Positions 1 through 64,000 of a stretch of 64,000 nucleotides of DNA are shown in pieces. Origin of the DNA: a virus; IMG/VR virus record IMGVR_UViG_3300032236_001232, positions 1 to 64,000 of that record; one strand, given 5' to 3'. Each line of letters begins with the position of its first letter. The stretch's first letter is position 1. The position numbers and the translations under genes are program-made. A model generated the notes under the pieces. It made no database searches. It had not been told where the DNA came from and saw only the letters and a program-made list of their open reading frames with translations.

Positions 1-93
1 GTGGAAGAGGATGTCAAAAACGGTCGCCCGGGCATTGGCTACGGCGACAGTTGGGCATACCTGACCCAGGTGGATCGCGTGGTCAAGTATTGA
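1..93 (+). CDS. 3' end of hypothetical early protein (partial, runs off window)
   Basis: Frame 1 open from base 1: VEEDVKNGRPGIGYGDSWAYLTQVDRVVKY*, stop immediately before the first promoter module. Confidence 0.6.
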   Translation: MEEDVKNGRPGIGYGDSWAYLTQVDRVVKY

Positions 94-95
94 GC

Positions 96-144
96 CGTTG
101 TAAAAACACAACAGGTTGACACAGTCCCCGCTACGCCATATAAT
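96..144 (+). promoter_or_regulatory. sigma70-type early promoter with upstream palindrome
   Basis: cGTTGT-aaaaac-ACAACA (96-113), TTGACA (116-121), 17 bp, TATAAT (139-144). Confidence 0.9.
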
Positions 145-150
145 ACGAAC

Positions 151-564
151 ATGGACACCGCAAACAAGGAGCAGGCAATGAGCGAATACACTTACAAATC
201 CTGGGAAGAGTACACTCCGCTCGAGCAGGCTGCTATGACCTGGTGGGACATGTACAAGGACGCACACGGCATCCGCCCACGCGGCACGGACACTAGCGAT
301 TGGTCGCTGGCTCGGTTCCGGGCAGAGATGCTATACCTGCAGGAAGTGATTGAGCGCAACGATCTCCAGCGCCGGGTTGACGAGGACGCGGCTATCCACG
401 CCTTTGAGGCAAGGGTTGAGAAGATCATCGCCCAGGGCGCCAAAGACCGCGCTATGGCCATCCGCTGGATACACGAAGCGGAAGGCAGCGACGGCGATGA
501 CGAGTATCTCTGCTACCTGGTTGGCGTGCCATACGGCTACATTAAGACTGAGGTGTCAGCATGA
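151..564 (+). CDS. hypothetical early protein
   Basis: ORF; ATG 151 is 6 nt after the -10 box; in-frame ATG 178 has SD AGGAG. Confidence 0.8.
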   Translation: MDTANKEQAMSEYTYKSWEEYTPLEQAAMTWWDMYKDAHGIRPRGTDTSDWSLARFRAEMLYLQEVIERNDLQRRVDEDAAIHAFEARVEKIIAQGAKDRAMAIRWIHEAEGSDGDDEYLCYLVGVPYGYIKTEVSA

Positions 565-761
565 AGATCATGCTGGAGACCACAGCCTGGCCAGAGGGGT
601 CGGGCGACTGTAATCATGTCTATGTGTTTGAGGACTACAAGGCCGGCAGCCGCAGTGCCAAGGCCGTGGCGTATGTACCACACGGTGTAGACCCGGTCCA
701 GAAGTTTAAGACACCACTGGACATTGACCTGCGTGGCAGGACCTTTGTGGCTGTGGCATAA
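561..761 (+). CDS. hypothetical early protein
   Basis: ATGA overlap with upstream gene, SD GAGGT. Confidence 0.75.
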   Translation: MKIMLETTAWPEGSGDCNHVYVFEDYKAGSRSAKAVAYVPHGVDPVQKFKTPLDIDLRGRTFVAVA

Positions 762-801
762 GCACAACAGGGTTGACAGGTCCCTTCAAGTTCGCTATAC
801 T
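752..801 (+). promoter_or_regulatory. sigma70-type early promoter with upstream palindrome
   Basis: TGTGGC-ataagc-ACAACA (752-769), TTGACA (773-778), 17 bp, TATACT (796-801). Confidence 0.9.
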
Positions 802-807
802 ACGAAC

Positions 808-972
808 ATGATGAACGCAACGGAGCAGACAATGACCGCACAAGAATTGATTGCCGTATTGGCTCAGTTGGATCCCAATAAAGAAATCCTGATCTATGAT
901 GGATCGTTTGACACCAATAAGCCAATCGACGAAGTTAAAATTGACCAGGACGGCGAAGTCGTTATTTCCTAA
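808..972 (+). CDS. hypothetical early protein (MTAQELIAVL-type)
   Basis: ATG 808 is 6 nt after the -10; in-frame ATG 832 has SD GGAG; the ORF-track start at 724 lies upstream of the promoter. Confidence 0.75.
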   Translation: MMNATEQTMTAQELIAVLAQLDPNKEILIYDGSFDTNKPIDEVKIDQDGEVVIS

Positions 973-981
973 GGAGCGGCT

Positions 982-1143
982 ATGAAAACAGCACACCTTA
1001 AACAAGAGTTAGTAAATCGAGTGATCTATCAAATACAGTGTGACCTGGAAGACAGGGACACTACTGCCATAGAAGAGCTGCTTTCGAAACTCGACGACGA
1101 ATACCTAATCGCTTACCTGCCTGAAGCAGATACCTTAGTCTAA
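982..1143 (+). CDS. hypothetical 53-aa protein (below ORF-track cutoff)
   Basis: TAAGGAG SD then MKTAHLKQELVNRVIYQIQCDLEDRDTTAIEELLSKLDDEYLIAYLPEADTLV*; fills the gap between neighbours exactly. Confidence 0.75.
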   Translation: MKTAHLKQELVNRVIYQIQCDLEDRDTTAIEELLSKLDDEYLIAYLPEADTLV

Positions 1144-1151
1144 GGACCGCT

Positions 1152-1334
1152 ATGGATAACTTTAAAGTCACTTGGATCTTCCGCAACGGACACCAGTGGA
1201 GCCAATTCTTTACCACTGCTGACGAGCGTACCAACTTCGTCAATCGCGTGGGCTTGGTCACTCATCCGGACATCGATCGCGTCTACATCACCGATCCTGA
1301 CGGTGTAGACATTGATCTCAAGCGTGTGGCATAA
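1152..1334 (+). CDS. hypothetical early protein
   Basis: SD TAAGGA, tight packing. Confidence 0.75.
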   Translation: MDNFKVTWIFRNGHQWSQFFTTADERTNFVNRVGLVTHPDIDRVYITDPDGVDIDLKRVA

Positions 1335-1374
1335 CAGCAACACGGTTGACAACACCTGAACAATCAGGTATACT
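1325..1374 (+). promoter_or_regulatory. sigma70-type early promoter with upstream palindrome
   Basis: TGTGGC-ataaca-GCAACA (1325-1342), TTGACA (1346-1351), 17 bp, TATACT (1369-1374). Confidence 0.9.
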
Positions 1375-1404
1375 ACACACATACTGAAACACAAAGGAAA
1401 TCAA

Positions 1405-1659
1405 ATGAAACATCTTAGTCCTCCAAGTCCAGAAGTTCGCGCTATCGTCAAGATGGCTGGTATCACTGCCATTGTCATTGTTGTGCCAATGCTGCTACGC
1501 TCGTTGACCCTGTGGTTTACCGGCGAAGAAATCGTATTTGGTATCTGTATGGCGCTGCTGGCTTTTACCTTCTACGGTATGTTCCAACTGTTCGTTGATC
1601 AGGAACGCCGCAAGGATGAACTCCAGGCTCGTCTCGACCGACTCAACGGTGCTGAATAA
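1405..1659 (+). CDS. hypothetical membrane protein (2 TM)
   Basis: SD AAGGA; two hydrophobic stretches. Confidence 0.75.
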   Translation: MKHLSPPSPEVRAIVKMAGITAIVIVVPMLLRSLTLWFTGEEIVFGICMALLAFTFYGMFQLFVDQERRKDELQARLDRLNGAE

Positions 1660-1685
1660 TCAACTAAACACCAAAGGAAATTAAA

Positions 1686-1985
1686 ATGAACAATTATGCA
1701 ATCGAACTGATCAATGTATCCACTCCAACCGGCGATGCAATTTTCCTAACCAATCGAACTGACCGTAGGACTGACAGCGTCCTTGCAAGAGAAGTGCCTG
1801 GTTATTTCAAAGACCCTAACTATACCTTTATCAATAAGGTTGTGTTGGCAGACAACCTTTCAAAGGATGCAGGCGAACTTGCGCTGAAGAAGTTCTATGC
1901 TGTGTATGAATCCCTGAATGTGCGCATTTTGAATGCACCAACAGCAAAAGGTCGTAAGGAATTCGAACTGTTCCAAACCGCTTAA
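1686..1985 (+). CDS. hypothetical protein
   Basis: SD AAGGA, ORF. Confidence 0.75.
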   Translation: MNNYAIELINVSTPTGDAIFLTNRTDRRTDSVLAREVPGYFKDPNYTFINKVVLADNLSKDAGELALKKFYAVYESLNVRILNAPTAKGRKEFELFQTA

Positions 1986-1997
1986 GAAAGGACCAGT

Positions 1998-2213
1998 ATG
2001 GAAATCCACGGACTGACCCAATTCCAACAGGACCTGGCTGACACGCTGTGGGACTGTGAAAACGAAGAAGAAATCCGGACAGTGATTGACTTCTACGGCG
2101 ACCCAGCCTACACAGTATACCAACTGATGGTTGCCGCACACTACGACGAACAAATCCAAAGCCACGAGGATATTGATTTGGCTAAGGAAGTGCTTGACAA
2201 CCTGTGTAAATAA
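1998..2213 (+). CDS. hypothetical acidic protein
   Basis: SD AAGGA, ORF. Confidence 0.75.
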   Translation: MEIHGLTQFQQDLADTLWDCENEEEIRTVIDFYGDPAYTVYQLMVAAHYDEQIQSHEDIDLAKEVLDNLCK

Positions 2214-2222
2214 TCGTATACT
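2194..2222 (+). promoter_or_regulatory. sigma70-type promoter (no palindrome)
   Basis: TTGACA (2194-2199), 17 bp, TATACT (2217-2222). Confidence 0.85.
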
Positions 2223-2251
2223 ACGCTACTACTTACTAGAGAATACACACA

Positions 2252-3115
2252 ATGGCAACAGCAAAATCCAGCAAAGGCTCCACAGTACTTGAGTTTGATG
2301 TCGAAGCTATCAAACGACGCGAACGCGAAGTGGCCAAAGAGTCAGACGAACAGATCCTGACACGACTGGCAGAACGCTTTGATATCCTTACCGAAATGAC
2401 TAAGGCAGTCAAGTCGGGCGATATCCGCGCAATGATCGTCAGTGGTCCTCCAGGCGTGGGCAAAAGCCATAATGTTGAAGCAGTACTACAGAAGGACGAC
2501 CTGTTCAATAAACTAGCCGAACGCAAACCCAAGTTTGAGATCGTTAAAGGCGCTATGTCAGCGATTGGTCTATACGGCAAACTGTTTGAATTCTCAGCGA
2601 AAGGCAATGTGGTCGTGTTTGACGATTGCGACAGTATCCTTATGGAGGACCTTAGCCTTAACATCCTTAAAGGCGCACTGGACTCAAGTCGTCGGCGATT
2701 CATCAGCTGGAATACTGACAGTCGCATCCTAAGAAGCGAAGGTATTCCTAATCGCTTTGAGTTCTGCGGTAGTGCCATCTTTATCACCAATATCAAGTTT
2801 GAACACATTAAGAGCAAGAAACTGCGCGATCACTTGGACGCACTAGAGTCACGCTGTCACTATATTGACCTGCAGATGGATACTAACAGGGAGAAAATCC
2901 TGCGTATCCGGCAGATCGTAAAGGGCGGCATGCTGGATGATAGAGACAACCTCACCGATATTGCCAAAGACGAGATCGTTGAGTTTATTACAGCAAACCA
3001 GGACCGACTGCGCGAACTCAGCTTGCGTATGGTGCTGAAGATTGCAGACCTGCGCGGCGGCTTTCCTGCCAACTGGCAAGCAATGGCTCGTACTACATGC
3101 ATGCGTCGAGCATAA
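2252..3115 (+). CDS. P-loop (AAA+-like) ATPase
   Basis: Walker A GPPGVGKS, Walker B VVVFDDCD, sensor-like FITN, Arg-finger-like ALESRC. Confidence 0.85.
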   Translation: MATAKSSKGSTVLEFDVEAIKRREREVAKESDEQILTRLAERFDILTEMTKAVKSGDIRAMIVSGPPGVGKSHNVEAVLQKDDLFNKLAERKPKFEIVKGAMSAIGLYGKLFEFSAKGNVVVFDDCDSILMEDLSLNILKGALDSSRRRFISWNTDSRILRSEGIPNRFEFCGSAIFITNIKFEHIKSKKLRDHLDALESRCHYIDLQMDTNREKILRIRQIVKGGMLDDRDNLTDIAKDEIVEFITANQDRLRELSLRMVLKIADLRGGFPANWQAMARTTCMRRA

Positions 3116-3130
3116 CAAGGAAACACTAAA

Positions 3131-3394
3131 ATGCTACAGATCAACATTGGCAGCAGGCAGGCAGCAAGGCTTGCTGCACTGTTGACTATGATATTCACCC
3201 TGTATGTATTGGGACTTGACCTAGCCGGTGACCACTTTTGGGCATTGGGATCTATACTGGCAATTACACTACTAATGGAGTTCCTAGCACACGGTGCGGG
3301 AATGGAAGCAGGAATAGAAATGATAGTTAACATGCCAGAATCCGCCCGCAACCAACTGATCCAACAGCTACGTGAAGAAGAGACCGAATCATGA
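3131..3394 (+). CDS. hypothetical membrane protein
   Basis: SD AAGGA; two hydrophobic segments. Confidence 0.7.
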   Translation: MLQINIGSRQAARLAALLTMIFTLYVLGLDLAGDHFWALGSILAITLLMEFLAHGAGMEAGIEMIVNMPESARNQLIQQLREEETES

Positions 3395-3618
3395 AATTTA
3401 CACAGTGCCAATGGATCGGAGCCGGTGAAGGCTGCAACCATAAATCATTAACTGATTCAAGCTATTGCGGCCACCACTACCCACGCATCTACGCTGTAGG
3501 CTCGGCCCTAAGCCGACGCAAGGCAGACCAACGATTGGCCGGCTACATCGTTAAGAGTGAACGAGATCCTACAGCAACGGATCCAGACACTGATCACCTA
3601 CCAGAGGTGTCAGCTTGA
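3391..3618 (+). CDS. small Cys/His protein, GcrA C-terminal-like
   Basis: CQWIG..GC......SYCGHH...Y pattern; ATGA overlap. Confidence 0.55.
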   Translation: MKFTQCQWIGAGEGCNHKSLTDSSYCGHHYPRIYAVGSALSRRKADQRLAGYIVKSERDPTATDPDTDHLPEVSA

Positions 3619-3818
3619 AATTGATCGTTGCAGTAATTACGCTAGTAGCCTGCGCTGTGCTGCTACTAGCGGCAGGGTGGATTATACCCTGGACTATTAA
3701 TGTGTTTGGAGCCACACTGTGGCCCACTCATGTCATTCCCTACACATGGGAAACAGCCGTAGCGGGTGCGGTTATTCTTGTTGTATTCACCCCACGCATT
3801 ACAATTAAAAAGCCTTAA
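3615..3818 (+). CDS. hypothetical membrane protein
   Basis: TTGA overlap, SD GAGGT, hydrophobic. Confidence 0.65.
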   Translation: MKLIVAVITLVACAVLLLAAGWIIPWTINVFGATLWPTHVIPYTWETAVAGAVILVVFTPRITIKKP

Positions 3819-4168
3819 TCACCACGCACATCGGTATTGAGCACAGGCTTAATCGCACGGCGCAATTCTACTTCACGCTTATGCGCCGCAGCCTTGCCAC
3901 GCACAATCTCATGCACACGGATCTCAATGTCTTCTTTGCTACGCAACTCGCGTAACGCAACACAAAGACTCCAGTCCTTGTTTTCTTTCTGCGCACGATA
4001 CCAATGCTTATTAGCACGGACTTGCACTGAACGCATTACAGTAGACTCAGTCTTTGCAGTAACACCAATGTAGTTGAGACCATTTACAATCAGCTCGTAA
4101 ATGATATGGTTACGATCGCTACGCTTTTTGCGAGCGGCTGTCTTAGTTGGCTGTGCTGTGGTATCCAT
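3815..4168 (-). CDS. minimal GIY-YIG family nuclease
   Basis: HIIY...NYIGVT...R..KH...REVEL...PVLN; ATG 4168 is 6 nt downstream of the -10 box. Confidence 0.7.
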   Translation of the reverse strand: MDTTAQPTKTAARKKRSDRNHIIYELIVNGLNYIGVTAKTESTVMRSVQVRANKHWYRAQKENKDWSLCVALRELRSKEDIEIRVHEIVRGKAAAHKREVELRRAIKPVLNTDVRGD

Positions 4169-4174
4169 GTGTGT

Positions 4175-4234
4175 ATAATACAGCGGGTGGCTCAGACTGT
4201 CAACAGGGTGCCGGTGTGTGGCGTAATGGCAACA
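4175..4234 (-). promoter_or_regulatory. sigma70-type promoter with palindrome
   Basis: minus-strand TTGACA (4203-4198), 17 bp, TATTAT (4180-4175); TGTGGC-gtaatg-GCAACA at 4217-4234. Confidence 0.85.
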
Positions 4235-4265
4235 GGGTGAGGGGGGTTGGGTATACATACACAAG

Positions 4266-4283
4266 TGTTGTAAAAAAACAACA
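4266..4283. promoter_or_regulatory. perfect palindrome TGTTGT-N6-ACAACA
   Basis: tgttgt-aaaaaa-acaaca, fifth copy of the early-promoter motif. Confidence 0.7.
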
Positions 4284-4430
4284 ACTTGCTTGCTAAAAAT
4301 TCACCCCTAAAAAAACTCGACTTAGATTAGAACCCCGGTGATCTAGATCTCCAACTCTGCTTTCTTTTGCGCAGCAATTTTTTTAGGCTAGCTATACCCC
4401 TCGGGCTGTATCACTCATACACATTGTATG

Positions 4431-4438
4431 TATAAATA
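4431..4438 (+). promoter_or_regulatory. T4-type late promoter
   Basis: TATAAATA upstream of SD AGGAG and ATG 4482. Confidence 0.7.
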
Positions 4439-4481
4439 TCTCCGGTTATACACATTTGTATATTATAGGAGAACTGTATAT

Positions 4482-4667
4482 ATGGTAGAGCGTCCCATAC
4501 GAACATTTGCACGTATTGTTTCATTCAGACTAATAGCATTGGCCATAACGGCCTTTTTTGTTGGGTGGAGTGTAGCTGTTACGCTGCAACTCATATTGCT
4601 GTGTGTGCATTACAGCATGGAGCGGCTGTGGTTAAAAACAACCTGGGGTCTACAAACCACACCTTAA
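4482..4667 (+). CDS. small membrane protein, DUF2061-like
   Basis: E...RT..RI.SFRLIA...HY..ERLW....WG pattern; SD AGGAG. Confidence 0.65.
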   Translation: MVERPIRTFARIVSFRLIALAITAFFVGWSVAVTLQLILLCVHYSMERLWLKTTWGLQTTP

Positions 4668-4723
4668 AAAATTTTGCGCAGTAATTTTTTAGTTACACTA
4701 TATAGAGGTCGGTATGTGTGTGA

Positions 4724-4828
4724 CTATTTCTTAGGCCACCATGGTTTATGCTGTTTACGTGCTGAATCAGGCACGGGTGTTTTGTCGTCGTTGTTGTCTG
4801 CGTTGGTTGTGTTATTGTTATTATTCAT
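4724..4828 (-). CDS. possible 34-aa peptide
   Basis: MNNNNNTTNADNNDDKTPVPDSARKQHKPWWPKK*, starts 8 nt after the upstream stop; low complexity. Confidence 0.35.
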   Translation of the reverse strand: MNNNNNTTNADNNDDKTPVPDSARKQHKPWWPKK

Positions 4829-4836
4829 AGTATATA

Positions 4837-5352
4837 TTATTGTTGGAATGAAGTTGTAGTTGTTCCTGCTGTTAGTGTCATTGGCCAGTTGAATGTACCT
4901 GCAGTGCCAGTGTTATATGTGCCGTCTGCTGGGTCCAGTATCCAGTATACAATAGAAGGGACTCCGCCAAATCCTGTAGTGCTGTAGTATATAGCAACTG
5001 GAGTAGTGCTGTATGTGCTGCCTGAGCTCCAATGTGCAGTCCATATTTCACCGCTGCCACCCGGAGTGCTGTCTGGTAAATTAGCAGCAACAAATGTTAA
5101 ATTAGCACTGGTCAGTCCTCTCATGGCCACTCCAGATTTAGTGGAATTGTTTATAGTGATACCAGTTCCGCTAACAGTAGCAGTAAAATCTTCCAGACTG
5201 CCCATTACTGGAGGGCCACTAGGATAATCAAATTCTGTAAAAGTTATAGTAATATCACCAGGAGCGGGGCCACCGCCACCACCTGCACCAGCGGTAACAC
5301 CGTGTCCTATAGTGATACCTGATCCGAAACGAATATTGTATGGTTGTGACAT
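4837..5352 (-). CDS. hypothetical beta-rich, probably virion-associated protein
   Basis: G/T/S-rich; SD AAGGA and TAAATA (5389-5384) upstream. Confidence 0.7.
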   Translation of the reverse strand: MSQPYNIRFGSGITIGHGVTAGAGGGGGPAPGDITITFTEFDYPSGPPVMGSLEDFTATVSGTGITINNSTKSGVAMRGLTSANLTFVAANLPDSTPGGSGEIWTAHWSSGSTYSTTPVAIYYSTTGFGGVPSIVYWILDPADGTYNTGTAGTFNWPMTLTAGTTTTSFQQ

Positions 5353-5514
5353 GGTGGGCGGGTCCTTTGTTATGTGTAGTATATATTTATGGTGAGCGGG
5401 GTGTGATGTGTAGTGGGTAGATAATATGGTGGTGTTGTAAAAATCATCGCAAAAATCTGCGCTCCGCGCTTCGCTTGGGTGGGCCTAGTGTTCCGTTCTT
5501 GTGTAAATATCTAT

Positions 5515-5781
5515 ATGAACATGTTATGGGATCGTCATCCAGAATTGCCCTATCGTGCTGTAGTTCCGTGGCCACGTGTGTATACGGTTGGTAATCAGCA
5601 GGATTGGGTTGCCGCTGTGGATTGTGTACAGACTTGGTTAGAAACTTCGGTAGGTCGGCATTGGTGTGAATGGACCTGGACTGGGTGGAGTTTAGCACAT
5701 AGTGATTTATGTGCTGTGAGTTTTCGTTGGGAGCCCTCAGTCAGTATGTTTCTGCTACGCTTTGGGGTAGCGGAGGATTAA
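5515..5781 (+). CDS. hypothetical Trp-rich protein
   Basis: TAAATA (5504-5509), 5 nt, ATG 5515. Confidence 0.65.
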   Translation: MNMLWDRHPELPYRAVVPWPRVYTVGNQQDWVAAVDCVQTWLETSVGRHWCEWTWTGWSLAHSDLCAVSFRWEPSVSMFLLRFGVAED

Positions 5782-6638
5782 AGACCAGCAGCTTTCAGCA
5801 GTGCGTCCAGTTCGGGATCTTTTCTTGTAGTTGCTGCTGTTGTTGTAGTCGGCGGTGTCTCTGTTGCGGGGGTTGTTGATGGAGCGGCTGTAGCAGGAGG
5901 GGTAGCACTAGGAGTTGATGCAGCAGGTGTGTTAGCAGCAGCAGGGCCGGGTGTGGGCGATGCGGCAGGTGTTGCAGTGGTATTTGGTTTAGATGAACTT
6001 TTTTGTTGTTGTGCTTTATTGTAATCGTTTTTAATTCTTTCGTAAAATTTGGCTTCAATTTTACCAGGATCCGGAGGGGTACTACTTTTGTCTAGTTCTG
6101 CGACTGTTTTTGCTATATATTCTTCTTCCTCTTTGGTAAAAGGTTCGTTTATACGTCGCGAAAATAATTCCATTGCTATTGTTCCTGCTACAGTTGTATA
6201 AGGAAACACTAGACCCAACACATTGCGAACGAGATGTTTTTCCAACTCACTCTGTGTTTTTTCATCGTGATTCTGTTTGGCGTTTTTCCAGTTAGCAAAG
6301 TCCATAGCACTAAAAAATAAAAACCCAGTTCTGATTCCCGGGCGAGAAAGGATATTTGCCGTATATCTAGTCATTGCACTGCCAATAGCATGTATCAGTT
6401 CAGGTGAGCCAGCGATAGTACGAGCAGCAGTGCCAGCCACACTGGGTTGTGCTGATGCTGCTGCAGGTGAGGTGAAAAAATTCTTAATACCCTTTAATGC
6501 TTTGCCGCCTAGTTTTATACCTTGCCCGATCAATTGTCCAGCACCTGGTAGTGCTTCGGTTACTATTTGAGTGGAAGGAGTATTTTCCAATACCGTCAAC
6601 CGATCCCTCAGGTTGGCCATTTCTTTAGAGTTGGACAT
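5778..6638 (-). CDS. hypothetical protein with P/A/T-rich linker (putative head-associated)
   Basis: SD AAGGA; C-terminal ELDALLKAAGL motif. Confidence 0.75.
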   Translation of the reverse strand: MSNSKEMANLRDRLTVLENTPSTQIVTEALPGAGQLIGQGIKLGGKALKGIKNFFTSPAAASAQPSVAGTAARTIAGSPELIHAIGSAMTRYTANILSRPGIRTGFLFFSAMDFANWKNAKQNHDEKTQSELEKHLVRNVLGLVFPYTTVAGTIAMELFSRRINEPFTKEEEEYIAKTVAELDKSSTPPDPGKIEAKFYERIKNDYNKAQQQKSSSKPNTTATPAASPTPGPAAANTPAASTPSATPPATAAPSTTPATETPPTTTTAATTRKDPELDALLKAAGL

Positions 6639-6651
6639 CGAACAATTTCCT

Positions 6652-8211
6652 TTATTTGGGTGCGGCCGCTCGGGCCAGCTCGGCTGCTTTTTGTTTTAGT
6701 TTAGTAAGTCGTGCTTGATCTTCCGCCGACAGTGATTTAAACAGTTCTTGATTGTCAAGGTATGGTTTCAGTGTTTTCCAATCCTGTTCTGTCTGTGCTC
6801 TTACCTCAGGAGTGACTTCAGCTGCTGCATCGTCAAATTTGCCTGCTGCATAATCTCTAGCTATGTTAGCAGCGTCCAAGCCCAAAGCAATAGCAGTTCC
6901 TGGTCCTGGAAGTAAGCTAGCGATAGCGCTGGCTCCGGCTATTCCTGCGCCCAACCAGTCACCTTCTTTGCCGCGAGTATAAGCGTCTTGTGCGCCAAAT
7001 GCCAATCCTGCGCCGGGTGCTATTTTTTTCCATGTTGTTCCTAGTGCTGCCTTGGCTACTTTTCCAGCTGTGGATGACGCTGCATCTGCTGCAACAGTTT
7101 TACCTATGCCAAAAGGATTGTGAGCATTAGCGACTGCAGGATTAGCATTTTGCATTGTTTGCATTCTGGCCTGTGCACCGGCATCACGAGCTACTCCTCC
7201 CGATCTATCTGGTACAATAATTTCTGCTTCGTCTACTATTTGACGAATCTTTTGTATCTGTTCAATTGGAGTTAATTTGTTAAAGCCTTCATCAAGTTTG
7301 AATTGTTTACTCAATCGATCTAATGCAGCTTTTGCCTGTTGAGGTTGAGCAGGTGCTGCTGCTGGTGCTGCCGGTGCTGGTGCTGCCGCTCCACTGGTGC
7401 CGGGTTGTGTCGGGGTGGATATCTGCGCCATGGCACGCTCTGTTTCTATTGCACCGTCTTTATCACCTGCTGCTCTTTGCTGTCCAGCTTGTTTTTTCAA
7501 TACTTGTAATTGAGCAATAGTCTCTTTAGAAAGGGTAGTTGCTGCTTTACTGTTGGAGGGCAAAGTGCCAGCCTTGTAATCATCAATAGCCTGGCGTGTA
7601 TACTTGCCCATTCTACCATCCACACCGGTTGGTCCTAGGTTGTATCCCATGGCCTTTAGTTTTTCTTGAATTGATTTTAACTTTTCGTCAACTGGTGCTG
7701 GCACTTTTTTCGTTGGAGAAGTTTGTTGTGGAGCAGTCCCACCTGTACCGGCTTGTCCATCTCGTTGTAATTCAAATTCATTTTTTTCCGGCGGTGTTGT
7801 TGCTACGGTAGTAGGAGATACTTTTATTGGATCTCTTACTGTAGTAGGGGAAGTTGTTGCAACATCAGCATCGACCGCTGCTGCAGGTTTGGTATTATCA
7901 GGGACAGTCGGCTCATTAACTACCGGAGCATTTGTCGATACAGGACGAGATTTAAACGTTTCTGGTTCGCCCGGTTGACCTCCTAATGCCTGTGTAACGG
8001 TATTTAAATTTTGTCGGCCAAAGTTTAATTGTTTTGCTATTGCTTGATCTTCTGGATCTTTAAAATAGCTAATTGGTGGTTTAGGACCGGGCATATCTTT
8101 CAAGATATGCGGATCTTGGCGATTGGCGCCGCCGAGATATTTTTCTTGTTCTGGGCTAAATTTAAATTCTTCTTCCTCAACAAGATTGATATAATATCTT
8201 AAATTTTTCAT
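6652..8211 (-). CDS. peptidoglycan-binding (PG_binding_1-like) domain protein, putative internal virion protein
   Basis: KSIQEKLKAMGYNLGPTGVDGRMGKYTRQAI; N-term MKNLRYYINLVEE; TAAATA at 8250-8245. Confidence 0.75.
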   Translation of the reverse strand: MKNLRYYINLVEEEEFKFSPEQEKYLGGANRQDPHILKDMPGPKPPISYFKDPEDQAIAKQLNFGRQNLNTVTQALGGQPGEPETFKSRPVSTNAPVVNEPTVPDNTKPAAAVDADVATTSPTTVRDPIKVSPTTVATTPPEKNEFELQRDGQAGTGGTAPQQTSPTKKVPAPVDEKLKSIQEKLKAMGYNLGPTGVDGRMGKYTRQAIDDYKAGTLPSNSKAATTLSKETIAQLQVLKKQAGQQRAAGDKDGAIETERAMAQISTPTQPGTSGAAAPAPAAPAAAPAQPQQAKAALDRLSKQFKLDEGFNKLTPIEQIQKIRQIVDEAEIIVPDRSGGVARDAGAQARMQTMQNANPAVANAHNPFGIGKTVAADAASSTAGKVAKAALGTTWKKIAPGAGLAFGAQDAYTRGKEGDWLGAGIAGASAIASLLPGPGTAIALGLDAANIARDYAAGKFDDAAAEVTPEVRAQTEQDWKTLKPYLDNQELFKSLSAEDQARLTKLKQKAAELARAAAPK

Positions 8212-8256
8212 TTTATTTTTTAGCCACAAAACAGGCTTTAGAACTATTTATTCGTA

Positions 8257-8787
8257 TTAGAACTTTTCCTTTAGTCGTAGAAGTTCTAATTTAAACAGGT
8301 CTTCTAATTCGGCCAGTGCTAGGTCGTATTCACCGGCTCGCACCTGCACAGCATGTCCGCCACTGCTACGCCATTGTCCACAGTTGCTAGTGCGGTCATC
8401 CACCAGTATATCACCTGGACGACAGTGGTGTTGTTTGTCCTCACTATAAGGTCCGAACCTTACAGCAATATTAGGATAGTATTCTCTCATCCATTCTATT
8501 TTGTCCCAGAAACAGTCAGGCACGTCATTTAATCGAGGAATAGCAGTCAGCATGTATAAACCCCATCCTAGTTCATCGCGAAAGCGTTCGGCCAGTGTCA
8601 TCAGTTGGTCGGCTTGTGGCATTTTAGGTAATGATCTATAAAGATGAGGATAATCTCGAATACGATTCCAACCTTCATCGGGCCAGCGTTCGGCAACAGT
8701 ATCGAAGTCGCAGTCTTTTAGTATTTCACGAGCTTTGGCGTCAAAGTCAGCAACGACGCCGTCCATGTCAATGTATATCGTGGGCAT
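8257..8787 (-). CDS. 5'(3')-deoxyribonucleotidase (HAD, NT5C-like)
   Basis: IYIDMDGVVADF, K.EW, ILVDDR motifs. Confidence 0.85.
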   Translation of the reverse strand: MPTIYIDMDGVVADFDAKAREILKDCDFDTVAERWPDEGWNRIRDYPHLYRSLPKMPQADQLMTLAERFRDELGWGLYMLTAIPRLNDVPDCFWDKIEWMREYYPNIAVRFGPYSEDKQHHCRPGDILVDDRTSNCGQWRSSGGHAVQVRAGEYDLALAELEDLFKLELLRLKEKF

Positions 8788-8805
8788 ATGTATTAGTCCT
8801 TGGTA

Positions 8806-9504
8806 TTATTGACTAATACTTAGTTTTTGATCGTGTAGTCGGTCCAACATTACGGCCAGTGCTTCTACACTGCCGCTATTGCGTAAACTCTTGTAGACTA
8901 GATTTCCTTTGCTGAATTCACCTGCTGGTGTGTTTAATCCCATGCGTCTGTATTTTCTCAACAGTTCCATTAATCGTTCGCAAGTTGGTAAATGAGCATG
9001 TATAACAGCACGTTGGATTAGTCTACCCCATATGCGAGTCATGCGTTCCGCAGCAGCAAAGTCTACATCAGGTTGATCTTGTTGTTCAGGTGGAGTGATC
9101 CAACCGTTCTTAGATAAACTGTATACTGCTCCCTTTACTGGCTCGTTAAGGTTTTCTACGTAAATTTCTACAGGTATATCTCGTATAGTGATTGCGTGTT
9201 CGCGTTTGAATAACAGTCGTTTAGTATCAAACAGTTCTTCAGCTTCCCTGGCACATTCGACTCTACTGAGGTCTACTATGAGGTGCAGATCCAAGTCGCT
9301 GTGTTCTGTATAAGTATAGTTAGCGTTGCTGCCAGTGACAATAATATCTTCCACTTTGAATGGAACATCAACGAATTTTTGAAATTCTCTAGCAATTTTT
9401 ATTAGTGCAGATCTTACCTCAGGACGTAGGGTTTCACCTGCCCAAAGTCGAGGATTAAGAGTATTGTGTAGTTCTATAGCCGGAATGATCTGCGTTAATT
9501 TCAT
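8806..9504 (-). CDS. Pol-beta superfamily nucleotidyltransferase
   Basis: TGSNANY...SDLDLHL...VEIYVE. Confidence 0.8.
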   Translation of the reverse strand: MKLTQIIPAIELHNTLNPRLWAGETLRPEVRSALIKIAREFQKFVDVPFKVEDIIVTGSNANYTYTEHSDLDLHLIVDLSRVECAREAEELFDTKRLLFKREHAITIRDIPVEIYVENLNEPVKGAVYSLSKNGWITPPEQQDQPDVDFAAAERMTRIWGRLIQRAVIHAHLPTCERLMELLRKYRRMGLNTPAGEFSKGNLVYKSLRNSGSVEALAVMLDRLHDQKLSISQ

Positions 9505-9511
9505 AGACTAG

Positions 9512-9530
9512 TATTTATTTGGATTAAATA
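9512..9530. promoter_or_regulatory. back-to-back late promoters
   Basis: minus TAAATA 9517-9512 (7 nt to ATG 9504); plus TAAATA 9525-9530 (5 nt to ATG 9536). Confidence 0.7.
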
Positions 9531-9535
9531 TGTTT

Positions 9536-10102
9536 ATGATTAAGAAAAATTATTTAGGTCACTTATTAGTGTCAAATCCCAGTAACCCCAAAGATGATCT
9601 TGGAAATCAATCGGTTATTCTCATGGCCACACACGGGGACAATGTAGCTATCGGGTTGCAGATTAATAGACCCAGTCCTGAATTAGATTTAGCAGACATC
9701 AGTGAAAGTCTTGGTGTAAATGTAGATACCGGTCATCCTGTATTTTACGGCGGTAATACCAACACCGCCAAGATACATATGGTTCACAGTTTAAACTGGT
9801 CAACGGCCAGCACTGTTAAACTCACTGATGATATTGGAATAACCAATGACATCAGTGTGCTGGTAGCCATTTCTCAAAATCAAGGACCTGAGTATTTTAG
9901 AGCCTGTGCCGGTTATTGGTGGTGGGACAATACACTGTTAAAACAAATGTTAGATCCTAAACTGTTTGCCGAATGTCCTGTTCCTTATAGATGGCAAATA
10001 GTTCCTGCCACTACTGAGAATGTTTTTTTAACACATCCTGATGACCAGTGGCAAGAGGCCATTGAACAAAGCACCAAGTTCCTAGTTAATTGTTATTTCT
10101 AA
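9536..10102 (+). CDS. algH: YqgE/AlgH (DUF179) family protein
   Basis: LLVSNP...SVIL...H...AIGLQINRP...VFYGG...GY..W...L...W. Confidence 0.8.
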   Translation: MIKKNYLGHLLVSNPSNPKDDLGNQSVILMATHGDNVAIGLQINRPSPELDLADISESLGVNVDTGHPVFYGGNTNTAKIHMVHSLNWSTASTVKLTDDIGITNDISVLVAISQNQGPEYFRACAGYWWWDNTLLKQMLDPKLFAECPVPYRWQIVPATTENVFLTHPDDQWQEAIEQSTKFLVNCYF

Positions 10103-11547
10103 TCCTTTTCGGGATTTAATTTAGTCATCATAGAACGAATCAGTGGAGCCTGGGCAGATGCCTTAGCAATTGGTTTGCGAAATCCAGATCCTACAGTAGG
10201 ATCAATATCGTCTGTTCCGTTGCTAGCGGTAGTAACTACACTGGTTCGTTTGAGATTATTGATCACACTGGTAGCCTGTTGTTCTCGGAAACTGGGCTCA
10301 CTTTCTTCTTCGCCTAGGTCAGTAATCCTCAGTGTGTCCAAGTTGAATTCCAAATCTACCTTTTGACCCACGCCACTGCTGCTACGTGTTTTCATAAACT
10401 GAATTTGATAGCGACCACGTTCTTTCATAGCACGACTGGTAAAGATACCAATCACATTGTCTGCTGTCATGATCTTACTGAGTCCGCCACTGATATGGCT
10501 GTGATCAAACTCAATCTCCTCCACTGCCGATCTATTCAACTGACTGGCTGTCACTGTAACACATTGTGTCTCCATTGCTAGGTTACGAATCTCTTCTGAC
10601 ACATATTTGTCTTTAACAAACAGATCACTGGGCGAGACCTTCACGCTTAAAGGCATCATCAAATCCAAATAATCTATCAACAAAACATCAGGTTTTACAC
10701 CTTTTTTGACCTGATATTCTTTTAAATAGGCACGAATATCGTTACAATTTTTACCACTGGGCATATACTTAACTTGTAGGTTTCCAGCACGTTTGCCCAT
10801 CATTTTTACTTTGAGTTCGACATCGTCAATACTCTTAAAAATCTCACGAGTTGCAATGCCTGTGGTCATGGAATCCAGTCGCATACTGACCAACCCTTCG
10901 CTAAGTTCAAAAGTTAGATACAGCACATTCAAACCAGCCAGTGCCCAGTTGACTCCTAAGTTGGCCAAGAACAAACTCTTACCACCGCCCGATCCTGCAC
11001 AGAAAATATTCAGTTCTCCACGATTGAATCCACCATAGAGTTTTTTATCTATAGTGGGCCACCCGGTGCTGACTTGTCCGTTACCGTCTTTGAGTTTGGT
11101 TAGCCGTTCTCTAGGATCTTCAAAGTAATCAGTGCCCATGTCCTTGTTTAGACTGATCTGTATGGCGTCTTTGATTAATTTTTCCACAGGACCATAATCA
11201 CCTTTTTCCAGTAGATCGGCACTGGATAAAATGGCTCGTTCTAGTGCCCTATGTCTACTAAACTGTTCAAAGTGATCCATTAGCCATTCATAGTTTTCTT
11301 TGGCTACGCTGGCTGCTTTGAAGTCAGTTCCACAGTTGGCATTCACAATGGATACTGTGGGCATGACTCGATAGTTGTCCACATACAAATTAATAAATTC
11401 AGCAGCCTGGTGTAATTTCTGATCAAAGTTTGCCGAGTCAAAGATATTTTGACAACGCATAAAAGTTTCAGCATCACCTAAAAACAGTTCCAGGAATTCT
11501 TTCTGAACATCAAAATTATAGTTGGGCTTGAGCGGTTTAGTTAGCAT
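10099..11547 (-). CDS. gp41: replicative DNA helicase (DnaB/T4 gp41-like)
   Basis: AGSGGGKS, LLIDYLDLM, TASQLNR, KTRSS; start reassigned to MLTKP, overlapping the primase stop. Confidence 0.92.
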   Translation of the reverse strand: MLTKPLKPNYNFDVQKEFLELFLGDAETFMRCQNIFDSANFDQKLHQAAEFINLYVDNYRVMPTVSIVNANCGTDFKAASVAKENYEWLMDHFEQFSRHRALERAILSSADLLEKGDYGPVEKLIKDAIQISLNKDMGTDYFEDPRERLTKLKDGNGQVSTGWPTIDKKLYGGFNRGELNIFCAGSGGGKSLFLANLGVNWALAGLNVLYLTFELSEGLVSMRLDSMTTGIATREIFKSIDDVELKVKMMGKRAGNLQVKYMPSGKNCNDIRAYLKEYQVKKGVKPDVLLIDYLDLMMPLSVKVSPSDLFVKDKYVSEEIRNLAMETQCVTVTASQLNRSAVEEIEFDHSHISGGLSKIMTADNVIGIFTSRAMKERGRYQIQFMKTRSSSGVGQKVDLEFNLDTLRITDLGEEESEPSFREQQATSVINNLKRTSVVTTASNGTDDIDPTVGSGFRKPIAKASAQAPLIRSMMTKLNPEKD

Positions 11548-12532
11548 TAGACAGTTTCTTATGTAGTAGTTGAATTTTAATAGGGTTAGTTTCTCTATAA
11601 TGTAATATTGTGGCCATTGTGTAGAGTCTGCCGTATTGGCATACAGCATCGGCAACGTCTTTGATATGGGGCTCCCAAGGTGGCATACTGACTGACCAGT
11701 TATTGTCCAGAGCAGATCGAATCATAGCAGCACCTGCGGCATCTCTGTCGGGCACAACAATGGTGTCTCTATTTAACGCAGTGATTCTCGCTGCTTGATT
11801 TTTGTTAACTTCGTTGGTCATTATGGCCACACCGTCCACAGCAATAGCATCAAATTGTCCTTCAACAACTATGCAGTATTTTCTATCATAGTTGGCAGTT
11901 TGTGAGTCGATATTAAAAACATATCCAGGTTGGCTCACATTTAGATATTTGGGCTTACCTGGCGTGATTTTACGAGCAGTAAATCCTACCGTTCTTTTTT
12001 CGTGATAGAATGGTATAATCAATCTATCCCTATAACCATCAGCAGGAGACCACATCCAAGGATACCAATCTATGTGCATGCCCCTAGTAATCAAATACTC
12101 AAACATTTTCACTACAGATTCTTCAAGATCCGACTGTGCCCACTCTTTTAATGTGCGAGTATCTTCTGGCAAATCTCGATCTTCTAATGTGAAATTGGCC
12201 AGGCTTTTTAAAACAGGTGAGGTGTTTTGTTGTTGACGCATCAGTTCAAAATTCAATTTGCTGATGTCATCGGCACTCATACCTAACCATTGGCAAAGTC
12301 GTTTGGTGTTGGCACTGAGTAGTCGTCCTGGGCTCCACCCAGCCTTAAATCCGCAGTTGAAGCAATGATATTGAAACCCGCTCTCTGATGTGGTCAATAT
12401 ACCACCTCGGCTACGAGTATCTGCTGCCTGTCCTCTGTGGTGGCAGCAAACAGCGTCAAAACTAATCCACCCACTGGGTGTAGTTTTACGACGGCCTGGT
12501 ATTAGAGATAATATTGTATTTGAGAAGTCCAC
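11537..12532 (-). CDS. gp61: DNA primase (T4 gp61-like)
   Basis: Zn-binding CCHH...CFNC, TOPRIM VEGQFD and PDRD, KD.AD. Confidence 0.9.
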   Translation of the reverse strand: MDFSNTILSLIPGRRKTTPSGWISFDAVCCHHRGQAADTRSRGGILTTSESGFQYHCFNCGFKAGWSPGRLLSANTKRLCQWLGMSADDISKLNFELMRQQQNTSPVLKSLANFTLEDRDLPEDTRTLKEWAQSDLEESVVKMFEYLITRGMHIDWYPWMWSPADGYRDRLIIPFYHEKRTVGFTARKITPGKPKYLNVSQPGYVFNIDSQTANYDRKYCIVVEGQFDAIAVDGVAIMTNEVNKNQAARITALNRDTIVVPDRDAAGAAMIRSALDNNWSVSMPPWEPHIKDVADAVCQYGRLYTMATILHYRETNPIKIQLLHKKLSNAN

Positions 12533-12537
12533 ATGCT

Positions 12538-12566
12538 ATTTTAGCATCTATACAGGACTTTGTCAA
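12538..12566 (-). promoter_or_regulatory. sigma70 promoter for primase-helicase
   Basis: TTGACA (12566-12561), 17 bp, TAAAAT (12543-12538), 5 nt, GTG. Confidence 0.75.
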
Positions 12567-13584
12567 AACTTCCGAAGAAAGTAGGATTGTTGTTAGTTGA
12601 TTCAGCCGGAGCAACAGCAGGCACATACATGATGCGAACATAGCTAAACACACCATTGAAGTTGACATAATCAATACCAGAGTATCCATTATAGGTTCTA
12701 GTGGCCACAGTAGCATATCTACCGAATCTGGAAGGACTATTGTCCAGTGTGCCTTGTATATAAACAGTTCCGCGATATCCAGTCATATACATGGCCACTG
12801 TATGTAGACCAGCATTGCTGTTGAATTCCGGATAGGCGTAGATGTTGCCACTCTTGTGTTCATACAGATTAGAATCGGCGTTGAAACTCTGGTTAAAACT
12901 GATCACTTCTTGGCTGGGTTGTAGAACAGGGTAAATGTCCTGCATCACCTTTAATTGCCCTGCCACAGTGTAATAAGTGTTGGCATAAGCAGGAAGATAA
13001 GTTCCGTCGGTGGGGTCTTGATATTTCACAGTGAATTGATATTCACTAATGTCAAGATCCATAGTGTCGCTTTCAGTAAGAACCAATTCCCCTATGCCTT
13101 GTAGACCAGGTGTGCAAACTGTTAGTGCAGTGGAAGATGATACTGGAAAAATGGTGCTGCGGTTCAGTGTAACTGTGTTGGTATTGATTCCAACGATTGC
13201 TGTATTAGCAGCGATACCATATCCGGTAACTGTCTGCCCAATAGTCAACACAGAAGTATCGCTAAAACTCAATGCAGTGCCAATATCTGTTTGTGTAGCA
13301 CTGGTATATAGGGTTTGACTATCGTCCAGTATGGTTAGTGGCTTTTCTATAAGCAGTCTACGATTAACTGCGTCAAACATGCTGAACACATAGGTAGCAG
13401 TAGTCGACACGGCGATTTTTTTCTGATCGCTGTTTTTAAATTGTATACGAACTCGATTTTTAATGCCTTTTTGTATGTTAAGGTCTCGTTGATACATTAC
13501 TCGATTGACTCCTTGAATGCCAGAATCCAAATCTAATATTACATCGAACTGATTGGCATATAAATAGATTGGCAAATTTTGCAT
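12541..13584 (-). CDS. hypothetical virion structural protein
   Basis: beta-rich ORF; TAAATA (13595-13590) 5 nt before ATG. Confidence 0.7.
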   Translation of the reverse strand: MQNLPIYLYANQFDVILDLDSGIQGVNRVMYQRDLNIQKGIKNRVRIQFKNSDQKKIAVSTTATYVFSMFDAVNRRLLIEKPLTILDDSQTLYTSATQTDIGTALSFSDTSVLTIGQTVTGYGIAANTAIVGINTNTVTLNRSTIFPVSSSTALTVCTPGLQGIGELVLTESDTMDLDISEYQFTVKYQDPTDGTYLPAYANTYYTVAGQLKVMQDIYPVLQPSQEVISFNQSFNADSNLYEHKSGNIYAYPEFNSNAGLHTVAMYMTGYRGTVYIQGTLDNSPSRFGRYATVATRTYNGYSGIDYVNFNGVFSYVRIMYVPAVAPAESTNNNPTFFGSFDKVLYRC

Positions 13585-13606
13585 AACGGTATTTATTCTT
13601 TAATCA

Positions 13607-13990
13607 ATGAGTCTAAACAGTCAATTTCGAAACAACTATCCTTTTATAACCTGTATCAAATCCAATGAAACAGAATACCTAGGAATTATCATTAATTTGG
13701 ACTCTTATGTGGCCAGCATATACGATATATCTGTAATTAAAGATACAGAAGAAAAAAATCAATTCTTGGAATTAGGTGAAACTTGGTGGTGGGAAAGCAA
13801 CCGACGAATACCCATAAACATCTTCTTGAAAAACGAAATGATACTATTCCGTTATGCCATTAAAACATTTAACAGTAAAGATGTTGAAGTGATTTTTGGG
13901 CCCACTGTGAATCTCAGCGAAATAGCAGAAAAGCGAGTAAAGAGAAAAAGCATTCAGTTGGTTAGAATGCCTAAGAATACTCGTGGCTAA
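13607..13990 (+). CDS. hypothetical protein
   Basis: ORF with WWWESNR.IPINIFL segment. Confidence 0.75.
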   Translation: MSLNSQFRNNYPFITCIKSNETEYLGIIINLDSYVASIYDISVIKDTEEKNQFLELGETWWWESNRRIPINIFLKNEMILFRYAIKTFNSKDVEVIFGPTVNLSEIAEKRVKRKSIQLVRMPKNTRG

Positions 13991-14537
13991 TGCTTTCGCA
14001 AATTAAATTCATGTGAACTATCACTGCCATTGCATAACTTAGTGCATGTGCCTTTTTGAAATAATATTCATCATTGGCCGGTTTGATCCATACTTCCTGC
14101 ATTATGGAATCCCAGTCTCGCCCTACTAGATATCTTTTAGCCGGCCTAATCATAGCCAATACTGCTGCCAATTGTTCCACAGTTGTTGGTTTAGTTTGAC
14201 GCAGTAGATTTCCGTGTCCGTTGACATGGAACAGCAAATTAACAAATTCGTCTTGCTCCAGCAGATCCCACAATGGCTCAGTATTCATTAGTCGTTCTAA
14301 ATGCTCATTGTCTTTAACATCTCGATATATGTTGACATTGAGAAAATCTAATTTAAAATAGCCTCTTGTTTCCGCAGTTCGATAATCAATACTGGCCAAC
14401 CCTGTTAAAGGGTTGACGGGTATTTCGTGGCAGTAAACTCCGGTGTTGTGTCGTTTACTGCCATCGAGACTGGCAGGAATGTGCTGAATAATCTCCAGCA
14501 CACTATTACGATCTGCAAAATCAATATCGATATCCAT
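13971..14537 (-). CDS. dnaE: miniature DNA polymerase III alpha (DnaE) catalytic fragment
   Basis: DIDIDF, HNTGV, GYFKLDFL, A.IRP, YYFKKAHALSYA. Confidence 0.8.
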   Translation of the reverse strand: MDIDIDFADRNSVLEIIQHIPASLDGSKRHNTGVYCHEIPVNPLTGLASIDYRTAETRGYFKLDFLNVNIYRDVKDNEHLERLMNTEPLWDLLEQDEFVNLLFHVNGHGNLLRQTKPTTVEQLAAVLAMIRPAKRYLVGRDWDSIMQEVWIKPANDEYYFKKAHALSYAMAVIVHMNLICESISHEYS

Positions 14538-14893
14538 TACTGTTGGCTATCGCCCTTGCCCACACGATAATTATCTTCCACACTGTCTGGCGTGCTGACT
14601 TCAATAATGGTGCCTTCTTCAATACAGATTACCTGATGTGGCAACAATGGTTCGTTGCGCCAAGTATCCCCGGCGACCAATGTGCGACTATCTGTTGTGG
14701 CATTACGAGTGTTGATCCAGCGAACTTCAAATCGTCCATCCAGCACATACCAAGTTTCATCTTTCTCAGCATGAAAGTGCATACTGAACCTAGATCCCTT
14801 GTCAAACTTCAGCAGTTTTCCGCAATACTTGTCGTTGGTGGCCCAAATTAATTCGTGGCCCCAACCTTTTTCTACAAAACCTTCTAATCTCAT
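14537..14893 (-). CDS. cupin (mannose-6-phosphate isomerase-like)
   Basis: KGWG.E, SMHFHAEKDETWYV, PHQV, IIEVST...DNYR. Confidence 0.8.
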   Translation of the reverse strand: MRLEGFVEKGWGHELIWATNDKYCGKLLKFDKGSRFSMHFHAEKDETWYVLDGRFEVRWINTRNATTDSRTLVAGDTWRNEPLLPHQVICIEEGTIIEVSTPDSVEDNYRVGKGDSQQ

Positions 14894-15588
14894 TTTATTC
14901 CTACCTCTTCACAAATTTCTTTTACCAAAGCGACATCTGCCGGTAATTCTTTAAATCTCTTAATCCAATACGGCACATCAAAAGCAGGAGCAATCATTTC
15001 CAATTGCTCGTCGCTCATTTTGCCAATCATTTCTTTTCCACTGATTGAATTTAGTGTAATCCAGCAACTGATATTTCCATTGCGTATATCATATACAGCA
15101 CGGCTTAGACTGACATAATTGTAATAGTGTGCAAACTCAGCATTTTGTGTATCACCCCATTCCATCATGGTTTTCAAACTGCGCTCTACTGCACTTTCCA
15201 CTGGTTCAATCTTCAGCATGTCATATAGATATGCATCGTATAATTCATCCCTGCACCAGTGATCCAATTTGACACCACTCTTGATCACATGATCTACAAA
15301 GCGATCTGGATATAGTGGATTGACATTGTTAATAAAACTGCCAAACTTTACAAAGGCGTTGTAATAACTGCTTTCGCAAAATTCCTCATAGGTCTTGGGT
15401 TTTTTAGCACCTTGTGTCAATTGCCAAAAGCGATTGAATGCCATAAATCCTGCTTGGACACGCTTTTCATCTCGTTGCATGGCACGACGTTTCTTCTCAC
15501 ACATATGAGCCATGAGAGTTCGCTCTTTCATAAAACTGGTGTTGCAATGAACACACTTGTATGGTTGTGCCAAGATCAAATCACTCAT
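14890..15588 (-). CDS. hypothetical protein with N-terminal C2H2-like Zn finger
   Basis: YKCVHCNTSF...L.AHMC. Confidence 0.75.
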   Translation of the reverse strand: MSDLILAQPYKCVHCNTSFMKERTLMAHMCEKKRRAMQRDEKRVQAGFMAFNRFWQLTQGAKKPKTYEEFCESSYYNAFVKFGSFINNVNPLYPDRFVDHVIKSGVKLDHWCRDELYDAYLYDMLKIEPVESAVERSLKTMMEWGDTQNAEFAHYYNYVSLSRAVYDIRNGNISCWITLNSISGKEMIGKMSDEQLEMIAPAFDVPYWIKRFKELPADVALVKEICEEVGIK

Positions 15589-16045
15589 ATTCTTTGCGTT
15601 GTTTACGATCAAACCCTAGATTATCAAACAGTTCTTGTCGATCTTCTTGTGTCATTAGACTGGCCAACAGTTTAATATCCTCTATCTTTTTAGCAGGATG
15701 CATTTCCGCTAGTAGATTTTCAAATTTGTTGACTTTTTCTTTTTTGCCTGCTGCTAGGTATGGATGATAAGTTGGCGATCCGCCACCAGTTGCAGCAAAC
15801 AATTTCCAAAGCAGTGCTTTGTGATTTTTACTTAGTGTCCAATGATTCTTATTAACAAATTCGTTGGTATTTTCTAAATACCATTCCTGTATATCGCGAT
15901 CGCCTGTGGTATTTGATACATAGCGCATTAGTATATATGGACTGAATGCTTTTTTCTCCTCATCAGTGAGATTGTCATAGAAATCATAATTTCTATTGTC
16001 TACTGCTGCCAATTCACGTTTGATATCAAGTTTTGCTGCGGCCAT
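15581..16045 (-). CDS. probable clamp-loader small subunit (gp62-like)
   Basis: FSPYILMRYVS...NEFVN pattern, size, replication context. Confidence 0.5.
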   Translation of the reverse strand: MAAAKLDIKRELAAVDNRNYDFYDNLTDEEKKAFSPYILMRYVSNTTGDRDIQEWYLENTNEFVNKNHWTLSKNHKALLWKLFAATGGGSPTYHPYLAAGKKEKVNKFENLLAEMHPAKKIEDIKLLASLMTQEDRQELFDNLGFDRKQRKEYE

Positions 16046-16223
16046 TATCTTTACTCAAGTAGTATATTACTTTAACACGTTCTAGGGCTTCTTGTAAAGC
16101 GGGATTGGTTAGTGCTGCTCGGTGAATATCTCCCCACAGTTGACTTTCTCTTATTTCGTTGATTAAGTTTTTTCTTCGGTCGCTTACTGAGTGCAATTCT
16201 TGTTTGGTATCAAGTGTTGCCAT
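16026..16223 (-). CDS. hypothetical protein, partial duplicate of upstream gene
   Basis: shares LW.DI...N.ALQEALERVKV.YYLSKDNG with 16210-16446. Confidence 0.65.
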   Translation of the reverse strand: MATLDTKQELHSVSDRRKNLINEIRESQLWGDIHRAALTNPALQEALERVKVIYYLSKDNGRSKT

Positions 16224-16278
16224 TGTCTTTGCTCAAATAGTATAATACTTTAACACGTTCCAGGGCTTCTTGTAAAGC
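16041..16278. repeat. 60-bp direct repeat (55/60 identical)
   Basis: copies at 16041-16100 and 16219-16278. Confidence 0.9.
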
Positions 16279-16446
16279 AGTATTATGTTCAGCAATCTTT
16301 CGTATGTCGGCCCATAATTCTGCTTGTTCGCGTTCGTTTATTAGCGCCCATGCTTTGGCGCTCATAGAGACCAGCACTCGATCGGTTGAGCCTGGTTCCC
16401 TAGCATAAATTGTTTCTCCGTGATCTGGACTTTCGTATATTGGCAC
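16210..16446 (-). CDS. hypothetical protein (IYESPD.G.T.YAR type)
   Basis: GTG start just after the upstream stop at 16451. Confidence 0.7.
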   Translation of the reverse strand: MPIYESPDHGETIYAREPGSTDRVLVSMSAKAWALINEREQAELWADIRKIAEHNTALQEALERVKVLYYLSKDNGNT

Positions 16447-16450
16447 AGTT

Positions 16451-16954
16451 TTACCAGCAGGCCGAATAACTAACCAGTTCGCTTTGACGACTGACTTCTT
16501 TGACGAAATACGCACAGGTTGGGTTGGGACCAGAATGCAGCGGTGTGCATAGCAATTGTCCTGGTTTCATCTTAGGAAAATACCATTTAACATCTTGATA
16601 CACATCAATAATATCAATGTCAAGGAATTCCGGTCTATAACTGCCTAGTGGATTAAAACAGAATGTCCTGAACCCGCGATCGTTCAAACTGGTCAGTGGC
16701 AGCACTTCCATTTCAGGGCCTTCGGGATCACCCACAATGGTGCACCAGTCCAACGGCATAGCAAGTTCGTTGTCGCCGATCTTTAATACAACGGCAGGTC
16801 CTGTAAAACTTTCAAGAAAGATCAGTGGAATAAAAAAATGGTCAGGATTACTGCTGTCGCTGTTATCCAGCACAGCGAATCTTAGATCTTCTTCGATTTC
16901 ATCGGGTAAATCGTTTAGACTGAACATACAGTTGTCAAGAGTGAGTATTTGCAT
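16451..16954 (-). CDS. hypothetical protein, possible degenerate Hint fold
   Basis: ORF; hydrophobic pattern resembles Hint blocks but catalytic residues are absent. Confidence 0.6.
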   Translation of the reverse strand: MQILTLDNCMFSLNDLPDEIEEDLRFAVLDNSDSSNPDHFFIPLIFLESFTGPAVVLKIGDNELAMPLDWCTIVGDPEGPEMEVLPLTSLNDRGFRTFCFNPLGSYRPEFLDIDIIDVYQDVKWYFPKMKPGQLLCTPLHSGPNPTCAYFVKEVSRQSELVSYSACW

Positions 16955-16955
16955 A

Positions 16956-18416
16956 TTATTGGTATTTTACTTTTTCAATAGTGAAGGGGTAATGTGCTTC
17001 TTTGTAGAAGCGTTTACGTTCGGTAAGATGACGTTTTGCGTATTTAGAAGCTGCGGTAATATCGTGTATGTTCACAAAGTCTTTGTCGTCGGCTTTTCTA
17101 ATTCCTCGTCCAATGCTTTGAATAACTCGCACAAAACTTTTTCCTGGTTCCAACAAGACCAAATTAAAAATCCGGGGAATATTAATACCGACGGCAGCAA
17201 CGCCATAAGTGGCCACGATAATTTTATTGTCGGCAGTTTTAATTTCGTCATAGTGTTCTTTCCTGTTTTTTGTTTTGACTTCGCCGGATACAAAAACACT
17301 ATCTGGCAAATTTTCAACTAAAAACTTACCACTTTCAATTCTGTCTACTAGGATCAGCGTATTACCGGATTCAGCAATACGACTGATTAACCCAGCAATA
17401 TAAGTCATTCTGACTTCATCGCAGACCAGGTATTTTAATTCTTCTTGATAGCTTCTAAATTCTTTCCATTCGGCAGTCTGAACAATATTTACATGACATT
17501 GACTCAGCACGCCAGACTCCTGCAGAGTATGTGCTTGAACACGATTTACTACTTCGCCTAGACTGGCCTTGATGGCTTGAAATTCATGTTCTGCCTTGGG
17601 AATAGTTCCAGTCAATCCCCACCTGATAGGAGTTTGCGATAAGTTGCGAGTTAATAGGTTTTTTAGAACTTCTGCCTTGGCCATATGGACTTCATCCACC
17701 ATTACTGTTTGAACATTGTCTAATAGTTCTTCCAATCGAGCGGAGGCAAGTTCGTCATAATTCTTGCTATTTTTGTCTAAGATATTGAGACTTTGCCAAG
17801 TGCAGATTGTGTGCGTTCGATCTAGATCTTTTCTATCTCCGTAATAGACTCCTACATCTAAACGGCAATTGATAAAATCTTCTTCGGTTTGTTCCACTAG
17901 ACTTTTGTTGGGCACAATGGTAATTGTACGACCGAATTTTTCACAGATTTTACTCAGTGTTGCTGTGGTGATGGTTTTGCCAAAACCAGTGGCAATTTCC
18001 TGAATACACTGCGGATGTTTGAGAAACATGTTGATAACATCAACTTGATCTTCTCGTAATCTGATAGGTTGGCCGGCAAAACGATGTCCCGTCGGCCAAG
18101 TCAACTCACCCCAAAAATCAGTGTCAATTGCCGCAAAATCCAGGTCGATAGGATTACGGTGATCTTCCAATTCAATATAGAAGTTTCTACCTTCTAGATA
18201 CTCCAATACCTGCGGCAACATGCTCATATAGGTGGTTCCTCCCAGTCCGAAGAAACTGATGCTGCCATCCCACCGACCCAAGCGATAACTGGGGCGAAAA
18301 CGGGCACTAGGGTCTTCATATTTGAATTTTTTGACCAGTGCTTTACGAGTGTCAAGGTCGAGATTTTCTATCTTGACATTGACTTCGTCTTTGATTATTA
18401 CTTTGCAAGAAGCCAT
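16956..18416 (-). CDS. uvsW: UvsW-like SF2 DNA helicase
   Basis: ATGFGKT, VDEVH, GLTGT, QSIGRGIR. Confidence 0.92.
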   Translation of the reverse strand: MASCKVIIKDEVNVKIENLDLDTRKALVKKFKYEDPSARFRPSYRLGRWDGSISFFGLGGTTYMSMLPQVLEYLEGRNFYIELEDHRNPIDLDFAAIDTDFWGELTWPTGHRFAGQPIRLREDQVDVINMFLKHPQCIQEIATGFGKTITTATLSKICEKFGRTITIVPNKSLVEQTEEDFINCRLDVGVYYGDRKDLDRTHTICTWQSLNILDKNSKNYDELASARLEELLDNVQTVMVDEVHMAKAEVLKNLLTRNLSQTPIRWGLTGTIPKAEHEFQAIKASLGEVVNRVQAHTLQESGVLSQCHVNIVQTAEWKEFRSYQEELKYLVCDEVRMTYIAGLISRIAESGNTLILVDRIESGKFLVENLPDSVFVSGEVKTKNRKEHYDEIKTADNKIIVATYGVAAVGINIPRIFNLVLLEPGKSFVRVIQSIGRGIRKADDKDFVNIHDITAASKYAKRHLTERKRFYKEAHYPFTIEKVKYQ

Positions 18417-19588
18417 GAAAATTCCGTTTGTTTGGGGTTGATTTTTTCGGTGTAGTAGACCAAATTTTCGTGATTTTTCACAAAATCTCTCAGGCTGTAA
18501 TGCACATTATCAAAACCTAAATTGACTACTGTATGAAATTTGATTCCAGATTTAAGCACAGGTTTAGGAAACTTGCCGCTAACAAACACAGCACGAGTAG
18601 TATCTGTGATGGGATTATTAAAACCAGAATTTTTCACAAAATTATTGAAATTTTCGTGGGTTTCTTTGGGTAGCCTAAACATCACACTGACCTCTGCGGA
18701 ATCAATTCCGATATTTTTTAAAAATTCACAACAGGTCTGTAATTTTTCCAATTCACTACCACCGGGAATAATAAACAGCGTTGGCGTCATATATTTTACT
18801 ATATCAGTCAGTGAAAAAATGTCGTATTTTTCACTGTTGATATGGAAATCTTCGCTGGGATTGCTTCTAACAAAATCTCTAGTGTTTTGATTGATTTCAT
18901 CAGTTTTGAGGTATTCCTCAATGTTTTCACCCCAGGTCAAAACTCCTAATTTTCTTGCCTCAAAGACAGATTTTAGTATATTTTCAGACGGAAAAATTGG
19001 AGAATTTTGCGAAAAATTGCGAATTTTTACCCCATCATTTTCTGCCACTAGTATAGGTATATACTGCTCCATGTTTTCGACAATACTATTATATTGTTCG
19101 ACATAGGATTGAAATTCTGTATCCATTTCAAATGAATTTTCTTGGGCAATATTCAGCAAATGTGCAATGCTATATTCGCTTAGAGGAAAAATCCAGCATT
19201 TTTTCTCAGAATCCCATTGGCCTGTGTGATTAACGGTTTTCTTACTTTTAATAGCTTCAATAATTTTTTGATCAAAAGGAAATTCTACCTGGACCGCTTT
19301 ACCATAGTAATCATGCTCAACTACGGTGATGCGTTTGACTGTATTGATTTTTCTAATTCCCAGTCGATATGAGGGATTTTCCAAGAATTGTGAAATATCC
19401 CGACCTGCTTGGGCAGAAATCGCTGATTGGTATCGTTTTAGAATTTTTACCATGGCAGCGCCTTGCTTTTCGGTCAGGCTATTTTTAAAAATGATCTGTT
19501 CGTATATACTGTGGACCAGCCGAGTGTCCCAAGAATTTAAGGGGATGCTGTTTCTAACAGAAAAGATGACAAGATCTTCAATATTCAT
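18398..19588 (-). CDS. hypothetical protein
   Basis: long ORF overlapping uvsW start. Confidence 0.8.
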   Translation of the reverse strand: MNIEDLVIFSVRNSIPLNSWDTRLVHSIYEQIIFKNSLTEKQGAAMVKILKRYQSAISAQAGRDISQFLENPSYRLGIRKINTVKRITVVEHDYYGKAVQVEFPFDQKIIEAIKSKKTVNHTGQWDSEKKCWIFPLSEYSIAHLLNIAQENSFEMDTEFQSYVEQYNSIVENMEQYIPILVAENDGVKIRNFSQNSPIFPSENILKSVFEARKLGVLTWGENIEEYLKTDEINQNTRDFVRSNPSEDFHINSEKYDIFSLTDIVKYMTPTLFIIPGGSELEKLQTCCEFLKNIGIDSAEVSVMFRLPKETHENFNNFVKNSGFNNPITDTTRAVFVSGKFPKPVLKSGIKFHTVVNLGFDNVHYSLRDFVKNHENLVYYTEKINPKQTEFSWLLAK

Positions 19589-19594
19589 GTGTTT

Positions 19595-19623
19595 ATTATA
19601 CAGTAGAGTTGATTAAAGAGCAA
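19595..19623 (-). promoter_or_regulatory. sigma70 promoter (leaderless)
   Basis: TTGCTC (19623-19618), 17 bp, TATAAT (19600-19595), aaacac, ATG. Confidence 0.7.
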
Positions 19624-20068
19624 TGTCTTCAAGCCCAGCGGCTCTCAGTTTAATAATGTTGTTGATTTGGTAGCCTTTGATATCCAGCGCTTTGATAATG
19701 CCCAACCATTGGTTTCTCAGCATGGCAAATTCGTTGATAATTTTCTCCATATCAACAACATCGGCTTCGCCTTCTACATATTTTTCACAATCTCTGCTAC
19801 TGAGTGCTCGTTGATAGTTTTCCAAATACTTTCTAAATGCTTTAGATCGTACGCGGCGTAATTCAATATTGAGATATTCTAGCACAGCTTCAATTTCTTG
19901 AAGTTGATTAAATCGCTGTTCAACAATACCAGGCAAGGCCGCCGAAGCCCGCTCCACAATACCGTGGATTTTGACTTCTTTGCGGGCTTGCTCTAGTTCG
20001 TTGTAAAAGTGCGTTAAACAGTCTGGAAGGTGTGCGATATCTCTACTAACTCGGGTATACCAAGTCAT
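19613..20068 (-). CDS. uvsY: UvsY-like recombination mediator
   Basis: helical 151 aa, YVEGEADV...IIKALDIKGYQINNIIKLR..G; position between uvsX and uvsW. Confidence 0.8.
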   Translation of the reverse strand: MTWYTRVSRDIAHLPDCLTHFYNELEQARKEVKIHGIVERASAALPGIVEQRFNQLQEIEAVLEYLNIELRRVRSKAFRKYLENYQRALSSRDCEKYVEGEADVVDMEKIINEFAMLRNQWLGIIKALDIKGYQINNIIKLRAAGLEDIAL

Positions 20069-20325
20069 CAGTGATCCTCATCTTCCTCGTATTTCCAATC
20101 GTCTTCATCGTCTTCATCGTCAACATAGCCATTTTCTTCGTCCATGACTGTTTCGATAGCAGTGTCAAGGTGAGGATCAAAGCCAGATAAGCCTTCAATT
20201 ACGCTCATTTCTACATCGCGGCTGATGAGAAAATCGATGAATTGTGTTGCGGCATTATCACGATTTTTTTCTGGAACATATTCTTTAAAAGTGTCCCAGA
20301 TTTCAATGATGAGATCTTCTTCCAT
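20068..20325 (-). CDS. hypothetical acidic protein
   Basis: ORF, TGATG overlap, D/E-rich tail. Confidence 0.75.
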   Translation of the reverse strand: MEEDLIIEIWDTFKEYVPEKNRDNAATQFIDFLISRDVEMSVIEGLSGFDPHLDTAIETVMDEENGYVDDEDDEDDWKYEEDEDH

Positions 20326-20328
20326 TTT

Positions 20329-21381
20329 TTATTCCTCAGTTTCTTCAACAGTTGCAGGGGCGGTTACGATTGAATTGTCCCATTCCAACATGATTGTCAT
20401 TAATTTATCTTCTGTCCAGTTTTTACGGAATTCACTGCTGATTTCCCCGGTCTTCTTGCTAACATATTGTAGCTTATTTCCGCTCTTTGTCAAGATCCCC
20501 ATCTTTTCAAAAAGATCAACAAGCCCACTAGTAGGACTCATGCCAGTTGAATAGGGAATTTTAACCTGAACACTTTCAAAAGGTTTAGCATAACGAGTTT
20601 TCATGATCTTACAGGCTGATCTAATGCCCAACACATCCGTAACTTTGTTACCATCCTCATCCTCTTTGAGTTTGAGTTTTTTCATAGCAACCACAATACT
20701 GGAAGCGTAAACAAATCCTTGACCGCCGCTAATCTTGTCATCTGGGTCAAACATGTCTTGGCTAGCATAGGTATGATTCGTACAAACCATGCCCACATTA
20801 TAATTGCCAAACATATTAACACAGTTGCGGACCAGTGCTGTCAGTGCTTTGGGTTTACGGCCCATGTCGCCTTTTAGGTCGCCTGCTTCAAACTGGTTAA
20901 TGTCAGTAGGAGTCAGCAACATGCCTAAACTGTCAATGACAAAAAGAACTTTAGGACGTTCGTCTTCGGGCATGACCTTGTATTCTTTCATAAACTCATG
21001 AATGGTTTTTGCCACATCATCAATCATGGCCATGTTGAGTTTGAGCAGTTTACCTTCGCTGGTATCCACACCCAAGTCCAGTAGCCATTTTTCGTCCAGA
21101 GCGTTTTCTGTATCTACAAGAACAACATAAATGCCTTGTTCTTGTGCATGACGAATAATGTTGCCGGAGCAGATATAACTCTTACCAGCACCACTTTCAC
21201 CAGCAAATACAGTGACTTTGCCTAATGGAATACCTTTGAAAAAGTCTCCACTGATCAAGTAGTTTAGGGCGTAGTTGCCTGTGCTGACCCAATCAGTGGG
21301 ATCATTAAAACCAATACCAAGTCCGTCGATAGACTTGGTAAGGCTTTTGCGAAATTTTGTAATATCAAAAGCCTTGCTCAT
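20329..21381 (-). CDS. uvsX: RecA/UvsX recombinase
   Basis: AGESGAGKS, DTE, VIDSLG, NHTY, SGG.G..Y.SS. Confidence 0.92.
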   Translation of the reverse strand: MSKAFDITKFRKSLTKSIDGLGIGFNDPTDWVSTGNYALNYLISGDFFKGIPLGKVTVFAGESGAGKSYICSGNIIRHAQEQGIYVVLVDTENALDEKWLLDLGVDTSEGKLLKLNMAMIDDVAKTIHEFMKEYKVMPEDERPKVLFVIDSLGMLLTPTDINQFEAGDLKGDMGRKPKALTALVRNCVNMFGNYNVGMVCTNHTYASQDMFDPDDKISGGQGFVYASSIVVAMKKLKLKEDEDGNKVTDVLGIRSACKIMKTRYAKPFESVQVKIPYSTGMSPTSGLVDLFEKMGILTKSGNKLQYVSKKTGEISSEFRKNWTEDKLMTIMLEWDNSIVTAPATVEETEE

Positions 21382-21382
21382 A

Positions 21383-21592
21383 TCAGTCGTCCCTTGGCAT
21401 TTCTGTGGCTTCTTGAACTAGAGCAGTCAGTTGTGCGAGATTACTGACCATAATCTTTGCAGACTTATAGTCCCCATCCTCGTCGCGACCCGAGATTTCA
21501 AACAAGTAGCCGTTATCATACATATTGACAGTGAATGATTCGCACACCTTGGCCAATTTATCGCCAATGGTAGAGATTGTTTTTTTAGTCAT
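21383..21592 (-). CDS. hypothetical protein
   Basis: SD AGGAG, tight packing. Confidence 0.75.
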   Translation of the reverse strand: MTKKTISTIGDKLAKVCESFTVNMYDNGYLFEISGRDEDGDYKSAKIMVSNLAQLTALVQEATEMPRDD

Positions 21593-21604
21593 GTCAATCT
21601 CCTA

Positions 21605-22591
21605 TTAAGTTGATTGACGTTTGCGAATCATAGCAATAATGTCCGCGGCACGACTGCTGGCTTCACTACCTGAATCAGCGGCAGTCTCTTCTTCCTTGAC
21701 CTCTGGCTTTGGTGTAGCAACAACTTTAGCGGGTGTTGCTGCCGCAGCCTCAAAAGGGATGTCAGTATCCTCTACTGCTGCCCCACCTTTGGATCCAGTA
21801 GCAGTGCCGCCACCGCCCATACCTGCGGGTTTAAAGTAAGCACCCCAACGATCCATGTCAAATGCTTCACCATCAACTGATGCTTCAAACATTTCTTTCA
21901 TGACTTTGAGTTCAACTGCACCTGGCTTTTTAGGCAGGAAGTCTGACAGATTAAACAGACCATACTGTTTAATAGCAGCCTGTTCTGCTTCATTTAGCGC
22001 CCGTTCACGACGAGCCCAGTTGCTGGTGCTGTAGTCAGCATAGCCACCTTTGCTGGTTTTAACGATCTTAAAGTCCAGTCCACGAACATAGTCGGTGGGC
22101 AGTTCTTCGATCTCACTGTCCATCAGTGCGTTCTTAACAATGTTAAAGATTTGGCTACCGATGATAAAGCGACGGATAGGATTTTCTGGAGTCTTGTCCT
22201 CGGCCAGTTTGCTGTCAACCACAAAGCCTTGGAACAGATATGATTTCTTTTTCCAATAGCGGCGACCCATTTCTTCCAAGCTCTTGTCTTTAAACCATGG
22301 ACGAACTTCGGTAAGAATAGGGCAAGTCTCTCCCCACATCTCCATACAAGGCACTTGGACTTGTACAGGTTTGCTGCTGGTTTCGCCTTTAACTCCAGCA
22401 AAAGGCAGTTTGATTAGGTTGCGTTCAACCCAGAAAAAAGTGTTGTTTGAGTCTGCGTCCGGAAGGAATCGAACGGTAGCAGTTTGTCCGTCTTGGATAT
22501 TCCAGTGTGGATAAATTGCGTTGTCTCCAGTGCTAACAGTTTGTTGACTGGATTGTTGAAGTTTAGCGCGAATTTCTGCAAGAGTAGCCAT
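21605..22591 (-). CDS. gp32: single-stranded DNA-binding protein (T4 gp32-like)
   Basis: A.VRFLP, C......CP, G.DF.IVK...GGYADYSTS; SD AAGGAG; upstream of uvsX. Confidence 0.85.
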   Translation of the reverse strand: MATLAEIRAKLQQSSQQTVSTGDNAIYPHWNIQDGQTATVRFLPDADSNNTFFWVERNLIKLPFAGVKGETSSKPVQVQVPCMEMWGETCPILTEVRPWFKDKSLEEMGRRYWKKKSYLFQGFVVDSKLAEDKTPENPIRRFIIGSQIFNIVKNALMDSEIEELPTDYVRGLDFKIVKTSKGGYADYSTSNWARRERALNEAEQAAIKQYGLFNLSDFLPKKPGAVELKVMKEMFEASVDGEAFDMDRWGAYFKPAGMGGGGTATGSKGGAAVEDTDIPFEAAAATPAKVVATPKPEVKEEETAADSGSEASSRAADIIAMIRKRQST

Positions 22592-22650
22592 AATATTTCT
22601 CCTTAATGTTTATGTGCCTATTTTATGCCATTCCTTCTAGCCCACTGACT

Positions 22651-22691
22651 AAAAGAAAAAAGTTAGCATACAGCTATTGTATGCTAACTTT
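22651..22691 (-). terminator. intrinsic terminator-like hairpin upstream of gp32
   Basis: 14-bp stem aaagttagcataca/tgtatgctaacttt, 5-nt loop, followed by U-rich tract on minus strand. Confidence 0.7.
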
Positions 22692-22704
22692 ATTTATCTC
22701 GCAA
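22676..22704 (-). promoter_or_regulatory. sigma70 promoter overlapping the hairpin, with embedded TAAATA
   Basis: TTGCGA (22704-22699), 17 bp, TACAAT (22681-22676); TAAATA 22696-22691. Confidence 0.6.
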
Positions 22705-22733
22705 CCTCAAGTTTTGCCAGAAATTTGCTTTTA

Positions 22734-23078
22734 TCAATCTACCTTTGCAGCAGCTGACAATGGGTTATGTCGGTCTTCAAACATTTCGTCAACTACATTC
22801 CCATCCATATCTCTCAGAGCAAAAACACAGTAATATAGTACATCGTCAGTTAACGCTGTAATTTTATGTTCATGTTCTTTTTTGATCACTATAAAGGTAG
22901 GTGCTGTAAATTCTTTTGTTGGATTTCCGGTAACCTCTATTTGAACACTGCCTTTTACCAATAAGGTAACATGATCAAAATAATGTTTATGCCCGGCGTG
23001 ACTATCACCGGATTTATCCAGCGTGTTTTGTCTTACCCAGATGTTACCAAAATATCCTAATTCGTGATATAAGTTCAT
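22734..23078 (-). CDS. cupin-fold protein
   Basis: GHKHYFDHVTLLVKGSV...HEHKITAL; ATGA overlap. Confidence 0.75.
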   Translation of the reverse strand: MNLYHELGYFGNIWVRQNTLDKSGDSHAGHKHYFDHVTLLVKGSVQIEVTGNPTKEFTAPTFIVIKKEHEHKITALTDDVLYYCVFALRDMDGNVVDEMFEDRHNPLSAAAKVD

Positions 23079-23458
23079 AAGTATTCCACTTTGGTTCCAG
23101 TTTCCCATTGTTGGTTTGTTTCATTCCATTGATATATTTTACCATCCAATGGATAACTTACAGGTGCTTCCCACCAGCAGGTATCTTCATTTAATATCCA
23201 ACTAGCATATGGTTTAGGATGAATGAAAGCATCACGAGATTGATCATAAAAAGATCCAATGGCGGCGTAATTTTTTCTAAACGGTGTACCACCTAATAAA
23301 TGAACACCACCTTGCGTATTGTAGCTGGTGCGTTTACAAACCTGCCCTCGAACTTCGCTGTATACCTGTTCCCAATCGATTCCGTCGTCTCCTTCGTCTT
23401 TTCCAGGAATAACTTCCGTAACAATATTATCTTGATCTAAGAATGCGTAATGTGCCAT
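23075..23458 (-). CDS. small fibre-associated protein (MAH.A type, paralogue 2)
   Basis: TSYNTQGGVH..GGTP.RKNYA...RDAFI.PKPYASW shared with 25273-25635. Confidence 0.8.
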   Translation of the reverse strand: MAHYAFLDQDNIVTEVIPGKDEGDDGIDWEQVYSEVRGQVCKRTSYNTQGGVHLLGGTPFRKNYAAIGSFYDQSRDAFIHPKPYASWILNEDTCWWEAPVSYPLDGKIYQWNETNQQWETGTKVEYL

Positions 23459-23470
23459 TTTAATTACCTT

Positions 23471-25267
23471 TTAAGCAAATACAATATTACCGGTTCCGGC
23501 AGTAAAAGTATATATGCGATATCCTGCACGAGTAGATGTATCTACGGAATATGTCAATCCGCCACCTATTGAAGAAAGAGCAGGTAAAGTTGTCGGGTAG
23601 ACAATAACAACAACCCCAGCCGAACCATTCCCACCGGAGTATGTTACGGTCGGTCCTGGCGGGTTTGGTTGTCCACCGCCACCGCCACCTCCGCTACCAC
23701 GATTTGCCGGAGATGCATTAGATCCGTTAGATCTTCTTCCCCCTGCACCACCGCCTCCTGAGCCGCCCGATCCTAGTGTTCCAGCATCACCTCCAGCACC
23801 GCCTCCACCGCCCCCGGCATATGTTACACTGCTGCCTGTGATGGAAGAAGCAGTTCCGTTGCCTCCACTTCCTGCGTTACCTCCGTAAGCTGCTATACCT
23901 CCATCGCCGCCACTGCCGCCGCCACCGCCGCAGCTATCAGGAGAATTTCTTCCCGATCCACCACCTTGCCCACCGTTATTTCCTTGCCCAACTGTTCCCA
24001 AAGCAGGTATCCTTGCACTATTATATCCGAAACTGCCACCTCCGCCGCTGCCACCTGTTGTTGGTCCACTATCGCAAGATCCTCCGCCTCCTCCTCCCAA
24101 TGAAGTGGCTGAAGAAAATACACTATTTGATCCAGTACCTCCGCGATAGCTAGTCCCAGCCGATCCACTTCCACCTGCGCCAACTGTTACCAATACATTA
24201 GCACCGGCTGTAACTCCATATGAAGGATAGTATTGAAAACCACCTGCACCACCACCGCCGCCTTGCGCCCAGTCTAGTACAGTTTTTCCACCACCGCCGC
24301 CGCCGCCGGCAACTAGAAGTAATTCAACAGTTCTATTTGCTAGATAAGTTGGAGTAGTTGGTGCTAGTGTTCCGCTAGAGGTAAATGTGTGAATGACATA
24401 GTTACCTGTACAGGTAACCGTTCCGCCGGTAAAGTACTGGACGAAACCGGGATAGCGTATGACCACAATACCAGAGCCGCCAGATAAACCAGTAGCCGCA
24501 GCATTGCCGCCTCCGCCGCCTCCAGTATTTGTAGTTCCGGTAGTAGCTAATGCTTGAGAATTTTGATTTGCTCCGTAGCCTCCTCCACCTATACCCCCAA
24601 TTGCTGTAGTGTTAACACTGCTATGACTTGCACCGCCGCCCCCACCGGCATAAACAACACGAGTTCCAGTAATATCAGATGCAATACCTGCACCTCCATT
24701 GCCTCCGGAAGGAAAAGTTGTTGCTCCCCATGGGATAAGTCCAGCAGTCCCGGCCCCGCCGCCACCTGCCCCGCCATATGGGTAAGTTGTGTTTGATGAT
24801 GTCACATAAGCAGTGCCACCTGCATTACCTTGTCCTGAAATTCCTGAACCACCACCTAACCCATAACTATTATTTGCTTGACCACCTCCACCACCGGACC
24901 CGCCAACTGTTCCTGCTCCGCCGTATGCACCACCATAACCACCACCAGTGGCTACAATACGACCAGTAGATGCTCCGGAACCGGTAGCATCAAATACAGA
25001 CGCTCCGCCTTGAGTGCCAGGATTACCACCAGTGCCGCCGGCGCCAACTGTTACATAATAAGAACTACCTGCTGTGATACCGGCATAACCTTGAAGTAAT
25101 CCACCTGCTCCGCCTCCGCCGCCGGACGCAGAACTTTGTGAACCACCCCCGCCTCCGCCAGCTACGATCAAGTACTCTATTACAGTAGGAGGGATACCTA
25201 CCCAATCATTATTTTTAACGGCTTGAGCAACTTGGCTCAGCGTCCACATCCCACTGTATGCTGGCAT
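23471..25267 (-). CDS. glycine-rich fibre/virion protein (two Gly-rich domains)
   Basis: two VE.L.VAGGGGG...GGSG.VVI.YP units. Confidence 0.85.
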   Translation of the reverse strand: MPAYSGMWTLSQVAQAVKNNDWVGIPPTVIEYLIVAGGGGGGSQSSASGGGGGAGGLLQGYAGITAGSSYYVTVGAGGTGGNPGTQGGASVFDATGSGASTGRIVATGGGYGGAYGGAGTVGGSGGGGGQANNSYGLGGGSGISGQGNAGGTAYVTSSNTTYPYGGAGGGGAGTAGLIPWGATTFPSGGNGGAGIASDITGTRVVYAGGGGGASHSSVNTTAIGGIGGGGYGANQNSQALATTGTTNTGGGGGGNAAATGLSGGSGIVVIRYPGFVQYFTGGTVTCTGNYVIHTFTSSGTLAPTTPTYLANRTVELLLVAGGGGGGGKTVLDWAQGGGGGAGGFQYYPSYGVTAGANVLVTVGAGGSGSAGTSYRGGTGSNSVFSSATSLGGGGGGSCDSGPTTGGSGGGGSFGYNSARIPALGTVGQGNNGGQGGGSGRNSPDSCGGGGGSGGDGGIAAYGGNAGSGGNGTASSITGSSVTYAGGGGGGAGGDAGTLGSGGSGGGGAGGRRSNGSNASPANRGSGGGGGGGQPNPPGPTVTYSGGNGSAGVVVIVYPTTLPALSSIGGGLTYSVDTSTRAGYRIYTFTAGTGNIVFA

Positions 25268-25272
25268 TTCTA

Positions 25273-25635
25273 TTACTCCTGCGTCGGTAGAACGACTTCG
25301 GTCCAACTAGTTGTTGCTTCGTTCCAAGTATACATCTTGCCATCAGATGGATAGGATATAGGTGGATTCCACAAACATGTTGCCTCATCTAATAACCAAC
25401 TGGCATATGGTTTAGGTGGAATAAAAGCATCTCTTACACTGTCATAAGTGTAACCAACGCCTGCATAATTCTTACGCAATGGTGTGCCGCCTTGAGAGTG
25501 TACTCCGCCTTGTGTGTTGTAACTGGTTTGAATCCAACTAGCAGGGTCACCCCAATGTCCTAGTTCAAGAACATCACGTTCAATCACAATCACCTGGGTG
25601 ACTATACCGTTTTCTACTTTTGCAAAATGTGCCAT
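25273..25635 (-). CDS. small fibre-associated protein (MAH.A type, paralogue 1)
   Basis: paralogue of 23075-23458; SD GAGGA. Confidence 0.8.
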   Translation of the reverse strand: MAHFAKVENGIVTQVIVIERDVLELGHWGDPASWIQTSYNTQGGVHSQGGTPLRKNYAGVGYTYDSVRDAFIPPKPYASWLLDEATCLWNPPISYPSDGKMYTWNEATTSWTEVVLPTQE

Positions 25636-25652
25636 TTTATTGTCCTCTTATT

Positions 25653-26540
25653 TTAGAAAGTTATGGTACCACTACTGGTCCAAATATATATCTGATATTC
25701 GTTATTGTATCGAATTTGCGGATTGCCTGTGGTGCTCACAGGCGGTGCTAGATTCCGTGGATAACGAATGATGACTATACCAGACCCACCAGAACCGCTA
25801 TATATTGTGCTAACATTATAAAATCCACCACCACCACCTCCGCTGCCTGAATTAGCAATAGCAGGATAACCATTACAACCAGTTGGGTTACTAACCGGGG
25901 TTCCTGTACCGCCATTCCCACCACCTGCTACGCCTAGCCCTGCAATATAAGATACATTATTTGATCCACCCCCGCCCCCACCGGCATAGAAAACTCTCGA
26001 ACCTGTAATTGTTGAAACCATTCCGGCACCGCCACTCGCTCCAACAGCAGTAATAACATCAAGCCCTACACTTCCAGCACCGCCACCTCCTCCACCAAAA
26101 TAATCAGTTTTCAAAGCACCCAACCCGCCTGAGTTACCTTGACCTGATATACCCGATCCGCCGGCTGTCAATTGTCCACCACAGCCGCCTCCTCCTGATC
26201 CGCCGGAACCGCCAGCTGTAGTGCCGCCGGAACCACCTCCTCCGCCAGTTGCGGTAATACCACCAAATACTGAATTACTTCCGTTGTTTATTGTTGTAGT
26301 AGTAGCATTGGTTGCACCCCATGAAGCGCCTCCTGCACCGACGGTAACTGTAATACTCGATCCCGGTGTGATCGCATATCCTGCAGCAGTCAGTAGACCA
26401 CCGGCACCCCCGCCCCCGCCAATATAAGCACCACCGGCACCACCTCCAGCAACCACAAGGTATTCTACAGTGGCAGTCTTTTGGTCAGTGAAGGGATTAA
26501 ATGTTGCACTAACAAATCCGCCTAGATAATTATTACTCAT
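25653..26540 (-). CDS. glycine-rich fibre/virion protein
   Basis: VEYLVVAGGG...GGSGIVIIRYP...SGTITF. Confidence 0.85.
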   Translation of the reverse strand: MSNNYLGGFVSATFNPFTDQKTATVEYLVVAGGGAGGAYIGGGGGAGGLLTAAGYAITPGSSITVTVGAGGASWGATNATTTTINNGSNSVFGGITATGGGGGSGGTTAGGSGGSGGGGCGGQLTAGGSGISGQGNSGGLGALKTDYFGGGGGGAGSVGLDVITAVGASGGAGMVSTITGSRVFYAGGGGGGSNNVSYIAGLGVAGGGNGGTGTPVSNPTGCNGYPAIANSGSGGGGGGFYNVSTIYSGSGGSGIVIIRYPRNLAPPVSTTGNPQIRYNNEYQIYIWTSSGTITF

Positions 26541-26551
26541 AGTGTTGTTAT

Positions 26552-28834
26552 TTAAAAGGTTATTGTTCCGCTACCTGTATATGTGTACACACGGTTTTTA
26601 TATCCTAAACCAGTTGCGAATGGACTGGACTGGCTCCAAGTTGGCACCGCTGCACTTACGTTACCTTGTGCAAGCACAACAGTTGATGTAGAAGAATCTG
26701 CAAAATAAGACCCAGACACTGAATTTAATAGTAGTTTAGTTCCAGATATTGCCGTTAATGGTGCTGTTGGAACTGTTAATGTTGTTAACGACGGGTTGTA
26801 CACAGCCGTGTTTGTCATTCTTAAATTAGTAAAATAACCATTTGGATTGTATAAATTTGGCGCTTGGTTGTATGCTCCCCATACAAAATTAGTGCAATCC
26901 ACTGCTTGCGAGTTGCTTGCATTAGTTGCATATCTTGTACCATTTGAAAACAAAGATATAGTGGTTCCTGATCTTACAACCGCGATATGTGTCCATGTGT
27001 TAACCAAAAGAGAAGCGGTATTGCTACTTATAAGTTGAAACATTGACCCTGTTGCGTTTTGATAATACAAATAATTTGATGCTGGATTGTACTGAATATA
27101 GATATTATTGCCACCGGAAAACCAAATTTTAAGTGCTGATAGGTCGGTAATAAACACCCACATCTCAATTGTAAAATCGCCAGTTCCTAAATTCAAATTG
27201 CTCGAGGTTGCGCTCATGTATTGATTTGCTGTGCCAGAAAAGTACATACTCCCAGATCCACTAGTGCCAACGGTTGGACTACCAGTAGTCGCAGTGGCTC
27301 CGGCATAAGTGTCTGGGTAACTTAAGACGACAATGCCAGAGCCGCCAGAGCCGCCTGCGTAAAAAGTTGTAGGGCTTAAACTAAGGCCGCCACCCCCACC
27401 TCCGCCTCCGGTATTTGGAGTTCCGTTAGTACCAGTAGTTGTTAAACTTCCAGCGCCGCCGCCGCCGGTTCCTCCTGTAGTTGTGGTGGTTACAGTAGTT
27501 CCTCTATAATCGCCGCCGCCGCCTCCTCCGCCAGCAAAGACAGTTACTGTGCCAGTAATAATAGATGCAATACCTGCCCCGCCATTTCCTGACAATTGCG
27601 GCCCAGTACTATTATAGTAGTAATCTTGTCCGGCGGCTCCTGCTCCGCCACCTCCGCCTGACTTAGGGTAGTTTATATTATTACCTGACCCACCTTTGTT
27701 TCCTTGACCGGCAATTCCTTGGCTGCCTCCTACTTGATTATTAGAACTTCCGCCTGAACCTCCGCCTGAACCTCCTGCAGAAGATGATATACCAGAAGCT
27801 CCTCCACCACCACCGCCTGTAGCAGTAATGGATCCAAAGACGGAATTTTGACCAACAGAACCGACTAATGTGTTGTCACTAGAAGACAATGCTCCTCCGG
27901 CACCGCCGCCACCTACAGTAACAGTGATAGCAGATCCTGCGGTAACAGACACAGATCCTTGAAGTAATCCCCCGCCTCCTCCTCCGCCACCGGCGTTACC
28001 ATTGCCGCCTCCTCCTCCGCCGGCAACCACAAGGTAGTCTACCACCGGAGGTGGAAGGTGAGTAATTTGAGTAAATGGATACGCTTGAACTGGATTACTT
28101 CCGTTAGTTCCGGAATATATTGTACCATCCATTCCGGTAAATCCATTACCGCTATTATCAATAAGTGTTGAACTTTGGCATGTTAATAAAGAAGTACCGC
28201 TGATAGCAGTCAATGGACTAGTCGGCGGTGCAAAATTCGCGGTGTAAACAGCAGTACCTTTGACAAGACGAAAATTAGATACAATTCCTGTATGAAAGTT
28301 TATAAAACCTGGAGTCACGCTGGTTCTATGTGCCGAGATATCTAGTTCTGTAAATACCTGATCGTTTGAAGCATAACTTCCGGTACCTACACTTGTTCCA
28401 TTTACATAAACCTTTATTGAAGAACCGCTTCTAACAACCGCTACATGATACCAGTTGTTTATTACAGGAGTAAATGTTGTAGTAACTGCTGTCAGCGAAC
28501 TGCCAGATGTGTTTAATTGTTCCCATTTTAGGACATCAGTGGAGGAGCCGGCCCAAGAAAGATTGTAGTAAGATTGATCTGTGCTTCCTTTATTCCATGA
28601 CCAAACAGTACTTGCTGTATTAGCGCTCCATAAAATCCAAGATTCTATTGTATATGTAGTAGTTGTGCTTATATCTAATGGTCCAGAGGCTGTAATAGAA
28701 TATCTAATCATGCGATTACCGCCACCAGTTGAATTATTAAAAATAACTCCGTATGTAAGTGGTTGCTGGGGATTCCACGACTTTTGTTGTAAACCTTGTA
28801 GATGATGTTTTAAGGTAAAAATTCCTCTTGCCAT
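26552..28834 (-). CDS. LamG/ConA-like plus glycine-rich fibre protein
   Basis: TIE.W...W.H.AVVRSG....L..NG LamG motif twice, flanking a Gly-rich domain. Confidence 0.85.
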   Translation of the reverse strand: MARGIFTLKHHLQGLQQKSWNPQQPLTYGVIFNNSTGGGNRMIRYSITASGPLDISTTTTYTIESWILWSANTASTVWSWNKGSTDQSYYNLSWAGSSTDVLKWEQLNTSGSSLTAVTTTFTPVINNWYHVAVVRSGSSIKVYVNGTSVGTGSYASNDQVFTELDISAHRTSVTPGFINFHTGIVSNFRLVKGTAVYTANFAPPTSPLTAISGTSLLTCQSSTLIDNSGNGFTGMDGTIYSGTNGSNPVQAYPFTQITHLPPPVVDYLVVAGGGGGGNGNAGGGGGGGGLLQGSVSVTAGSAITVTVGGGGAGGALSSSDNTLVGSVGQNSVFGSITATGGGGGGASGISSSAGGSGGGSGGSSNNQVGGSQGIAGQGNKGGSGNNINYPKSGGGGGAGAAGQDYYYNSTGPQLSGNGGAGIASIITGTVTVFAGGGGGGGDYRGTTVTTTTTGGTGGGGAGSLTTTGTNGTPNTGGGGGGGGLSLSPTTFYAGGSGGSGIVVLSYPDTYAGATATTGSPTVGTSGSGSMYFSGTANQYMSATSSNLNLGTGDFTIEMWVFITDLSALKIWFSGGNNIYIQYNPASNYLYYQNATGSMFQLISSNTASLLVNTWTHIAVVRSGTTISLFSNGTRYATNASNSQAVDCTNFVWGAYNQAPNLYNPNGYFTNLRMTNTAVYNPSLTTLTVPTAPLTAISGTKLLLNSVSGSYFADSSTSTVVLAQGNVSAAVPTWSQSSPFATGLGYKNRVYTYTGSGTITF

Positions 28835-28847
28835 AGTATATCCAACC

Positions 28848-29711
28848 TTAAAAAGTTATTGTTCCGCTAGCAACGAACACATACACTCGCCATGCACCTG
28901 CGATGTATGTTTGTGGACTACCAGTTGTTGCAGTCGCCTGGCCAAAATATGCCGGGTAACGGATAACTACAATGCCCGAGCCGCCTGCTACACCGTTTGA
29001 TGTCACTGTGCCAGATTTTCCGCCACCGCCACCGCCGCCACCGGTGTTAGAAACTCCAGTTGTTGCTAGTCCGTTAGTTCCATAACCGCCGCCACCGCCG
29101 CCCCCGCCACCGAGCCCCCCAGGGAATAGAGTATAACCTGTTCCGGCACCATAACCGCCTCCTCCACCGCCAGCATATTGAACTGGTGATCCAGTAATTT
29201 GTGAAACAACCCCTGCCCCGCCATTTGGAGCAGGAGCATTATTAATTCCACTACCCCCAACTGAACCCGCTCCGCCTCCGGCGCCAGCCGCTCCGTAGTC
29301 TGCTCCTGAGTATGAAGCGGCAGCACCGCCGTTATTACCTTGTCCTGCGGTTCCTGATCCATAAGTTGGATTGCCGGCAACTGCGCCACCACCGCCTGAA
29401 CCACCGGATTGGCCGGCCCCGTTATTTGATGTTCCAACGCCACCGCCTATGGCAGTTATAGTTCCAAAGACAGAATTTGACCCATTTGAACCAGATCCGC
29501 CTGCGCCAACGGTAACGGTAATACTTGAACCAATTGTAATAGGATACCCAGTTCCGGTGAGTAATCCACCAGCGCCGCCGCCTCCTCCTTGAGATTGTGC
29601 GTTACCACCAGCGCCGCCGCCGGCAACTACCAAATACTCAACGGTAGTGACAGGACCATTCAGCCCCGTAGAACCTGCCGAAAGTATCCCGCCGTTGTAA
29701 CGTTGTGACAT
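28848..29711 (-). CDS. glycine-rich fibre/virion protein
   Basis: paralogue of 25653-26540. Confidence 0.85.
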   Translation of the reverse strand: MSQRYNGGILSAGSTGLNGPVTTVEYLVVAGGGAGGNAQSQGGGGGAGGLLTGTGYPITIGSSITVTVGAGGSGSNGSNSVFGTITAIGGGVGTSNNGAGQSGGSGGGGAVAGNPTYGSGTAGQGNNGGAAASYSGADYGAAGAGGGAGSVGGSGINNAPAPNGGAGVVSQITGSPVQYAGGGGGGYGAGTGYTLFPGGLGGGGGGGGGYGTNGLATTGVSNTGGGGGGGGKSGTVTSNGVAGGSGIVVIRYPAYFGQATATTGSPQTYIAGAWRVYVFVASGTITF

Positions 29712-29729
29712 TATGTAACCGTATCGGGT

Positions 29730-30101
29730 TTAGGTTATGGCTTCGTAGCTGGCTACTAATTCTAGTGCGCTGCTAGTGCCCACCGTAACTACCACGCTTT
29801 GACCTTCGCCTACATAAAACGCAGTAGTCTTGTCTGTGATAATTAGCGATGCATAAGCTGGTACTGAAATTTGATAAGCAATACGATAAGCAGTACCACC
29901 GCCACTGATTGCACTATTAACTGATACTGTTACAGTGGCAGCATTGGCAGTTACGTTACTGGCCACAATGCTTTCTATTTTATTTACTGTACTGGTAGCT
30001 GGTGTTAGTGCTGTCCAAGTGTTAGCACTGGTGTTAGCGGGAATCAAATATGTGGTGTTGCCATATATGGTTGATGCCCCTATGATATTTGGATTGGCCA
30101 T
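29730..30101 (-). CDS. hypothetical virion protein
   Basis: MANPNI...SYE.I beta-sandwich-like ORF in fibre cluster. Confidence 0.75.
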   Translation of the reverse strand: MANPNIIGASTIYGNTTYLIPANTSANTWTALTPATSTVNKIESIVASNVTANAATVTVSVNSAISGGGTAYRIAYQISVPAYASLIITDKTTAFYVGEGQSVVVTVGTSSALELVASYEAIT

Positions 30102-30106
30102 TTTGT

Positions 30107-32635
30107 TTAATCACTCCCGTAAATTGTTGCCAATGCATAACTCTTGGCTTTTGTTGTTCCTATATTAGTCGATAGTGAGGTATTTAGCAGCACTAAATCG
30201 GTTAGTGCTAAATCCATGTCTGATAATATAAAGGTTCTTCCTAGCTGAGCAGCAGGTGTAGTAATACTCTTACTAACTGCACTGTAGGTGCTGGTTCCTA
30301 TGGCATTGGTGGCATAGACTGTAAATGTATAGGTATTACTAGCCTGTAACCCACTAACTGTAATTGTTCCACTTCTTGAAGTAACTGATGTACCGGTTAT
30401 ACCGCCCGGCGTAGATACCGCAGTATAGCTGGTAATAGTACTACCACCATTTAGTAGAGGCGCCATATAACCAATTTTAGCTGTGTAGTCGTTAGTTACT
30501 GTGCTTACATATCCCATAATTGGTGCATCTGGCACTGTTGGGGTATAGGTAATAACCGGACCAGCAAGGAATTCAGCAGTTGGTGCCGTAAAGTTTGCCG
30601 TATATCTAGCAATACCTTTTGTGATACGCACATCTTGCACGTAACCATTAAAATAAACAGTATCTCCCTGTCTCCATCCAATCAATAATGGTTTACCACC
30701 GTCGCTCATTGCTGTTACTTGTGCTGTAGAGTTTACCTGCGTTCCATTTAAGAATACTTTAATAGTTGTGCCAGTGCGAACTAATGCAACATGATTCCAA
30801 ACATTTAATGTTACAGAGGTAGCTGCACCATAATCTGTTTCAGTCGGCGATAGTCCATTTCCATTGCCAAGAGGTGCAATTAATTTACCTGCGGTGGTTA
30901 CTCCTATCCAATATTGAGAATAAGATGTGCCAGAAATGCCATCTTTACCAAGTATTACTTGATTAGCTGCTGTTAATGCTGTACAGTAAAACCAAGTTTC
31001 TATAGTGAAATCACCAGTTGTTAAATTTAACTGAGGATTATGAGGGATACTCAAATAATCACTAGTGCCATTAAACTTCATACTAGCAGGCGACCATTTG
31101 TACACGCTGGTGCTGACTTGTGCGCTTCCTACCGTGATTTCATTATTCTGCACCGCAGCGTCGTAGATTCCCGCGTTGGTGTAGTTGAGAAGCAATTGTG
31201 TACCTGAAATTGCTGTTACTGGCGCAGTGGGAGGAGTAAAGTTAGCAGTATAAACAGCCGTTCCCATTACAACACGCGGATTAGATATATAACCAAAATA
31301 ATCATATGCAAAAGAACCTGTGTTGCCACCAAAAAATATAGTTGTGTTTGCATTTACCCAACTAACAGTTCCAGACATAATAGACACACCATTCAAATAA
31401 ACGCTAGTTGTGCTACTATTTTTGACTATCGCAATATGTTGCCAAGCATAGAGAGTTGGCGTAACACTTGAAGTCAATACGTTTGAAGATCCAAATGTGT
31501 TGATTACAAATGCGTTAGCAGATCCGCCCGGTATTAAACCATAAACAGTTCCAGCTGCCGGCGTCATTGTAATATAGCGGGCACTGCTGCTACCCAAACT
31601 TTGAGCATAAAACCATGCTTCAATTGTCCAATTTCCAGTAGAAAGATTAAACACGGAATTTTGCGGGGGAACAACAGAATCTCCGCTTGTTCCAAAATAC
31701 ACACTCCCGCCATAGGCTGCAGCGGTATACGAAGATAGCAGGGCAAATGGTTGAAAGGATTGAATTTTAGGGGAATTGTTAACTGTAATTGCAAAAGCAT
31801 TGGTGCTGTTGTCTTTAAATCGATTATCTTGGCAGGTCAATAGAACGGTATTGGTAACAGCGGTCAATGGAGTAGTAGGACCACCGGCAGGAGGAACAAT
31901 TGCGGTTCCGTTTACAAAACGAACATTGCTAAGATATCCTTGCATATTGTAACCAGAAGCCCAATTTAATCCACCAATGAAAAAATTATTTGCACTGATA
32001 CTATCGGCGCTGGTTCCAGTTGCTACACTTGTACCATTTATGTATAATGTAAGTTGATTTGTACTCGTCCCTGATCTAACAACAGCGATATGATACCAGG
32101 CACCGAGAGTCGGTGTCCATGTGTAGGCTATTTTAGAACTGCCGCCATTTGTGAAAATGTTTAAAACATCTGCATTCGAATCCCTACTAATTTCTATAGG
32201 ACTCAACCCGCTTTGTCCCATTAAAATCATTCTTTGATTAGTACCAGACCACGCAGTCCAATTTGCCCAAAATTCTACAGTAAAATTGCTTGTGCCGACT
32301 GCAAATACAGCATTATTTGATACAAGTAAATTATCAGCAGTTGTTGTTCCAAAATACCCACTCCAATATCCGCTAGGCCAATATGGAGTAAATGAACCTT
32401 GTGTTGGAGTTCCGCTGCGAGTGATGGTGAAGTTGTTGGCACTAGAATCTAAAAACGTATTATTTGTAGCAGTATTGACACCAGTTGTTTTAGTTAATAA
32501 TACATTATTTGCAAAGTTACTGTCAGTTACAGTGACCGCTGTACCTGAGGAAACAACCCCGGACTTTTGAATAGCTAACCCGTTGCCACGTACAACACCA
32601 GTTCCAAACGTTCCTCTTCTATATGCCGCAACCAT
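30107..32635 (-). CDS. LamG/ConA-like (x3) plus FN3 domain fibre protein
   Basis: three FT.E.W...W.H.A.V repeats; VPDAP...GGSTITSY...VSGL...YTFTVYATNAIG FN3. Confidence 0.85.
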   Translation of the reverse strand: MVAAYRRGTFGTGVVRGNGLAIQKSGVVSSGTAVTVTDSNFANNVLLTKTTGVNTATNNTFLDSSANNFTITRSGTPTQGSFTPYWPSGYWSGYFGTTTADNLLVSNNAVFAVGTSNFTVEFWANWTAWSGTNQRMILMGQSGLSPIEISRDSNADVLNIFTNGGSSKIAYTWTPTLGAWYHIAVVRSGTSTNQLTLYINGTSVATGTSADSISANNFFIGGLNWASGYNMQGYLSNVRFVNGTAIVPPAGGPTTPLTAVTNTVLLTCQDNRFKDNSTNAFAITVNNSPKIQSFQPFALLSSYTAAAYGGSVYFGTSGDSVVPPQNSVFNLSTGNWTIEAWFYAQSLGSSSARYITMTPAAGTVYGLIPGGSANAFVINTFGSSNVLTSSVTPTLYAWQHIAIVKNSSTTSVYLNGVSIMSGTVSWVNANTTIFFGGNTGSFAYDYFGYISNPRVVMGTAVYTANFTPPTAPVTAISGTQLLLNYTNAGIYDAAVQNNEITVGSAQVSTSVYKWSPASMKFNGTSDYLSIPHNPQLNLTTGDFTIETWFYCTALTAANQVILGKDGISGTSYSQYWIGVTTAGKLIAPLGNGNGLSPTETDYGAATSVTLNVWNHVALVRTGTTIKVFLNGTQVNSTAQVTAMSDGGKPLLIGWRQGDTVYFNGYVQDVRITKGIARYTANFTAPTAEFLAGPVITYTPTVPDAPIMGYVSTVTNDYTAKIGYMAPLLNGGSTITSYTAVSTPGGITGTSVTSRSGTITVSGLQASNTYTFTVYATNAIGTSTYSAVSKSITTPAAQLGRTFILSDMDLALTDLVLLNTSLSTNIGTTKAKSYALATIYGSD

Positions 32636-32638
32636 TTT

Positions 32639-34870
32639 TTATTTTAATCCAGCTAGTTTCAACATGCTCTCCATTTCTCCACGCTCACGAGCCTGATCAA
32701 ATGAGTGATCCATATCGTCGGGAGCACTATCACCATGTCCTGGAGCATAATCATCAGCATATGGCTCTTCTGGTTCATACTCGCTTTGCATTTCCATGGC
32801 TGTTTTTAATATTTCAGATCTGGTAGGATTTTTGCCAGAAAACGCAGGTGTCATGCCAACTAAATGTTTCCAACTGCTACCAAATTGGCGACGCATATCT
32901 CCGGCATTGACCTTTTTGCTACGTAGAGCAGCAATCATTTCAGGTAGGTCATTTTGGAAATCAATATCTCTATCACTCATGGCACCTTCGTCCATTTCTG
33001 GTTCAGCTGGCATTCCACTGAGCTCGCGAATTCTAGCCAATCCATCTACATCATTTACCTTGCCGTGTTTTTTAGCCCAACGACGTGTGAGTTTTTCCAT
33101 AAACTGCTCGGCCATTTCACGAGCACGTTCGCCCATTTCCTCGCCGTATTTTTCAGAAATTTCTTTCTTAACTTCAGTGGCAATGTTCTCTGGATCTCTA
33201 AATGCGCCCACATCGGGATTGTCTTCATTAAAACGACTCTTAACGATTTCAGCAATCTTACGAACCATTCCCTCACGACCTTCTGCGGTCATTGTGCTGT
33301 TGGTCCACATACCTTCATCGTTCTCTGCTGACATGATGCCATGCACAGTAGCAGTACCACGACCTTCTGGTTGTGTCATTTCTGCTGTGGGCTGTTCAGT
33401 TCCTGGCGCAGGTGGTAATTCTGGTGCAGCAGGTGCCGGAGGTTGTTCAGTTCCAGCCGCTGCCACGGGTGCAGGCGACTCGCCTTCTGCATCTGTATAG
33501 TTAATGCCTAGTTTATCTAATAAGCTGGGTTGATTTTCTTTGGCCCAAGGAATGAATACATCTTCCATTGGATCTGCTTCGCTATCAATTCTTGCTTCAT
33601 CTTCAAAGTTTTGATTTAGTTCTTCGTCATCTAATCCTAATTCGCTAAAAAAGTTAATGGCTGTTTCACCATTAGGGCCTAATTGTAATGGTTCTGGTAA
33701 TTGTTCTAATGCCTGTTTAATTGCCGCAATTTGATCGTCAGTTAGTTCGCCACGTTCTGTAGCATCTGCCCAATCTTCAAATTCTTTGAATATGCTTTCT
33801 TTAACTTCTTTGTCATCTTCTTCATCTTCTGTATCATCTTCGCTGACTAGATCTTCTAATTCAATCTCATTAGTTTCTGCCATGATGCGATGTATTAGTG
33901 GAAAGTATTGTGTAAGTTCTTCTTGGAAATTTTTCTGTGTAAATTTGCTCTTGTATTCTTCCATAGTTACAGCATCTAGTTCTGTCATGCTGTCATCAAG
34001 TTGTTCTTGCTCGTTAAATTCTGCTAACCAATTTTCATAATATTGACGCTTGCCTATTGCAGCAATTTTCGCTTTTAGCTCTGTAAGTCGGCCTACGGCC
34101 CTGTCTGTTATTCCTGTGGCGTCATCATGCAGTGTTTGATGTTGAACTTTTCTTTGAAATTCGCCTAGTTGAGCAATTTCCTCACTCATTTTAATAATAG
34201 CACGGCCTGCGGGGTCATGTGGGATGCCACCGTGATCTACGTGTTGTGCCATGGCAAATGCGCCTGCTGGATGAATGAACGGATACTTAAAACGCTCACC
34301 ATCTCTATTTTGAATAAAAATTGCCTTGATGTTTTTACGTTGGCTACGACTACCAGCAAAATCTTCATCTACTGGTTTGTGATGTCTTACAATGACTTCA
34401 GTGCGTCCTTGGATAGCACGACTGGTTTTGCGCGAACTCTTATGGTTCCAACGGCTTTCATTTACGGTGTTCATAGGTTCTTCTTCCTTAGGGCCTTGGG
34501 TCGCAGCTAGATGCTGGAAATCATTTTTGTCAAGGTTGTTTTTGGCAATGTCTCTGGTATCAAATCTCAACAGTCTACGCATGGCAAAGAAACGCATTTC
34601 TTTTAAAAAATCATACCATGTTTGTTTAACAGGAGTATCTTGATTTTCTGTAATGCCTTGACTATAATAAACTTTGAGACTACCCAGATCATTTAGACTG
34701 ATACTAACACGACCTAGATTATTACCTTCGTGAATAAAATCAAAATCAAAGAAGCGAGCTTCGGCTGGATCGATGGTCACAGCGCCGGTTTCGTCGCCCA
34801 TTTCTAAATTACTAAAGCGACTACGCACTTTGTCAAAAACGTCTTGAGAAATTATCTGGATAGGTTTCAT
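32639..34870 (-). CDS. hypothetical acidic head-associated protein
   Basis: TAAATA 4 nt before ATG; LARIRELSGM and MLKLAGLK motifs. Confidence 0.8.
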   Translation of the reverse strand: MKPIQIISQDVFDKVRSRFSNLEMGDETGAVTIDPAEARFFDFDFIHEGNNLGRVSISLNDLGSLKVYYSQGITENQDTPVKQTWYDFLKEMRFFAMRRLLRFDTRDIAKNNLDKNDFQHLAATQGPKEEEPMNTVNESRWNHKSSRKTSRAIQGRTEVIVRHHKPVDEDFAGSRSQRKNIKAIFIQNRDGERFKYPFIHPAGAFAMAQHVDHGGIPHDPAGRAIIKMSEEIAQLGEFQRKVQHQTLHDDATGITDRAVGRLTELKAKIAAIGKRQYYENWLAEFNEQEQLDDSMTELDAVTMEEYKSKFTQKNFQEELTQYFPLIHRIMAETNEIELEDLVSEDDTEDEEDDKEVKESIFKEFEDWADATERGELTDDQIAAIKQALEQLPEPLQLGPNGETAINFFSELGLDDEELNQNFEDEARIDSEADPMEDVFIPWAKENQPSLLDKLGINYTDAEGESPAPVAAAGTEQPPAPAAPELPPAPGTEQPTAEMTQPEGRGTATVHGIMSAENDEGMWTNSTMTAEGREGMVRKIAEIVKSRFNEDNPDVGAFRDPENIATEVKKEISEKYGEEMGERAREMAEQFMEKLTRRWAKKHGKVNDVDGLARIRELSGMPAEPEMDEGAMSDRDIDFQNDLPEMIAALRSKKVNAGDMRRQFGSSWKHLVGMTPAFSGKNPTRSEILKTAMEMQSEYEPEEPYADDYAPGHGDSAPDDMDHSFDQARERGEMESMLKLAGLK

Positions 34871-34882
34871 CTTGTATTTATG

Positions 34883-35974
34883 TTAAAATGTATTTACATA
34901 GATGGGCATAGGCATAACCCATTCATCTTCGGATTCTTCTCTCATTTTATCATAGATACTGGGATCCCATTCCTGCAGAGTCATGGCCATTCTCACAGCC
35001 AATAACAAACTACTGACTAGATCATCATGGGTTCCAGATTTACCGGCAAAACTTATACCCTTAGCCACATAGGTTTTAAGTTCACTGATTAAGGGCTTGC
35101 TGTTTAATGTCATTCTATTGCTTTCAATTAAATGCTTTAATTTAGCACAGGCTGATATTTTACTAGTATGTGTAGTATTAAATCCTTTGCGGAATCTACG
35201 CACATGACCACGCTTAACTGGTTCACTGAGGAACAGTCCAGGGACACTTTCTTCGCCTATCTCTTCCATGGCTACCAGTGCTGCTTCACCTACGCTATTG
35301 TTTTCAATGCTGTAATATAAACTAGGAGTAACACCTTTCCTCGCACACTCGCTATTGATGTGATTACAAATATCTCTTAATATTCTCACCTGTCCCTGAA
35401 TAGGAGTAAGGTTATGATGCCACTCGGCTACTTGATCAAAACTGGGCAGTTCCATAATCTGTATAGCCGCAGGATCACCACCTGTTCCTAGACTGGGATC
35501 TAATGCCACTAGATAAGTGTGTTTAGGATTGATCTTTTTATACCAACGACATTGACCCATTTTCATTATGGGTTCCTTACCGTCTATACCGGCCAGTTTG
35601 AGACTGCTGATCAGGGTTTCATCAAAAACCAAAAATTCACAATTTTTAACAAGAATATCATTAGCATAAAATCTATGATTTTTTTCAACATTGAATAGAT
35701 CATATACTGGTTCTTTGTCAAACAATTTTACAGATACTACTTTTTCAATACCACTTGCAACTTGAATTCTTATACCGGGAAACAATTTTTGTGCTTCAAT
35801 TGGGCAGAATTTATTATCAAAAAAGTTGTGGTCAGGAGTGCAGGTTATTTCTCTGGTTTCTGTTTTTACCTTCAGTGTTTTTTGTAGGCCTTTATCCAAT
35901 AGCCCCTCAAAATTACTCCATCCGGTGTCGGTGAGGACTTGTAATCCTAATTTATTTTTTAGCAATTCTTCCAC
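34883..35974 (-). CDS. terL: terminase large subunit C-terminal half fused to split-intein C fragment (IntC, 111 aa)
   Basis: SD AAGGA + GTG 35974; intein blocks TCTPDH, VYDL.NV..NH.FYANDILVKN|C; then CEFL...LDPSLGTGGD...IENN...HDDLV nuclease domain. Confidence 0.9.
   Translation of the reverse strand: MEELLKNKLGLQVLTDTGWSNFEGLLDKGLQKTLKVKTETREITCTPDHNFFDNKFCPIEAQKLFPGIRIQVASGIEKVVSVKLFDKEPVYDLFNVEKNHRFYANDILVKNCEFLVFDETLISSLKLAGIDGKEPIMKMGQCRWYKKINPKHTYLVALDPSLGTGGDPAAIQIMELPSFDQVAEWHHNLTPIQGQVRILRDICNHINSECARKGVTPSLYYSIENNSVGEAALVAMEEIGEESVPGLFLSEPVKRGHVRRFRKGFNTTHTSKISACAKLKHLIESNRMTLNSKPLISELKTYVAKGISFAGKSGTHDDLVSSLLLAVRMAMTLQEWDPSIYDKMREESEDEWVMPMPIYVNTF
35642..35974 (-). other. split intein C-fragment coding region
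   Basis: ends Lys-Asn at 35642, followed by Cys+1 (35641-35639). Confidence 0.85.
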
Positions 35975-36635
35975 GACTAAATCCTTCAGGTTGATTACCT
36001 TCTTTAAATTGACGGGCCACCTCGCCATTGTTATACCACAGCATTCCTCGTTTTGCAGGCAATAATCGAGGCAACCTACCTTTAACATATCCATCTGGAC
36101 AATTTAGAGCATATGTTTCTACTACTCCGTTATTGAACCAGGTTTTTCCTTTGGCAGATCCTACTGTGCCTTTTTTAGCATCACTTATTTTTTTATTTCT
36201 TGCAGGATCTTTAGTATAATCATAATATCCGTCGGCAGATCTAATCTTAATTTGTTTTTCTCTTTCTTCTTCAGACCACCCTGTGCCTTTCTTTCGTCCG
36301 CCAATACCCGGTCTTTTTACACCCCTATTAGCGGCAGGTTTTCCATACATAGGATTTTTATCTCCTAAACGCATTTTAGATAGTTTCTCCTTGGCCTCTG
36401 TAGTATGTTTATAGCCACCGGGATTAGAATTTTTTAATATTTCATAAATTCTTTCTTCGTCTTTCATAATGCCAGATAAACTCAACCATGCTACTCTGTC
36501 CTGCCATCGGCCGTATTTTTCATATAGTTCTTTATGAGCAATGGCATGCTCCTCTATACTTAATTCAACCAAATTTGAAGGTTCATCGGAGCCTCCTGCG
36601 TGTCGAGGTATTATATGATGCTTATGTATTTTCAT
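35952..36635 (-). mobile_element. free-standing HNH homing endonuclease (NUMOD3-type repeats) between the terL halves
   Basis: HKHHIIPRHAGGSDEPSNLVELSIEEHAIAH; KHT.EAKEKLS; NPMYGK; two W.NNG repeats; own TAAATA (36646-36641). Confidence 0.88.
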
Positions 36636-36661
36636 AATATTATTTATCATTTCGTCAAATA

Positions 36662-37588
36662 TTATGAACTCATCAACAATTGTTTTAAATCTATAATCGA
36701 TATTTGTTCTATTTTTCCATTTGGCCATTTAACAGATATGATAGAATTTCCAGTAATACATTCGTGCTCTCGCCTAAATCGTTCTTCACCAATACGACTG
36801 CGTTCAACTTCGGCCCATTCTTCGTTTCGTTCAGGATGTTCGCTCCAATGTGCTTTGAATGGGAAGAATCCATTCTTACCTGTTTCTGTAGTATTTCCAT
36901 GTTCGTCAAATCGTTTATTGGCTTCGTGCCAGATCTGCGCAAACTGGTCTTCATCACTGTTAGGGGTTGATGTAATAATGGCCTTACCACCAGTGGCCAG
37001 TGTAGGACTAATGGAGGTCCAGAATTCACTGGCAATGTTAGGCGGCACGAACGCAAACTCGTCTGCGTATAGTAGTGATAAACTCATACCCCGGCCAGTT
37101 GTTTCTGTAGTAGTCTGTGCTACAATACGACTGCCGTTATCAAACTCAATACTTTGTTTATTATAACTGGTGCAACCTGCACGAATATGATCAGGACATA
37201 ATTCATAAGCATAACGAACACGCAACATAATCTCTTGAGCACCTGTGTGTTTGTGTGCTGCTACCAGTATGGTGCTGTTATCTACAAACATAGCATACCA
37301 CAGTAGATAACCGGCTGCTGTTGTAGTTTTACCTGTTTGTCTTGGTAGTAGATTTACATTAAATCTATGATCGTGATAACTGTCAATCAGTCTGCGTTGA
37401 TAATCAAATGCTTCGTATTTTAGTTTACCCTTCACCGGATGCTGAATGAAGAAAAAATTGTCTAAGAAGTAATGCGGCCCGTTGACAGGGTCCTTACACT
37501 TCGCCAGTTCTTCAATCATCTGTTCAGTGTATTGAATCTGACTGTGTGGTGTTTTAACCAGTTTATATTCGTTTTCTTTCTTGGCCAT
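36662..37588 (-). CDS. terL: terminase large subunit N-terminal (ATPase) half fused to split-intein N fragment (IntN, 32 aa)
   Basis: PRQTGKT, LLYADEFAF, ITSTPN, FRREHE|CITGNSIISVKWPNGKIEQISIIDLKQLLMSS*. Confidence 0.92.
   Translation of the reverse strand: MAKKENEYKLVKTPHSQIQYTEQMIEELAKCKDPVNGPHYFLDNFFFIQHPVKGKLKYEAFDYQRRLIDSYHDHRFNVNLLPRQTGKTTTAAGYLLWYAMFVDNSTILVAAHKHTGAQEIMLRVRYAYELCPDHIRAGCTSYNKQSIEFDNGSRIVAQTTTETTGRGMSLSLLYADEFAFVPPNIASEFWTSISPTLATGGKAIITSTPNSDEDQFAQIWHEANKRFDEHGNTTETGKNGFFPFKAHWSEHPERNEEWAEVERSRIGEERFRREHECITGNSIISVKWPNGKIEQISIIDLKQLLMSS
36665..36760 (-). other. split intein N-fragment coding region
   Basis: block A C1-ITGNS.I.V...G....I.I.DL then stop. Confidence 0.85.
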
Positions 37589-37602
37589 AATTTTATTTAC
37601 AT

Positions 37603-37628
37603 AAAAAAAGCCTCCGAAGAGGCTTTTT
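37603..37628 (-). terminator. intrinsic terminator with UUCG loop
   Basis: minus strand aaaaagcctc-TTCG-gaggcttttttt. Confidence 0.9.
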
Positions 37629-37647
37629 GGTTAAGTTGGGTTAACTG

Positions 37648-38502
37648 TTAACGAGTCTCAGTCACGAACTGTTTCCAGTCTGCCATTAACTGCTCTTCCA
37701 TAGTGGCAAATGCTTTAGGCTTATCGCCGTCCATACGATCACCTTGACCAGGTTGATTCTCACGATGTGCGAATTCATTAGCATCAAAGGGTGCAGGTGG
37801 TTCTGGATCTGCTGGACTATTATCATACATGCCTTCGTCGGCTTCTTCCTCGTCGTCCATTTCCTCATCGCCCATGTCTGGATTCATTTTGTCCATTACA
37901 CTGCGCATCATTTCGCCGTTGCTATGATCGTGATCAAGATCCATAGAAGGTTCGGCAGTTAAAATTGCTGGTTCATGTTCTATGCCTAGATGTGCTGGTT
38001 CAACTTGATGAACACCGGCCAGTTTCATAATGTCTGCTAGCATACCACTGAGTTCAGGACCACTGTTGGCTGTCATGGAAATACTGGCAGGAGTATGTGT
38101 TTGTCCACCCATGCCCGGCATAGGCATCATGCCACATTCTGCTAGGTCTAAACTTTCACTTACGGCAGTTTGATCCATTGTATCGGCAGCAGCAGTCGGG
38201 GCCACAGCAGCAGGGGCAGCACTGGTTTTAAGATAGTTAGGATTCTTTTTTTCAAATTCTTCTGGACTTAGCACAGGAACAGGACGACCGGTAGCATCAA
38301 CCGGAGCACCTTTACCGTTGGCATCTCTCCACTGTTGGTCAGCAACTCGTTTGTTTAATTGCTGCTCATATGGTGTGCCACGATATTTCTGTTGCATAGC
38401 CTGCAATTGTTGTAAGGCAGGACTAGCCTGGCCTTCGCGAATTATATTGGGATTGCCGGCGTCTAATTCGGCCAATCTTTTCATTAGATCGATCATCTGC
38501 AT
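37648..38502 (-). CDS. hypothetical acidic head-associated protein
   Basis: MIDLMKRLAELD N-term, IMKLAGV motif; SD AAGGA. Confidence 0.75.
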   Translation of the reverse strand: MQMIDLMKRLAELDAGNPNIIREGQASPALQQLQAMQQKYRGTPYEQQLNKRVADQQWRDANGKGAPVDATGRPVPVLSPEEFEKKNPNYLKTSAAPAAVAPTAAADTMDQTAVSESLDLAECGMMPMPGMGGQTHTPASISMTANSGPELSGMLADIMKLAGVHQVEPAHLGIEHEPAILTAEPSMDLDHDHSNGEMMRSVMDKMNPDMGDEEMDDEEEADEGMYDNSPADPEPPAPFDANEFAHRENQPGQGDRMDGDKPKAFATMEEQLMADWKQFVTETR

Positions 38503-38506
38503 AATT

Positions 38507-39094
38507 TTATTTCCTTGGATCGGGAGCAGTTTTTAAAATACTGGCCGTGTTGCCTTCGCTATCGGTGCTGTATTTAACAGTGCTTTCTGTAGGGATCTGT
38601 TCACCTCTAGCCTTACGCTCTAGTTTTAGTAGATCATTTAACTCTTTAACAAAACCACTGTTATATTTGTCGCCATAATAATCTTCAAACTGAGGACTTC
38701 CTGCTTCTTTATAATCGGGATCATTTAGTAGCGCACCCTCACGCTGCTCAACTGGTTCCTGGTATTCTTCACTGGGCTCACCTGGACGACGCACAACCAA
38801 ACGCTGTTTACCACATCCAAGTTCTGCACTGAGATATTCAGTCAGTTCATATTGTGTTGTAGGATAGTCCAGTGTAACTTCGTAGATATTAACCTCAGCA
38901 TTTTTAACATGAGGAAAATCTAGTGGTAACTCTTGAATAGGTGTTTTAGCAGTTTTCTTGAAACCACTGAGCGTATATCTACCCAATAGTGACTTCAGTT
39001 GATCTTCTTGGTCAGGGGTGATATCACCGGCGATTTTAACACGAAAATCGTATTGTTTTTTACTTTCAGAAAGGTAGGCTTTGAATGATTTCAT
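38507..39094 (-). CDS. hypothetical protein with capsid-targeting-like N-terminus
   Basis: MKSFKAYLSE resembles the T4 CTS; TAAATA 39108-39103. Confidence 0.75.
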   Translation of the reverse strand: MKSFKAYLSESKKQYDFRVKIAGDITPDQEDQLKSLLGRYTLSGFKKTAKTPIQELPLDFPHVKNAEVNIYEVTLDYPTTQYELTEYLSAELGCGKQRLVVRRPGEPSEEYQEPVEQREGALLNDPDYKEAGSPQFEDYYGDKYNSGFVKELNDLLKLERKARGEQIPTESTVKYSTDSEGNTASILKTAPDPRK

Positions 39095-39101
39095 AGTGTA
39101 G

Positions 39102-39581
39102 TTATTTATTAAGATTCTTAAGTTTTTCTAAGATGCTATTGCGATCGGTTAAAATATAGCCCTCGCCCTCTACAGTAGCACTCTCTCCACCGTGTTTTTT
39201 CTCTATGGCTAACTTCTTCAACTGCAGATCTACCATCTTTAGTTTTTTATCAATCTTGTTAGTCTTGGCTGTGATGGCAGCATTCATCATTTGTGCTGCT
39301 ACTTCAAACATACGAGCACCAAACCGTGGATCTACATTCATTCCTAGATCCATTAGATCGTCATAGGCCTGTTCTGCCTTATTTGCCAATGCGTCTAATT
39401 CGGCATCACTGACATCACCTAGCCCCTTTACTCTGGGCAATGCGGCGGCAATTTTATCAAATTCTTCTAAGCGATCTTCCAAACTGATCACAGGGGTTGG
39501 GACAGGTTTAACATCCTTAGGATCCATATAAGGAGTATTATCAGGTTCGATGTTCAAAATTTCTTCTAATCTTTTAGTCAT
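39102..39581 (-). CDS. terS: probable terminase small subunit (gp16-like)
   Basis: helical 159 aa with R.FEVA.QMM segment; near terL and gp4. Confidence 0.6.
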   Translation of the reverse strand: MTKRLEEILNIEPDNTPYMDPKDVKPVPTPVISLEDRLEEFDKIAAALPRVKGLGDVSDAELDALANKAEQAYDDLMDLGMNVDPRFGARMFEVAAQMMNAAITAKTNKIDKKLKMVDLQLKKLAIEKKHGGESATVEGEGYILTDRNSILEKLKNLNK

Positions 39582-39589
39582 AATTTTAA

Positions 39590-40036
39590 TTATCTCTTTT
39601 TATTTGGGTTCCCAACAAAAAGGTCGTGCTCATTAATTACCCTAAATTTAATACCCTGCTGTTTACAGAATTGAGTAGCAGCAGCCCACTTGGCTTGATT
39701 TTTAACAAACTGTGCTTGGTTATAGGGATTTTTTCCTACACGTTCTTTTATCATTTGATTAGCTGGTTTAATCTCTACCATTTCCACATGTTTTGTTTGA
39801 TTACGATCTATGTAGGATATTAGAAAGTCTGGAACATAAACAGTTTGTTTACCAGTTAGTGGGTCACGATAGGGTATTTTTACTGGTTCACTGGACCATT
39901 GTTGAACTGCAGGATTGTTGTCGCAGAACATGCAGAAGGTGGTTTCCCAACTGCTGCGACAGTATGGCAGTTTAGACCCAACATATTTTTCAGGATTCTT
40001 GGGTGTAAATATGCCTTGAGCAAATTTTAAACTCAT
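39590..40036 (-). CDS. gp4: head completion nuclease (T4 gp4-like)
   Basis: F.PKNPEKY.G...RSSWE...CD.NP...WSSE...IPY...Y.PDF...EIKP...NQAKW.AA. Confidence 0.9.
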   Translation of the reverse strand: MSLKFAQGIFTPKNPEKYVGSKLPYCRSSWETTFCMFCDNNPAVQQWSSEPVKIPYRDPLTGKQTVYVPDFLISYIDRNQTKHVEMVEIKPANQMIKERVGKNPYNQAQFVKNQAKWAAATQFCKQQGIKFRVINEHDLFVGNPNKKR

Positions 40037-40407
40037 GGTAGGATATTTCTTGCTACCTCAAAGTTGGGTTCAAACGCTAAACCATATCCTAAAAAACTCG
40101 TCTTTATTCTGTTGTTATTAACTATCTCTGATACTAGCGCACTGATTTCGACGTTGTCTAATCCTTTTAGAGTATCTAATATTTCCATAGGATTATAGCC
40201 GTCTTTTTTTGCTTGTTTAATTATAACAACAACTACAGATTCAGCAGCACTGGGTTCAAATCCCCTGCCGGTGAAGAATGATTTCATTGCTTCAAATGTG
40301 TTGTTATCTAGTTCAAGGGGTTTTTCGTAGTAGGTATCAAAAGCCAGAACAGTGGAGTTTTGATTGGCGGTAGACTTTAAGGGAAGATTGCTATAGATAT
40401 TTGACAT
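40033..40407 (-). CDS. hypothetical protein
   Basis: ORF, ATGA overlap with gp4. Confidence 0.75.
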   Translation of the reverse strand: MSNIYSNLPLKSTANQNSTVLAFDTYYEKPLELDNNTFEAMKSFFTGRGFEPSAAESVVVVIIKQAKKDGYNPMEILDTLKGLDNVEISALVSEIVNNNRIKTSFLGYGLAFEPNFEVARNILP

Positions 40408-40410
40408 ATT

Positions 40411-41511
40411 TTATGTTCTTGGAAATGTTACAGCTCGTGCCTTGGTAAAAACTTCTTGTACTGTTGTCCCAGCAATGGTTAACCCAGTATTGATATCGTT
40501 TTTTACACTACCGGGTTGATTACCCGATGATGATATATTACTCAGCGCCCCGGATAATATACTGTAGCCTTCTTGTCTTAGACCGGCTTTGTTAAACTGA
40601 CTAACACTTTTTACCAGATCCTTAGTCTGTAGTGCTACACCTAAATAATCTAATGGAGTTTTGGCATTGGCCAGTGTCCCATCTTCGCCAAAAATAGAAT
40701 CTGCTCCAGCAATGGCTCCTAATACACCGCCGCCGGTTCTTAATGGACTAGGGGCATTGTCGTAATAAACAGCAGAAAATTTTCCAGAAGCATCATTTTT
40801 CTTTATTTTGCCTTGCCTGTATACAACAGCTTCATATGCCAAATTCATTTTATTGGTAAGTATTTTACCAGATTCTTCTTGACTTAAACTGTCGTGTGTC
40901 CAGTCGGATATTTTTGGATTGAGTAATGTAAACTGTGTAAATCTTTTTTTATGTAATACAAAAATATCTATACTATCAAAAAAGTTTTTATTTTGAAAAT
41001 TATCCAATCCGTATGCATAATCAGTGATGCCATATTTTGTATCAGAAAATTCTAATACCGTTCCATCTGCTGCTCGTGCTTGTCCATACTTGCCATCGAA
41101 GTAGTAATAGTTATAATAGTTCTTCCAGAGATTTGTAGTTGCATCGCCGTTATCGTCATGGAAATCAATACTAACTTCGCTATATGTCATCTTGGTTTGA
41201 ACAACTGTTTTTCTGTTATACTGATTAAGTGTTTCAGTATTGATCTTAAATTTAGGGAGATCAACTCTTTTAGCTAGAAATCCAATGTCGTTAAGACCTC
41301 TTGTTATATATGTAGGATCTAATTTATTAATAATATCTTTATTAACATTAAAATTTACAAAATATAAGAATCCTACCTTAGGGGACCGATCGTAATTATT
41401 TTGAACATATAAACGATTAGCATGTTGGTAGTCTCTAAGATCACCATCATACCCGCCGCCGAGGATTCCGGTTGCTACATTACCGAGAAAATTTGTAAAT
41501 GCGTTACTCAT
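40411..41511 (-). CDS. tail-tube-fold baseplate protein (gp48/gp54-like)
   Basis: K.VDLPKF...NQYNRK...I.FHDD...L.NP.I..W.HD.L; follows the tube gene. Confidence 0.65.
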   Translation of the reverse strand: MSNAFTNFLGNVATGILGGGYDGDLRDYQHANRLYVQNNYDRSPKVGFLYFVNFNVNKDIINKLDPTYITRGLNDIGFLAKRVDLPKFKINTETLNQYNRKTVVQTKMTYSEVSIDFHDDNGDATTNLWKNYYNYYYFDGKYGQARAADGTVLEFSDTKYGITDYAYGLDNFQNKNFFDSIDIFVLHKKRFTQFTLLNPKISDWTHDSLSQEESGKILTNKMNLAYEAVVYRQGKIKKNDASGKFSAVYYDNAPSPLRTGGGVLGAIAGADSIFGEDGTLANAKTPLDYLGVALQTKDLVKSVSQFNKAGLRQEGYSILSGALSNISSSGNQPGSVKNDINTGLTIAGTTVQEVFTKARAVTFPRT

Positions 41512-41529
41512 GCTAATATTTAGCCAAAT

Positions 41530-41557
41530 AAAAAGGCCTGGTTTTTAAGCCAGGCCT
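41530..41557 (-). terminator. intrinsic terminator after tail tube gene
   Basis: AGGCCTGG stem followed by TTTTT on minus strand. Confidence 0.8.
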
Positions 41558-41577
41558 GGGTTGATAAAAGCGGTTTA

Positions 41578-42213
41578 TTAGCCGCCTAGTGCTAATGTGC
41601 GGATTGTGCGTCCTACATCTACACCTAGTCCAGTGCGATCTCCACCTGGACGATTTAGTTGGATAGCATTATCGTAGGTGATGGTTAGTGAAATATCCAT
41701 TGGATCGTTACTACCATAATCCCCACCTTGATATTGAGCCTGTTTAATAAAGCATCCTAAGAATTCAAAACTTTCTAAACTAGTTGGTTCGTAAGCACCG
41801 TTACCACCGTCAGTAATTTCAACACGCATTCTAAACTTGTAATCAACACCGGATGCTGCGCCACTTTGCTCATAGAAATCAAACTGTTTCTGTAGTTGCT
41901 CGCCGACTTTTCTAGTAACTGCTCCAGTGACATCGTCACGTAGAACCACTTTGGTATCCGCAAAACTATGACGACCTGCTAGCTTAACAGTGCTGTTATA
42001 AACTTTGAGAGAAATTTGCTCAAAGCTCACATCAGGTCTTCCTGCGTTCATAACCTGTTTTGTCATTTCTGTGCTGGGTGCGCCGGCAACTCCGAAGTTA
42101 TCGAACGTAACACGAAAACGATATTTCAGTTTCGGCATCAACAAACCTTGAGTATTGCTACTCTGGTTTGTCGATAAAGGCACTGTAAATCTATTTAAAC
42201 TTGCGATTGGCAT
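41578..42213 (-). CDS. gp19: tail tube protein (gp19-like)
   Basis: PKLKYRFRV...RP.VSF...KLAG...LRDD...GCF...I.YDNA; directly after sheath. Confidence 0.85.
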   Translation of the reverse strand: MPIASLNRFTVPLSTNQSSNTQGLLMPKLKYRFRVTFDNFGVAGAPSTEMTKQVMNAGRPDVSFEQISLKVYNSTVKLAGRHSFADTKVVLRDDVTGAVTRKVGEQLQKQFDFYEQSGAASGVDYKFRMRVEITDGGNGAYEPTSLESFEFLGCFIKQAQYQGGDYGSNDPMDISLTITYDNAIQLNRPGGDRTGLGVDVGRTIRTLALGG

Positions 42214-42245
42214 CTGGATGCTCCTTTATTCTTATTATTTACCTA

Positions 42246-45230
42246 TTATTTCCCGGCAGCAATTTCACCAGTATTCTTAATTCTCAATGGAATGTAGATG
42301 AATTCCACAGCTTTAACTGGTTCAATAGCAATATCCATATACAACTCACTGCGGTCAATTCTCGCAGGAGTATTGTTTGAAGTGTCACAAACAACAATAA
42401 AGTCATATAGAGCACGTTGACCTACTAGCTCGATCAATAGACTTTCAGCAGCAGCTTTAATTTCTCTACGTGTCTGAGCATCGTTTGGTTCAAACAAGAA
42501 TGGCTTAGCTAATATAGACAACTGTCTTCTCAAGTAAGCTACCAATCTAACCACATTGATACGATCTAGCGCACTGGCTACACTGGCACGGGTCTGTTGA
42601 CCAAAGTTAACTAGTCCAACGCCAGGTAATGTAGCGATAGGATTAATAGCAATCTTGTCAGTTGGGTTTTGTAACACATCTCTCAATGCTTGATATATTG
42701 CCGCTGTTTTAAACTCGCCTTCACCTGTAATGTATCCTACGGATGTAGCATTGTCGACGCCGCCCCGGCGTGTCCCTGCTGGTGCAAACCATGGATAACT
42801 CTTAGCATCACTATTGGTAATAGTGCGTAGCATCATATGACTTGCTGGCACAACAATATTCTTGCCTGTATTATCTGTGGTATAACCACTAGGATAGAAT
42901 ACACCTAAATATTCATTATGTGTAACTAACCCGTCCTCGCCATTGTCATACGCATTAGCAGTATTTTTACCCCATGCTGCTAGATCAGTGGCATTGGGTG
43001 CCAATCTAAATGGTGTATCACCGACTACAAATGCTGTTTGACCGATATCTGTGTTAAACGCAACCATGTTAGCAATGGCCTCTGGATATCCAGGCGTAGC
43101 AATCAAGTTGAAGGTCAATGTATCTGTATCTCTAATTGCGGTGTTAGCATCAATGAAAGACTTTAAGCCGTCAACTACAAATTTTCTCTGTGCTAGACGA
43201 CCAAATACTCCACTGCCATCCTCATTGGTGCCACTAACACAGGTCCAACGATTTGGATTGTATCCGGACATGCTGTCATTATTGTGTCTAATATTATTAG
43301 CTGTTGTATCTATCGCACCTCTCATGTATTCTTTTACATTATATCCCGAGCGGCGTAGATTCCATAGTCTGATACCTTTTGGATATAACGCAGGATCTGG
43401 ACAATCTGGATCAACATAATTGCTGGACAATAGATTTACGATAGTTGCCGGATCTTCATCGGCACCTGCTGTGCTCCACCGAGCATTGGCAAACACCCAC
43501 CCGTCTGGACTGGTTTGATCTGTAGTATCCTGTAGATTCCACATCTTCGAATCGGCATCATAAACATATACATCTTTACCATATCTATCTGTGTCGGCTG
43601 TGCTAACCCAAATGTCATTAGTAACAAGAGCATTTCCGTTACTTTGTGTTGTTGGTTCGATAGCAGACACAATAGGACCAGCTGGATCAGTGGTAGGATA
43701 AGCATTTAAGTACCCAGACCAATTGGTTCCAGTATGGACCATAATATCAACTTCGCCTAAGTTAACATCGTACCAAAGTTTTCCATCTGCTGGATCAGTA
43801 TATGGAGCGGTAGTCTTGGCCTGATAGCCCAATGGCTTCCAATTAGAAGCTAGGAAATCAAATGCGCTATCCGGTGAAGCATATACATTGGTTATTGTGC
43901 TGGTGTTAATACTAGAATTGGCTAATGGTGTTCCGGCGCCATCTTTATATTCAAAATCACCACCTAGTAAGTGACTGATTGTTAATTTATTGGTAGTATC
44001 ATTATAGGAAGCAGAGATGTTAGTCAATGTTGAAGCAATAATAGCTGTTGCAGCATTTTTAGCAACGCTGTTCTTTGCCCCAGTTGTCCACGGAGCAACC
44101 GTAATCTCTACAGTAGGTCCCCAGCTTGTGCCACTGGCTAATGTTTCTCTAATCGTGAATTTTTGTGTAGCCGCACTGCTGGTTGTAGTTACTGCAGGAC
44201 TGGTTACAACAGTAGCACCGGATCCGTTGCGTTTCCATAATTTAAAGTTGGCAACAGGGTTAGTTGCGTGATCGTAGTTGGACTCGATAAACAGTGTGCC
44301 TACTGCTATGTTTTTACCACCACCAGTAAAGTCTAATTTTTGTAGGGCTTGTTGTGTGCTGGAATAGATAGCGGTAGATACTGTGCTCCAAGTTTGAGTT
44401 GAACCACTGTAATATTTTACACTCCAATTTGCTCCATTGCCAGGCGTGGTTGTTTTGACCCAAACACTACCTGTATGTGTAGCAGTAGAAGTGAAATCAG
44501 GATAGTCAGTGTGTGGACTGATTTTTAATGTTTTGTTAGTAAGGGTATTAGAAACATTTAACCAGGCAGTGCCGCCTACTACTTGCCAAGAAGAAGTGGA
44601 TCTATACCATAATGTATTTTCATTATCGGCTGTTACGACCATGGCATAATCACCAATCGCTTCATTGAGTCTTCCTTCAACCGGAGTCATGCCATCACTA
44701 GTTACAGTATCAACATTGGTATCATCAATGATTCGCGGAGTCTTGGCAACAAAGTCTCCCTTTCCACTCTTTAGTGTAGGATCCCATTCAAATACACCAT
44801 ATAGGCTATTTTCACTGTCAACCCAATATGTGCGATCAGCAGGGCTGCCTGTTGGAATACTAGTTGCTGGTTTTAGTTGTCCTAAATCAACATCGGCACG
44901 AGCAATGTAAGCACGTGAACTTACACCTAATAAACTATATGCCGCCTGCAAACCGTATTCGTTTAATTCGTTGCCGTGGATTGGATTCCCGGCAGTATCG
45001 GTATAAAACCTTGGAGTTCCAAATGTGTCTACCAAATCACGCTGACTTGTGATAACATATATCTTACCACTGTTTGCTGCTGTGGTACCCTGTGCAACTC
45101 CACCGCTTGGGGTAGTTTTATCTTGTGCTGTAGCAACGAATAAAATAGGAACGGTTCCCGGAGCAGCCGGAGTATAAAAACTCTCGTCGATTACTGTTAC
45201 GAGCGTGCCTGGTGATTGTAATGTAGCCAT
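42246..45230 (-). CDS. gp18: tail sheath protein (gp18-like, with large insertions)
   Basis: L.SPG..V.V.DES, YPWFAPAGTRRG, LDRINV.RL, FEPND, I.PVKAVEFIYI. Confidence 0.93.
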   Translation of the reverse strand: MATLQSPGTLVTVIDESFYTPAAPGTVPILFVATAQDKTTPSGGVAQGTTAANSGKIYVITSQRDLVDTFGTPRFYTDTAGNPIHGNELNEYGLQAAYSLLGVSSRAYIARADVDLGQLKPATSIPTGSPADRTYWVDSENSLYGVFEWDPTLKSGKGDFVAKTPRIIDDTNVDTVTSDGMTPVEGRLNEAIGDYAMVVTADNENTLWYRSTSSWQVVGGTAWLNVSNTLTNKTLKISPHTDYPDFTSTATHTGSVWVKTTTPGNGANWSVKYYSGSTQTWSTVSTAIYSSTQQALQKLDFTGGGKNIAVGTLFIESNYDHATNPVANFKLWKRNGSGATVVTSPAVTTTSSAATQKFTIRETLASGTSWGPTVEITVAPWTTGAKNSVAKNAATAIIASTLTNISASYNDTTNKLTISHLLGGDFEYKDGAGTPLANSSINTSTITNVYASPDSAFDFLASNWKPLGYQAKTTAPYTDPADGKLWYDVNLGEVDIMVHTGTNWSGYLNAYPTTDPAGPIVSAIEPTTQSNGNALVTNDIWVSTADTDRYGKDVYVYDADSKMWNLQDTTDQTSPDGWVFANARWSTAGADEDPATIVNLLSSNYVDPDCPDPALYPKGIRLWNLRRSGYNVKEYMRGAIDTTANNIRHNNDSMSGYNPNRWTCVSGTNEDGSGVFGRLAQRKFVVDGLKSFIDANTAIRDTDTLTFNLIATPGYPEAIANMVAFNTDIGQTAFVVGDTPFRLAPNATDLAAWGKNTANAYDNGEDGLVTHNEYLGVFYPSGYTTDNTGKNIVVPASHMMLRTITNSDAKSYPWFAPAGTRRGGVDNATSVGYITGEGEFKTAAIYQALRDVLQNPTDKIAINPIATLPGVGLVNFGQQTRASVASALDRINVVRLVAYLRRQLSILAKPFLFEPNDAQTRREIKAAAESLLIELVGQRALYDFIVVCDTSNNTPARIDRSELYMDIAIEPVKAVEFIYIPLRIKNTGEIAAGK

Positions 45231-45262
45231 TTGTATGATCTCCTGATGGATTTACTTTATAT

Positions 45263-45326
45263 TATTTAGCTACTAGATTAAAAAATCTCCAGGTTAAATA
45301 CACACGAAAAGGGCACAAAAAGGGCA
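45263..45326. promoter_or_regulatory. divergent late promoters plus AAAAGGGCA direct repeat
   Basis: minus TAAATA 45268-45263, plus TAAATA 45295-45300, repeats at 45307-45315 and 45318-45326. Confidence 0.6.
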
Positions 45327-45331
45327 GTCGT

Positions 45332-45667
45332 ATGCGTAAATTATGTAAGAAATGTCAGTCACGCCCGGTAGCTATTAACTATCGTAAAGAAGGGCGTGTC
45401 TTTTATAGAAGTCAATGCGACCACTGCGCTCGCGGTTTAGAAAAATCTAAACCACTGTGGGTGTTGTCAGGATATAAGAAAAAAGATCAGTGCGATCGAT
45501 GCGGGTTTAAGAGTCGCCATCCAGAAGTGTTTAATGTCTTTTATGTTGACGGCGACTTAACCAATAATAGAATTACTAATCTTAAAACAGTCTGTGCTAA
45601 CTGCCAGCGAACACTTCATCAAGACGGGGTGCGTTGGCGTCAGGGAGATTTGACTCCCGATTTTTAA
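45332..45667 (+). CDS. Zn-binding HNH-like protein, catalytic residues apparently lost
   Basis: four CxxC pairs; VFYVDGDLTNN...NL.TVCANCQ. Confidence 0.75.
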   Translation: MRKLCKKCQSRPVAINYRKEGRVFYRSQCDHCARGLEKSKPLWVLSGYKKKDQCDRCGFKSRHPEVFNVFYVDGDLTNNRITNLKTVCANCQRTLHQDGVRWRQGDLTPDF

Positions 45668-46292
45668 CTACAGATTCTAAAGCCGCAAATAGATCCGAAA
45701 TAGATCCATTGTTGTCAATTTCAAGGTCGATGGGTTGACCAATCCAGGAAGTTTCGCTAGCATGGATTCCTAGATCCTCTAAACATTTACGACCTATAGC
45801 CCACCCTATATTTCCATTTGGACCTTTATTGTAGCTTTCAGCATGATGATACCATTCGGGTTCTGGGCCGCGTTTAATCCTAATTACTTTTCCACCAGCA
45901 TTTTTAATTGCTGTAATTTCATTAGGAAAACGAACATCACTGATAACAATATTATCACGTGTTTTGCGCATTTTATTTTCTAAACTGGCAATCCAAATTT
46001 CGTCGTGGAATGCACCACGTAGAACTTCTGTGCCCCAATATTGTAGAATCCATCTAGGAGTAAGATTGGCAATTCCTAATCGCAATGACCACCAAGTATC
46101 GACCTGTTCTCGCCACTCTCTGGCTTCCTTGGTACGACCTTCTAGCAGTGTTCTATCCCATCCAAATACTGCTGCTACAGCATCTTTCAATGTGCTGGCA
46201 AAACTGTCTCGCCTAAATTGATGATAATTTACAAGGTAGTCTGCTGCTGTGTCCTTGCCTGCTGAGATAAATCCTACAAACCCGATGATCAT
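45597..46292 (-). CDS. deoxynucleoside monophosphate kinase (T4 gp1-like)
   Basis: IIG.VG...AGKDT, SFA..LK, TPR..LQ..GTE, ISDVRFPNE, HASE. Confidence 0.9.
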   Translation of the reverse strand: MIIGFVGFISAGKDTAADYLVNYHQFRRDSFASTLKDAVAAVFGWDRTLLEGRTKEAREWREQVDTWWSLRLGIANLTPRWILQYWGTEVLRGAFHDEIWIASLENKMRKTRDNIVISDVRFPNEITAIKNAGGKVIRIKRGPEPEWYHHAESYNKGPNGNIGWAIGRKCLEDLGIHASETSWIGQPIDLEIDNNGSISDLFAALESVVKNRESNLPDANAPRLDEVFAGS

Positions 46293-46315
46293 ATGCTCTC
46301 CCACTAGATAGTAAT

Positions 46316-46344
46316 ATTATATTACAGTCTAATTAAAAAATCAA
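46316..46344 (-). promoter_or_regulatory. sigma70 promoter for dNMP kinase
   Basis: TTGATT (46344-46339), 17 bp, TATAAT (46321-46316). Confidence 0.7.
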
Positions 46345-46351
46345 TCTCAGT

Positions 46352-47110
46352 TTAGCCAATTACAAATGTAAGAGGTGTTCCACCATCTTTGTAGTTGATT
46401 AGGTCTTGTTCCAATACTTCGAGTTCAGCCTTGCCTTCGCCTTTGAGAGCAGCACCATTTAACTGTGTGGCACCTTGCGGACTAGCAATACTGCCAAATT
46501 TTTCACGTGCTTCGCCTAACATGAGTTTACAAGTGGCCAAACTGTAGTCATATAACCACTGCCTTGCTTGTGGATCTTGTAGTAAATTAAAGTCTGGTCG
46601 ATAGTTATACATCCAAACTAACAATTCTTCCTCATTACGAGGACGCTGCATTAGTGTTAGCAATTTAGTAGTTTGGTTAAATGTAAAATTAATATCACTA
46701 CCAAACATTTTACCTACTTGTTTTTGATAGCTAGCGAATGCGTAATAGGTAGCCAACCCGCCCATATGAGTAGATGTTAACAAATATGTATTACTATAGG
46801 CCAGGTTGAATGGTTCAAACAAACTACCGCCATCGCCACCGCCTGTGCGACTACCAATACTGCGACGAAATAACTGTCGAATACCCATTACTTCTTTGGG
46901 CATGACATAATCGTTAGTGTCGGTTATGGTAGTAATAAATCCAAAACTTTCTTCAACACTGTTGCTGCTGCGCTGACGAAATTTTGTCAGTGCGCGATCT
47001 ATGGCAATATTGTAATCTTTGGGTTCTAATTCAACATCAACCATGCTGCCGCCCAGCATACTTTGAATATATTCTATGACTTGTTGTCTTTCGTTTAAGG
47101 AGTCGCTCAT
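46352..47110 (-). CDS. gp13: neck protein / head-tail adaptor (gp13-like)
   Basis: YI..MLG..MVDVEL...W..DY.LA.CK..LGEAR.KF....PQG...LNG; TATAAATA 5 nt before ATG. Confidence 0.85.
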   Translation of the reverse strand: MSDSLNERQQVIEYIQSMLGGSMVDVELEPKDYNIAIDRALTKFRQRSSNSVEESFGFITTITDTNDYVMPKEVMGIRQLFRRSIGSRTGGGDGGSLFEPFNLAYSNTYLLTSTHMGGLATYYAFASYQKQVGKMFGSDINFTFNQTTKLLTLMQRPRNEEELLVWMYNYRPDFNLLQDPQARQWLYDYSLATCKLMLGEAREKFGSIASPQGATQLNGAALKGEGKAELEVLEQDLINYKDGGTPLTFVIG

Positions 47111-47115
47111 ATGAA

Positions 47116-47133
47116 TATTTATACTAATAAATA
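47116..47133. promoter_or_regulatory. back-to-back late promoters
   Basis: minus TATAAATA 47123-47116; plus TAAATA 47128-47133. Confidence 0.75.
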
Positions 47134-47140
47134 CAACACT

Positions 47141-47872
47141 ATGCCAGAAACCTTTGCTTTCCTCCAAAACAAATATACCAGGTGGTATTTTAATATTATT
47201 TCCAATGCTCAAAATAGAGATATTGTTGGCTATATTGAAAAACATCATATTATTCCTAAAAGTTTAGGTGGAAGTAATCACAAAGACAATTTAGTTAAAT
47301 TAACCGCACGAGAGCATTTTATATGTCACTGGTTACTTACTAAGATGGTAATTGAAACAAAACATCGATATCAAATGTGGAATGCATTTAGTTGTATGTT
47401 ATATCGAACCAGATCCGATCAAACTCGATATAAAGTAACTGGACAAATATTTGAGAATATCAAAAAAGAGGGTGCTAAAATCAAAAGTATTAAATTCAGT
47501 GGAGAAAATAACCCAATGTATGGAAAAACTCATTCTAATGAAGCAAGGGTTAAAATGGGTATTTCTCATCTGGGTCAAAAACGATCTAAAGAAACCTGTA
47601 AAAATATAAGTCTATCTAGGTTAGGAAAATCTAAAACAGAATCCCACAAAAATTCTTTAAAAAAATCTTGGTCTGAAAATAGAGAATCTCGATCTGGAAA
47701 AAATCATCCAGGATATGGTAAACCGTTAGACGACAGCATTAAAGAAAAAATAAGGCAATCAGTTTTAAATAAACCATTACATACCTGCGAACATTGTGGG
47801 AAAACTACAACTAAGGGTAATTATCGAAGATGGCACAGTGATAATTGTAAAGTTATTTTAGGAGTAATCTAA
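47141..47872 (+). mobile_element. HNH homing endonuclease (NUMOD3, C-terminal Zn ribbon)
   Basis: EKHHIIPKSLGGSN.KDNLVKLTAREHFICHWLL; NPMYGKTHS; CEHC...RWH.DNCK. Confidence 0.88.
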
Positions 47873-49077
47873 TGCCTCGCCTGTCAATGTTCCGCCCAGA
47901 GAAAGGAAAAGATTTTCGTTTCTTAGATCGCATTATCAATGAAGAATTTCAAGTAGGTGGAACAGATGTCTACCTACACAAATATATCGGACCTGTTGAT
48001 CCATTAGAAGGAGCCAGCACTCCAGGAACTCCCGTGAATACCAATCCTATTCCAGAATTAGGAATCCAGGATGTGATTTTTATGGAGAATAGAGATAGAC
48101 ATTATGATCCCGATGTCTATGTTATGCGCTGTATCTACACTATGCAGGACTTGGATTTTAATTTAAGCCAGTTTGGATTGTTTCTACAGAATGATACCAT
48201 TATGATTCATTTTCATTTGCGTAATACAGTAGATACAATTCAACGAAAAGTCATGCCAGGCGATGTAATAGAACTACCGCACCTCAAAGATGAATATGCA
48301 CTGGACAATAACTTAGTGGCACTAAAACGATTTTATGTTATACAGGATGTTAGTCGTCCTGCTGTGGGATTTAGTCAAACATGGTATCCACATTTGCTTC
48401 GTGCTAAATGTGTGCCTATGGTGGACAGTCAAGAGTTTAAAGAAATTCTTGATAGCGATGCTGGAGCAGGAAATGGCAGCACTTTACGAGATCTTCTCAG
48501 CACATATCAACGCAGCATAGAAACTAATGATCAAATCATAGCAGAGGCAGAAAAGGATGCGCCTAGCAGTGGATATAATACACAGAATTTGTATGTCATT
48601 CCTACTAGAGAATCAGGATTAGTCAATGTGGCCGATGCCAGTATAGACTATGCAGATGCTAGCGCAGAGTTATCAGTATTAGATGCCAGTGTGGTATTAC
48701 AAACTCCAAATAAAAATTATTATTTGAATTATCTCAGTGATGATGGTATTCCTCCAAATGGAGCAGCATATGGATTCGGCATATCATTTCCCTCCAACCC
48801 TATTACAGGACAATTTTTCCTTAGATCGGACTATTTGCCAAATAGACTATATAGGTATGATGGCAGACATTGGATTAAATTTGAAGATAATGTGCGAATG
48901 ACTCTAAATAATCTAGGCAACGAAGATACTGCTAGTGGAACATTTGCTGGTAAACAAGTTAGACAAACACAAAAAACTGGATTTATTAATAATGCCAACA
49001 CTGCTACCATTAACGGTGAGGTTGTAGTAGAACGCCAGGCACTCAGTAAGGCATTAAAACCCAAGGCGGACAATTAA
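47872..49077 (+). CDS. gp14: neck/head-closure protein (gp14-like)
   Basis: F.LSQFGLF...D.I...FH...PGDVIELP; between gp13 and gp15. Confidence 0.75.
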   Translation: MPRLSMFRPEKGKDFRFLDRIINEEFQVGGTDVYLHKYIGPVDPLEGASTPGTPVNTNPIPELGIQDVIFMENRDRHYDPDVYVMRCIYTMQDLDFNLSQFGLFLQNDTIMIHFHLRNTVDTIQRKVMPGDVIELPHLKDEYALDNNLVALKRFYVIQDVSRPAVGFSQTWYPHLLRAKCVPMVDSQEFKEILDSDAGAGNGSTLRDLLSTYQRSIETNDQIIAEAEKDAPSSGYNTQNLYVIPTRESGLVNVADASIDYADASAELSVLDASVVLQTPNKNYYLNYLSDDGIPPNGAAYGFGISFPSNPITGQFFLRSDYLPNRLYRYDGRHWIKFEDNVRMTLNNLGNEDTASGTFAGKQVRQTQKTGFINNANTATINGEVVVERQALSKALKPKADN

Positions 49078-49078
49078 T

Positions 49079-49588
49079 ATGTATATCTATAAATTTACTC
49101 ACATAGAAACAGGAAGATCTTATGTAGGACAAACTATTCAAGATCCTAATCGGCGTAGGCTTGAACATATTTGTGATAGTAGACATACTCCACGAACATA
49201 TCACTTTCACAATGCATTGAAAAAATATGGAATAGGTGCATTCAGTTTTGAAGTTATTGCAAAAGCATCATCGTTGGATGAGTTAAATGTCTTGGAAGAA
49301 AAATTCATTGTAGAGTTTGATAGTATTGCTAATGGATTTAATATTAGAAATGGTGGAGGAAATAAGACACATCATCCTGACAGTATTAAGCGAATGAGCG
49401 AGGCACAAAAAGCTGTTAGGGCTGAAAGAAAAATTAATGGCACCGATAGTGGTTGGAAAAGAAAAGATGGCGGACCGATGAAGGGTAAAGCTCATCCAAA
49501 TAAAGGCGGAACAAGTTCGTTAAAAGGAAAAACTTTAAAAATGATTGACGGTAAGAAAAGATGGGTAGAACGGGAGGCGTCGGTTTAA
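49079..49588 (+). mobile_element. GIY-YIG (Seg-like) homing endonuclease
   Basis: YIYKFT...GRSYVGQT...R..EH...KYG...F.FE...E...I...NGFN. Confidence 0.85.
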
Positions 49589-49606
49589 TACCGATGAATT
49601 AAGATG
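49572..49606 (+). promoter_or_regulatory. hairpin-bridged ribosome-binding site for gp15
   Basis: GGGAGG, stem CGTCGGT/ACCGATG with loop TTAAT, 7 nt, ATG. Confidence 0.55.
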
Positions 49607-50998
49607 GACCACTACTATGATGGACAGGTAAGACGATATCTATCTCAGTTCATGCGTATCATGAGCAACTTCAGTGTGAAGGATGCTAAAGGTCAACTAA
49701 CTCGTGTTCCTGTAAGATACGGAGATATGAGCCGTCAGGTATCTCAAATACTAAAGAAAAACAGTGAGAATACCGTTCCTAGTGCGCCTTTTATTGCTTG
49801 TTATATTAAAGATTTACAATATGATCGTGCTAGAATGCAGGAACCGACATTTGTCAGCACAGTTAATATCAGAGAACGTGCCCTAGATGCCGCTGGTAAT
49901 CAATACCTAAACACCCAAGGGAGCAATTATACTGTAGAGCGTATGATGCCAGTTCCTTATCTGGCTGACTTTGCTGCAGATATTTGGACAACCAATACTG
50001 ATCAAAAACTACAATTATGGGAACAGATCTCTGTGCTGTTTAATCCCAGTTTAGAATTACAGACCACCGATAACTATATTGATTGGACCAGTATTAGTGT
50101 TCTTACTCTTAAAAGTCAAACATGGACCAGTCGAGCTGTGCCACAAGGGTTAGAACAAGATATTGAAATATTAAACATGGTATTTGATACACATGTTTGG
50201 ATCACACCGCCTGTTAAAGTTAAGAAGTTAGGGATTATCACTAAAATTATTACCACAGCGTTTAGCACAGAACAAGGGGTTATTAGCAGTGATTATAGCA
50301 ATGCCGATGCTGTATTAGGATCGTTAGGTGATACACTGCTTAATGTTGTTGTAACACCAGGAGATTTTGATTTACTAGTGATGAATAATGTAGCCACACT
50401 GATATCACAAAATGGTCAAAATGATTTCTTAGACATCACTGCTCCAGCTTATCAAAATTCTTGGCGTAGTGTATTGGATCTATATCCTGGGTCCTTTAAG
50501 GCCGGTATCAGTCAAATAAGATTAAAGAAAGATGATGGCACAGAAATTGTTGCTTATATCAGTTTAGATCCTACCGATGAAAGGCGTATGGTATTAAATA
50601 TCGACAGCGATACTATTCCTACTAATACTATTATCAGCGGAAGAGGCACAGTAGATGCTATTATTAATCCAGAAACATTCAATCCTAGCGGAAGAGTAAC
50701 CGGAACACGGTATTTGATTCTCGAAGATCTCAATATCAATAATCAATATTCAGATGTAGGCTATGATGGCCCAGATGCTTGGAAGAATTCAGACAACTCT
50801 GATCCACAGGCGCATGGCAATGATATTATAGAGTGGGATGGTAGTCAATGGAACATCGTGTTCGATTCTACTACAGTCACCGATGTAGTTTATATAACTA
50901 ATTCTTATACAGGGGTTCAATATAAATGGAGTCAAGGGTCGTGGAGCAAGAGTTTCGAGGGAGTATACGACAAGGCTCTATGGCGTCTAGTGCTATAA
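49604..50998 (+). CDS. gp15: tail terminator / sheath stabiliser (gp15-like) with C-terminal extension
   Basis: YYD.Q.RRY..QF...SN...VPV.YG...PVPY...QL.EQI...FNP...W.TPP. Confidence 0.8.
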   Translation: MDHYYDGQVRRYLSQFMRIMSNFSVKDAKGQLTRVPVRYGDMSRQVSQILKKNSENTVPSAPFIACYIKDLQYDRARMQEPTFVSTVNIRERALDAAGNQYLNTQGSNYTVERMMPVPYLADFAADIWTTNTDQKLQLWEQISVLFNPSLELQTTDNYIDWTSISVLTLKSQTWTSRAVPQGLEQDIEILNMVFDTHVWITPPVKVKKLGIITKIITTAFSTEQGVISSDYSNADAVLGSLGDTLLNVVVTPGDFDLLVMNNVATLISQNGQNDFLDITAPAYQNSWRSVLDLYPGSFKAGISQIRLKKDDGTEIVAYISLDPTDERRMVLNIDSDTIPTNTIISGRGTVDAIINPETFNPSGRVTGTRYLILEDLNINNQYSDVGYDGPDAWKNSDNSDPQAHGNDIIEWDGSQWNIVFDSTTVTDVVYITNSYTGVQYKWSQGSWSKSFEGVYDKALWRLVL

Positions 50999-51420
50999 AT
51001 CGTATTGTCTGCAGTGGAGGATTATTCCTCTCTAAAGACACTCGAAGGTTTTTATTGTTGTTACGTAGCTCGGGTAAAACAGCCGGAACATGGGGATTTG
51101 TTGGTGGTAAAAAAGAACCTGCTGATAGCACACCAATTGATACTCTAATAAGAGAGTCCCAAGAGGAAGTAGGTCGCACTCCTACAATAAAAAAGATTGT
51201 TCCTTTAGAATTGTTTACCAGTAATGATCAACACTTTCAATACAGCACCTATGTATTACTAGTCGATCGTGAATTTATTCCTATACTAAACAACGAACAC
51301 GAAGGGTATGCTTGGTGTAATTATAACTCATGGCCCAAGCCATTACACCAAGGTGTTAAGAATAGTTTTAATAATAAAACAATACGAGCTAAGTTAGAAG
51401 TGTTGCTAGACTTAATCTAA
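50980..51420 (+). CDS. NUDIX hydrolase
   Basis: WGFVGGKKE......LIRESQEEVG Nudix box; LN.EH..YAW. Confidence 0.85.
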   Translation: MASSAINRIVCSGGLFLSKDTRRFLLLLRSSGKTAGTWGFVGGKKEPADSTPIDTLIRESQEEVGRTPTIKKIVPLELFTSNDQHFQYSTYVLLVDREFIPILNNEHEGYAWCNYNSWPKPLHQGVKNSFNNKTIRAKLEVLLDLI

Positions 51421-52065
51421 TAGGTCTGGTCCAAATGCCCAGGTTCCGAGGTGTCTCAATTCCATACTAAGGTTAGTATCAATTTTAACTGTGTATCCTG
51501 CCTGAGCCATTTTTTGACAAAGTATCATATCTTCGCCTAAGTGATCATTACTTTCCGGGCTCCACCCAAATTCAAACCATGGTTTAGGAATAATATCAAA
51601 TATGTCTGCTCGCATCAGCATACAGCCCATACCCACTCCTTCAACCGGAACCAATTCATCTCTGGCTTCAAAAGGCAAAGGATCTTGCCAATTGCCGATA
51701 GTCTCATAGGCAACACCCTTAGCAGGTAGTTGTCGTCTGATATAATTTGCGGCTACAATAGGTTCTTTATGAGCTAATAATCTCAGTGCTGTGCTAGCAG
51801 GAGCAACGATATCACTGTCTAACCACAATAGATATTCTGCCCCGGTTTCTCTACCAAATGTAGCAAGACGTTCTCTTTGTGTAAGAAGAATGGTGCTGGC
51901 ATCCATGATAACCTGTGTATCTAGACCATTCATAGTGTTTAGTTTAACGATTTCTGCGAGGCATAGTGCATGAGCACTATGTAGTAAATCTCTAGTAGGA
52001 ACTAGTATTGCCAGTTTGTTTTTTTTAATTGACCATTGACTTGTAGCAAATACGCTCTTTTTCAT
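51412..52065 (-). CDS. GT-A fold (family 2-like) glycosyltransferase
   Basis: LLWLDSDI, G.GCML, GEDM..C, HLG. Confidence 0.8.
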   Translation of the reverse strand: MKKSVFATSQWSIKKNKLAILVPTRDLLHSAHALCLAEIVKLNTMNGLDTQVIMDASTILLTQRERLATFGRETGAEYLLWLDSDIVAPASTALRLLAHKEPIVAANYIRRQLPAKGVAYETIGNWQDPLPFEARDELVPVEGVGMGCMLMRADIFDIIPKPWFEFGWSPESNDHLGEDMILCQKMAQAGYTVKIDTNLSMELRHLGTWAFGPDLLD

Positions 52066-52532
52066 GCACCCGCCACATCTCTGCTCAAGGTCTCTCCTTG
52101 TATAACCAATTCTCTAATAGCATTAATTAAGTCTTGGGTGCGTTTAGCAGTGAGAATAAAATCGCTAGGGCTAAGTTTACAGGTCATGCTCATTGTTTCT
52201 GCACTGACCTTATCTTTACATAGCACTTCGATAGCACCGCGTCGAGCTAGATTTTCAATAAAATTTTGTCTAACAATTTCGTCGTCGTTACTAATTAATT
52301 CTAAACATTCGTCTTGATCTAATTCTTCTGCTAGTTCTTCAAGAATGGCCAATTCTGCTACCTCTTCTTCTAAGGGGTTATCCTCATTTTGAAGAATTTG
52401 AATTCTATTTAAAAAATCTATTAGTGTTGCTGGATTGGTAGTTCGATCGTTATAAACAATGTTATCTAGTTCCCACCGACTAGGGCCGACTGGAACTTGT
52501 GATAGAATGTAATCTACGTTTAATTTTGTCAT
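52062..52532 (-). CDS. hypothetical protein
   Basis: ORF, ATGA overlap. Confidence 0.75.
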   Translation of the reverse strand: MTKLNVDYILSQVPVGPSRWELDNIVYNDRTTNPATLIDFLNRIQILQNEDNPLEEEVAELAILEELAEELDQDECLELISNDDEIVRQNFIENLARRGAIEVLCKDKVSAETMSMTCKLSPSDFILTAKRTQDLINAIRELVIQGETLSRDVAGA

Positions 52533-52543
52533 TTTTTGCCATT

Positions 52544-52747
52544 TTAGTTAGGATAAGCATTAGGAGTTGTCTTACCGCCAAACGTGCTAGAAAAACTAAT
52601 TTGAGCATTAGCTGCCTTACCGCCATAATTGACACCTAGTGTGGCACTTAATTTAATGTTACTGCCGGCTGAATGAGCAACACCCGAGAATGCTGTATAA
52701 ACCTGTCCCATTACTATTGTTGCCCCTGTTGCCGGTAAAGTTGCCAT
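52544..52747 (-). CDS. small hypothetical virion protein
   Basis: SD AAGGA; directly after fibre gene. Confidence 0.7.
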   Translation of the reverse strand: MATLPATGATIVMGQVYTAFSGVAHSAGSNIKLSATLGVNYGGKAANAQISFSSTFGGKTTPNAYPN

Positions 52748-52750
52748 TTT

Positions 52751-55700
52751 TTATTCCTTAGAAGTCAACGTATTTATTGCTTCTTTCAACTGAATAATTT
52801 GCTGTTGTTGTTCTTTAATAGCCTCTACAAGCAGTGGTATTAGTTTTTCGTATTGAATAGTTTGGTAATTTTCCCCTGATTTACTTCCACCTGCTCCATC
52901 ATCATCAAACGGTGCTGGACGAACCGCTTCTGGTAAGACTGCATCAACTTCATCTGCAAACAATCCTACCAGCTTCTTGGTTCTATCATAACCAAAAGAC
53001 TCAGCTGTAGCATTTGGTGTATATGTAATACCTGTTAATGATAACACCTTCACAACAGCATTGTCAATAGTTTGGACATTTTCCTTAAGGCGTCTATCTG
53101 AATAATATGCTGTGATTTCGCTACTAGCACGTATTTCGCCCGCAACTCCCGGAACGGCAGTTCCCGCGGATATTGCCCCACCAATTATAATATTCCCGCC
53201 AATACCCGCACCGCCTGCTACTTGCAGAGCACCTGTAATTGTTGATGTCGCCGCAGTAGTATTTGTTATTGTAAATTGTGTAGCTAACGGACTACCCGGG
53301 CCTTGTGGCCCTTGCGGACCGGTATTACCAGTTGGTCCTTGTGGCCCTTGAGCACCAGTAACACCTTGTGGACCTTGCGCTCCAGTAACACCTTGTGGTC
53401 CTTGTGGTCCTTGCGCTCCAGTATTACCAGTTGGCCCTTGTGGTCCTTGTGGTCCAACCGAACTGCTCCACGTAAATCCAGTTCCAGTCCATGCTAGATA
53501 TGTAGTAGCAGTAGTAGGTGCTGCTATAAATCCTGTGGCACCGACACCGGTTTGATAATGTAGTTGATTTGCTGCACCGCCTGCTATGTTAGTAGCAGTA
53601 GTAGAAGTTCCTGTTAGATTTCCAATAAAGGTAGTTGCAGTTACTACACCGCCGACAAATAACCCGCCACCGATTCCAACACCACCTATTACCTGTAATG
53701 CCCCGGTATTGGTGCTAGTAACGCCAGTAGTAGCAGTAACTACCACTTTGGTAATGGTAGCGGTATTGCCAGTTAGATTACCTACGTTACTGATATCGCC
53801 GCCGGTCATATCAATGTCGCTACCACCAGCACCGGCAATATATAATGTGCCGCCTACATATAAATCTTTACCAACTGCTAATCCACCTGCTACCTGTAGC
53901 GCACCAGTTAGTGTAGATGTGGCATTAGTTACACCCGGTACAATGATATTTGTAGCTGTAAGTGTAGTGCCGTTATAAGTTAATCCGCTACTAAATGCAG
54001 TAGTTCCAGTTGATGTTTGATAAGGAATTTGATCTTTAATACCACCGGCAATATTTGTAGCATTGGTTGCAGTTGTTGCAGTTCCAGTTACAGAACCGGT
54101 AAAGTTACCAACAAATGTAGTAGCAGTTACTACACCGCCGACATACAGACCACCACCGATGCCAACTCCACCGACTACAGTTAGTGCGCCAGTTTGAGTA
54201 GTGGCAGACCCTGTTGAATTGGTAAGAATAATATTACCGGTTCTAAATGTACCATATGTAGCACTAGTGAATACACTGCTGGTGCTTTCTGCGCCTGCAC
54301 TATACCAATTTAAATATTTGTTGGTATTATCTATTACTAGTGCGGCATTTGTATCCGTTGAATTCGCAAAATAATGGAACCTAAAACCAACGTCTTTTCC
54401 GTCATCTACATTCCATTTTCCATATACCCCACTAGGAGGTACGTGAACTTCTATTAGGTTATCAGTGTAATATGTGTTACTACTTAATACATTGGTAGCA
54501 GTACCATTGAAAGTTACCTGGCCACTGAATGTAGTATCGCCGGTAACTAAAAGTGTACCGCCAATGCCGACGTTATTAACTAGATAACTATCACCGGTTA
54601 CACCTAATCCACCGCCGGTTATTACTAAACTTTGTCCACCGGTAGCACTGGCACTGCCTGTTCCACTGGTTGCTTGAACTTGTGTTACATAAGTAGGGGC
54701 ACTAGCACCTGCTGTTAATAATGATTTTTGTGTTCCGCTTAATGCTAGGAAAGCTGTGGTATTAGCGGCACTTTGATAAGGTAAACTACCGGCAGAACCA
54801 GCTAGTAAATTAGCAGCATAACCAACCTGTAATGTACTGGTGTTGGTAATATTAGATCCTGCTATGCTACCTACAAAAGTTGTAGCAGTGACTATTCCGC
54901 CGACATATAATCCACCTGCTACCCCAACACCGCCGGCAATTTGCAATACACCAGTATTTGTGCTGTATGCTCCGGTAGTAGCAGTGATAATAAACTTAGT
55001 AATAGTAGCTGTATTTGCAGTTAGATTACCAATATTACTAATATCGCCGCCGGTCATATCAATGTCGCTACCACCAGCACCAGCAATATAAAGTGTTCCA
55101 CCTACGTATAAATCTTTACCAACTGCCAATCCTCCTGCTACTTGAATTGCACCAGTAGTGGTTGATACTGCATTAGTTGTGCCATTAACAATTAAATTAG
55201 TAGCAGTAATAGTTGCACCAACAAATAATCCGCCGCCAACTCCGACTCCGCCAACTACCTGTAAAGCACCCGTGTTGGTCGAGCTTGTAGGAGTTGTATT
55301 GGTAATTGTCGTGGCATTAACTACTGCTCCGCCAGTAAATGAACTTCCACTACTGGTACTCACTGCATAACCATTAACATAGACATTGGTTGCTGTAATT
55401 ACACCGCCGACATATAATGCACCACCGACACCAATACCACCGTTAACAACCAGTGCACCTGTAGTAGTCGATACTGATGTAGCGGTATCATATACTATAA
55501 CTTGTGTAGCTGTGGAGAATAAAACATCACCTGTTCCGTCAGGATCAATTAATAGATTAGCATTTGACCCTACTGGATATGTTGTAATATTAAGAGTAGT
55601 TATATTACCGACGTGATTTGTAGCGGTAACAGTGCCACCGACAAACAAGTTACCACCGACACCAACTCCACCGGCTACTTGTAATGCTCCGGTAACTGTC

Positions 55701-58690
55701 GATGATACATTAGTTGTACCAGGAACTACAATGTTAGTAGCGGTAAATGTTGTACCATTGAATGTTAACCCACTACCGAATGTAGTAATGCCCGCAGCAC
55801 TTTGATATGGAATTTGATTTGTGCCACCACCGATAATGTTATTGGCATTTACAGCACTATTAACATAAACACTTGAGGTGTTAGTAAATGCCGGAGCCGA
55901 TCCACTTCCTTGACTGACCAATAACCACCCAGCAGTTCCTTGTGCTAAAAACGCGGTGGTATTAGGAGCACTTTGATATACCAATGAGCCGTTTGCAACG
56001 CCATTACCTAATAAATTGGCTGCATAACCAACTTGTTGAGTTGAGGTATTACCGGAATTTAAAATATTAGCTACAGCAGCATTACCGACATACATACTAC
56101 CTGTGCTAATGAAAGCAGTAGAACCTGCACCTGTTTGATAAGCAAATTGATTAGCGCTACCACCTGCTAAATTAACAGCAGTTGTCATCAATGTAGATGT
56201 TGTTAGCGTAACTGTGGCTACATTAGCAGCAACACTAGCACTGAGACCTGTATTGAAATTAATAGTAGCAGCGGTTCCCTGACTTATTCCAAGACTCTGA
56301 ATGGTTAACGAACTGGCTGTACTAACTGCATAACCGTTAACATAGATATTGGTAGCAGTTACTACACCGCCGACATATAAACCTCCACTGATACCGACAC
56401 CGCCGGCTACAGTGAGTGCCCCGGTATTTGTGCTAGTAACACCAATTGTAGAACTGATATTGGTTGTGGTGAATGTTCCTGTATTAGCAGATATTCTACC
56501 AACTCCAAACATATCGCCACCCCCCATATCGAGGTCACCGCCTGCCGAACCAGCAATAGTTAATGTTCCACCAATATATAAATCTTTACCAACTGCTAAT
56601 CCTCCCGCTACCTGCAATGCTCCTGTGGTAGTCGATGTAGCATTAGTTGTACCAGGAACAATGATATTGGTAGCGGTTATTGTATTACCGACATATAAAC
56701 CACCGCCGATACCAACACCACCGGTTACCTGTAAAGCACCGGTATTAGTTGAGATAGCAGCAGTGCTACCTGTTAGTGTTAGTGTATTTTGATATACAGG
56801 GGATCCTGTACCACCGCTAACTAAAATTTGTCCTGCTGTACCTGGTCCGACAAATCCAGTTGTGCCAGGGGCTGTTTGATATACTATTTGTCCTGCTGTA
56901 CCATTTAATATATTTGTAGCAGTAATTCCACCGGGTAAACTTGCTGCTGCCGCTATCGATGATCCTAATGTCGAAGTAGTAACTACTTGTGACCCGGAAG
57001 CCAATATTGAAGTCCCAGATGACTTAACTGCAACTGAGCCGATATATAGAGTTCCGCTGGTTACATAAACATCTCTAAAGGGGTTAGCAAGTGATCCTAA
57101 ATCTACAGAGGAGTTCCCTGGCATAATGGAACCGCCTACATATAAACTTCCACCTATTCCAACTCCCCCAATTACCTGTAAGGCACCAGTTGCAGTGCTA
57201 GATGATACAGTGTTATTACTAACCGATATAGAAGCAAATGTTACCGAGCTGGTTGTATATAAATCTTGGTCGGTTCTACTCGGGCCCTGCGGTCCTTGAG
57301 CTCCGGTATTACCAGTTGGTCCCTGTGGCCCGGTTACTCCCTGCGGTCCTTGTGCCCCTGTGTTACCAGTTGGACCCTGCGGTCCTTGAGCACCGGTATT
57401 ACCAGTTGGGCCTTGTGGTCCCGTAACTCCTTGTGGTCCTTGCGCTCCGGTATTACCAGTTGGTCCTTGAGGTCCTTGAGCACCGGTGTTACCTGTAACT
57501 CCCTGCGGTCCTTGTGGTCCCGTAACTCCTTGTGGTCCTTGAGCACCTGTGTTGCCTTGAGGTCCTTGTGGTCCCGTAACTCCCTGTGGACCTTGTGGTC
57601 CTGTAACTCCTTGCGGTCCTTGAGCACCAGTATCACCAGTTGGTCCTTGTGGTCCCTGAGCACCGGTGTTTCCTTGTGGCCCTTGTGGCCCGGTTACTCC
57701 TTGTGGTCCTTGAGCTCCGGTATTACCAGTCGGTCCCTGTGGCCCGGTTACTCCCTGAGGTCCTTGTGGTCCCTGAGCACCGGTGTTTCCTTGTGGCCCT
57801 TGTGGCCCTGTTACTCCTTGTGGTCCTTGAGCCCCGGTGTTACCTGTAACTCCCTGCGGTCCTTGTGGTCCCGTAACTCCTTGTGGCCCTTGCGGACCTG
57901 TTACCCCTTGCGGTCCTTGTGGGCCCGTTGGGCCAACTGCACTAACCAATTGTCCGTTGGTATAGATATTACCGGCATATATAGATCCACCAATACCAAC
58001 ACCGCCTGCAATAATTAATGCACCAGTAGTAGTAGAACTAGCAGCAGTATTATTAGTTGTTTGTATAATATCATCTGTTTTAACCAGCGTAGTGGTAACA
58101 GTAGTATACTGAATTGTTAATTTTTGAGCGACAATTTCGCCGCCGATATATAAATTGCCCCCAATGCCGACTCCGCCGGTTACAATTAAAGCACCTGTAG
58201 TAGTAGAACTGGCTTGAGTGTTTAATGTGAGCGTAGCCGTCGATCCAATAGTAAGGCCGGTGCTGGCATTAAACTTGTTAATTGTTGTAGATTCTAGCCC
58301 TACATATGATCCGTCAACAACATCTGCTAGTGTAAAATATCTATCACCCGGAGTTAAGGTATTAACTTGAATATTATCTGCATTGGTGCTAGATCCAGCA
58401 CTAATACTCCCTAAATTAGACCACGAAGCTGTGCTTCCGTCACTAGTTAATACGGTATTGGCACCACCGATAGGTATAAAACCAGTGGTCCCCGGGGCTG
58501 TTTGATAAGGAATACTGCCAGATGTTCCACCTGCTAGGTTAGTGGCGGTATTAGCAGTGTTTGCTGTTCCTGAGCCCGACCCCGATCCTGAGCTAGTCCG
58601 AGTCCACGAGTTTGTGCTAGTGGAATATGTATAGGTAATACCGTTTAGGGTAGTAGTTTGACCATTGGTTGCCGGTGCTGGAAAAGACAA
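52751..58690 (-). CDS. long tail fibre with collagen-like repeats and C-terminal intramolecular chaperone (S74-like)
   Basis: TTG start with SD AAGGA; many ST.TGAL.V.GG.G.GG.L.VGG repeats; G-X-Y tracts; [10 protein letters not shown]...G..A.EV...PEAV...[12 protein letters not shown]. Confidence 0.9.
53294..53455 (-). repeat. collagen-like G-X-Y tract (18 triplets)
   Basis: [15 protein letters not shown]. Confidence 0.9.
57278..57934 (-). repeat. collagen-like G-X-Y tract (73 triplets)
   Basis: uninterrupted [15 protein letters not shown]. Confidence 0.92.
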
Positions 58691-58721
58691 TTGAATTTCC
58701 TTGAAAGGTTAATCGATAGTG

Positions 58722-58729
58722 TATTTATA
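58722..58729 (-). promoter_or_regulatory. T4-type late promoter for fibre operon
   Basis: TATAAATA on minus strand. Confidence 0.75.
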
Positions 58730-58817
58730 GATATTTTAAAAGAAAAATAAATTTCTAATTTATCCTTCTTTCTTCTAAAAATACTACTATTCTACACCTT
58801 ACGGGGATTATTGAACA

Positions 58818-59129
58818 TTACTCGGATTCGAGGATTTCTTTAATTCTAGCCATAAGCGTTTCGTCTGTCCATGTACCTCGAACTGCAAGATACTCATCTC
58901 CTTCCCATGCAAAGAATGTTCTAGGAATCGGGTCGGCCCCTATCGGTTCAAAAACTACAGTTACCTGGACACTATTGCGACGACCTCGCCCAAAATTAAA
59001 ATTATCGGTTTGAGCATTGCCGGGTGTATATCCATAATTTTCTTGAACATCTGCGAGATAGAAAGAATCAGCAATTACAGCCTCAACTGGAGGAATCACT
59101 ACAACAGGTTTGCTTAATGATGTTGACAT
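58818..59129 (-). CDS. hypothetical protein
   Basis: SD AAGGA, TAAATA upstream. Confidence 0.7.
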   Translation of the reverse strand: MSTSLSKPVVVIPPVEAVIADSFYLADVQENYGYTPGNAQTDNFNFGRGRRNSVQVTVVFEPIGADPIPRTFFAWEGDEYLAVRGTWTDETLMARIKEILESE

Positions 59130-59164
59130 AAAAAATCCTTTTAAAATATTACAATATTTATTGT

Positions 59165-59389
59165 CTAATCTTTTTCTGTAACTATCACAGCAACACGATC
59201 AATCCAAATTAATCTACCATAACAGGCAATGTTCCACTTGGTTTCGCCGTGTTCTTGTGTGCATTCTGTAAAAGTTTCCCCGATTAATCTTACATCGGTT
59301 GCTAGATGTTCAACACCATTTTCAAAAACTCTCCAAACTAAATCAGATCCGTTATGCTTAGTGTTGAACCTAACGTGATATTTGTTCAT
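59165..59389 (-). CDS. hypothetical protein
   Basis: ATGA overlap with the cysC-like gene. Confidence 0.7.
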   Translation of the reverse strand: MNKYHVRFNTKHNGSDLVWRVFENGVEHLATDVRLIGETFTECTQEHGETKWNIACYGRLIWIDRVAVIVTEKD

Positions 59390-60240
59390 TTCAATCCAAG
59401 TTCTTGCCGAATTTTAGTTGCCGATATATTATGTATAGCATCATCAAAGGTTTCTTGTTCGATTTTATATCCTACATCTCTTCCGTAGGTAATATTAACA
59501 ATATTAGGCACAACCTGAATTTCGTATTGACCTTGATACAATGGATCTAAATCCCTACGAATAAATGATTTAACTTGTTCTACCGCAAATGGGTTACTTC
59601 CTTGCCACCCTTGGCAATCACGAATTTGTATTACTACCTGTCCAGTCTTGGCGATAGCCCGATCAAACAGTGCTCGATGCCCAGCATGCCATGGTTGCCA
59701 TCTGCCTAACATCTGCACAGTTTCTTTTTGCCAGTCAAATACAGGGCGACGCTTATTATAAAGAATATGGCTGCCTACAAATTCTGCCCATTTTTCACAG
59801 TTTTGTTCGGTAATCCTAAAGTCGTAAACATCCGGCGGAACAAAGGCTTTGTTAGTGTCCTCATAGCGACCGGCAGCAATAGTATCCATCCATATAACCC
59901 AATCTGCTTTAAAGTTATGACGCATTTCGGGTAATGGTGCTACAAAATCACAAATAACATAATCGCCTGTGCATTCTAAAGCAAATCTAGCCATTCGAAA
60001 ACTTTGTCTGATGCGCCCTTCTCGACTAAAATCCCAATCATTATATCTTTGGCGAATATCGTCGGCATTAAACCAATCTACACGGGCACGGAAATTGCTA
60101 GGTGCAATTTCATGTCCTACAGCTCTTTCGAGCGGCATAGTTTCAAGATTACTGAAATCTTCAAGATAAGTTTTAAGAGCTTTTGCTAGATATGTTTTAC
60201 CTGCTCCAGGTAATCCCATAATTAAAATTTTAACAGGCAT
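59386..60240 (-). CDS. cysC: adenylylsulfate kinase-like domain fused to HxGH nucleotidyltransferase domain
   Basis: IMGLPGAGKT, NADDIR...DFSREGR, DFVAP, F.PP; then GRWQPWHAGH. Confidence 0.75.
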   Translation of the reverse strand: MPVKILIMGLPGAGKTYLAKALKTYLEDFSNLETMPLERAVGHEIAPSNFRARVDWFNADDIRQRYNDWDFSREGRIRQSFRMARFALECTGDYVICDFVAPLPEMRHNFKADWVIWMDTIAAGRYEDTNKAFVPPDVYDFRITEQNCEKWAEFVGSHILYNKRRPVFDWQKETVQMLGRWQPWHAGHRALFDRAIAKTGQVVIQIRDCQGWQGSNPFAVEQVKSFIRRDLDPLYQGQYEIQVVPNIVNITYGRDVGYKIEQETFDDAIHNISATKIRQELGLK

Positions 60241-60249
60241 GATTATTCC

Positions 60250-61080
60250 TTATTCGTATAGTGATTTAATATCGTCTGTTGTTTCTCTTTTAACTTCCGT
60301 AACAGTTTCACCAGTTTGAGTGGTAGATTGGGGAGAATTTAATCTATCATTTATTACTCGAATTAAATCTACAGCATAGACATGTTGTTCCGAACATGCA
60401 CAAGATGTTTTGGCATTTAACCAAATATTATATCCAAGATCGGTGATTTTATCGCACAGCACAATTGAATCGCTGAAAGACTTACCATCTTTTACCTTGT
60501 ATTCAAATACATTCTTGATTTCATTGCCTGTATTATTGGTGATTGATATATTTGTATCCAATAATTCTTCTACAACTTCTTTGCTGAGTTTTAAAAATCC
60601 CGCACTGGAATATTTTACTTTAAAAAAGTCTTCTTTATTTTTTTCAAATTTATCAAAATCCATGTCTAGATCAAATACAATATCTTGAACTACTTTTTTA
60701 ATTACAGGCAATCCTACAACATCCTCTGGGCTGAGAATTATTTCTAAAAAAGAATTAGCATCCCACGCTAAATTAGCATCAATCAATACAGCACACTTGT
60801 AGTCTGTATCTCTTAATGTGTTTAACAGTTCATTTTTTGCCATCGGTGGGTTAGACATGTGCCCAATGAATGATGTAAATACTCTAATGCCATATCTCAT
60901 ACAGAGTCTGATAGTATTAGATAAACTGTTGGCATATAATGCAGATACAGAATTATTTTCTGTATAGGTTAAAATAACCACATTGACAAATTCCTGCTGG
61001 TCAACATTTGTTGTTGATGTTTCTTCGACTGTTGTTTGAGTAGCTCGAGCAGGAATTTCGAGCCGTTTGTTATTTTTCAT
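60250..61080 (-). CDS. GT-A-like protein, possibly inactive
   Basis: paralogue of 61080-61850 but IDANL for IDSD and SDS for SED. Confidence 0.6.
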   Translation of the reverse strand: MKNNKRLEIPARATQTTVEETSTTNVDQQEFVNVVILTYTENNSVSALYANSLSNTIRLCMRYGIRVFTSFIGHMSNPPMAKNELLNTLRDTDYKCAVLIDANLAWDANSFLEIILSPEDVVGLPVIKKVVQDIVFDLDMDFDKFEKNKEDFFKVKYSSAGFLKLSKEVVEELLDTNISITNNTGNEIKNVFEYKVKDGKSFSDSIVLCDKITDLGYNIWLNAKTSCACSEQHVYAVDLIRVINDRLNSPQSTTQTGETVTEVKRETTDDIKSLYE

Positions 61081-61850
61081 TATAGTTCCTTGTAGATGTT
61101 TTTAAATGATTTTAAATAATCAAGGCCAGAGGAATTAGTTGTATCGATATATTGCTTTGTTTGATTTTTAAAATTATTTTTATACCATTTTAAAAAATTC
61201 CCTGTATACTTTTTTCCACCGTAATGGTTACAAGTAATGTGCGGATCTAAATATATCTTAAAATTTCCTTCTTCACGAAGCCTATTACATACGTATATAT
61301 CCTCGCTGACTAAAGATTTGCCTTTAATCTGAATGTTAAATATAGCCTTTCTGTGTTTAACTGTGTCCGTTGATGATTCGGGTATTTCTGTATAGGGCTC
61401 ACTGTTGTCCCATAACCATTGGCAAGCCTTTCTACTAAATCTTAAAAATCCAGTTCCTAATCCTCTAACTTCATATAGATTCTGTATACTCGGTTTCATT
61501 TCTCCAAAATATCCCACATACATCTCCGGAGAATCACTTTTTTTAGGGTATGTGCCACCAACAACATCTACCGGATAACTAAGTATTTTAAAGAAGTCTT
61601 CTGGATTCCACTCTATATCAGAGTCAATCCAAAATAGATCATCGCAATCGTTATCTAATGCTATAAACAGTGTGTCATTTCTTGCTCGTTGGATTAGCGC
61701 ATCATAACTAACCCACATTGGTATAATTTCAACGTTTTCATCAAACGATCGTTTAACAGTGCCAACAAGGCTATTGGCATACCAGGAATCAACCCTTCCA
61801 TCATAGCAAGGGGTGCCTATAACAACTCTTCTTTTTTTATCTTTTGACAT
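61080..61850 (-). CDS. GT-A fold glycosyltransferase
   Basis: IGTPCYDG, RARN, FWIDSDI.W, GTGFL, SEDI..C, HYG. Confidence 0.8.
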   Translation of the reverse strand: MSKDKKRRVVIGTPCYDGRVDSWYANSLVGTVKRSFDENVEIIPMWVSYDALIQRARNDTLFIALDNDCDDLFWIDSDIEWNPEDFFKILSYPVDVVGGTYPKKSDSPEMYVGYFGEMKPSIQNLYEVRGLGTGFLRFSRKACQWLWDNSEPYTEIPESSTDTVKHRKAIFNIQIKGKSLVSEDIYVCNRLREEGNFKIYLDPHITCNHYGGKKYTGNFLKWYKNNFKNQTKQYIDTTNSSGLDYLKSFKNIYKEL

Positions 61851-62745
61851 CTTTTATTAAATTTTTCCATAGTGGCATTCTAGCATTCCAAGACCAGAAT
61901 TTATTGTAATGATCGGATTGTTCTTTGTAAAATAAGTCATTATGATTGTATTCTTCTATTGCTTGATTCAATGCTGCTGTATAGGAATCTACTAATACAG
62001 CATGATCCTGTGTATAGTTTACATAGGTTGCCCAATCTGAACAGGTCTCAAATAATGCTCCATAATTGGTTACTAATAATTTACACCCGGCTGCTGCTGC
62101 TTCAATAGCCGAAATACAACTGGTCTCTTCAAATATACTTGGATAAGCAAATATATGAGCGGACTGTAGTGCTTTCCTTACACCCGAGTTCGAAGCATAT
62201 CCCATATAATTTACGTTTTTCATGCTTTTAGCTCTATTAAACATTTCAATGTAACGATCACCAAATTGTCGATCAAAAGATTTGCCGTAAATTATAGTAG
62301 AAGAATATATATCCAATTCAACATCGTCTCTATCAAGTTTTTCAAAGCTATCTAACAATACAGATAATCCTCTCCACGGAGTAGATGTATATATCAGTTT
62401 TAATTTTCCATTATTAGGTTTTTTAACATGGGGTATCGGTTCAATCCAATTTTTAATTACTCGAGATTTATTTTCTGGAATATGAAAAATATATCTAAAT
62501 TTTTCATATTGCCAATTTGAAGCATAAACAAAGTAATCAATTTTATTAACAAAATCTTCGTTGGCCATTAGGACAACATTTTCTTGATCGTAGTTCAATT
62601 CCTGCCAAAGAATATTAATCCTACCTTCTTGTATTAGGTTAAAATCACACATGGATGAAATTAGATTAATATCTGGTTCAAAATCGTTCACCATGTATTT
62701 CATTAACGAGTAATACATCAACTCCGATCCGCCAAGTGGTTTCAT
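61837..62745 (-). CDS. GT-B (family 4-like) glycosyltransferase
   Basis: GGSE, YTSTPWRGL, YPS.FEETSCISAIEA.AAG...GAL.ET. Confidence 0.85.
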   Translation of the reverse strand: MKPLGGSELMYYSLMKYMVNDFEPDINLISSMCDFNLIQEGRINILWQELNYDQENVVLMANEDFVNKIDYFVYASNWQYEKFRYIFHIPENKSRVIKNWIEPIPHVKKPNNGKLKLIYTSTPWRGLSVLLDSFEKLDRDDVELDIYSSTIIYGKSFDRQFGDRYIEMFNRAKSMKNVNYMGYASNSGVRKALQSAHIFAYPSIFEETSCISAIEAAAAGCKLLVTNYGALFETCSDWATYVNYTQDHAVLVDSYTAALNQAIEEYNHNDLFYKEQSDHYNKFWSWNARMPLWKNLIKDVKR

Positions 62746-63380
62746 ATTTTATTAAACAGTATATCAATTTGAAGTAAAAATTCATTGCTATCATACATAC
62801 AATGCATTATATCTAAAATTTGATAATCTTTACTTCTCATATATTCAATTACATCACCGACTAGCGGGGCCTCCAAGTTGTATGGTTTAACTGAAGTTTC
62901 TATTAATATATATTTTGGTTGATATATTGTTAAAAAGTTTTCAGCCCCTCTAAGTATGTCCAGTTCTGATCCTTGTGTATCTAGTTTCACTAGCCCCGAA
63001 TTTTTCCAATTTCCTCTAAAGTTTACTCTTTTTGAAATATCGTCTAATGTAGTTGTTCTCTTTTTTATTACAATAGGATTTTTATAATATTGAGTCAGTT
63101 CCCTATATACTGAACTACCTGTTGTAATTGAATTTTCGTTGTGTAATGTAAAAAAATCTAATTCTTGATTAGATCTATCGCTTAGTAATGCAAAAATAGC
63201 ATCGCTATATAGCCAAGGTTGTTGTCTTTCGTCGGCTTCTATTTGCCATACCCTAGCTTCAGGCCAATAATTTTTTACTGTCCTAGTAAATTCACCCCGA
63301 TAGGCTCCAATATCTAAAAAATGGCTTATATCTACACCGGAGTTTTTTAATACAGAAAGCCGACGACTAATACTATTCAT
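62742..63380 (-). CDS. FkbM-family methyltransferase
   Basis: LDIGAYRG, TLDD, KLDTQGSELDILRG, Q.DILF; TAATG overlap. Confidence 0.85.
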   Translation of the reverse strand: MNSISRRLSVLKNSGVDISHFLDIGAYRGEFTRTVKNYWPEARVWQIEADERQQPWLYSDAIFALLSDRSNQELDFFTLHNENSITTGSSVYRELTQYYKNPIVIKKRTTTLDDISKRVNFRGNWKNSGLVKLDTQGSELDILRGAENFLTIYQPKYILIETSVKPYNLEAPLVGDVIEYMRSKDYQILDIMHCMYDSNEFLLQIDILFNKI

Positions 63381-64000
63381 TAGTCTATCCACTTGACTTG
63401 ACGTTTCATATGGTCAAAATCTTTTTTCCAAAAGGACTGATCAGCATACATCTTCCATAAATCCTCAGGAATAATCGGTTTCCTCGGAGTCCATTCAACT
63501 TTTTTCTTAATAGTATGTAGCCCAGACATTGAAACTTTATCATCAAAATTATTATAATTGTCTTCTACATTATCAAAATCGTGATTAAAATACGGTTCAT
63601 TTAAAAAGGCATAAATTTGACGCATGGTATTTTCTGGACGTTTTGTGATTGCGTCATAATTCACTACACAAATTATATCTTTTTCATTAGAGTATAATGC
63701 TTGTTTTGTGCAGGCCAACGGAGCATTTAAGAAACCACCGATAGCCATAACTGTATGTGTCCTTTCGTATACACTGATATGTTCTTGACTTCCATAAATG
63801 CCTTTTAACGTGAGGGGATTTTTTTCATTAATTCGTTCAATGCTGTCGAGTATCCAAGGAACATCTCTTATACACAGTATTAATTTTCCATCGGGCCAAA
63901 TGGTTTTTATCATCGGTGTATGCGCCGCCCATCCCCTATTGGTATTAAAACAAACTGCGTTCCCATCGCTATAATAGGCTTCAAACATTGCCCTAATAAT
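63380..64000 (-). CDS. sulfotransferase family protein (5' end outside window)
   Basis: K.I.CIRD...ILDS (3'-phosphate-binding R/S), V.YD.IT..PE.TM..IY.FL..P; frame open to the window edge. Confidence 0.75.
   Translation of the reverse strand: MIRAMFEAYYSDGNAVCFNTNRGWAAHTPMIKTIWPDGKLILCIRDVPWILDSIERINEKNPLTLKGIYGSQEHISVYERTHTVMAIGGFLNAPLACTKQALYSNEKDIICVVNYDAITKRPENTMRQIYAFLNEPYFNHDFDNVEDNYNNFDDKVSMSGLHTIKKKVEWTPRKPIIPEDLWKMYADQSFWKKDFDHMKRQVKWID

Follow-up and report, generated by a model that had tools for sequence, protein, structure and literature searches.

Fractured phage genes with a homing endonuclease gene between their halves were described in 2009 by Dassa, London, Stoddard, Schueler-Furman, and Pietrokovski, among them a gp17-like terminase locus from Lake Gatun (PMC2677866). 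The arrangement was found chiefly in phage, and only the terminase was broken at a place other than the canonical endonuclease-insertion region (PMC2677866). AceL-TerL, GOS-TerL, and their consensus Cat-TerL (PDB code: 6DSL) are also atypically split inteins of the packaging enzyme TerL; they are class-1 inteins with Cys+1, a C-extein beginning with CE, and a penultimate His. Their IntN fragments are 25, 37, and 30 aa long, respectively, and their IntC fragments 104-115 aa, compared with 32 and 111 aa at the locus described here (PMC11766414).

This locus lies in the first 64,000 nucleotides (the window) of the 164-kb virus record IMGVR_UViG_3300032236_001232. The packaging enzyme of an uncultured giant phage is split here by a mobile insert. 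A fractured terL gene with an atypically split intein and a homing endonuclease gene between the halves is of a kind known since 2009, and such a layout is common in phage metagenomes; as the first-pass annotation said, both short-N/long-C split TerL inteins and fractured genes with an endonuclease have already been described (PMC2677866, PMC11766414). As in the fractured genes of 2009, two adjacent co-oriented genes together restore an uninterrupted homologue, and the endonuclease gene overlaps the downstream half and supplies its start (PMC2677866). However, the endonuclease here is of the HNH/NUMOD3 type, whereas only GIY-YIG and Vsr-like enzymes were seen in 2009, with the prediction that HNH enzymes could take the same place; the IntN stop is followed by a gap of 11-26 nt instead of 27-51 nt (PMC2677866), and the locus belongs to a PA5oct-like jumbo phage.

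In the cultured Yersinia phage MHG19 (OQ331036, Tevenvirinae), terL is fractured in the same linker into TerL-N with a 37-aa IntN and IntC with TerL-C, with an endonuclease gene in the middle. The middle gene of MHG19 is GIY-YIG-like (SegE_GIY-YIG, 0.0017), unlike the HNH gene here, its IntC is 32% identical to that of the window, and its intein ends in His-Asn. In an ungapped alignment the MHG19 insertion lies one residue upstream (QEH|CAEF versus REHE|CEF), and JS10, an intein-free T4-like phage, also has Cys at the MHG19 insertion point. In the split-intein PolB of related PA5oct-like phages an HNH gene likewise lies between the intein halves of an essential gene; that gene is PolB, split canonically after blocks B and N4, whereas TerL is split atypically here. 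From sequence comparison, what appears to be new is the 92-93% identical insert in diverged phages, the empty sites, the exchange of nuclease heads, a second lineage at the same site, and the family-wide Lys or Ser before the terminal Asn.

Overall, it is highly probable (roughly 0.88) that in this insert a free-standing HNH/NUMOD3 gene interrupts a class-1 mini-intein about 32 residues after the N terminus, and that TerL is joined by trans-splicing. We infer the splicing activity, the activity and target of the endonuclease, the homing, and the transcripts.

Layout of the split terL locus

As the first-pass annotation had it, to the base, open reading frames and translation give terL as two genes, both on the minus strand. 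The terL-N gene (37588-36662, 308 aa) encodes the N-extein with the ATPase domain (37588..36761, 276 aa), which ends in FRREHE and is fused to a 32-aa IntN tail (36760..36665) beginning with the Cys1 nucleophile in a block A of the type C-I-x-G-N/D-S; the stop codon TAA follows at 36664-36662. The terL-C gene (35974-34883) opens at a GTG with the 111-aa IntC (35974..35642), in which block B reads T-P-D-H, block F V-Y-D-L...N-H-R-F, and block G I-L-V-K-N with the terminal Asn. IntC is joined to the C-extein with the nuclease domain (35641..34883, stop 34885-34883), which begins at 35641 with the Cys+1 nucleophile in CEFLVFDETLI. The whole mobile cassette of IntN, endonuclease gene, and IntC thus extends from 36760 to 35642 on the minus strand (1119 bp), and three products are predicted: the ATPase domain with the 32-aa IntN, the endonuclease, and the 111-aa IntC with the nuclease domain.

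The cassette occupies the linker that joins the ATPase domain to the nuclease domain, with REHE on one side and CEF on the other, and its removal gives REHE-CEF as in uninterrupted terL genes, in agreement with the earlier reading. The N-extein matches Terminase_6N (2.3e-16) and PHROG 36964 (6.5e-66) and the C-extein Terminase_6C of Pfam; on the PHROG profile the N half reaches position 628 and the C half spans 626-861. Against the intein-free TerL of Pseudomonas phage PA5oct, the N-extein is 61% identical up to the junction and its match ends at record base 129691, while the C-extein is 50.6% identical from the residue after the junction and its match starts at base 129692. Among the 80 nearest terL loci, 72 are complete uninterrupted genes (70 with Cys-Glu-Phe and two with Val-Glu-Phe), four are incomplete genes that run uninterrupted and read Cys-Glu-Phe, and four are split. 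The enzyme is T4-type, as first supposed, but the phage itself is not T4-like proper; TerL matches and a gene order near terL that agrees with PA5oct place it among the PA5oct-like jumbo phages. The three-gene layout is present in all seven related viral contigs that span the junction, down to 60% IntC identity, and an eighth contig ends within IntC.

Between the halves, in another frame and with its own start, lies the free-standing endonuclease gene (36635..35952, minus strand, 227 aa from ATG 36635), which Pfam and PHROG bear out as the HNH gene of the first-pass annotation. Its product matches NUMOD3 (1.9e-9), HNH (3e-4, with 21.2 bits slightly below the 21.4-bit cut-off), and the homing endonucleases of PHROG 655 (8.5e-18), and 896 relatives were found in the database. 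A start at 36728 (258 aa), which is the first ATG in this frame and lies within the IntN coding sequence, is improbable: relatives have a stop or lack the ATG at that point, and databases call the gene with a length of 232 or 227 aa. The likeliest starts are 36635 (227 aa) and 36650 (232 aa), both after the terL-N stop.

The promoter-like TAAATA box noted ahead of this gene holds at the level of the motif. TAAATA-N5-ATG occurs nine times in the window against 1.35 expected, a number reached in none of 100 shuffles, and seven of the nine matches open frames of at least 70 codons. One copy lies at the endonuclease start (36646-36633, minus strand) and is kept in both the HNH-type and the GIY-YIG-type sister cassettes; another lies at the terL-N start (37586-37599). 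The motif is probably a phage promoter with a very short leader or none, although this role is putative. A scan for sigma-70 promoters and terminators was uninformative (11 sites versus 9.3 expected). A hairpin followed by a U-run (37628-37600, minus strand; -14.4 kcal/mol, z = -3.75) adjoins the box of terL-N and is probably the terminator of the upstream gene.

The GTG of terL-C is preceded by the Shine-Dalgarno (SD) sequence GAAGGA (35987-35982) and a 7-nt spacer, the whole element (35987-35972, minus strand) lying within the 3' end of the endonuclease gene, which the terL-C start overlaps by 23 nt, SD included. The SD and GTG are conserved in four related contigs (L006-L009). Since in-frame stops lie upstream in L006-L008, the GTG is the first usable terL-C start; in L010-L012 terL-C starts instead at an ATG a few codons upstream.

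Intein fragments and their relatives

Of the features of class-1 inteins, Cys1, Cys+1, Thr-x-x-His in block B, Asp and His in block F, and a terminal Asn are present. Cys1 (36760) is invariant across ten aligned N-fragments, and related N-halves carry tails of 30-35 aa; T46, H49, D92, and N111 are invariant in alignments of the IntC family. IntC is matched by 147 protein clusters, and the counts of C-halves cover the 120 listed. Most of these are C-halves of 352-371 aa, 91 have an IntC of 111 aa, and the C-extein begins with CEF in 116 of them. One further match to IntC, Vibrio phage 2.275.O, proved to be an uninterrupted TerL; therefore, the match is alignment spill-over. At this site the same intein also occurs naturally in one piece (P0035 and P0082).

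In many inteins the penultimate His of block G (position G:6), which is common and not obligatory, assists Asn cyclisation; here it is replaced by Lys. The first-pass annotation took this Lys as a trait of the one allele, which does not stand: among 116 related C-halves listed, 75 have Lys, 41 Ser, and none His. By sequence, the whole family has Lys or Ser in this position, in contrast to the penultimate His of AceL-, GOS-, and Cat-TerL. Splicing without the penultimate His is established, to judge by references 74 and 87 as listed in PMC4031507, and Lys is not expected to block splicing in this family.

Against inteins of solved structure in the PDB, the single IntC sequence matches VidaL (4e-8), and the IntC family profile matches Spl DnaX (8e-10), VidaL (4e-9), gp41-1 (3e-8), and CatC (7.5e-8); the 32-aa IntN peptide alone gave no PDB match. 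The contiguous relative P0035 (65% IntC identity) stands in for the two chains of the window. Its AF2 model has a HINT-like domain adjoining a gp17-like nuclease domain, and this HINT-like domain matches VidaL, gp41-1, and Cat with TM scores of 0.67-0.71 (on target), although superpositions of the whole intein give large rmsd. The pLDDT is 78-96 in the IntC part, moderate (57-73) in the IntN part, and below 50 in the loop at the split point.

Cat-TerL, taken as a proxy for AceL and GOS, is distant: the single IntC sequence matches CatC at 17.8 bits (E 0.027) and the family profile at 35.8 bits. The profile alignment runs from CatC residue 13. CatC begins at the same structural position, so that the split site is the same; at the other end the CatC chain continues H-A-C-E where the window reads N|CEF. 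The match to CatC is no better than those to VidaL, Spl DnaX, and gp41-1, and the intein of the window is most reasonably placed in a sister subfamily. A second intein lineage (L046), from the same phage clade, occupies the same site and is nearer to AceL, GOS, and Cat (52 bits to Cat).

Mobility of the cassette

Between the window and two related contigs, the cassette DNA is 92.9% (L007) and 91.7% (L006) identical, compared with 71-77% in the flanking terL exteins. The jump in identity coincides exactly with the C-terminal intein boundary in both contigs and, in L007, with the N-terminal one as well; in L006 it comes about 60 nt before the N-terminal boundary. The dS of the cassette against L006 and L007 is 0.2-0.4, whereas that of the exteins is saturated. 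The three closest relatives (L014-L016, 97% N-extein amino acid identity) have a precise empty site, which in the L015-type allele reads ...GAGCATGAA|TGTGAATTT... Therefore, the cassette looks to have been acquired recently and to have moved as one unit. All three of its parts are under purifying selection, as shown by dN/dS values of 0.08-0.12 for IntN and IntC and of 0.09-0.10 for the endonuclease gene against L006 and L007. Ungapped comparisons with L010 and L011 are invalid because of indels and were left out.

In sister cassettes a GIY-YIG-like head is found on the same DNA-binding tail. It is conceivable, though on balance doubtful, that the cassette is a modular homing unit, currently active and hard to lose, whose heads are exchanged, and that within one phage clade at least two unrelated split-intein lineages compete for insertion at HE|CEF. 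The HNH head of the window and the GIY-YIG-like heads of sister phages would then be swapped between two conserved junctions: a 5' junction formed by the terL-N stop and TAAATA-N5-ATG, and a 3' end formed by the DNA-binding tail and the SD and start of terL-C.

Proposed trans-splicing and alternative explanations

Because terL is encoded as two genes with intein halves, the enzyme is probably joined after translation. IntN would dock on IntC to complete the HINT fold, and Cys1, Cys+1, and the terminal Asn would then perform trans-splicing, so that the native HE-CEF junction is restored in a full-length TerL of about 528 aa. In co-infection, the endonuclease may cut an intein-free terL, and repair would copy the entire cassette into it. 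The cassette itself provides the stop codon of terL-N, the TAAATA-N5-ATG box of the endonuclease gene, and, for terL-C, the SD and GTG.

Alternatively, the TerL halves may form a complex that lacks a peptide bond and is kept together non-covalently, through either the intein fragments or the domains, like the HNH-fractured NrdA of phage Aeh1. Working fractured phage genes that lack an intein are documented, as for nrdA/mobE of Aeh1 (as cited in PMC2677866). However, Cys1, the T..H motif, the Asp and His of block F, the terminal Asn, and Cys+1 are kept in relatives down to 50-60% identity, and a module for docking alone would need no splicing residues, so that their conservation counts against such a complex; moreover, trans-splicing does occur in AceL, GOS, and Cat TerL, which are close homologues of this kind (PMC11766414). 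A complex of this sort therefore seems improbable. It is less probable still that the split terL is a decaying copy while an intact terminase gene elsewhere in the genome does the packaging. A second, intact terL is conceivable because the 164-kb record is rated only 46% complete, but exteins and intein are under strong purifying selection, at least 147 protein clusters share the layout, some of them on contigs of at least 350 kb, with the same protein on one of 352,190 bp, the gene order around terL is PA5oct-like, and the record holds a single terL and a single match to Terminase_6N.

The least probable of the explanations is that the split is an assembly or sequencing artefact, a contiguous intein-endonuclease read by frameshift, or an RNA intron. 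The window does come from a single metagenomic assembly, but its stops, frames, and starts are common to at least eight independent contigs from different samples, the endonuclease gene has a promoter-like box and a start of its own, sister cassettes exchange the nuclease head while the junctions are kept, and the boundaries of the insert coincide with the catalytic residues of the intein. As for an intron, a scan of 34500-38000 with Rfam for group I and group II introns returned only a chance match to a Phe leader (E 0.52); with no match to an Rfam intron family, RNA splicing is rejected. Trans-splicing of the two TerL halves is the preferred explanation, and DNA packaging in this phage may then depend on it.

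For protein engineering, the family offers IntN fragments of 30-35 aa, Cys1/Cys+1 chemistry, Lys or Ser before the terminal Asn, and at least 116 natural C-half variants. The niche of atypically split intein tools is already filled by AceL, GOS, Cat, VidaL, and PolB16; the family is thus one more source of possibly orthogonal inteins and not the first tool of its kind. For the biology of these phages, the locus gives unusually clear comparative evidence that a unit of intein and endonuclease moves between diverged genomes and swaps its nuclease heads. If the unit is indeed modular, the nuclease half of the terminase would depend for its translation on the endonuclease gene. Overall, it appears to be a clean natural case of an essential packaging motor that is probably assembled by protein trans-splicing.

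Organization of the fractured terL and identity of its intein

The large terminase subunit is encoded in two parts with an endonuclease gene between them, all three genes lying on the minus strand. TerL-N (37588..36662, 308 aa) consists of a T4-type terminase ATPase domain as N-extein (residues 1-276, ending in FRREHE; Terminase_6N, 2.3e-16; PHROG 36964, 6.5e-66) and a 32-aa IntN that begins with Cys and is followed by TAA (residues 277-308, 36760..36665). The endonuclease ORF, in another frame, carries HNH and NUMOD3 motifs, matches PHROG 655 'homing endonuclease' (8.5e-18), and ends at 35952. It most likely starts at ATG 36635 (227 aa) or ATG 36650 (232 aa); database gene calls use either length, and the position of ATG 36650 is Ile in one relative. 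The terL-C frame is open from 36094, with its best start at GTG 35974, from which 111 residues of IntC, ending in ILVKN, lead directly into the C-extein (CEFLVFDETLI and a nuclease domain, Terminase_6C). GAAGGA lies 7 nt upstream of this GTG, both elements are conserved among relatives, and in the related loci L006-L008 in-frame stops occur immediately upstream, so that the GTG is the first start that can be used. The first-pass annotation had proposed this start, and its coordinates and quoted peptides for the locus are all correct; its reading of a terL fractured by a split intein, with an endonuclease between the halves, is supported.

IntC as a single sequence matched the solved inteins VidaL (4e-8), Spl DnaX (7e-8), and gp41-1 (4e-7), and a family profile built from eight members matched Spl DnaX (8e-10), VidaL (4e-9), and gp41-1 (3e-8). 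CatC (PDB 6DSL chain B), the consensus of AceL-TerL and GOS-TerL, matched this profile at 7.5e-8. Their alignment starts a few residues into either chain; therefore the break lies at the same structural position as in CatC. The intein carries Cys1, T-P-D-H in block B, both Asp and His in block F, the terminal Asn, and Cys+1, all of which vary little or not at all within the family. The penultimate residue is Lys; a penultimate His is likewise absent from the Npu and Ssp DnaE inteins. Splicing without this His is established in work referenced in PMC4031507. Excision at the RNA level had been set against an intein by the first-pass annotation; no RNA intron family matched in the terL region. 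Judged from its sequence, the insert is an intein split at an atypical place.

The claim that removal of the intein restores a normal TerL junction is borne out by Pseudomonas phage PA5oct, whose TerL is one uninterrupted protein of 531 aa. The N-extein (61% identity) matches up to base 129691 of its record and the C-extein (51% identity) from base 129692, so that the exteins abut exactly, at ...RFRREHE-VEFISFEETLI.... The PHROG 36964 profile agrees, aligning the N half as far as position 628 and the C half from 626 onward.

Putative expression signals

TAAATA-N5 precedes the endonuclease ATG 36635 exactly as it precedes the terL-N ATG 37588. In the window, TAAATA-N5-ATG occurs at nine sites (5504, 9525, 13582, 36633, 37586, 40642, 41509, 47108, and 60876) against 1.35 expected, a count reached in 0 of 100 shuffles. 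Long ORFs begin at seven of these sites, and sister cassettes of both HNH and GIY-YIG type retain the box. The 'own TAAATA promoter' assigned earlier to the endonuclease therefore stands as a motif, but not as a demonstrated promoter; a generic sigma-70 scan was uninformative. The element resembles a candidate phage promoter, and its placement would give transcripts with almost no leader.

No TAAATA-N5 box was found ahead of the terL-C start. With the SD of terL-C located within the endonuclease gene, the presumed template for its translation is either the endonuclease mRNA or a read-through transcript of terL-N. A strong hairpin with a U-run (37600-37628, minus strand; -14.4 kcal/mol, z = -3.75), missed by a simple terminator scan, separates terL-N from the preceding gene and sits just upstream of the TAAATA box. 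An Rfam Phe-leader match to this hairpin was rejected as a chance match.

Known counterparts and variants at the terL site

'Fractured genes' were defined from ocean metagenomes by Dassa et al. 2009, who included a gp17-like terminase locus and stated that, among the split inteins, that of the terminase alone was broken at a place other than the region where endonucleases usually insert (PMC2677866). Characterised trans-splicing inteins have comparable IntN/IntC lengths (AceL-TerL 25/104 aa, GOS-TerL 37/115, Cat-TerL 30/104; PMC11766414), and PolB of MIJ3, a PA5oct-like phage, is already reported to have an HNH gene between its split-intein halves (PMC6892783). In the cultured T4-like Yersinia phage MHG19 (Tevenvirinae; OQ331036, 134342-137304), terL is likewise fractured by an atypically split intein, with a 37-aa IntN and a GIY-YIG-like gene between the halves; its GenBank entry names no more than two 'terminase large subunit' genes plus a hypothetical protein. 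The two inteins are 32% identical, and the MHG19 insertion point is one residue upstream in an ungapped alignment. The terL studied here is a member, of a somewhat divergent subfamily, of an already known arrangement.

The same gene order (TerL-N with a 31-32-aa IntN and stop, endonuclease gene, IntC-TerL-C fusion) recurs in seven IMG/VR contigs whose IntC is 60-95% identical to the present one; in an eighth (56%), the sequence ends inside IntC. In a large protein collection, IntC matches 147 clusters. Of the 120 clusters listed, C-halves of 352-371 aa make up the majority, and IntC is exactly 111 aa in 91; N-halves with 30-35-aa IntN tails are also present. The cassette is under purifying selection: comparison with the two closest cassettes gives a dN/dS of 0.08-0.12 in the two intein parts and of 0.09-0.10 in the HNH gene.

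In two proteins of the collection, P0035 (residues 154-299) and P0082, the intein occurs at this terL site as a contiguous 146-aa form that lacks an endonuclease; these mini-inteins may be either the ancestor or the product of endonuclease loss. An AF2 model built for P0035 has a mean pLDDT of 74; it is confident in the IntC part and nuclease domain and moderate in the IntN part, has a low-confidence loop where the present intein is broken, and matches T4 gp17 as well as the VidaL, gp41-1, and Cat inteins.

In the related loci L010-L012 (3172-4017), both junction sequences are shared with the present cassette, and the endonuclease resembles that at 35955-36650 over about 150 C-terminal residues, from NUMOD3 to the end (49% identity within a 208-aa alignment). 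The catalytic heads are unrelated, HNH here and GIY-YIG-like there (LEM-3_GIY-YIG, 1.7e-4, below the Pfam cut-off). The comparison therefore points to an exchange of nuclease domains on a shared DNA-binding tail. Two loci of the same phage clade, L046 (4486-7519) and L048, hold a different split intein at the same HE|CEF site, with a 29-aa IntN starting Cys-Cys, an IntC ending Ser-Asn, and a 334-aa DUF7487 endonuclease-like ORF between the halves. This IntC is a closer relative of Cat than the present one (52 bits, 7.6e-13), and two intein lineages thus co-exist at one terL site.

In L010 (IMGVR_UViG_3300044568_002742; 900-5100), two split inteins break terL into three pieces: one at HE/YG|CEF, and a second at the Walker B site (...LLY|C... 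and ...N|CDEFAF), whose halves flank a 307-aa ORF that belongs to no known family. Proteins P0241, P0244, P0247, P0250, and P0082 also relate to three-piece or Walker B split terL, and TerL middle pieces of 244-246 aa, with an IntC at the start and the next IntN at the end, recur in the collection. The 694-aa TerL annotated in Salicola phage SCTP-2 (MF360958, gene 224) starts with an IntC-like segment that ends ...SQ before CDEFAF, adjoining the Walker B site, and holds a further contiguous intein; terL of this phage therefore looks fractured upstream and multiply invaded.

Probable transfer of the cassette

The cassette (IntN, endonuclease gene, and IntC; 36760-35642, 1119 bp) is much closer in sequence to its counterparts in two other phages than the exteins around it are. 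DNA identity to L007 is 92.9% in the cassette against 70.8% in the N-extein and 70.7% in the C-extein; for L006 the values are 91.7%, 77.1%, and 74.0%. In 60-nt bins, identity jumps at 35641 in both loci, and at the N-terminal boundary at 36760 in L007 and about 60 nt earlier in L006. Synonymous divergence is 0.2-0.4 within the cassette and saturated outside.

Among the 80 nearest terL loci (N-extein identity 79-97%), terL is complete and uninterrupted in 72 (70 with HE/HD-CEF, two with HE-VEF), another four end at a contig edge yet read on into CEF, and only four are split. In the three closest relatives (97% aa, flanks about 90% DNA), the site is cleanly empty, ...GAGCATGAA|TGTGAATTT.... The +1 Cys therefore belongs to the clade's own TerL, and the insert is a sporadic gain.

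The cassette thus appears to be mobile and recently arrived, which the first-pass annotation had not mentioned. Trans-splicing of TerL and homing of the cassette are predicted on good grounds. To an arrangement already known, this locus adds a clear transfer signature, a probable swap of nuclease heads, and two intein lineages that co-exist at one site.
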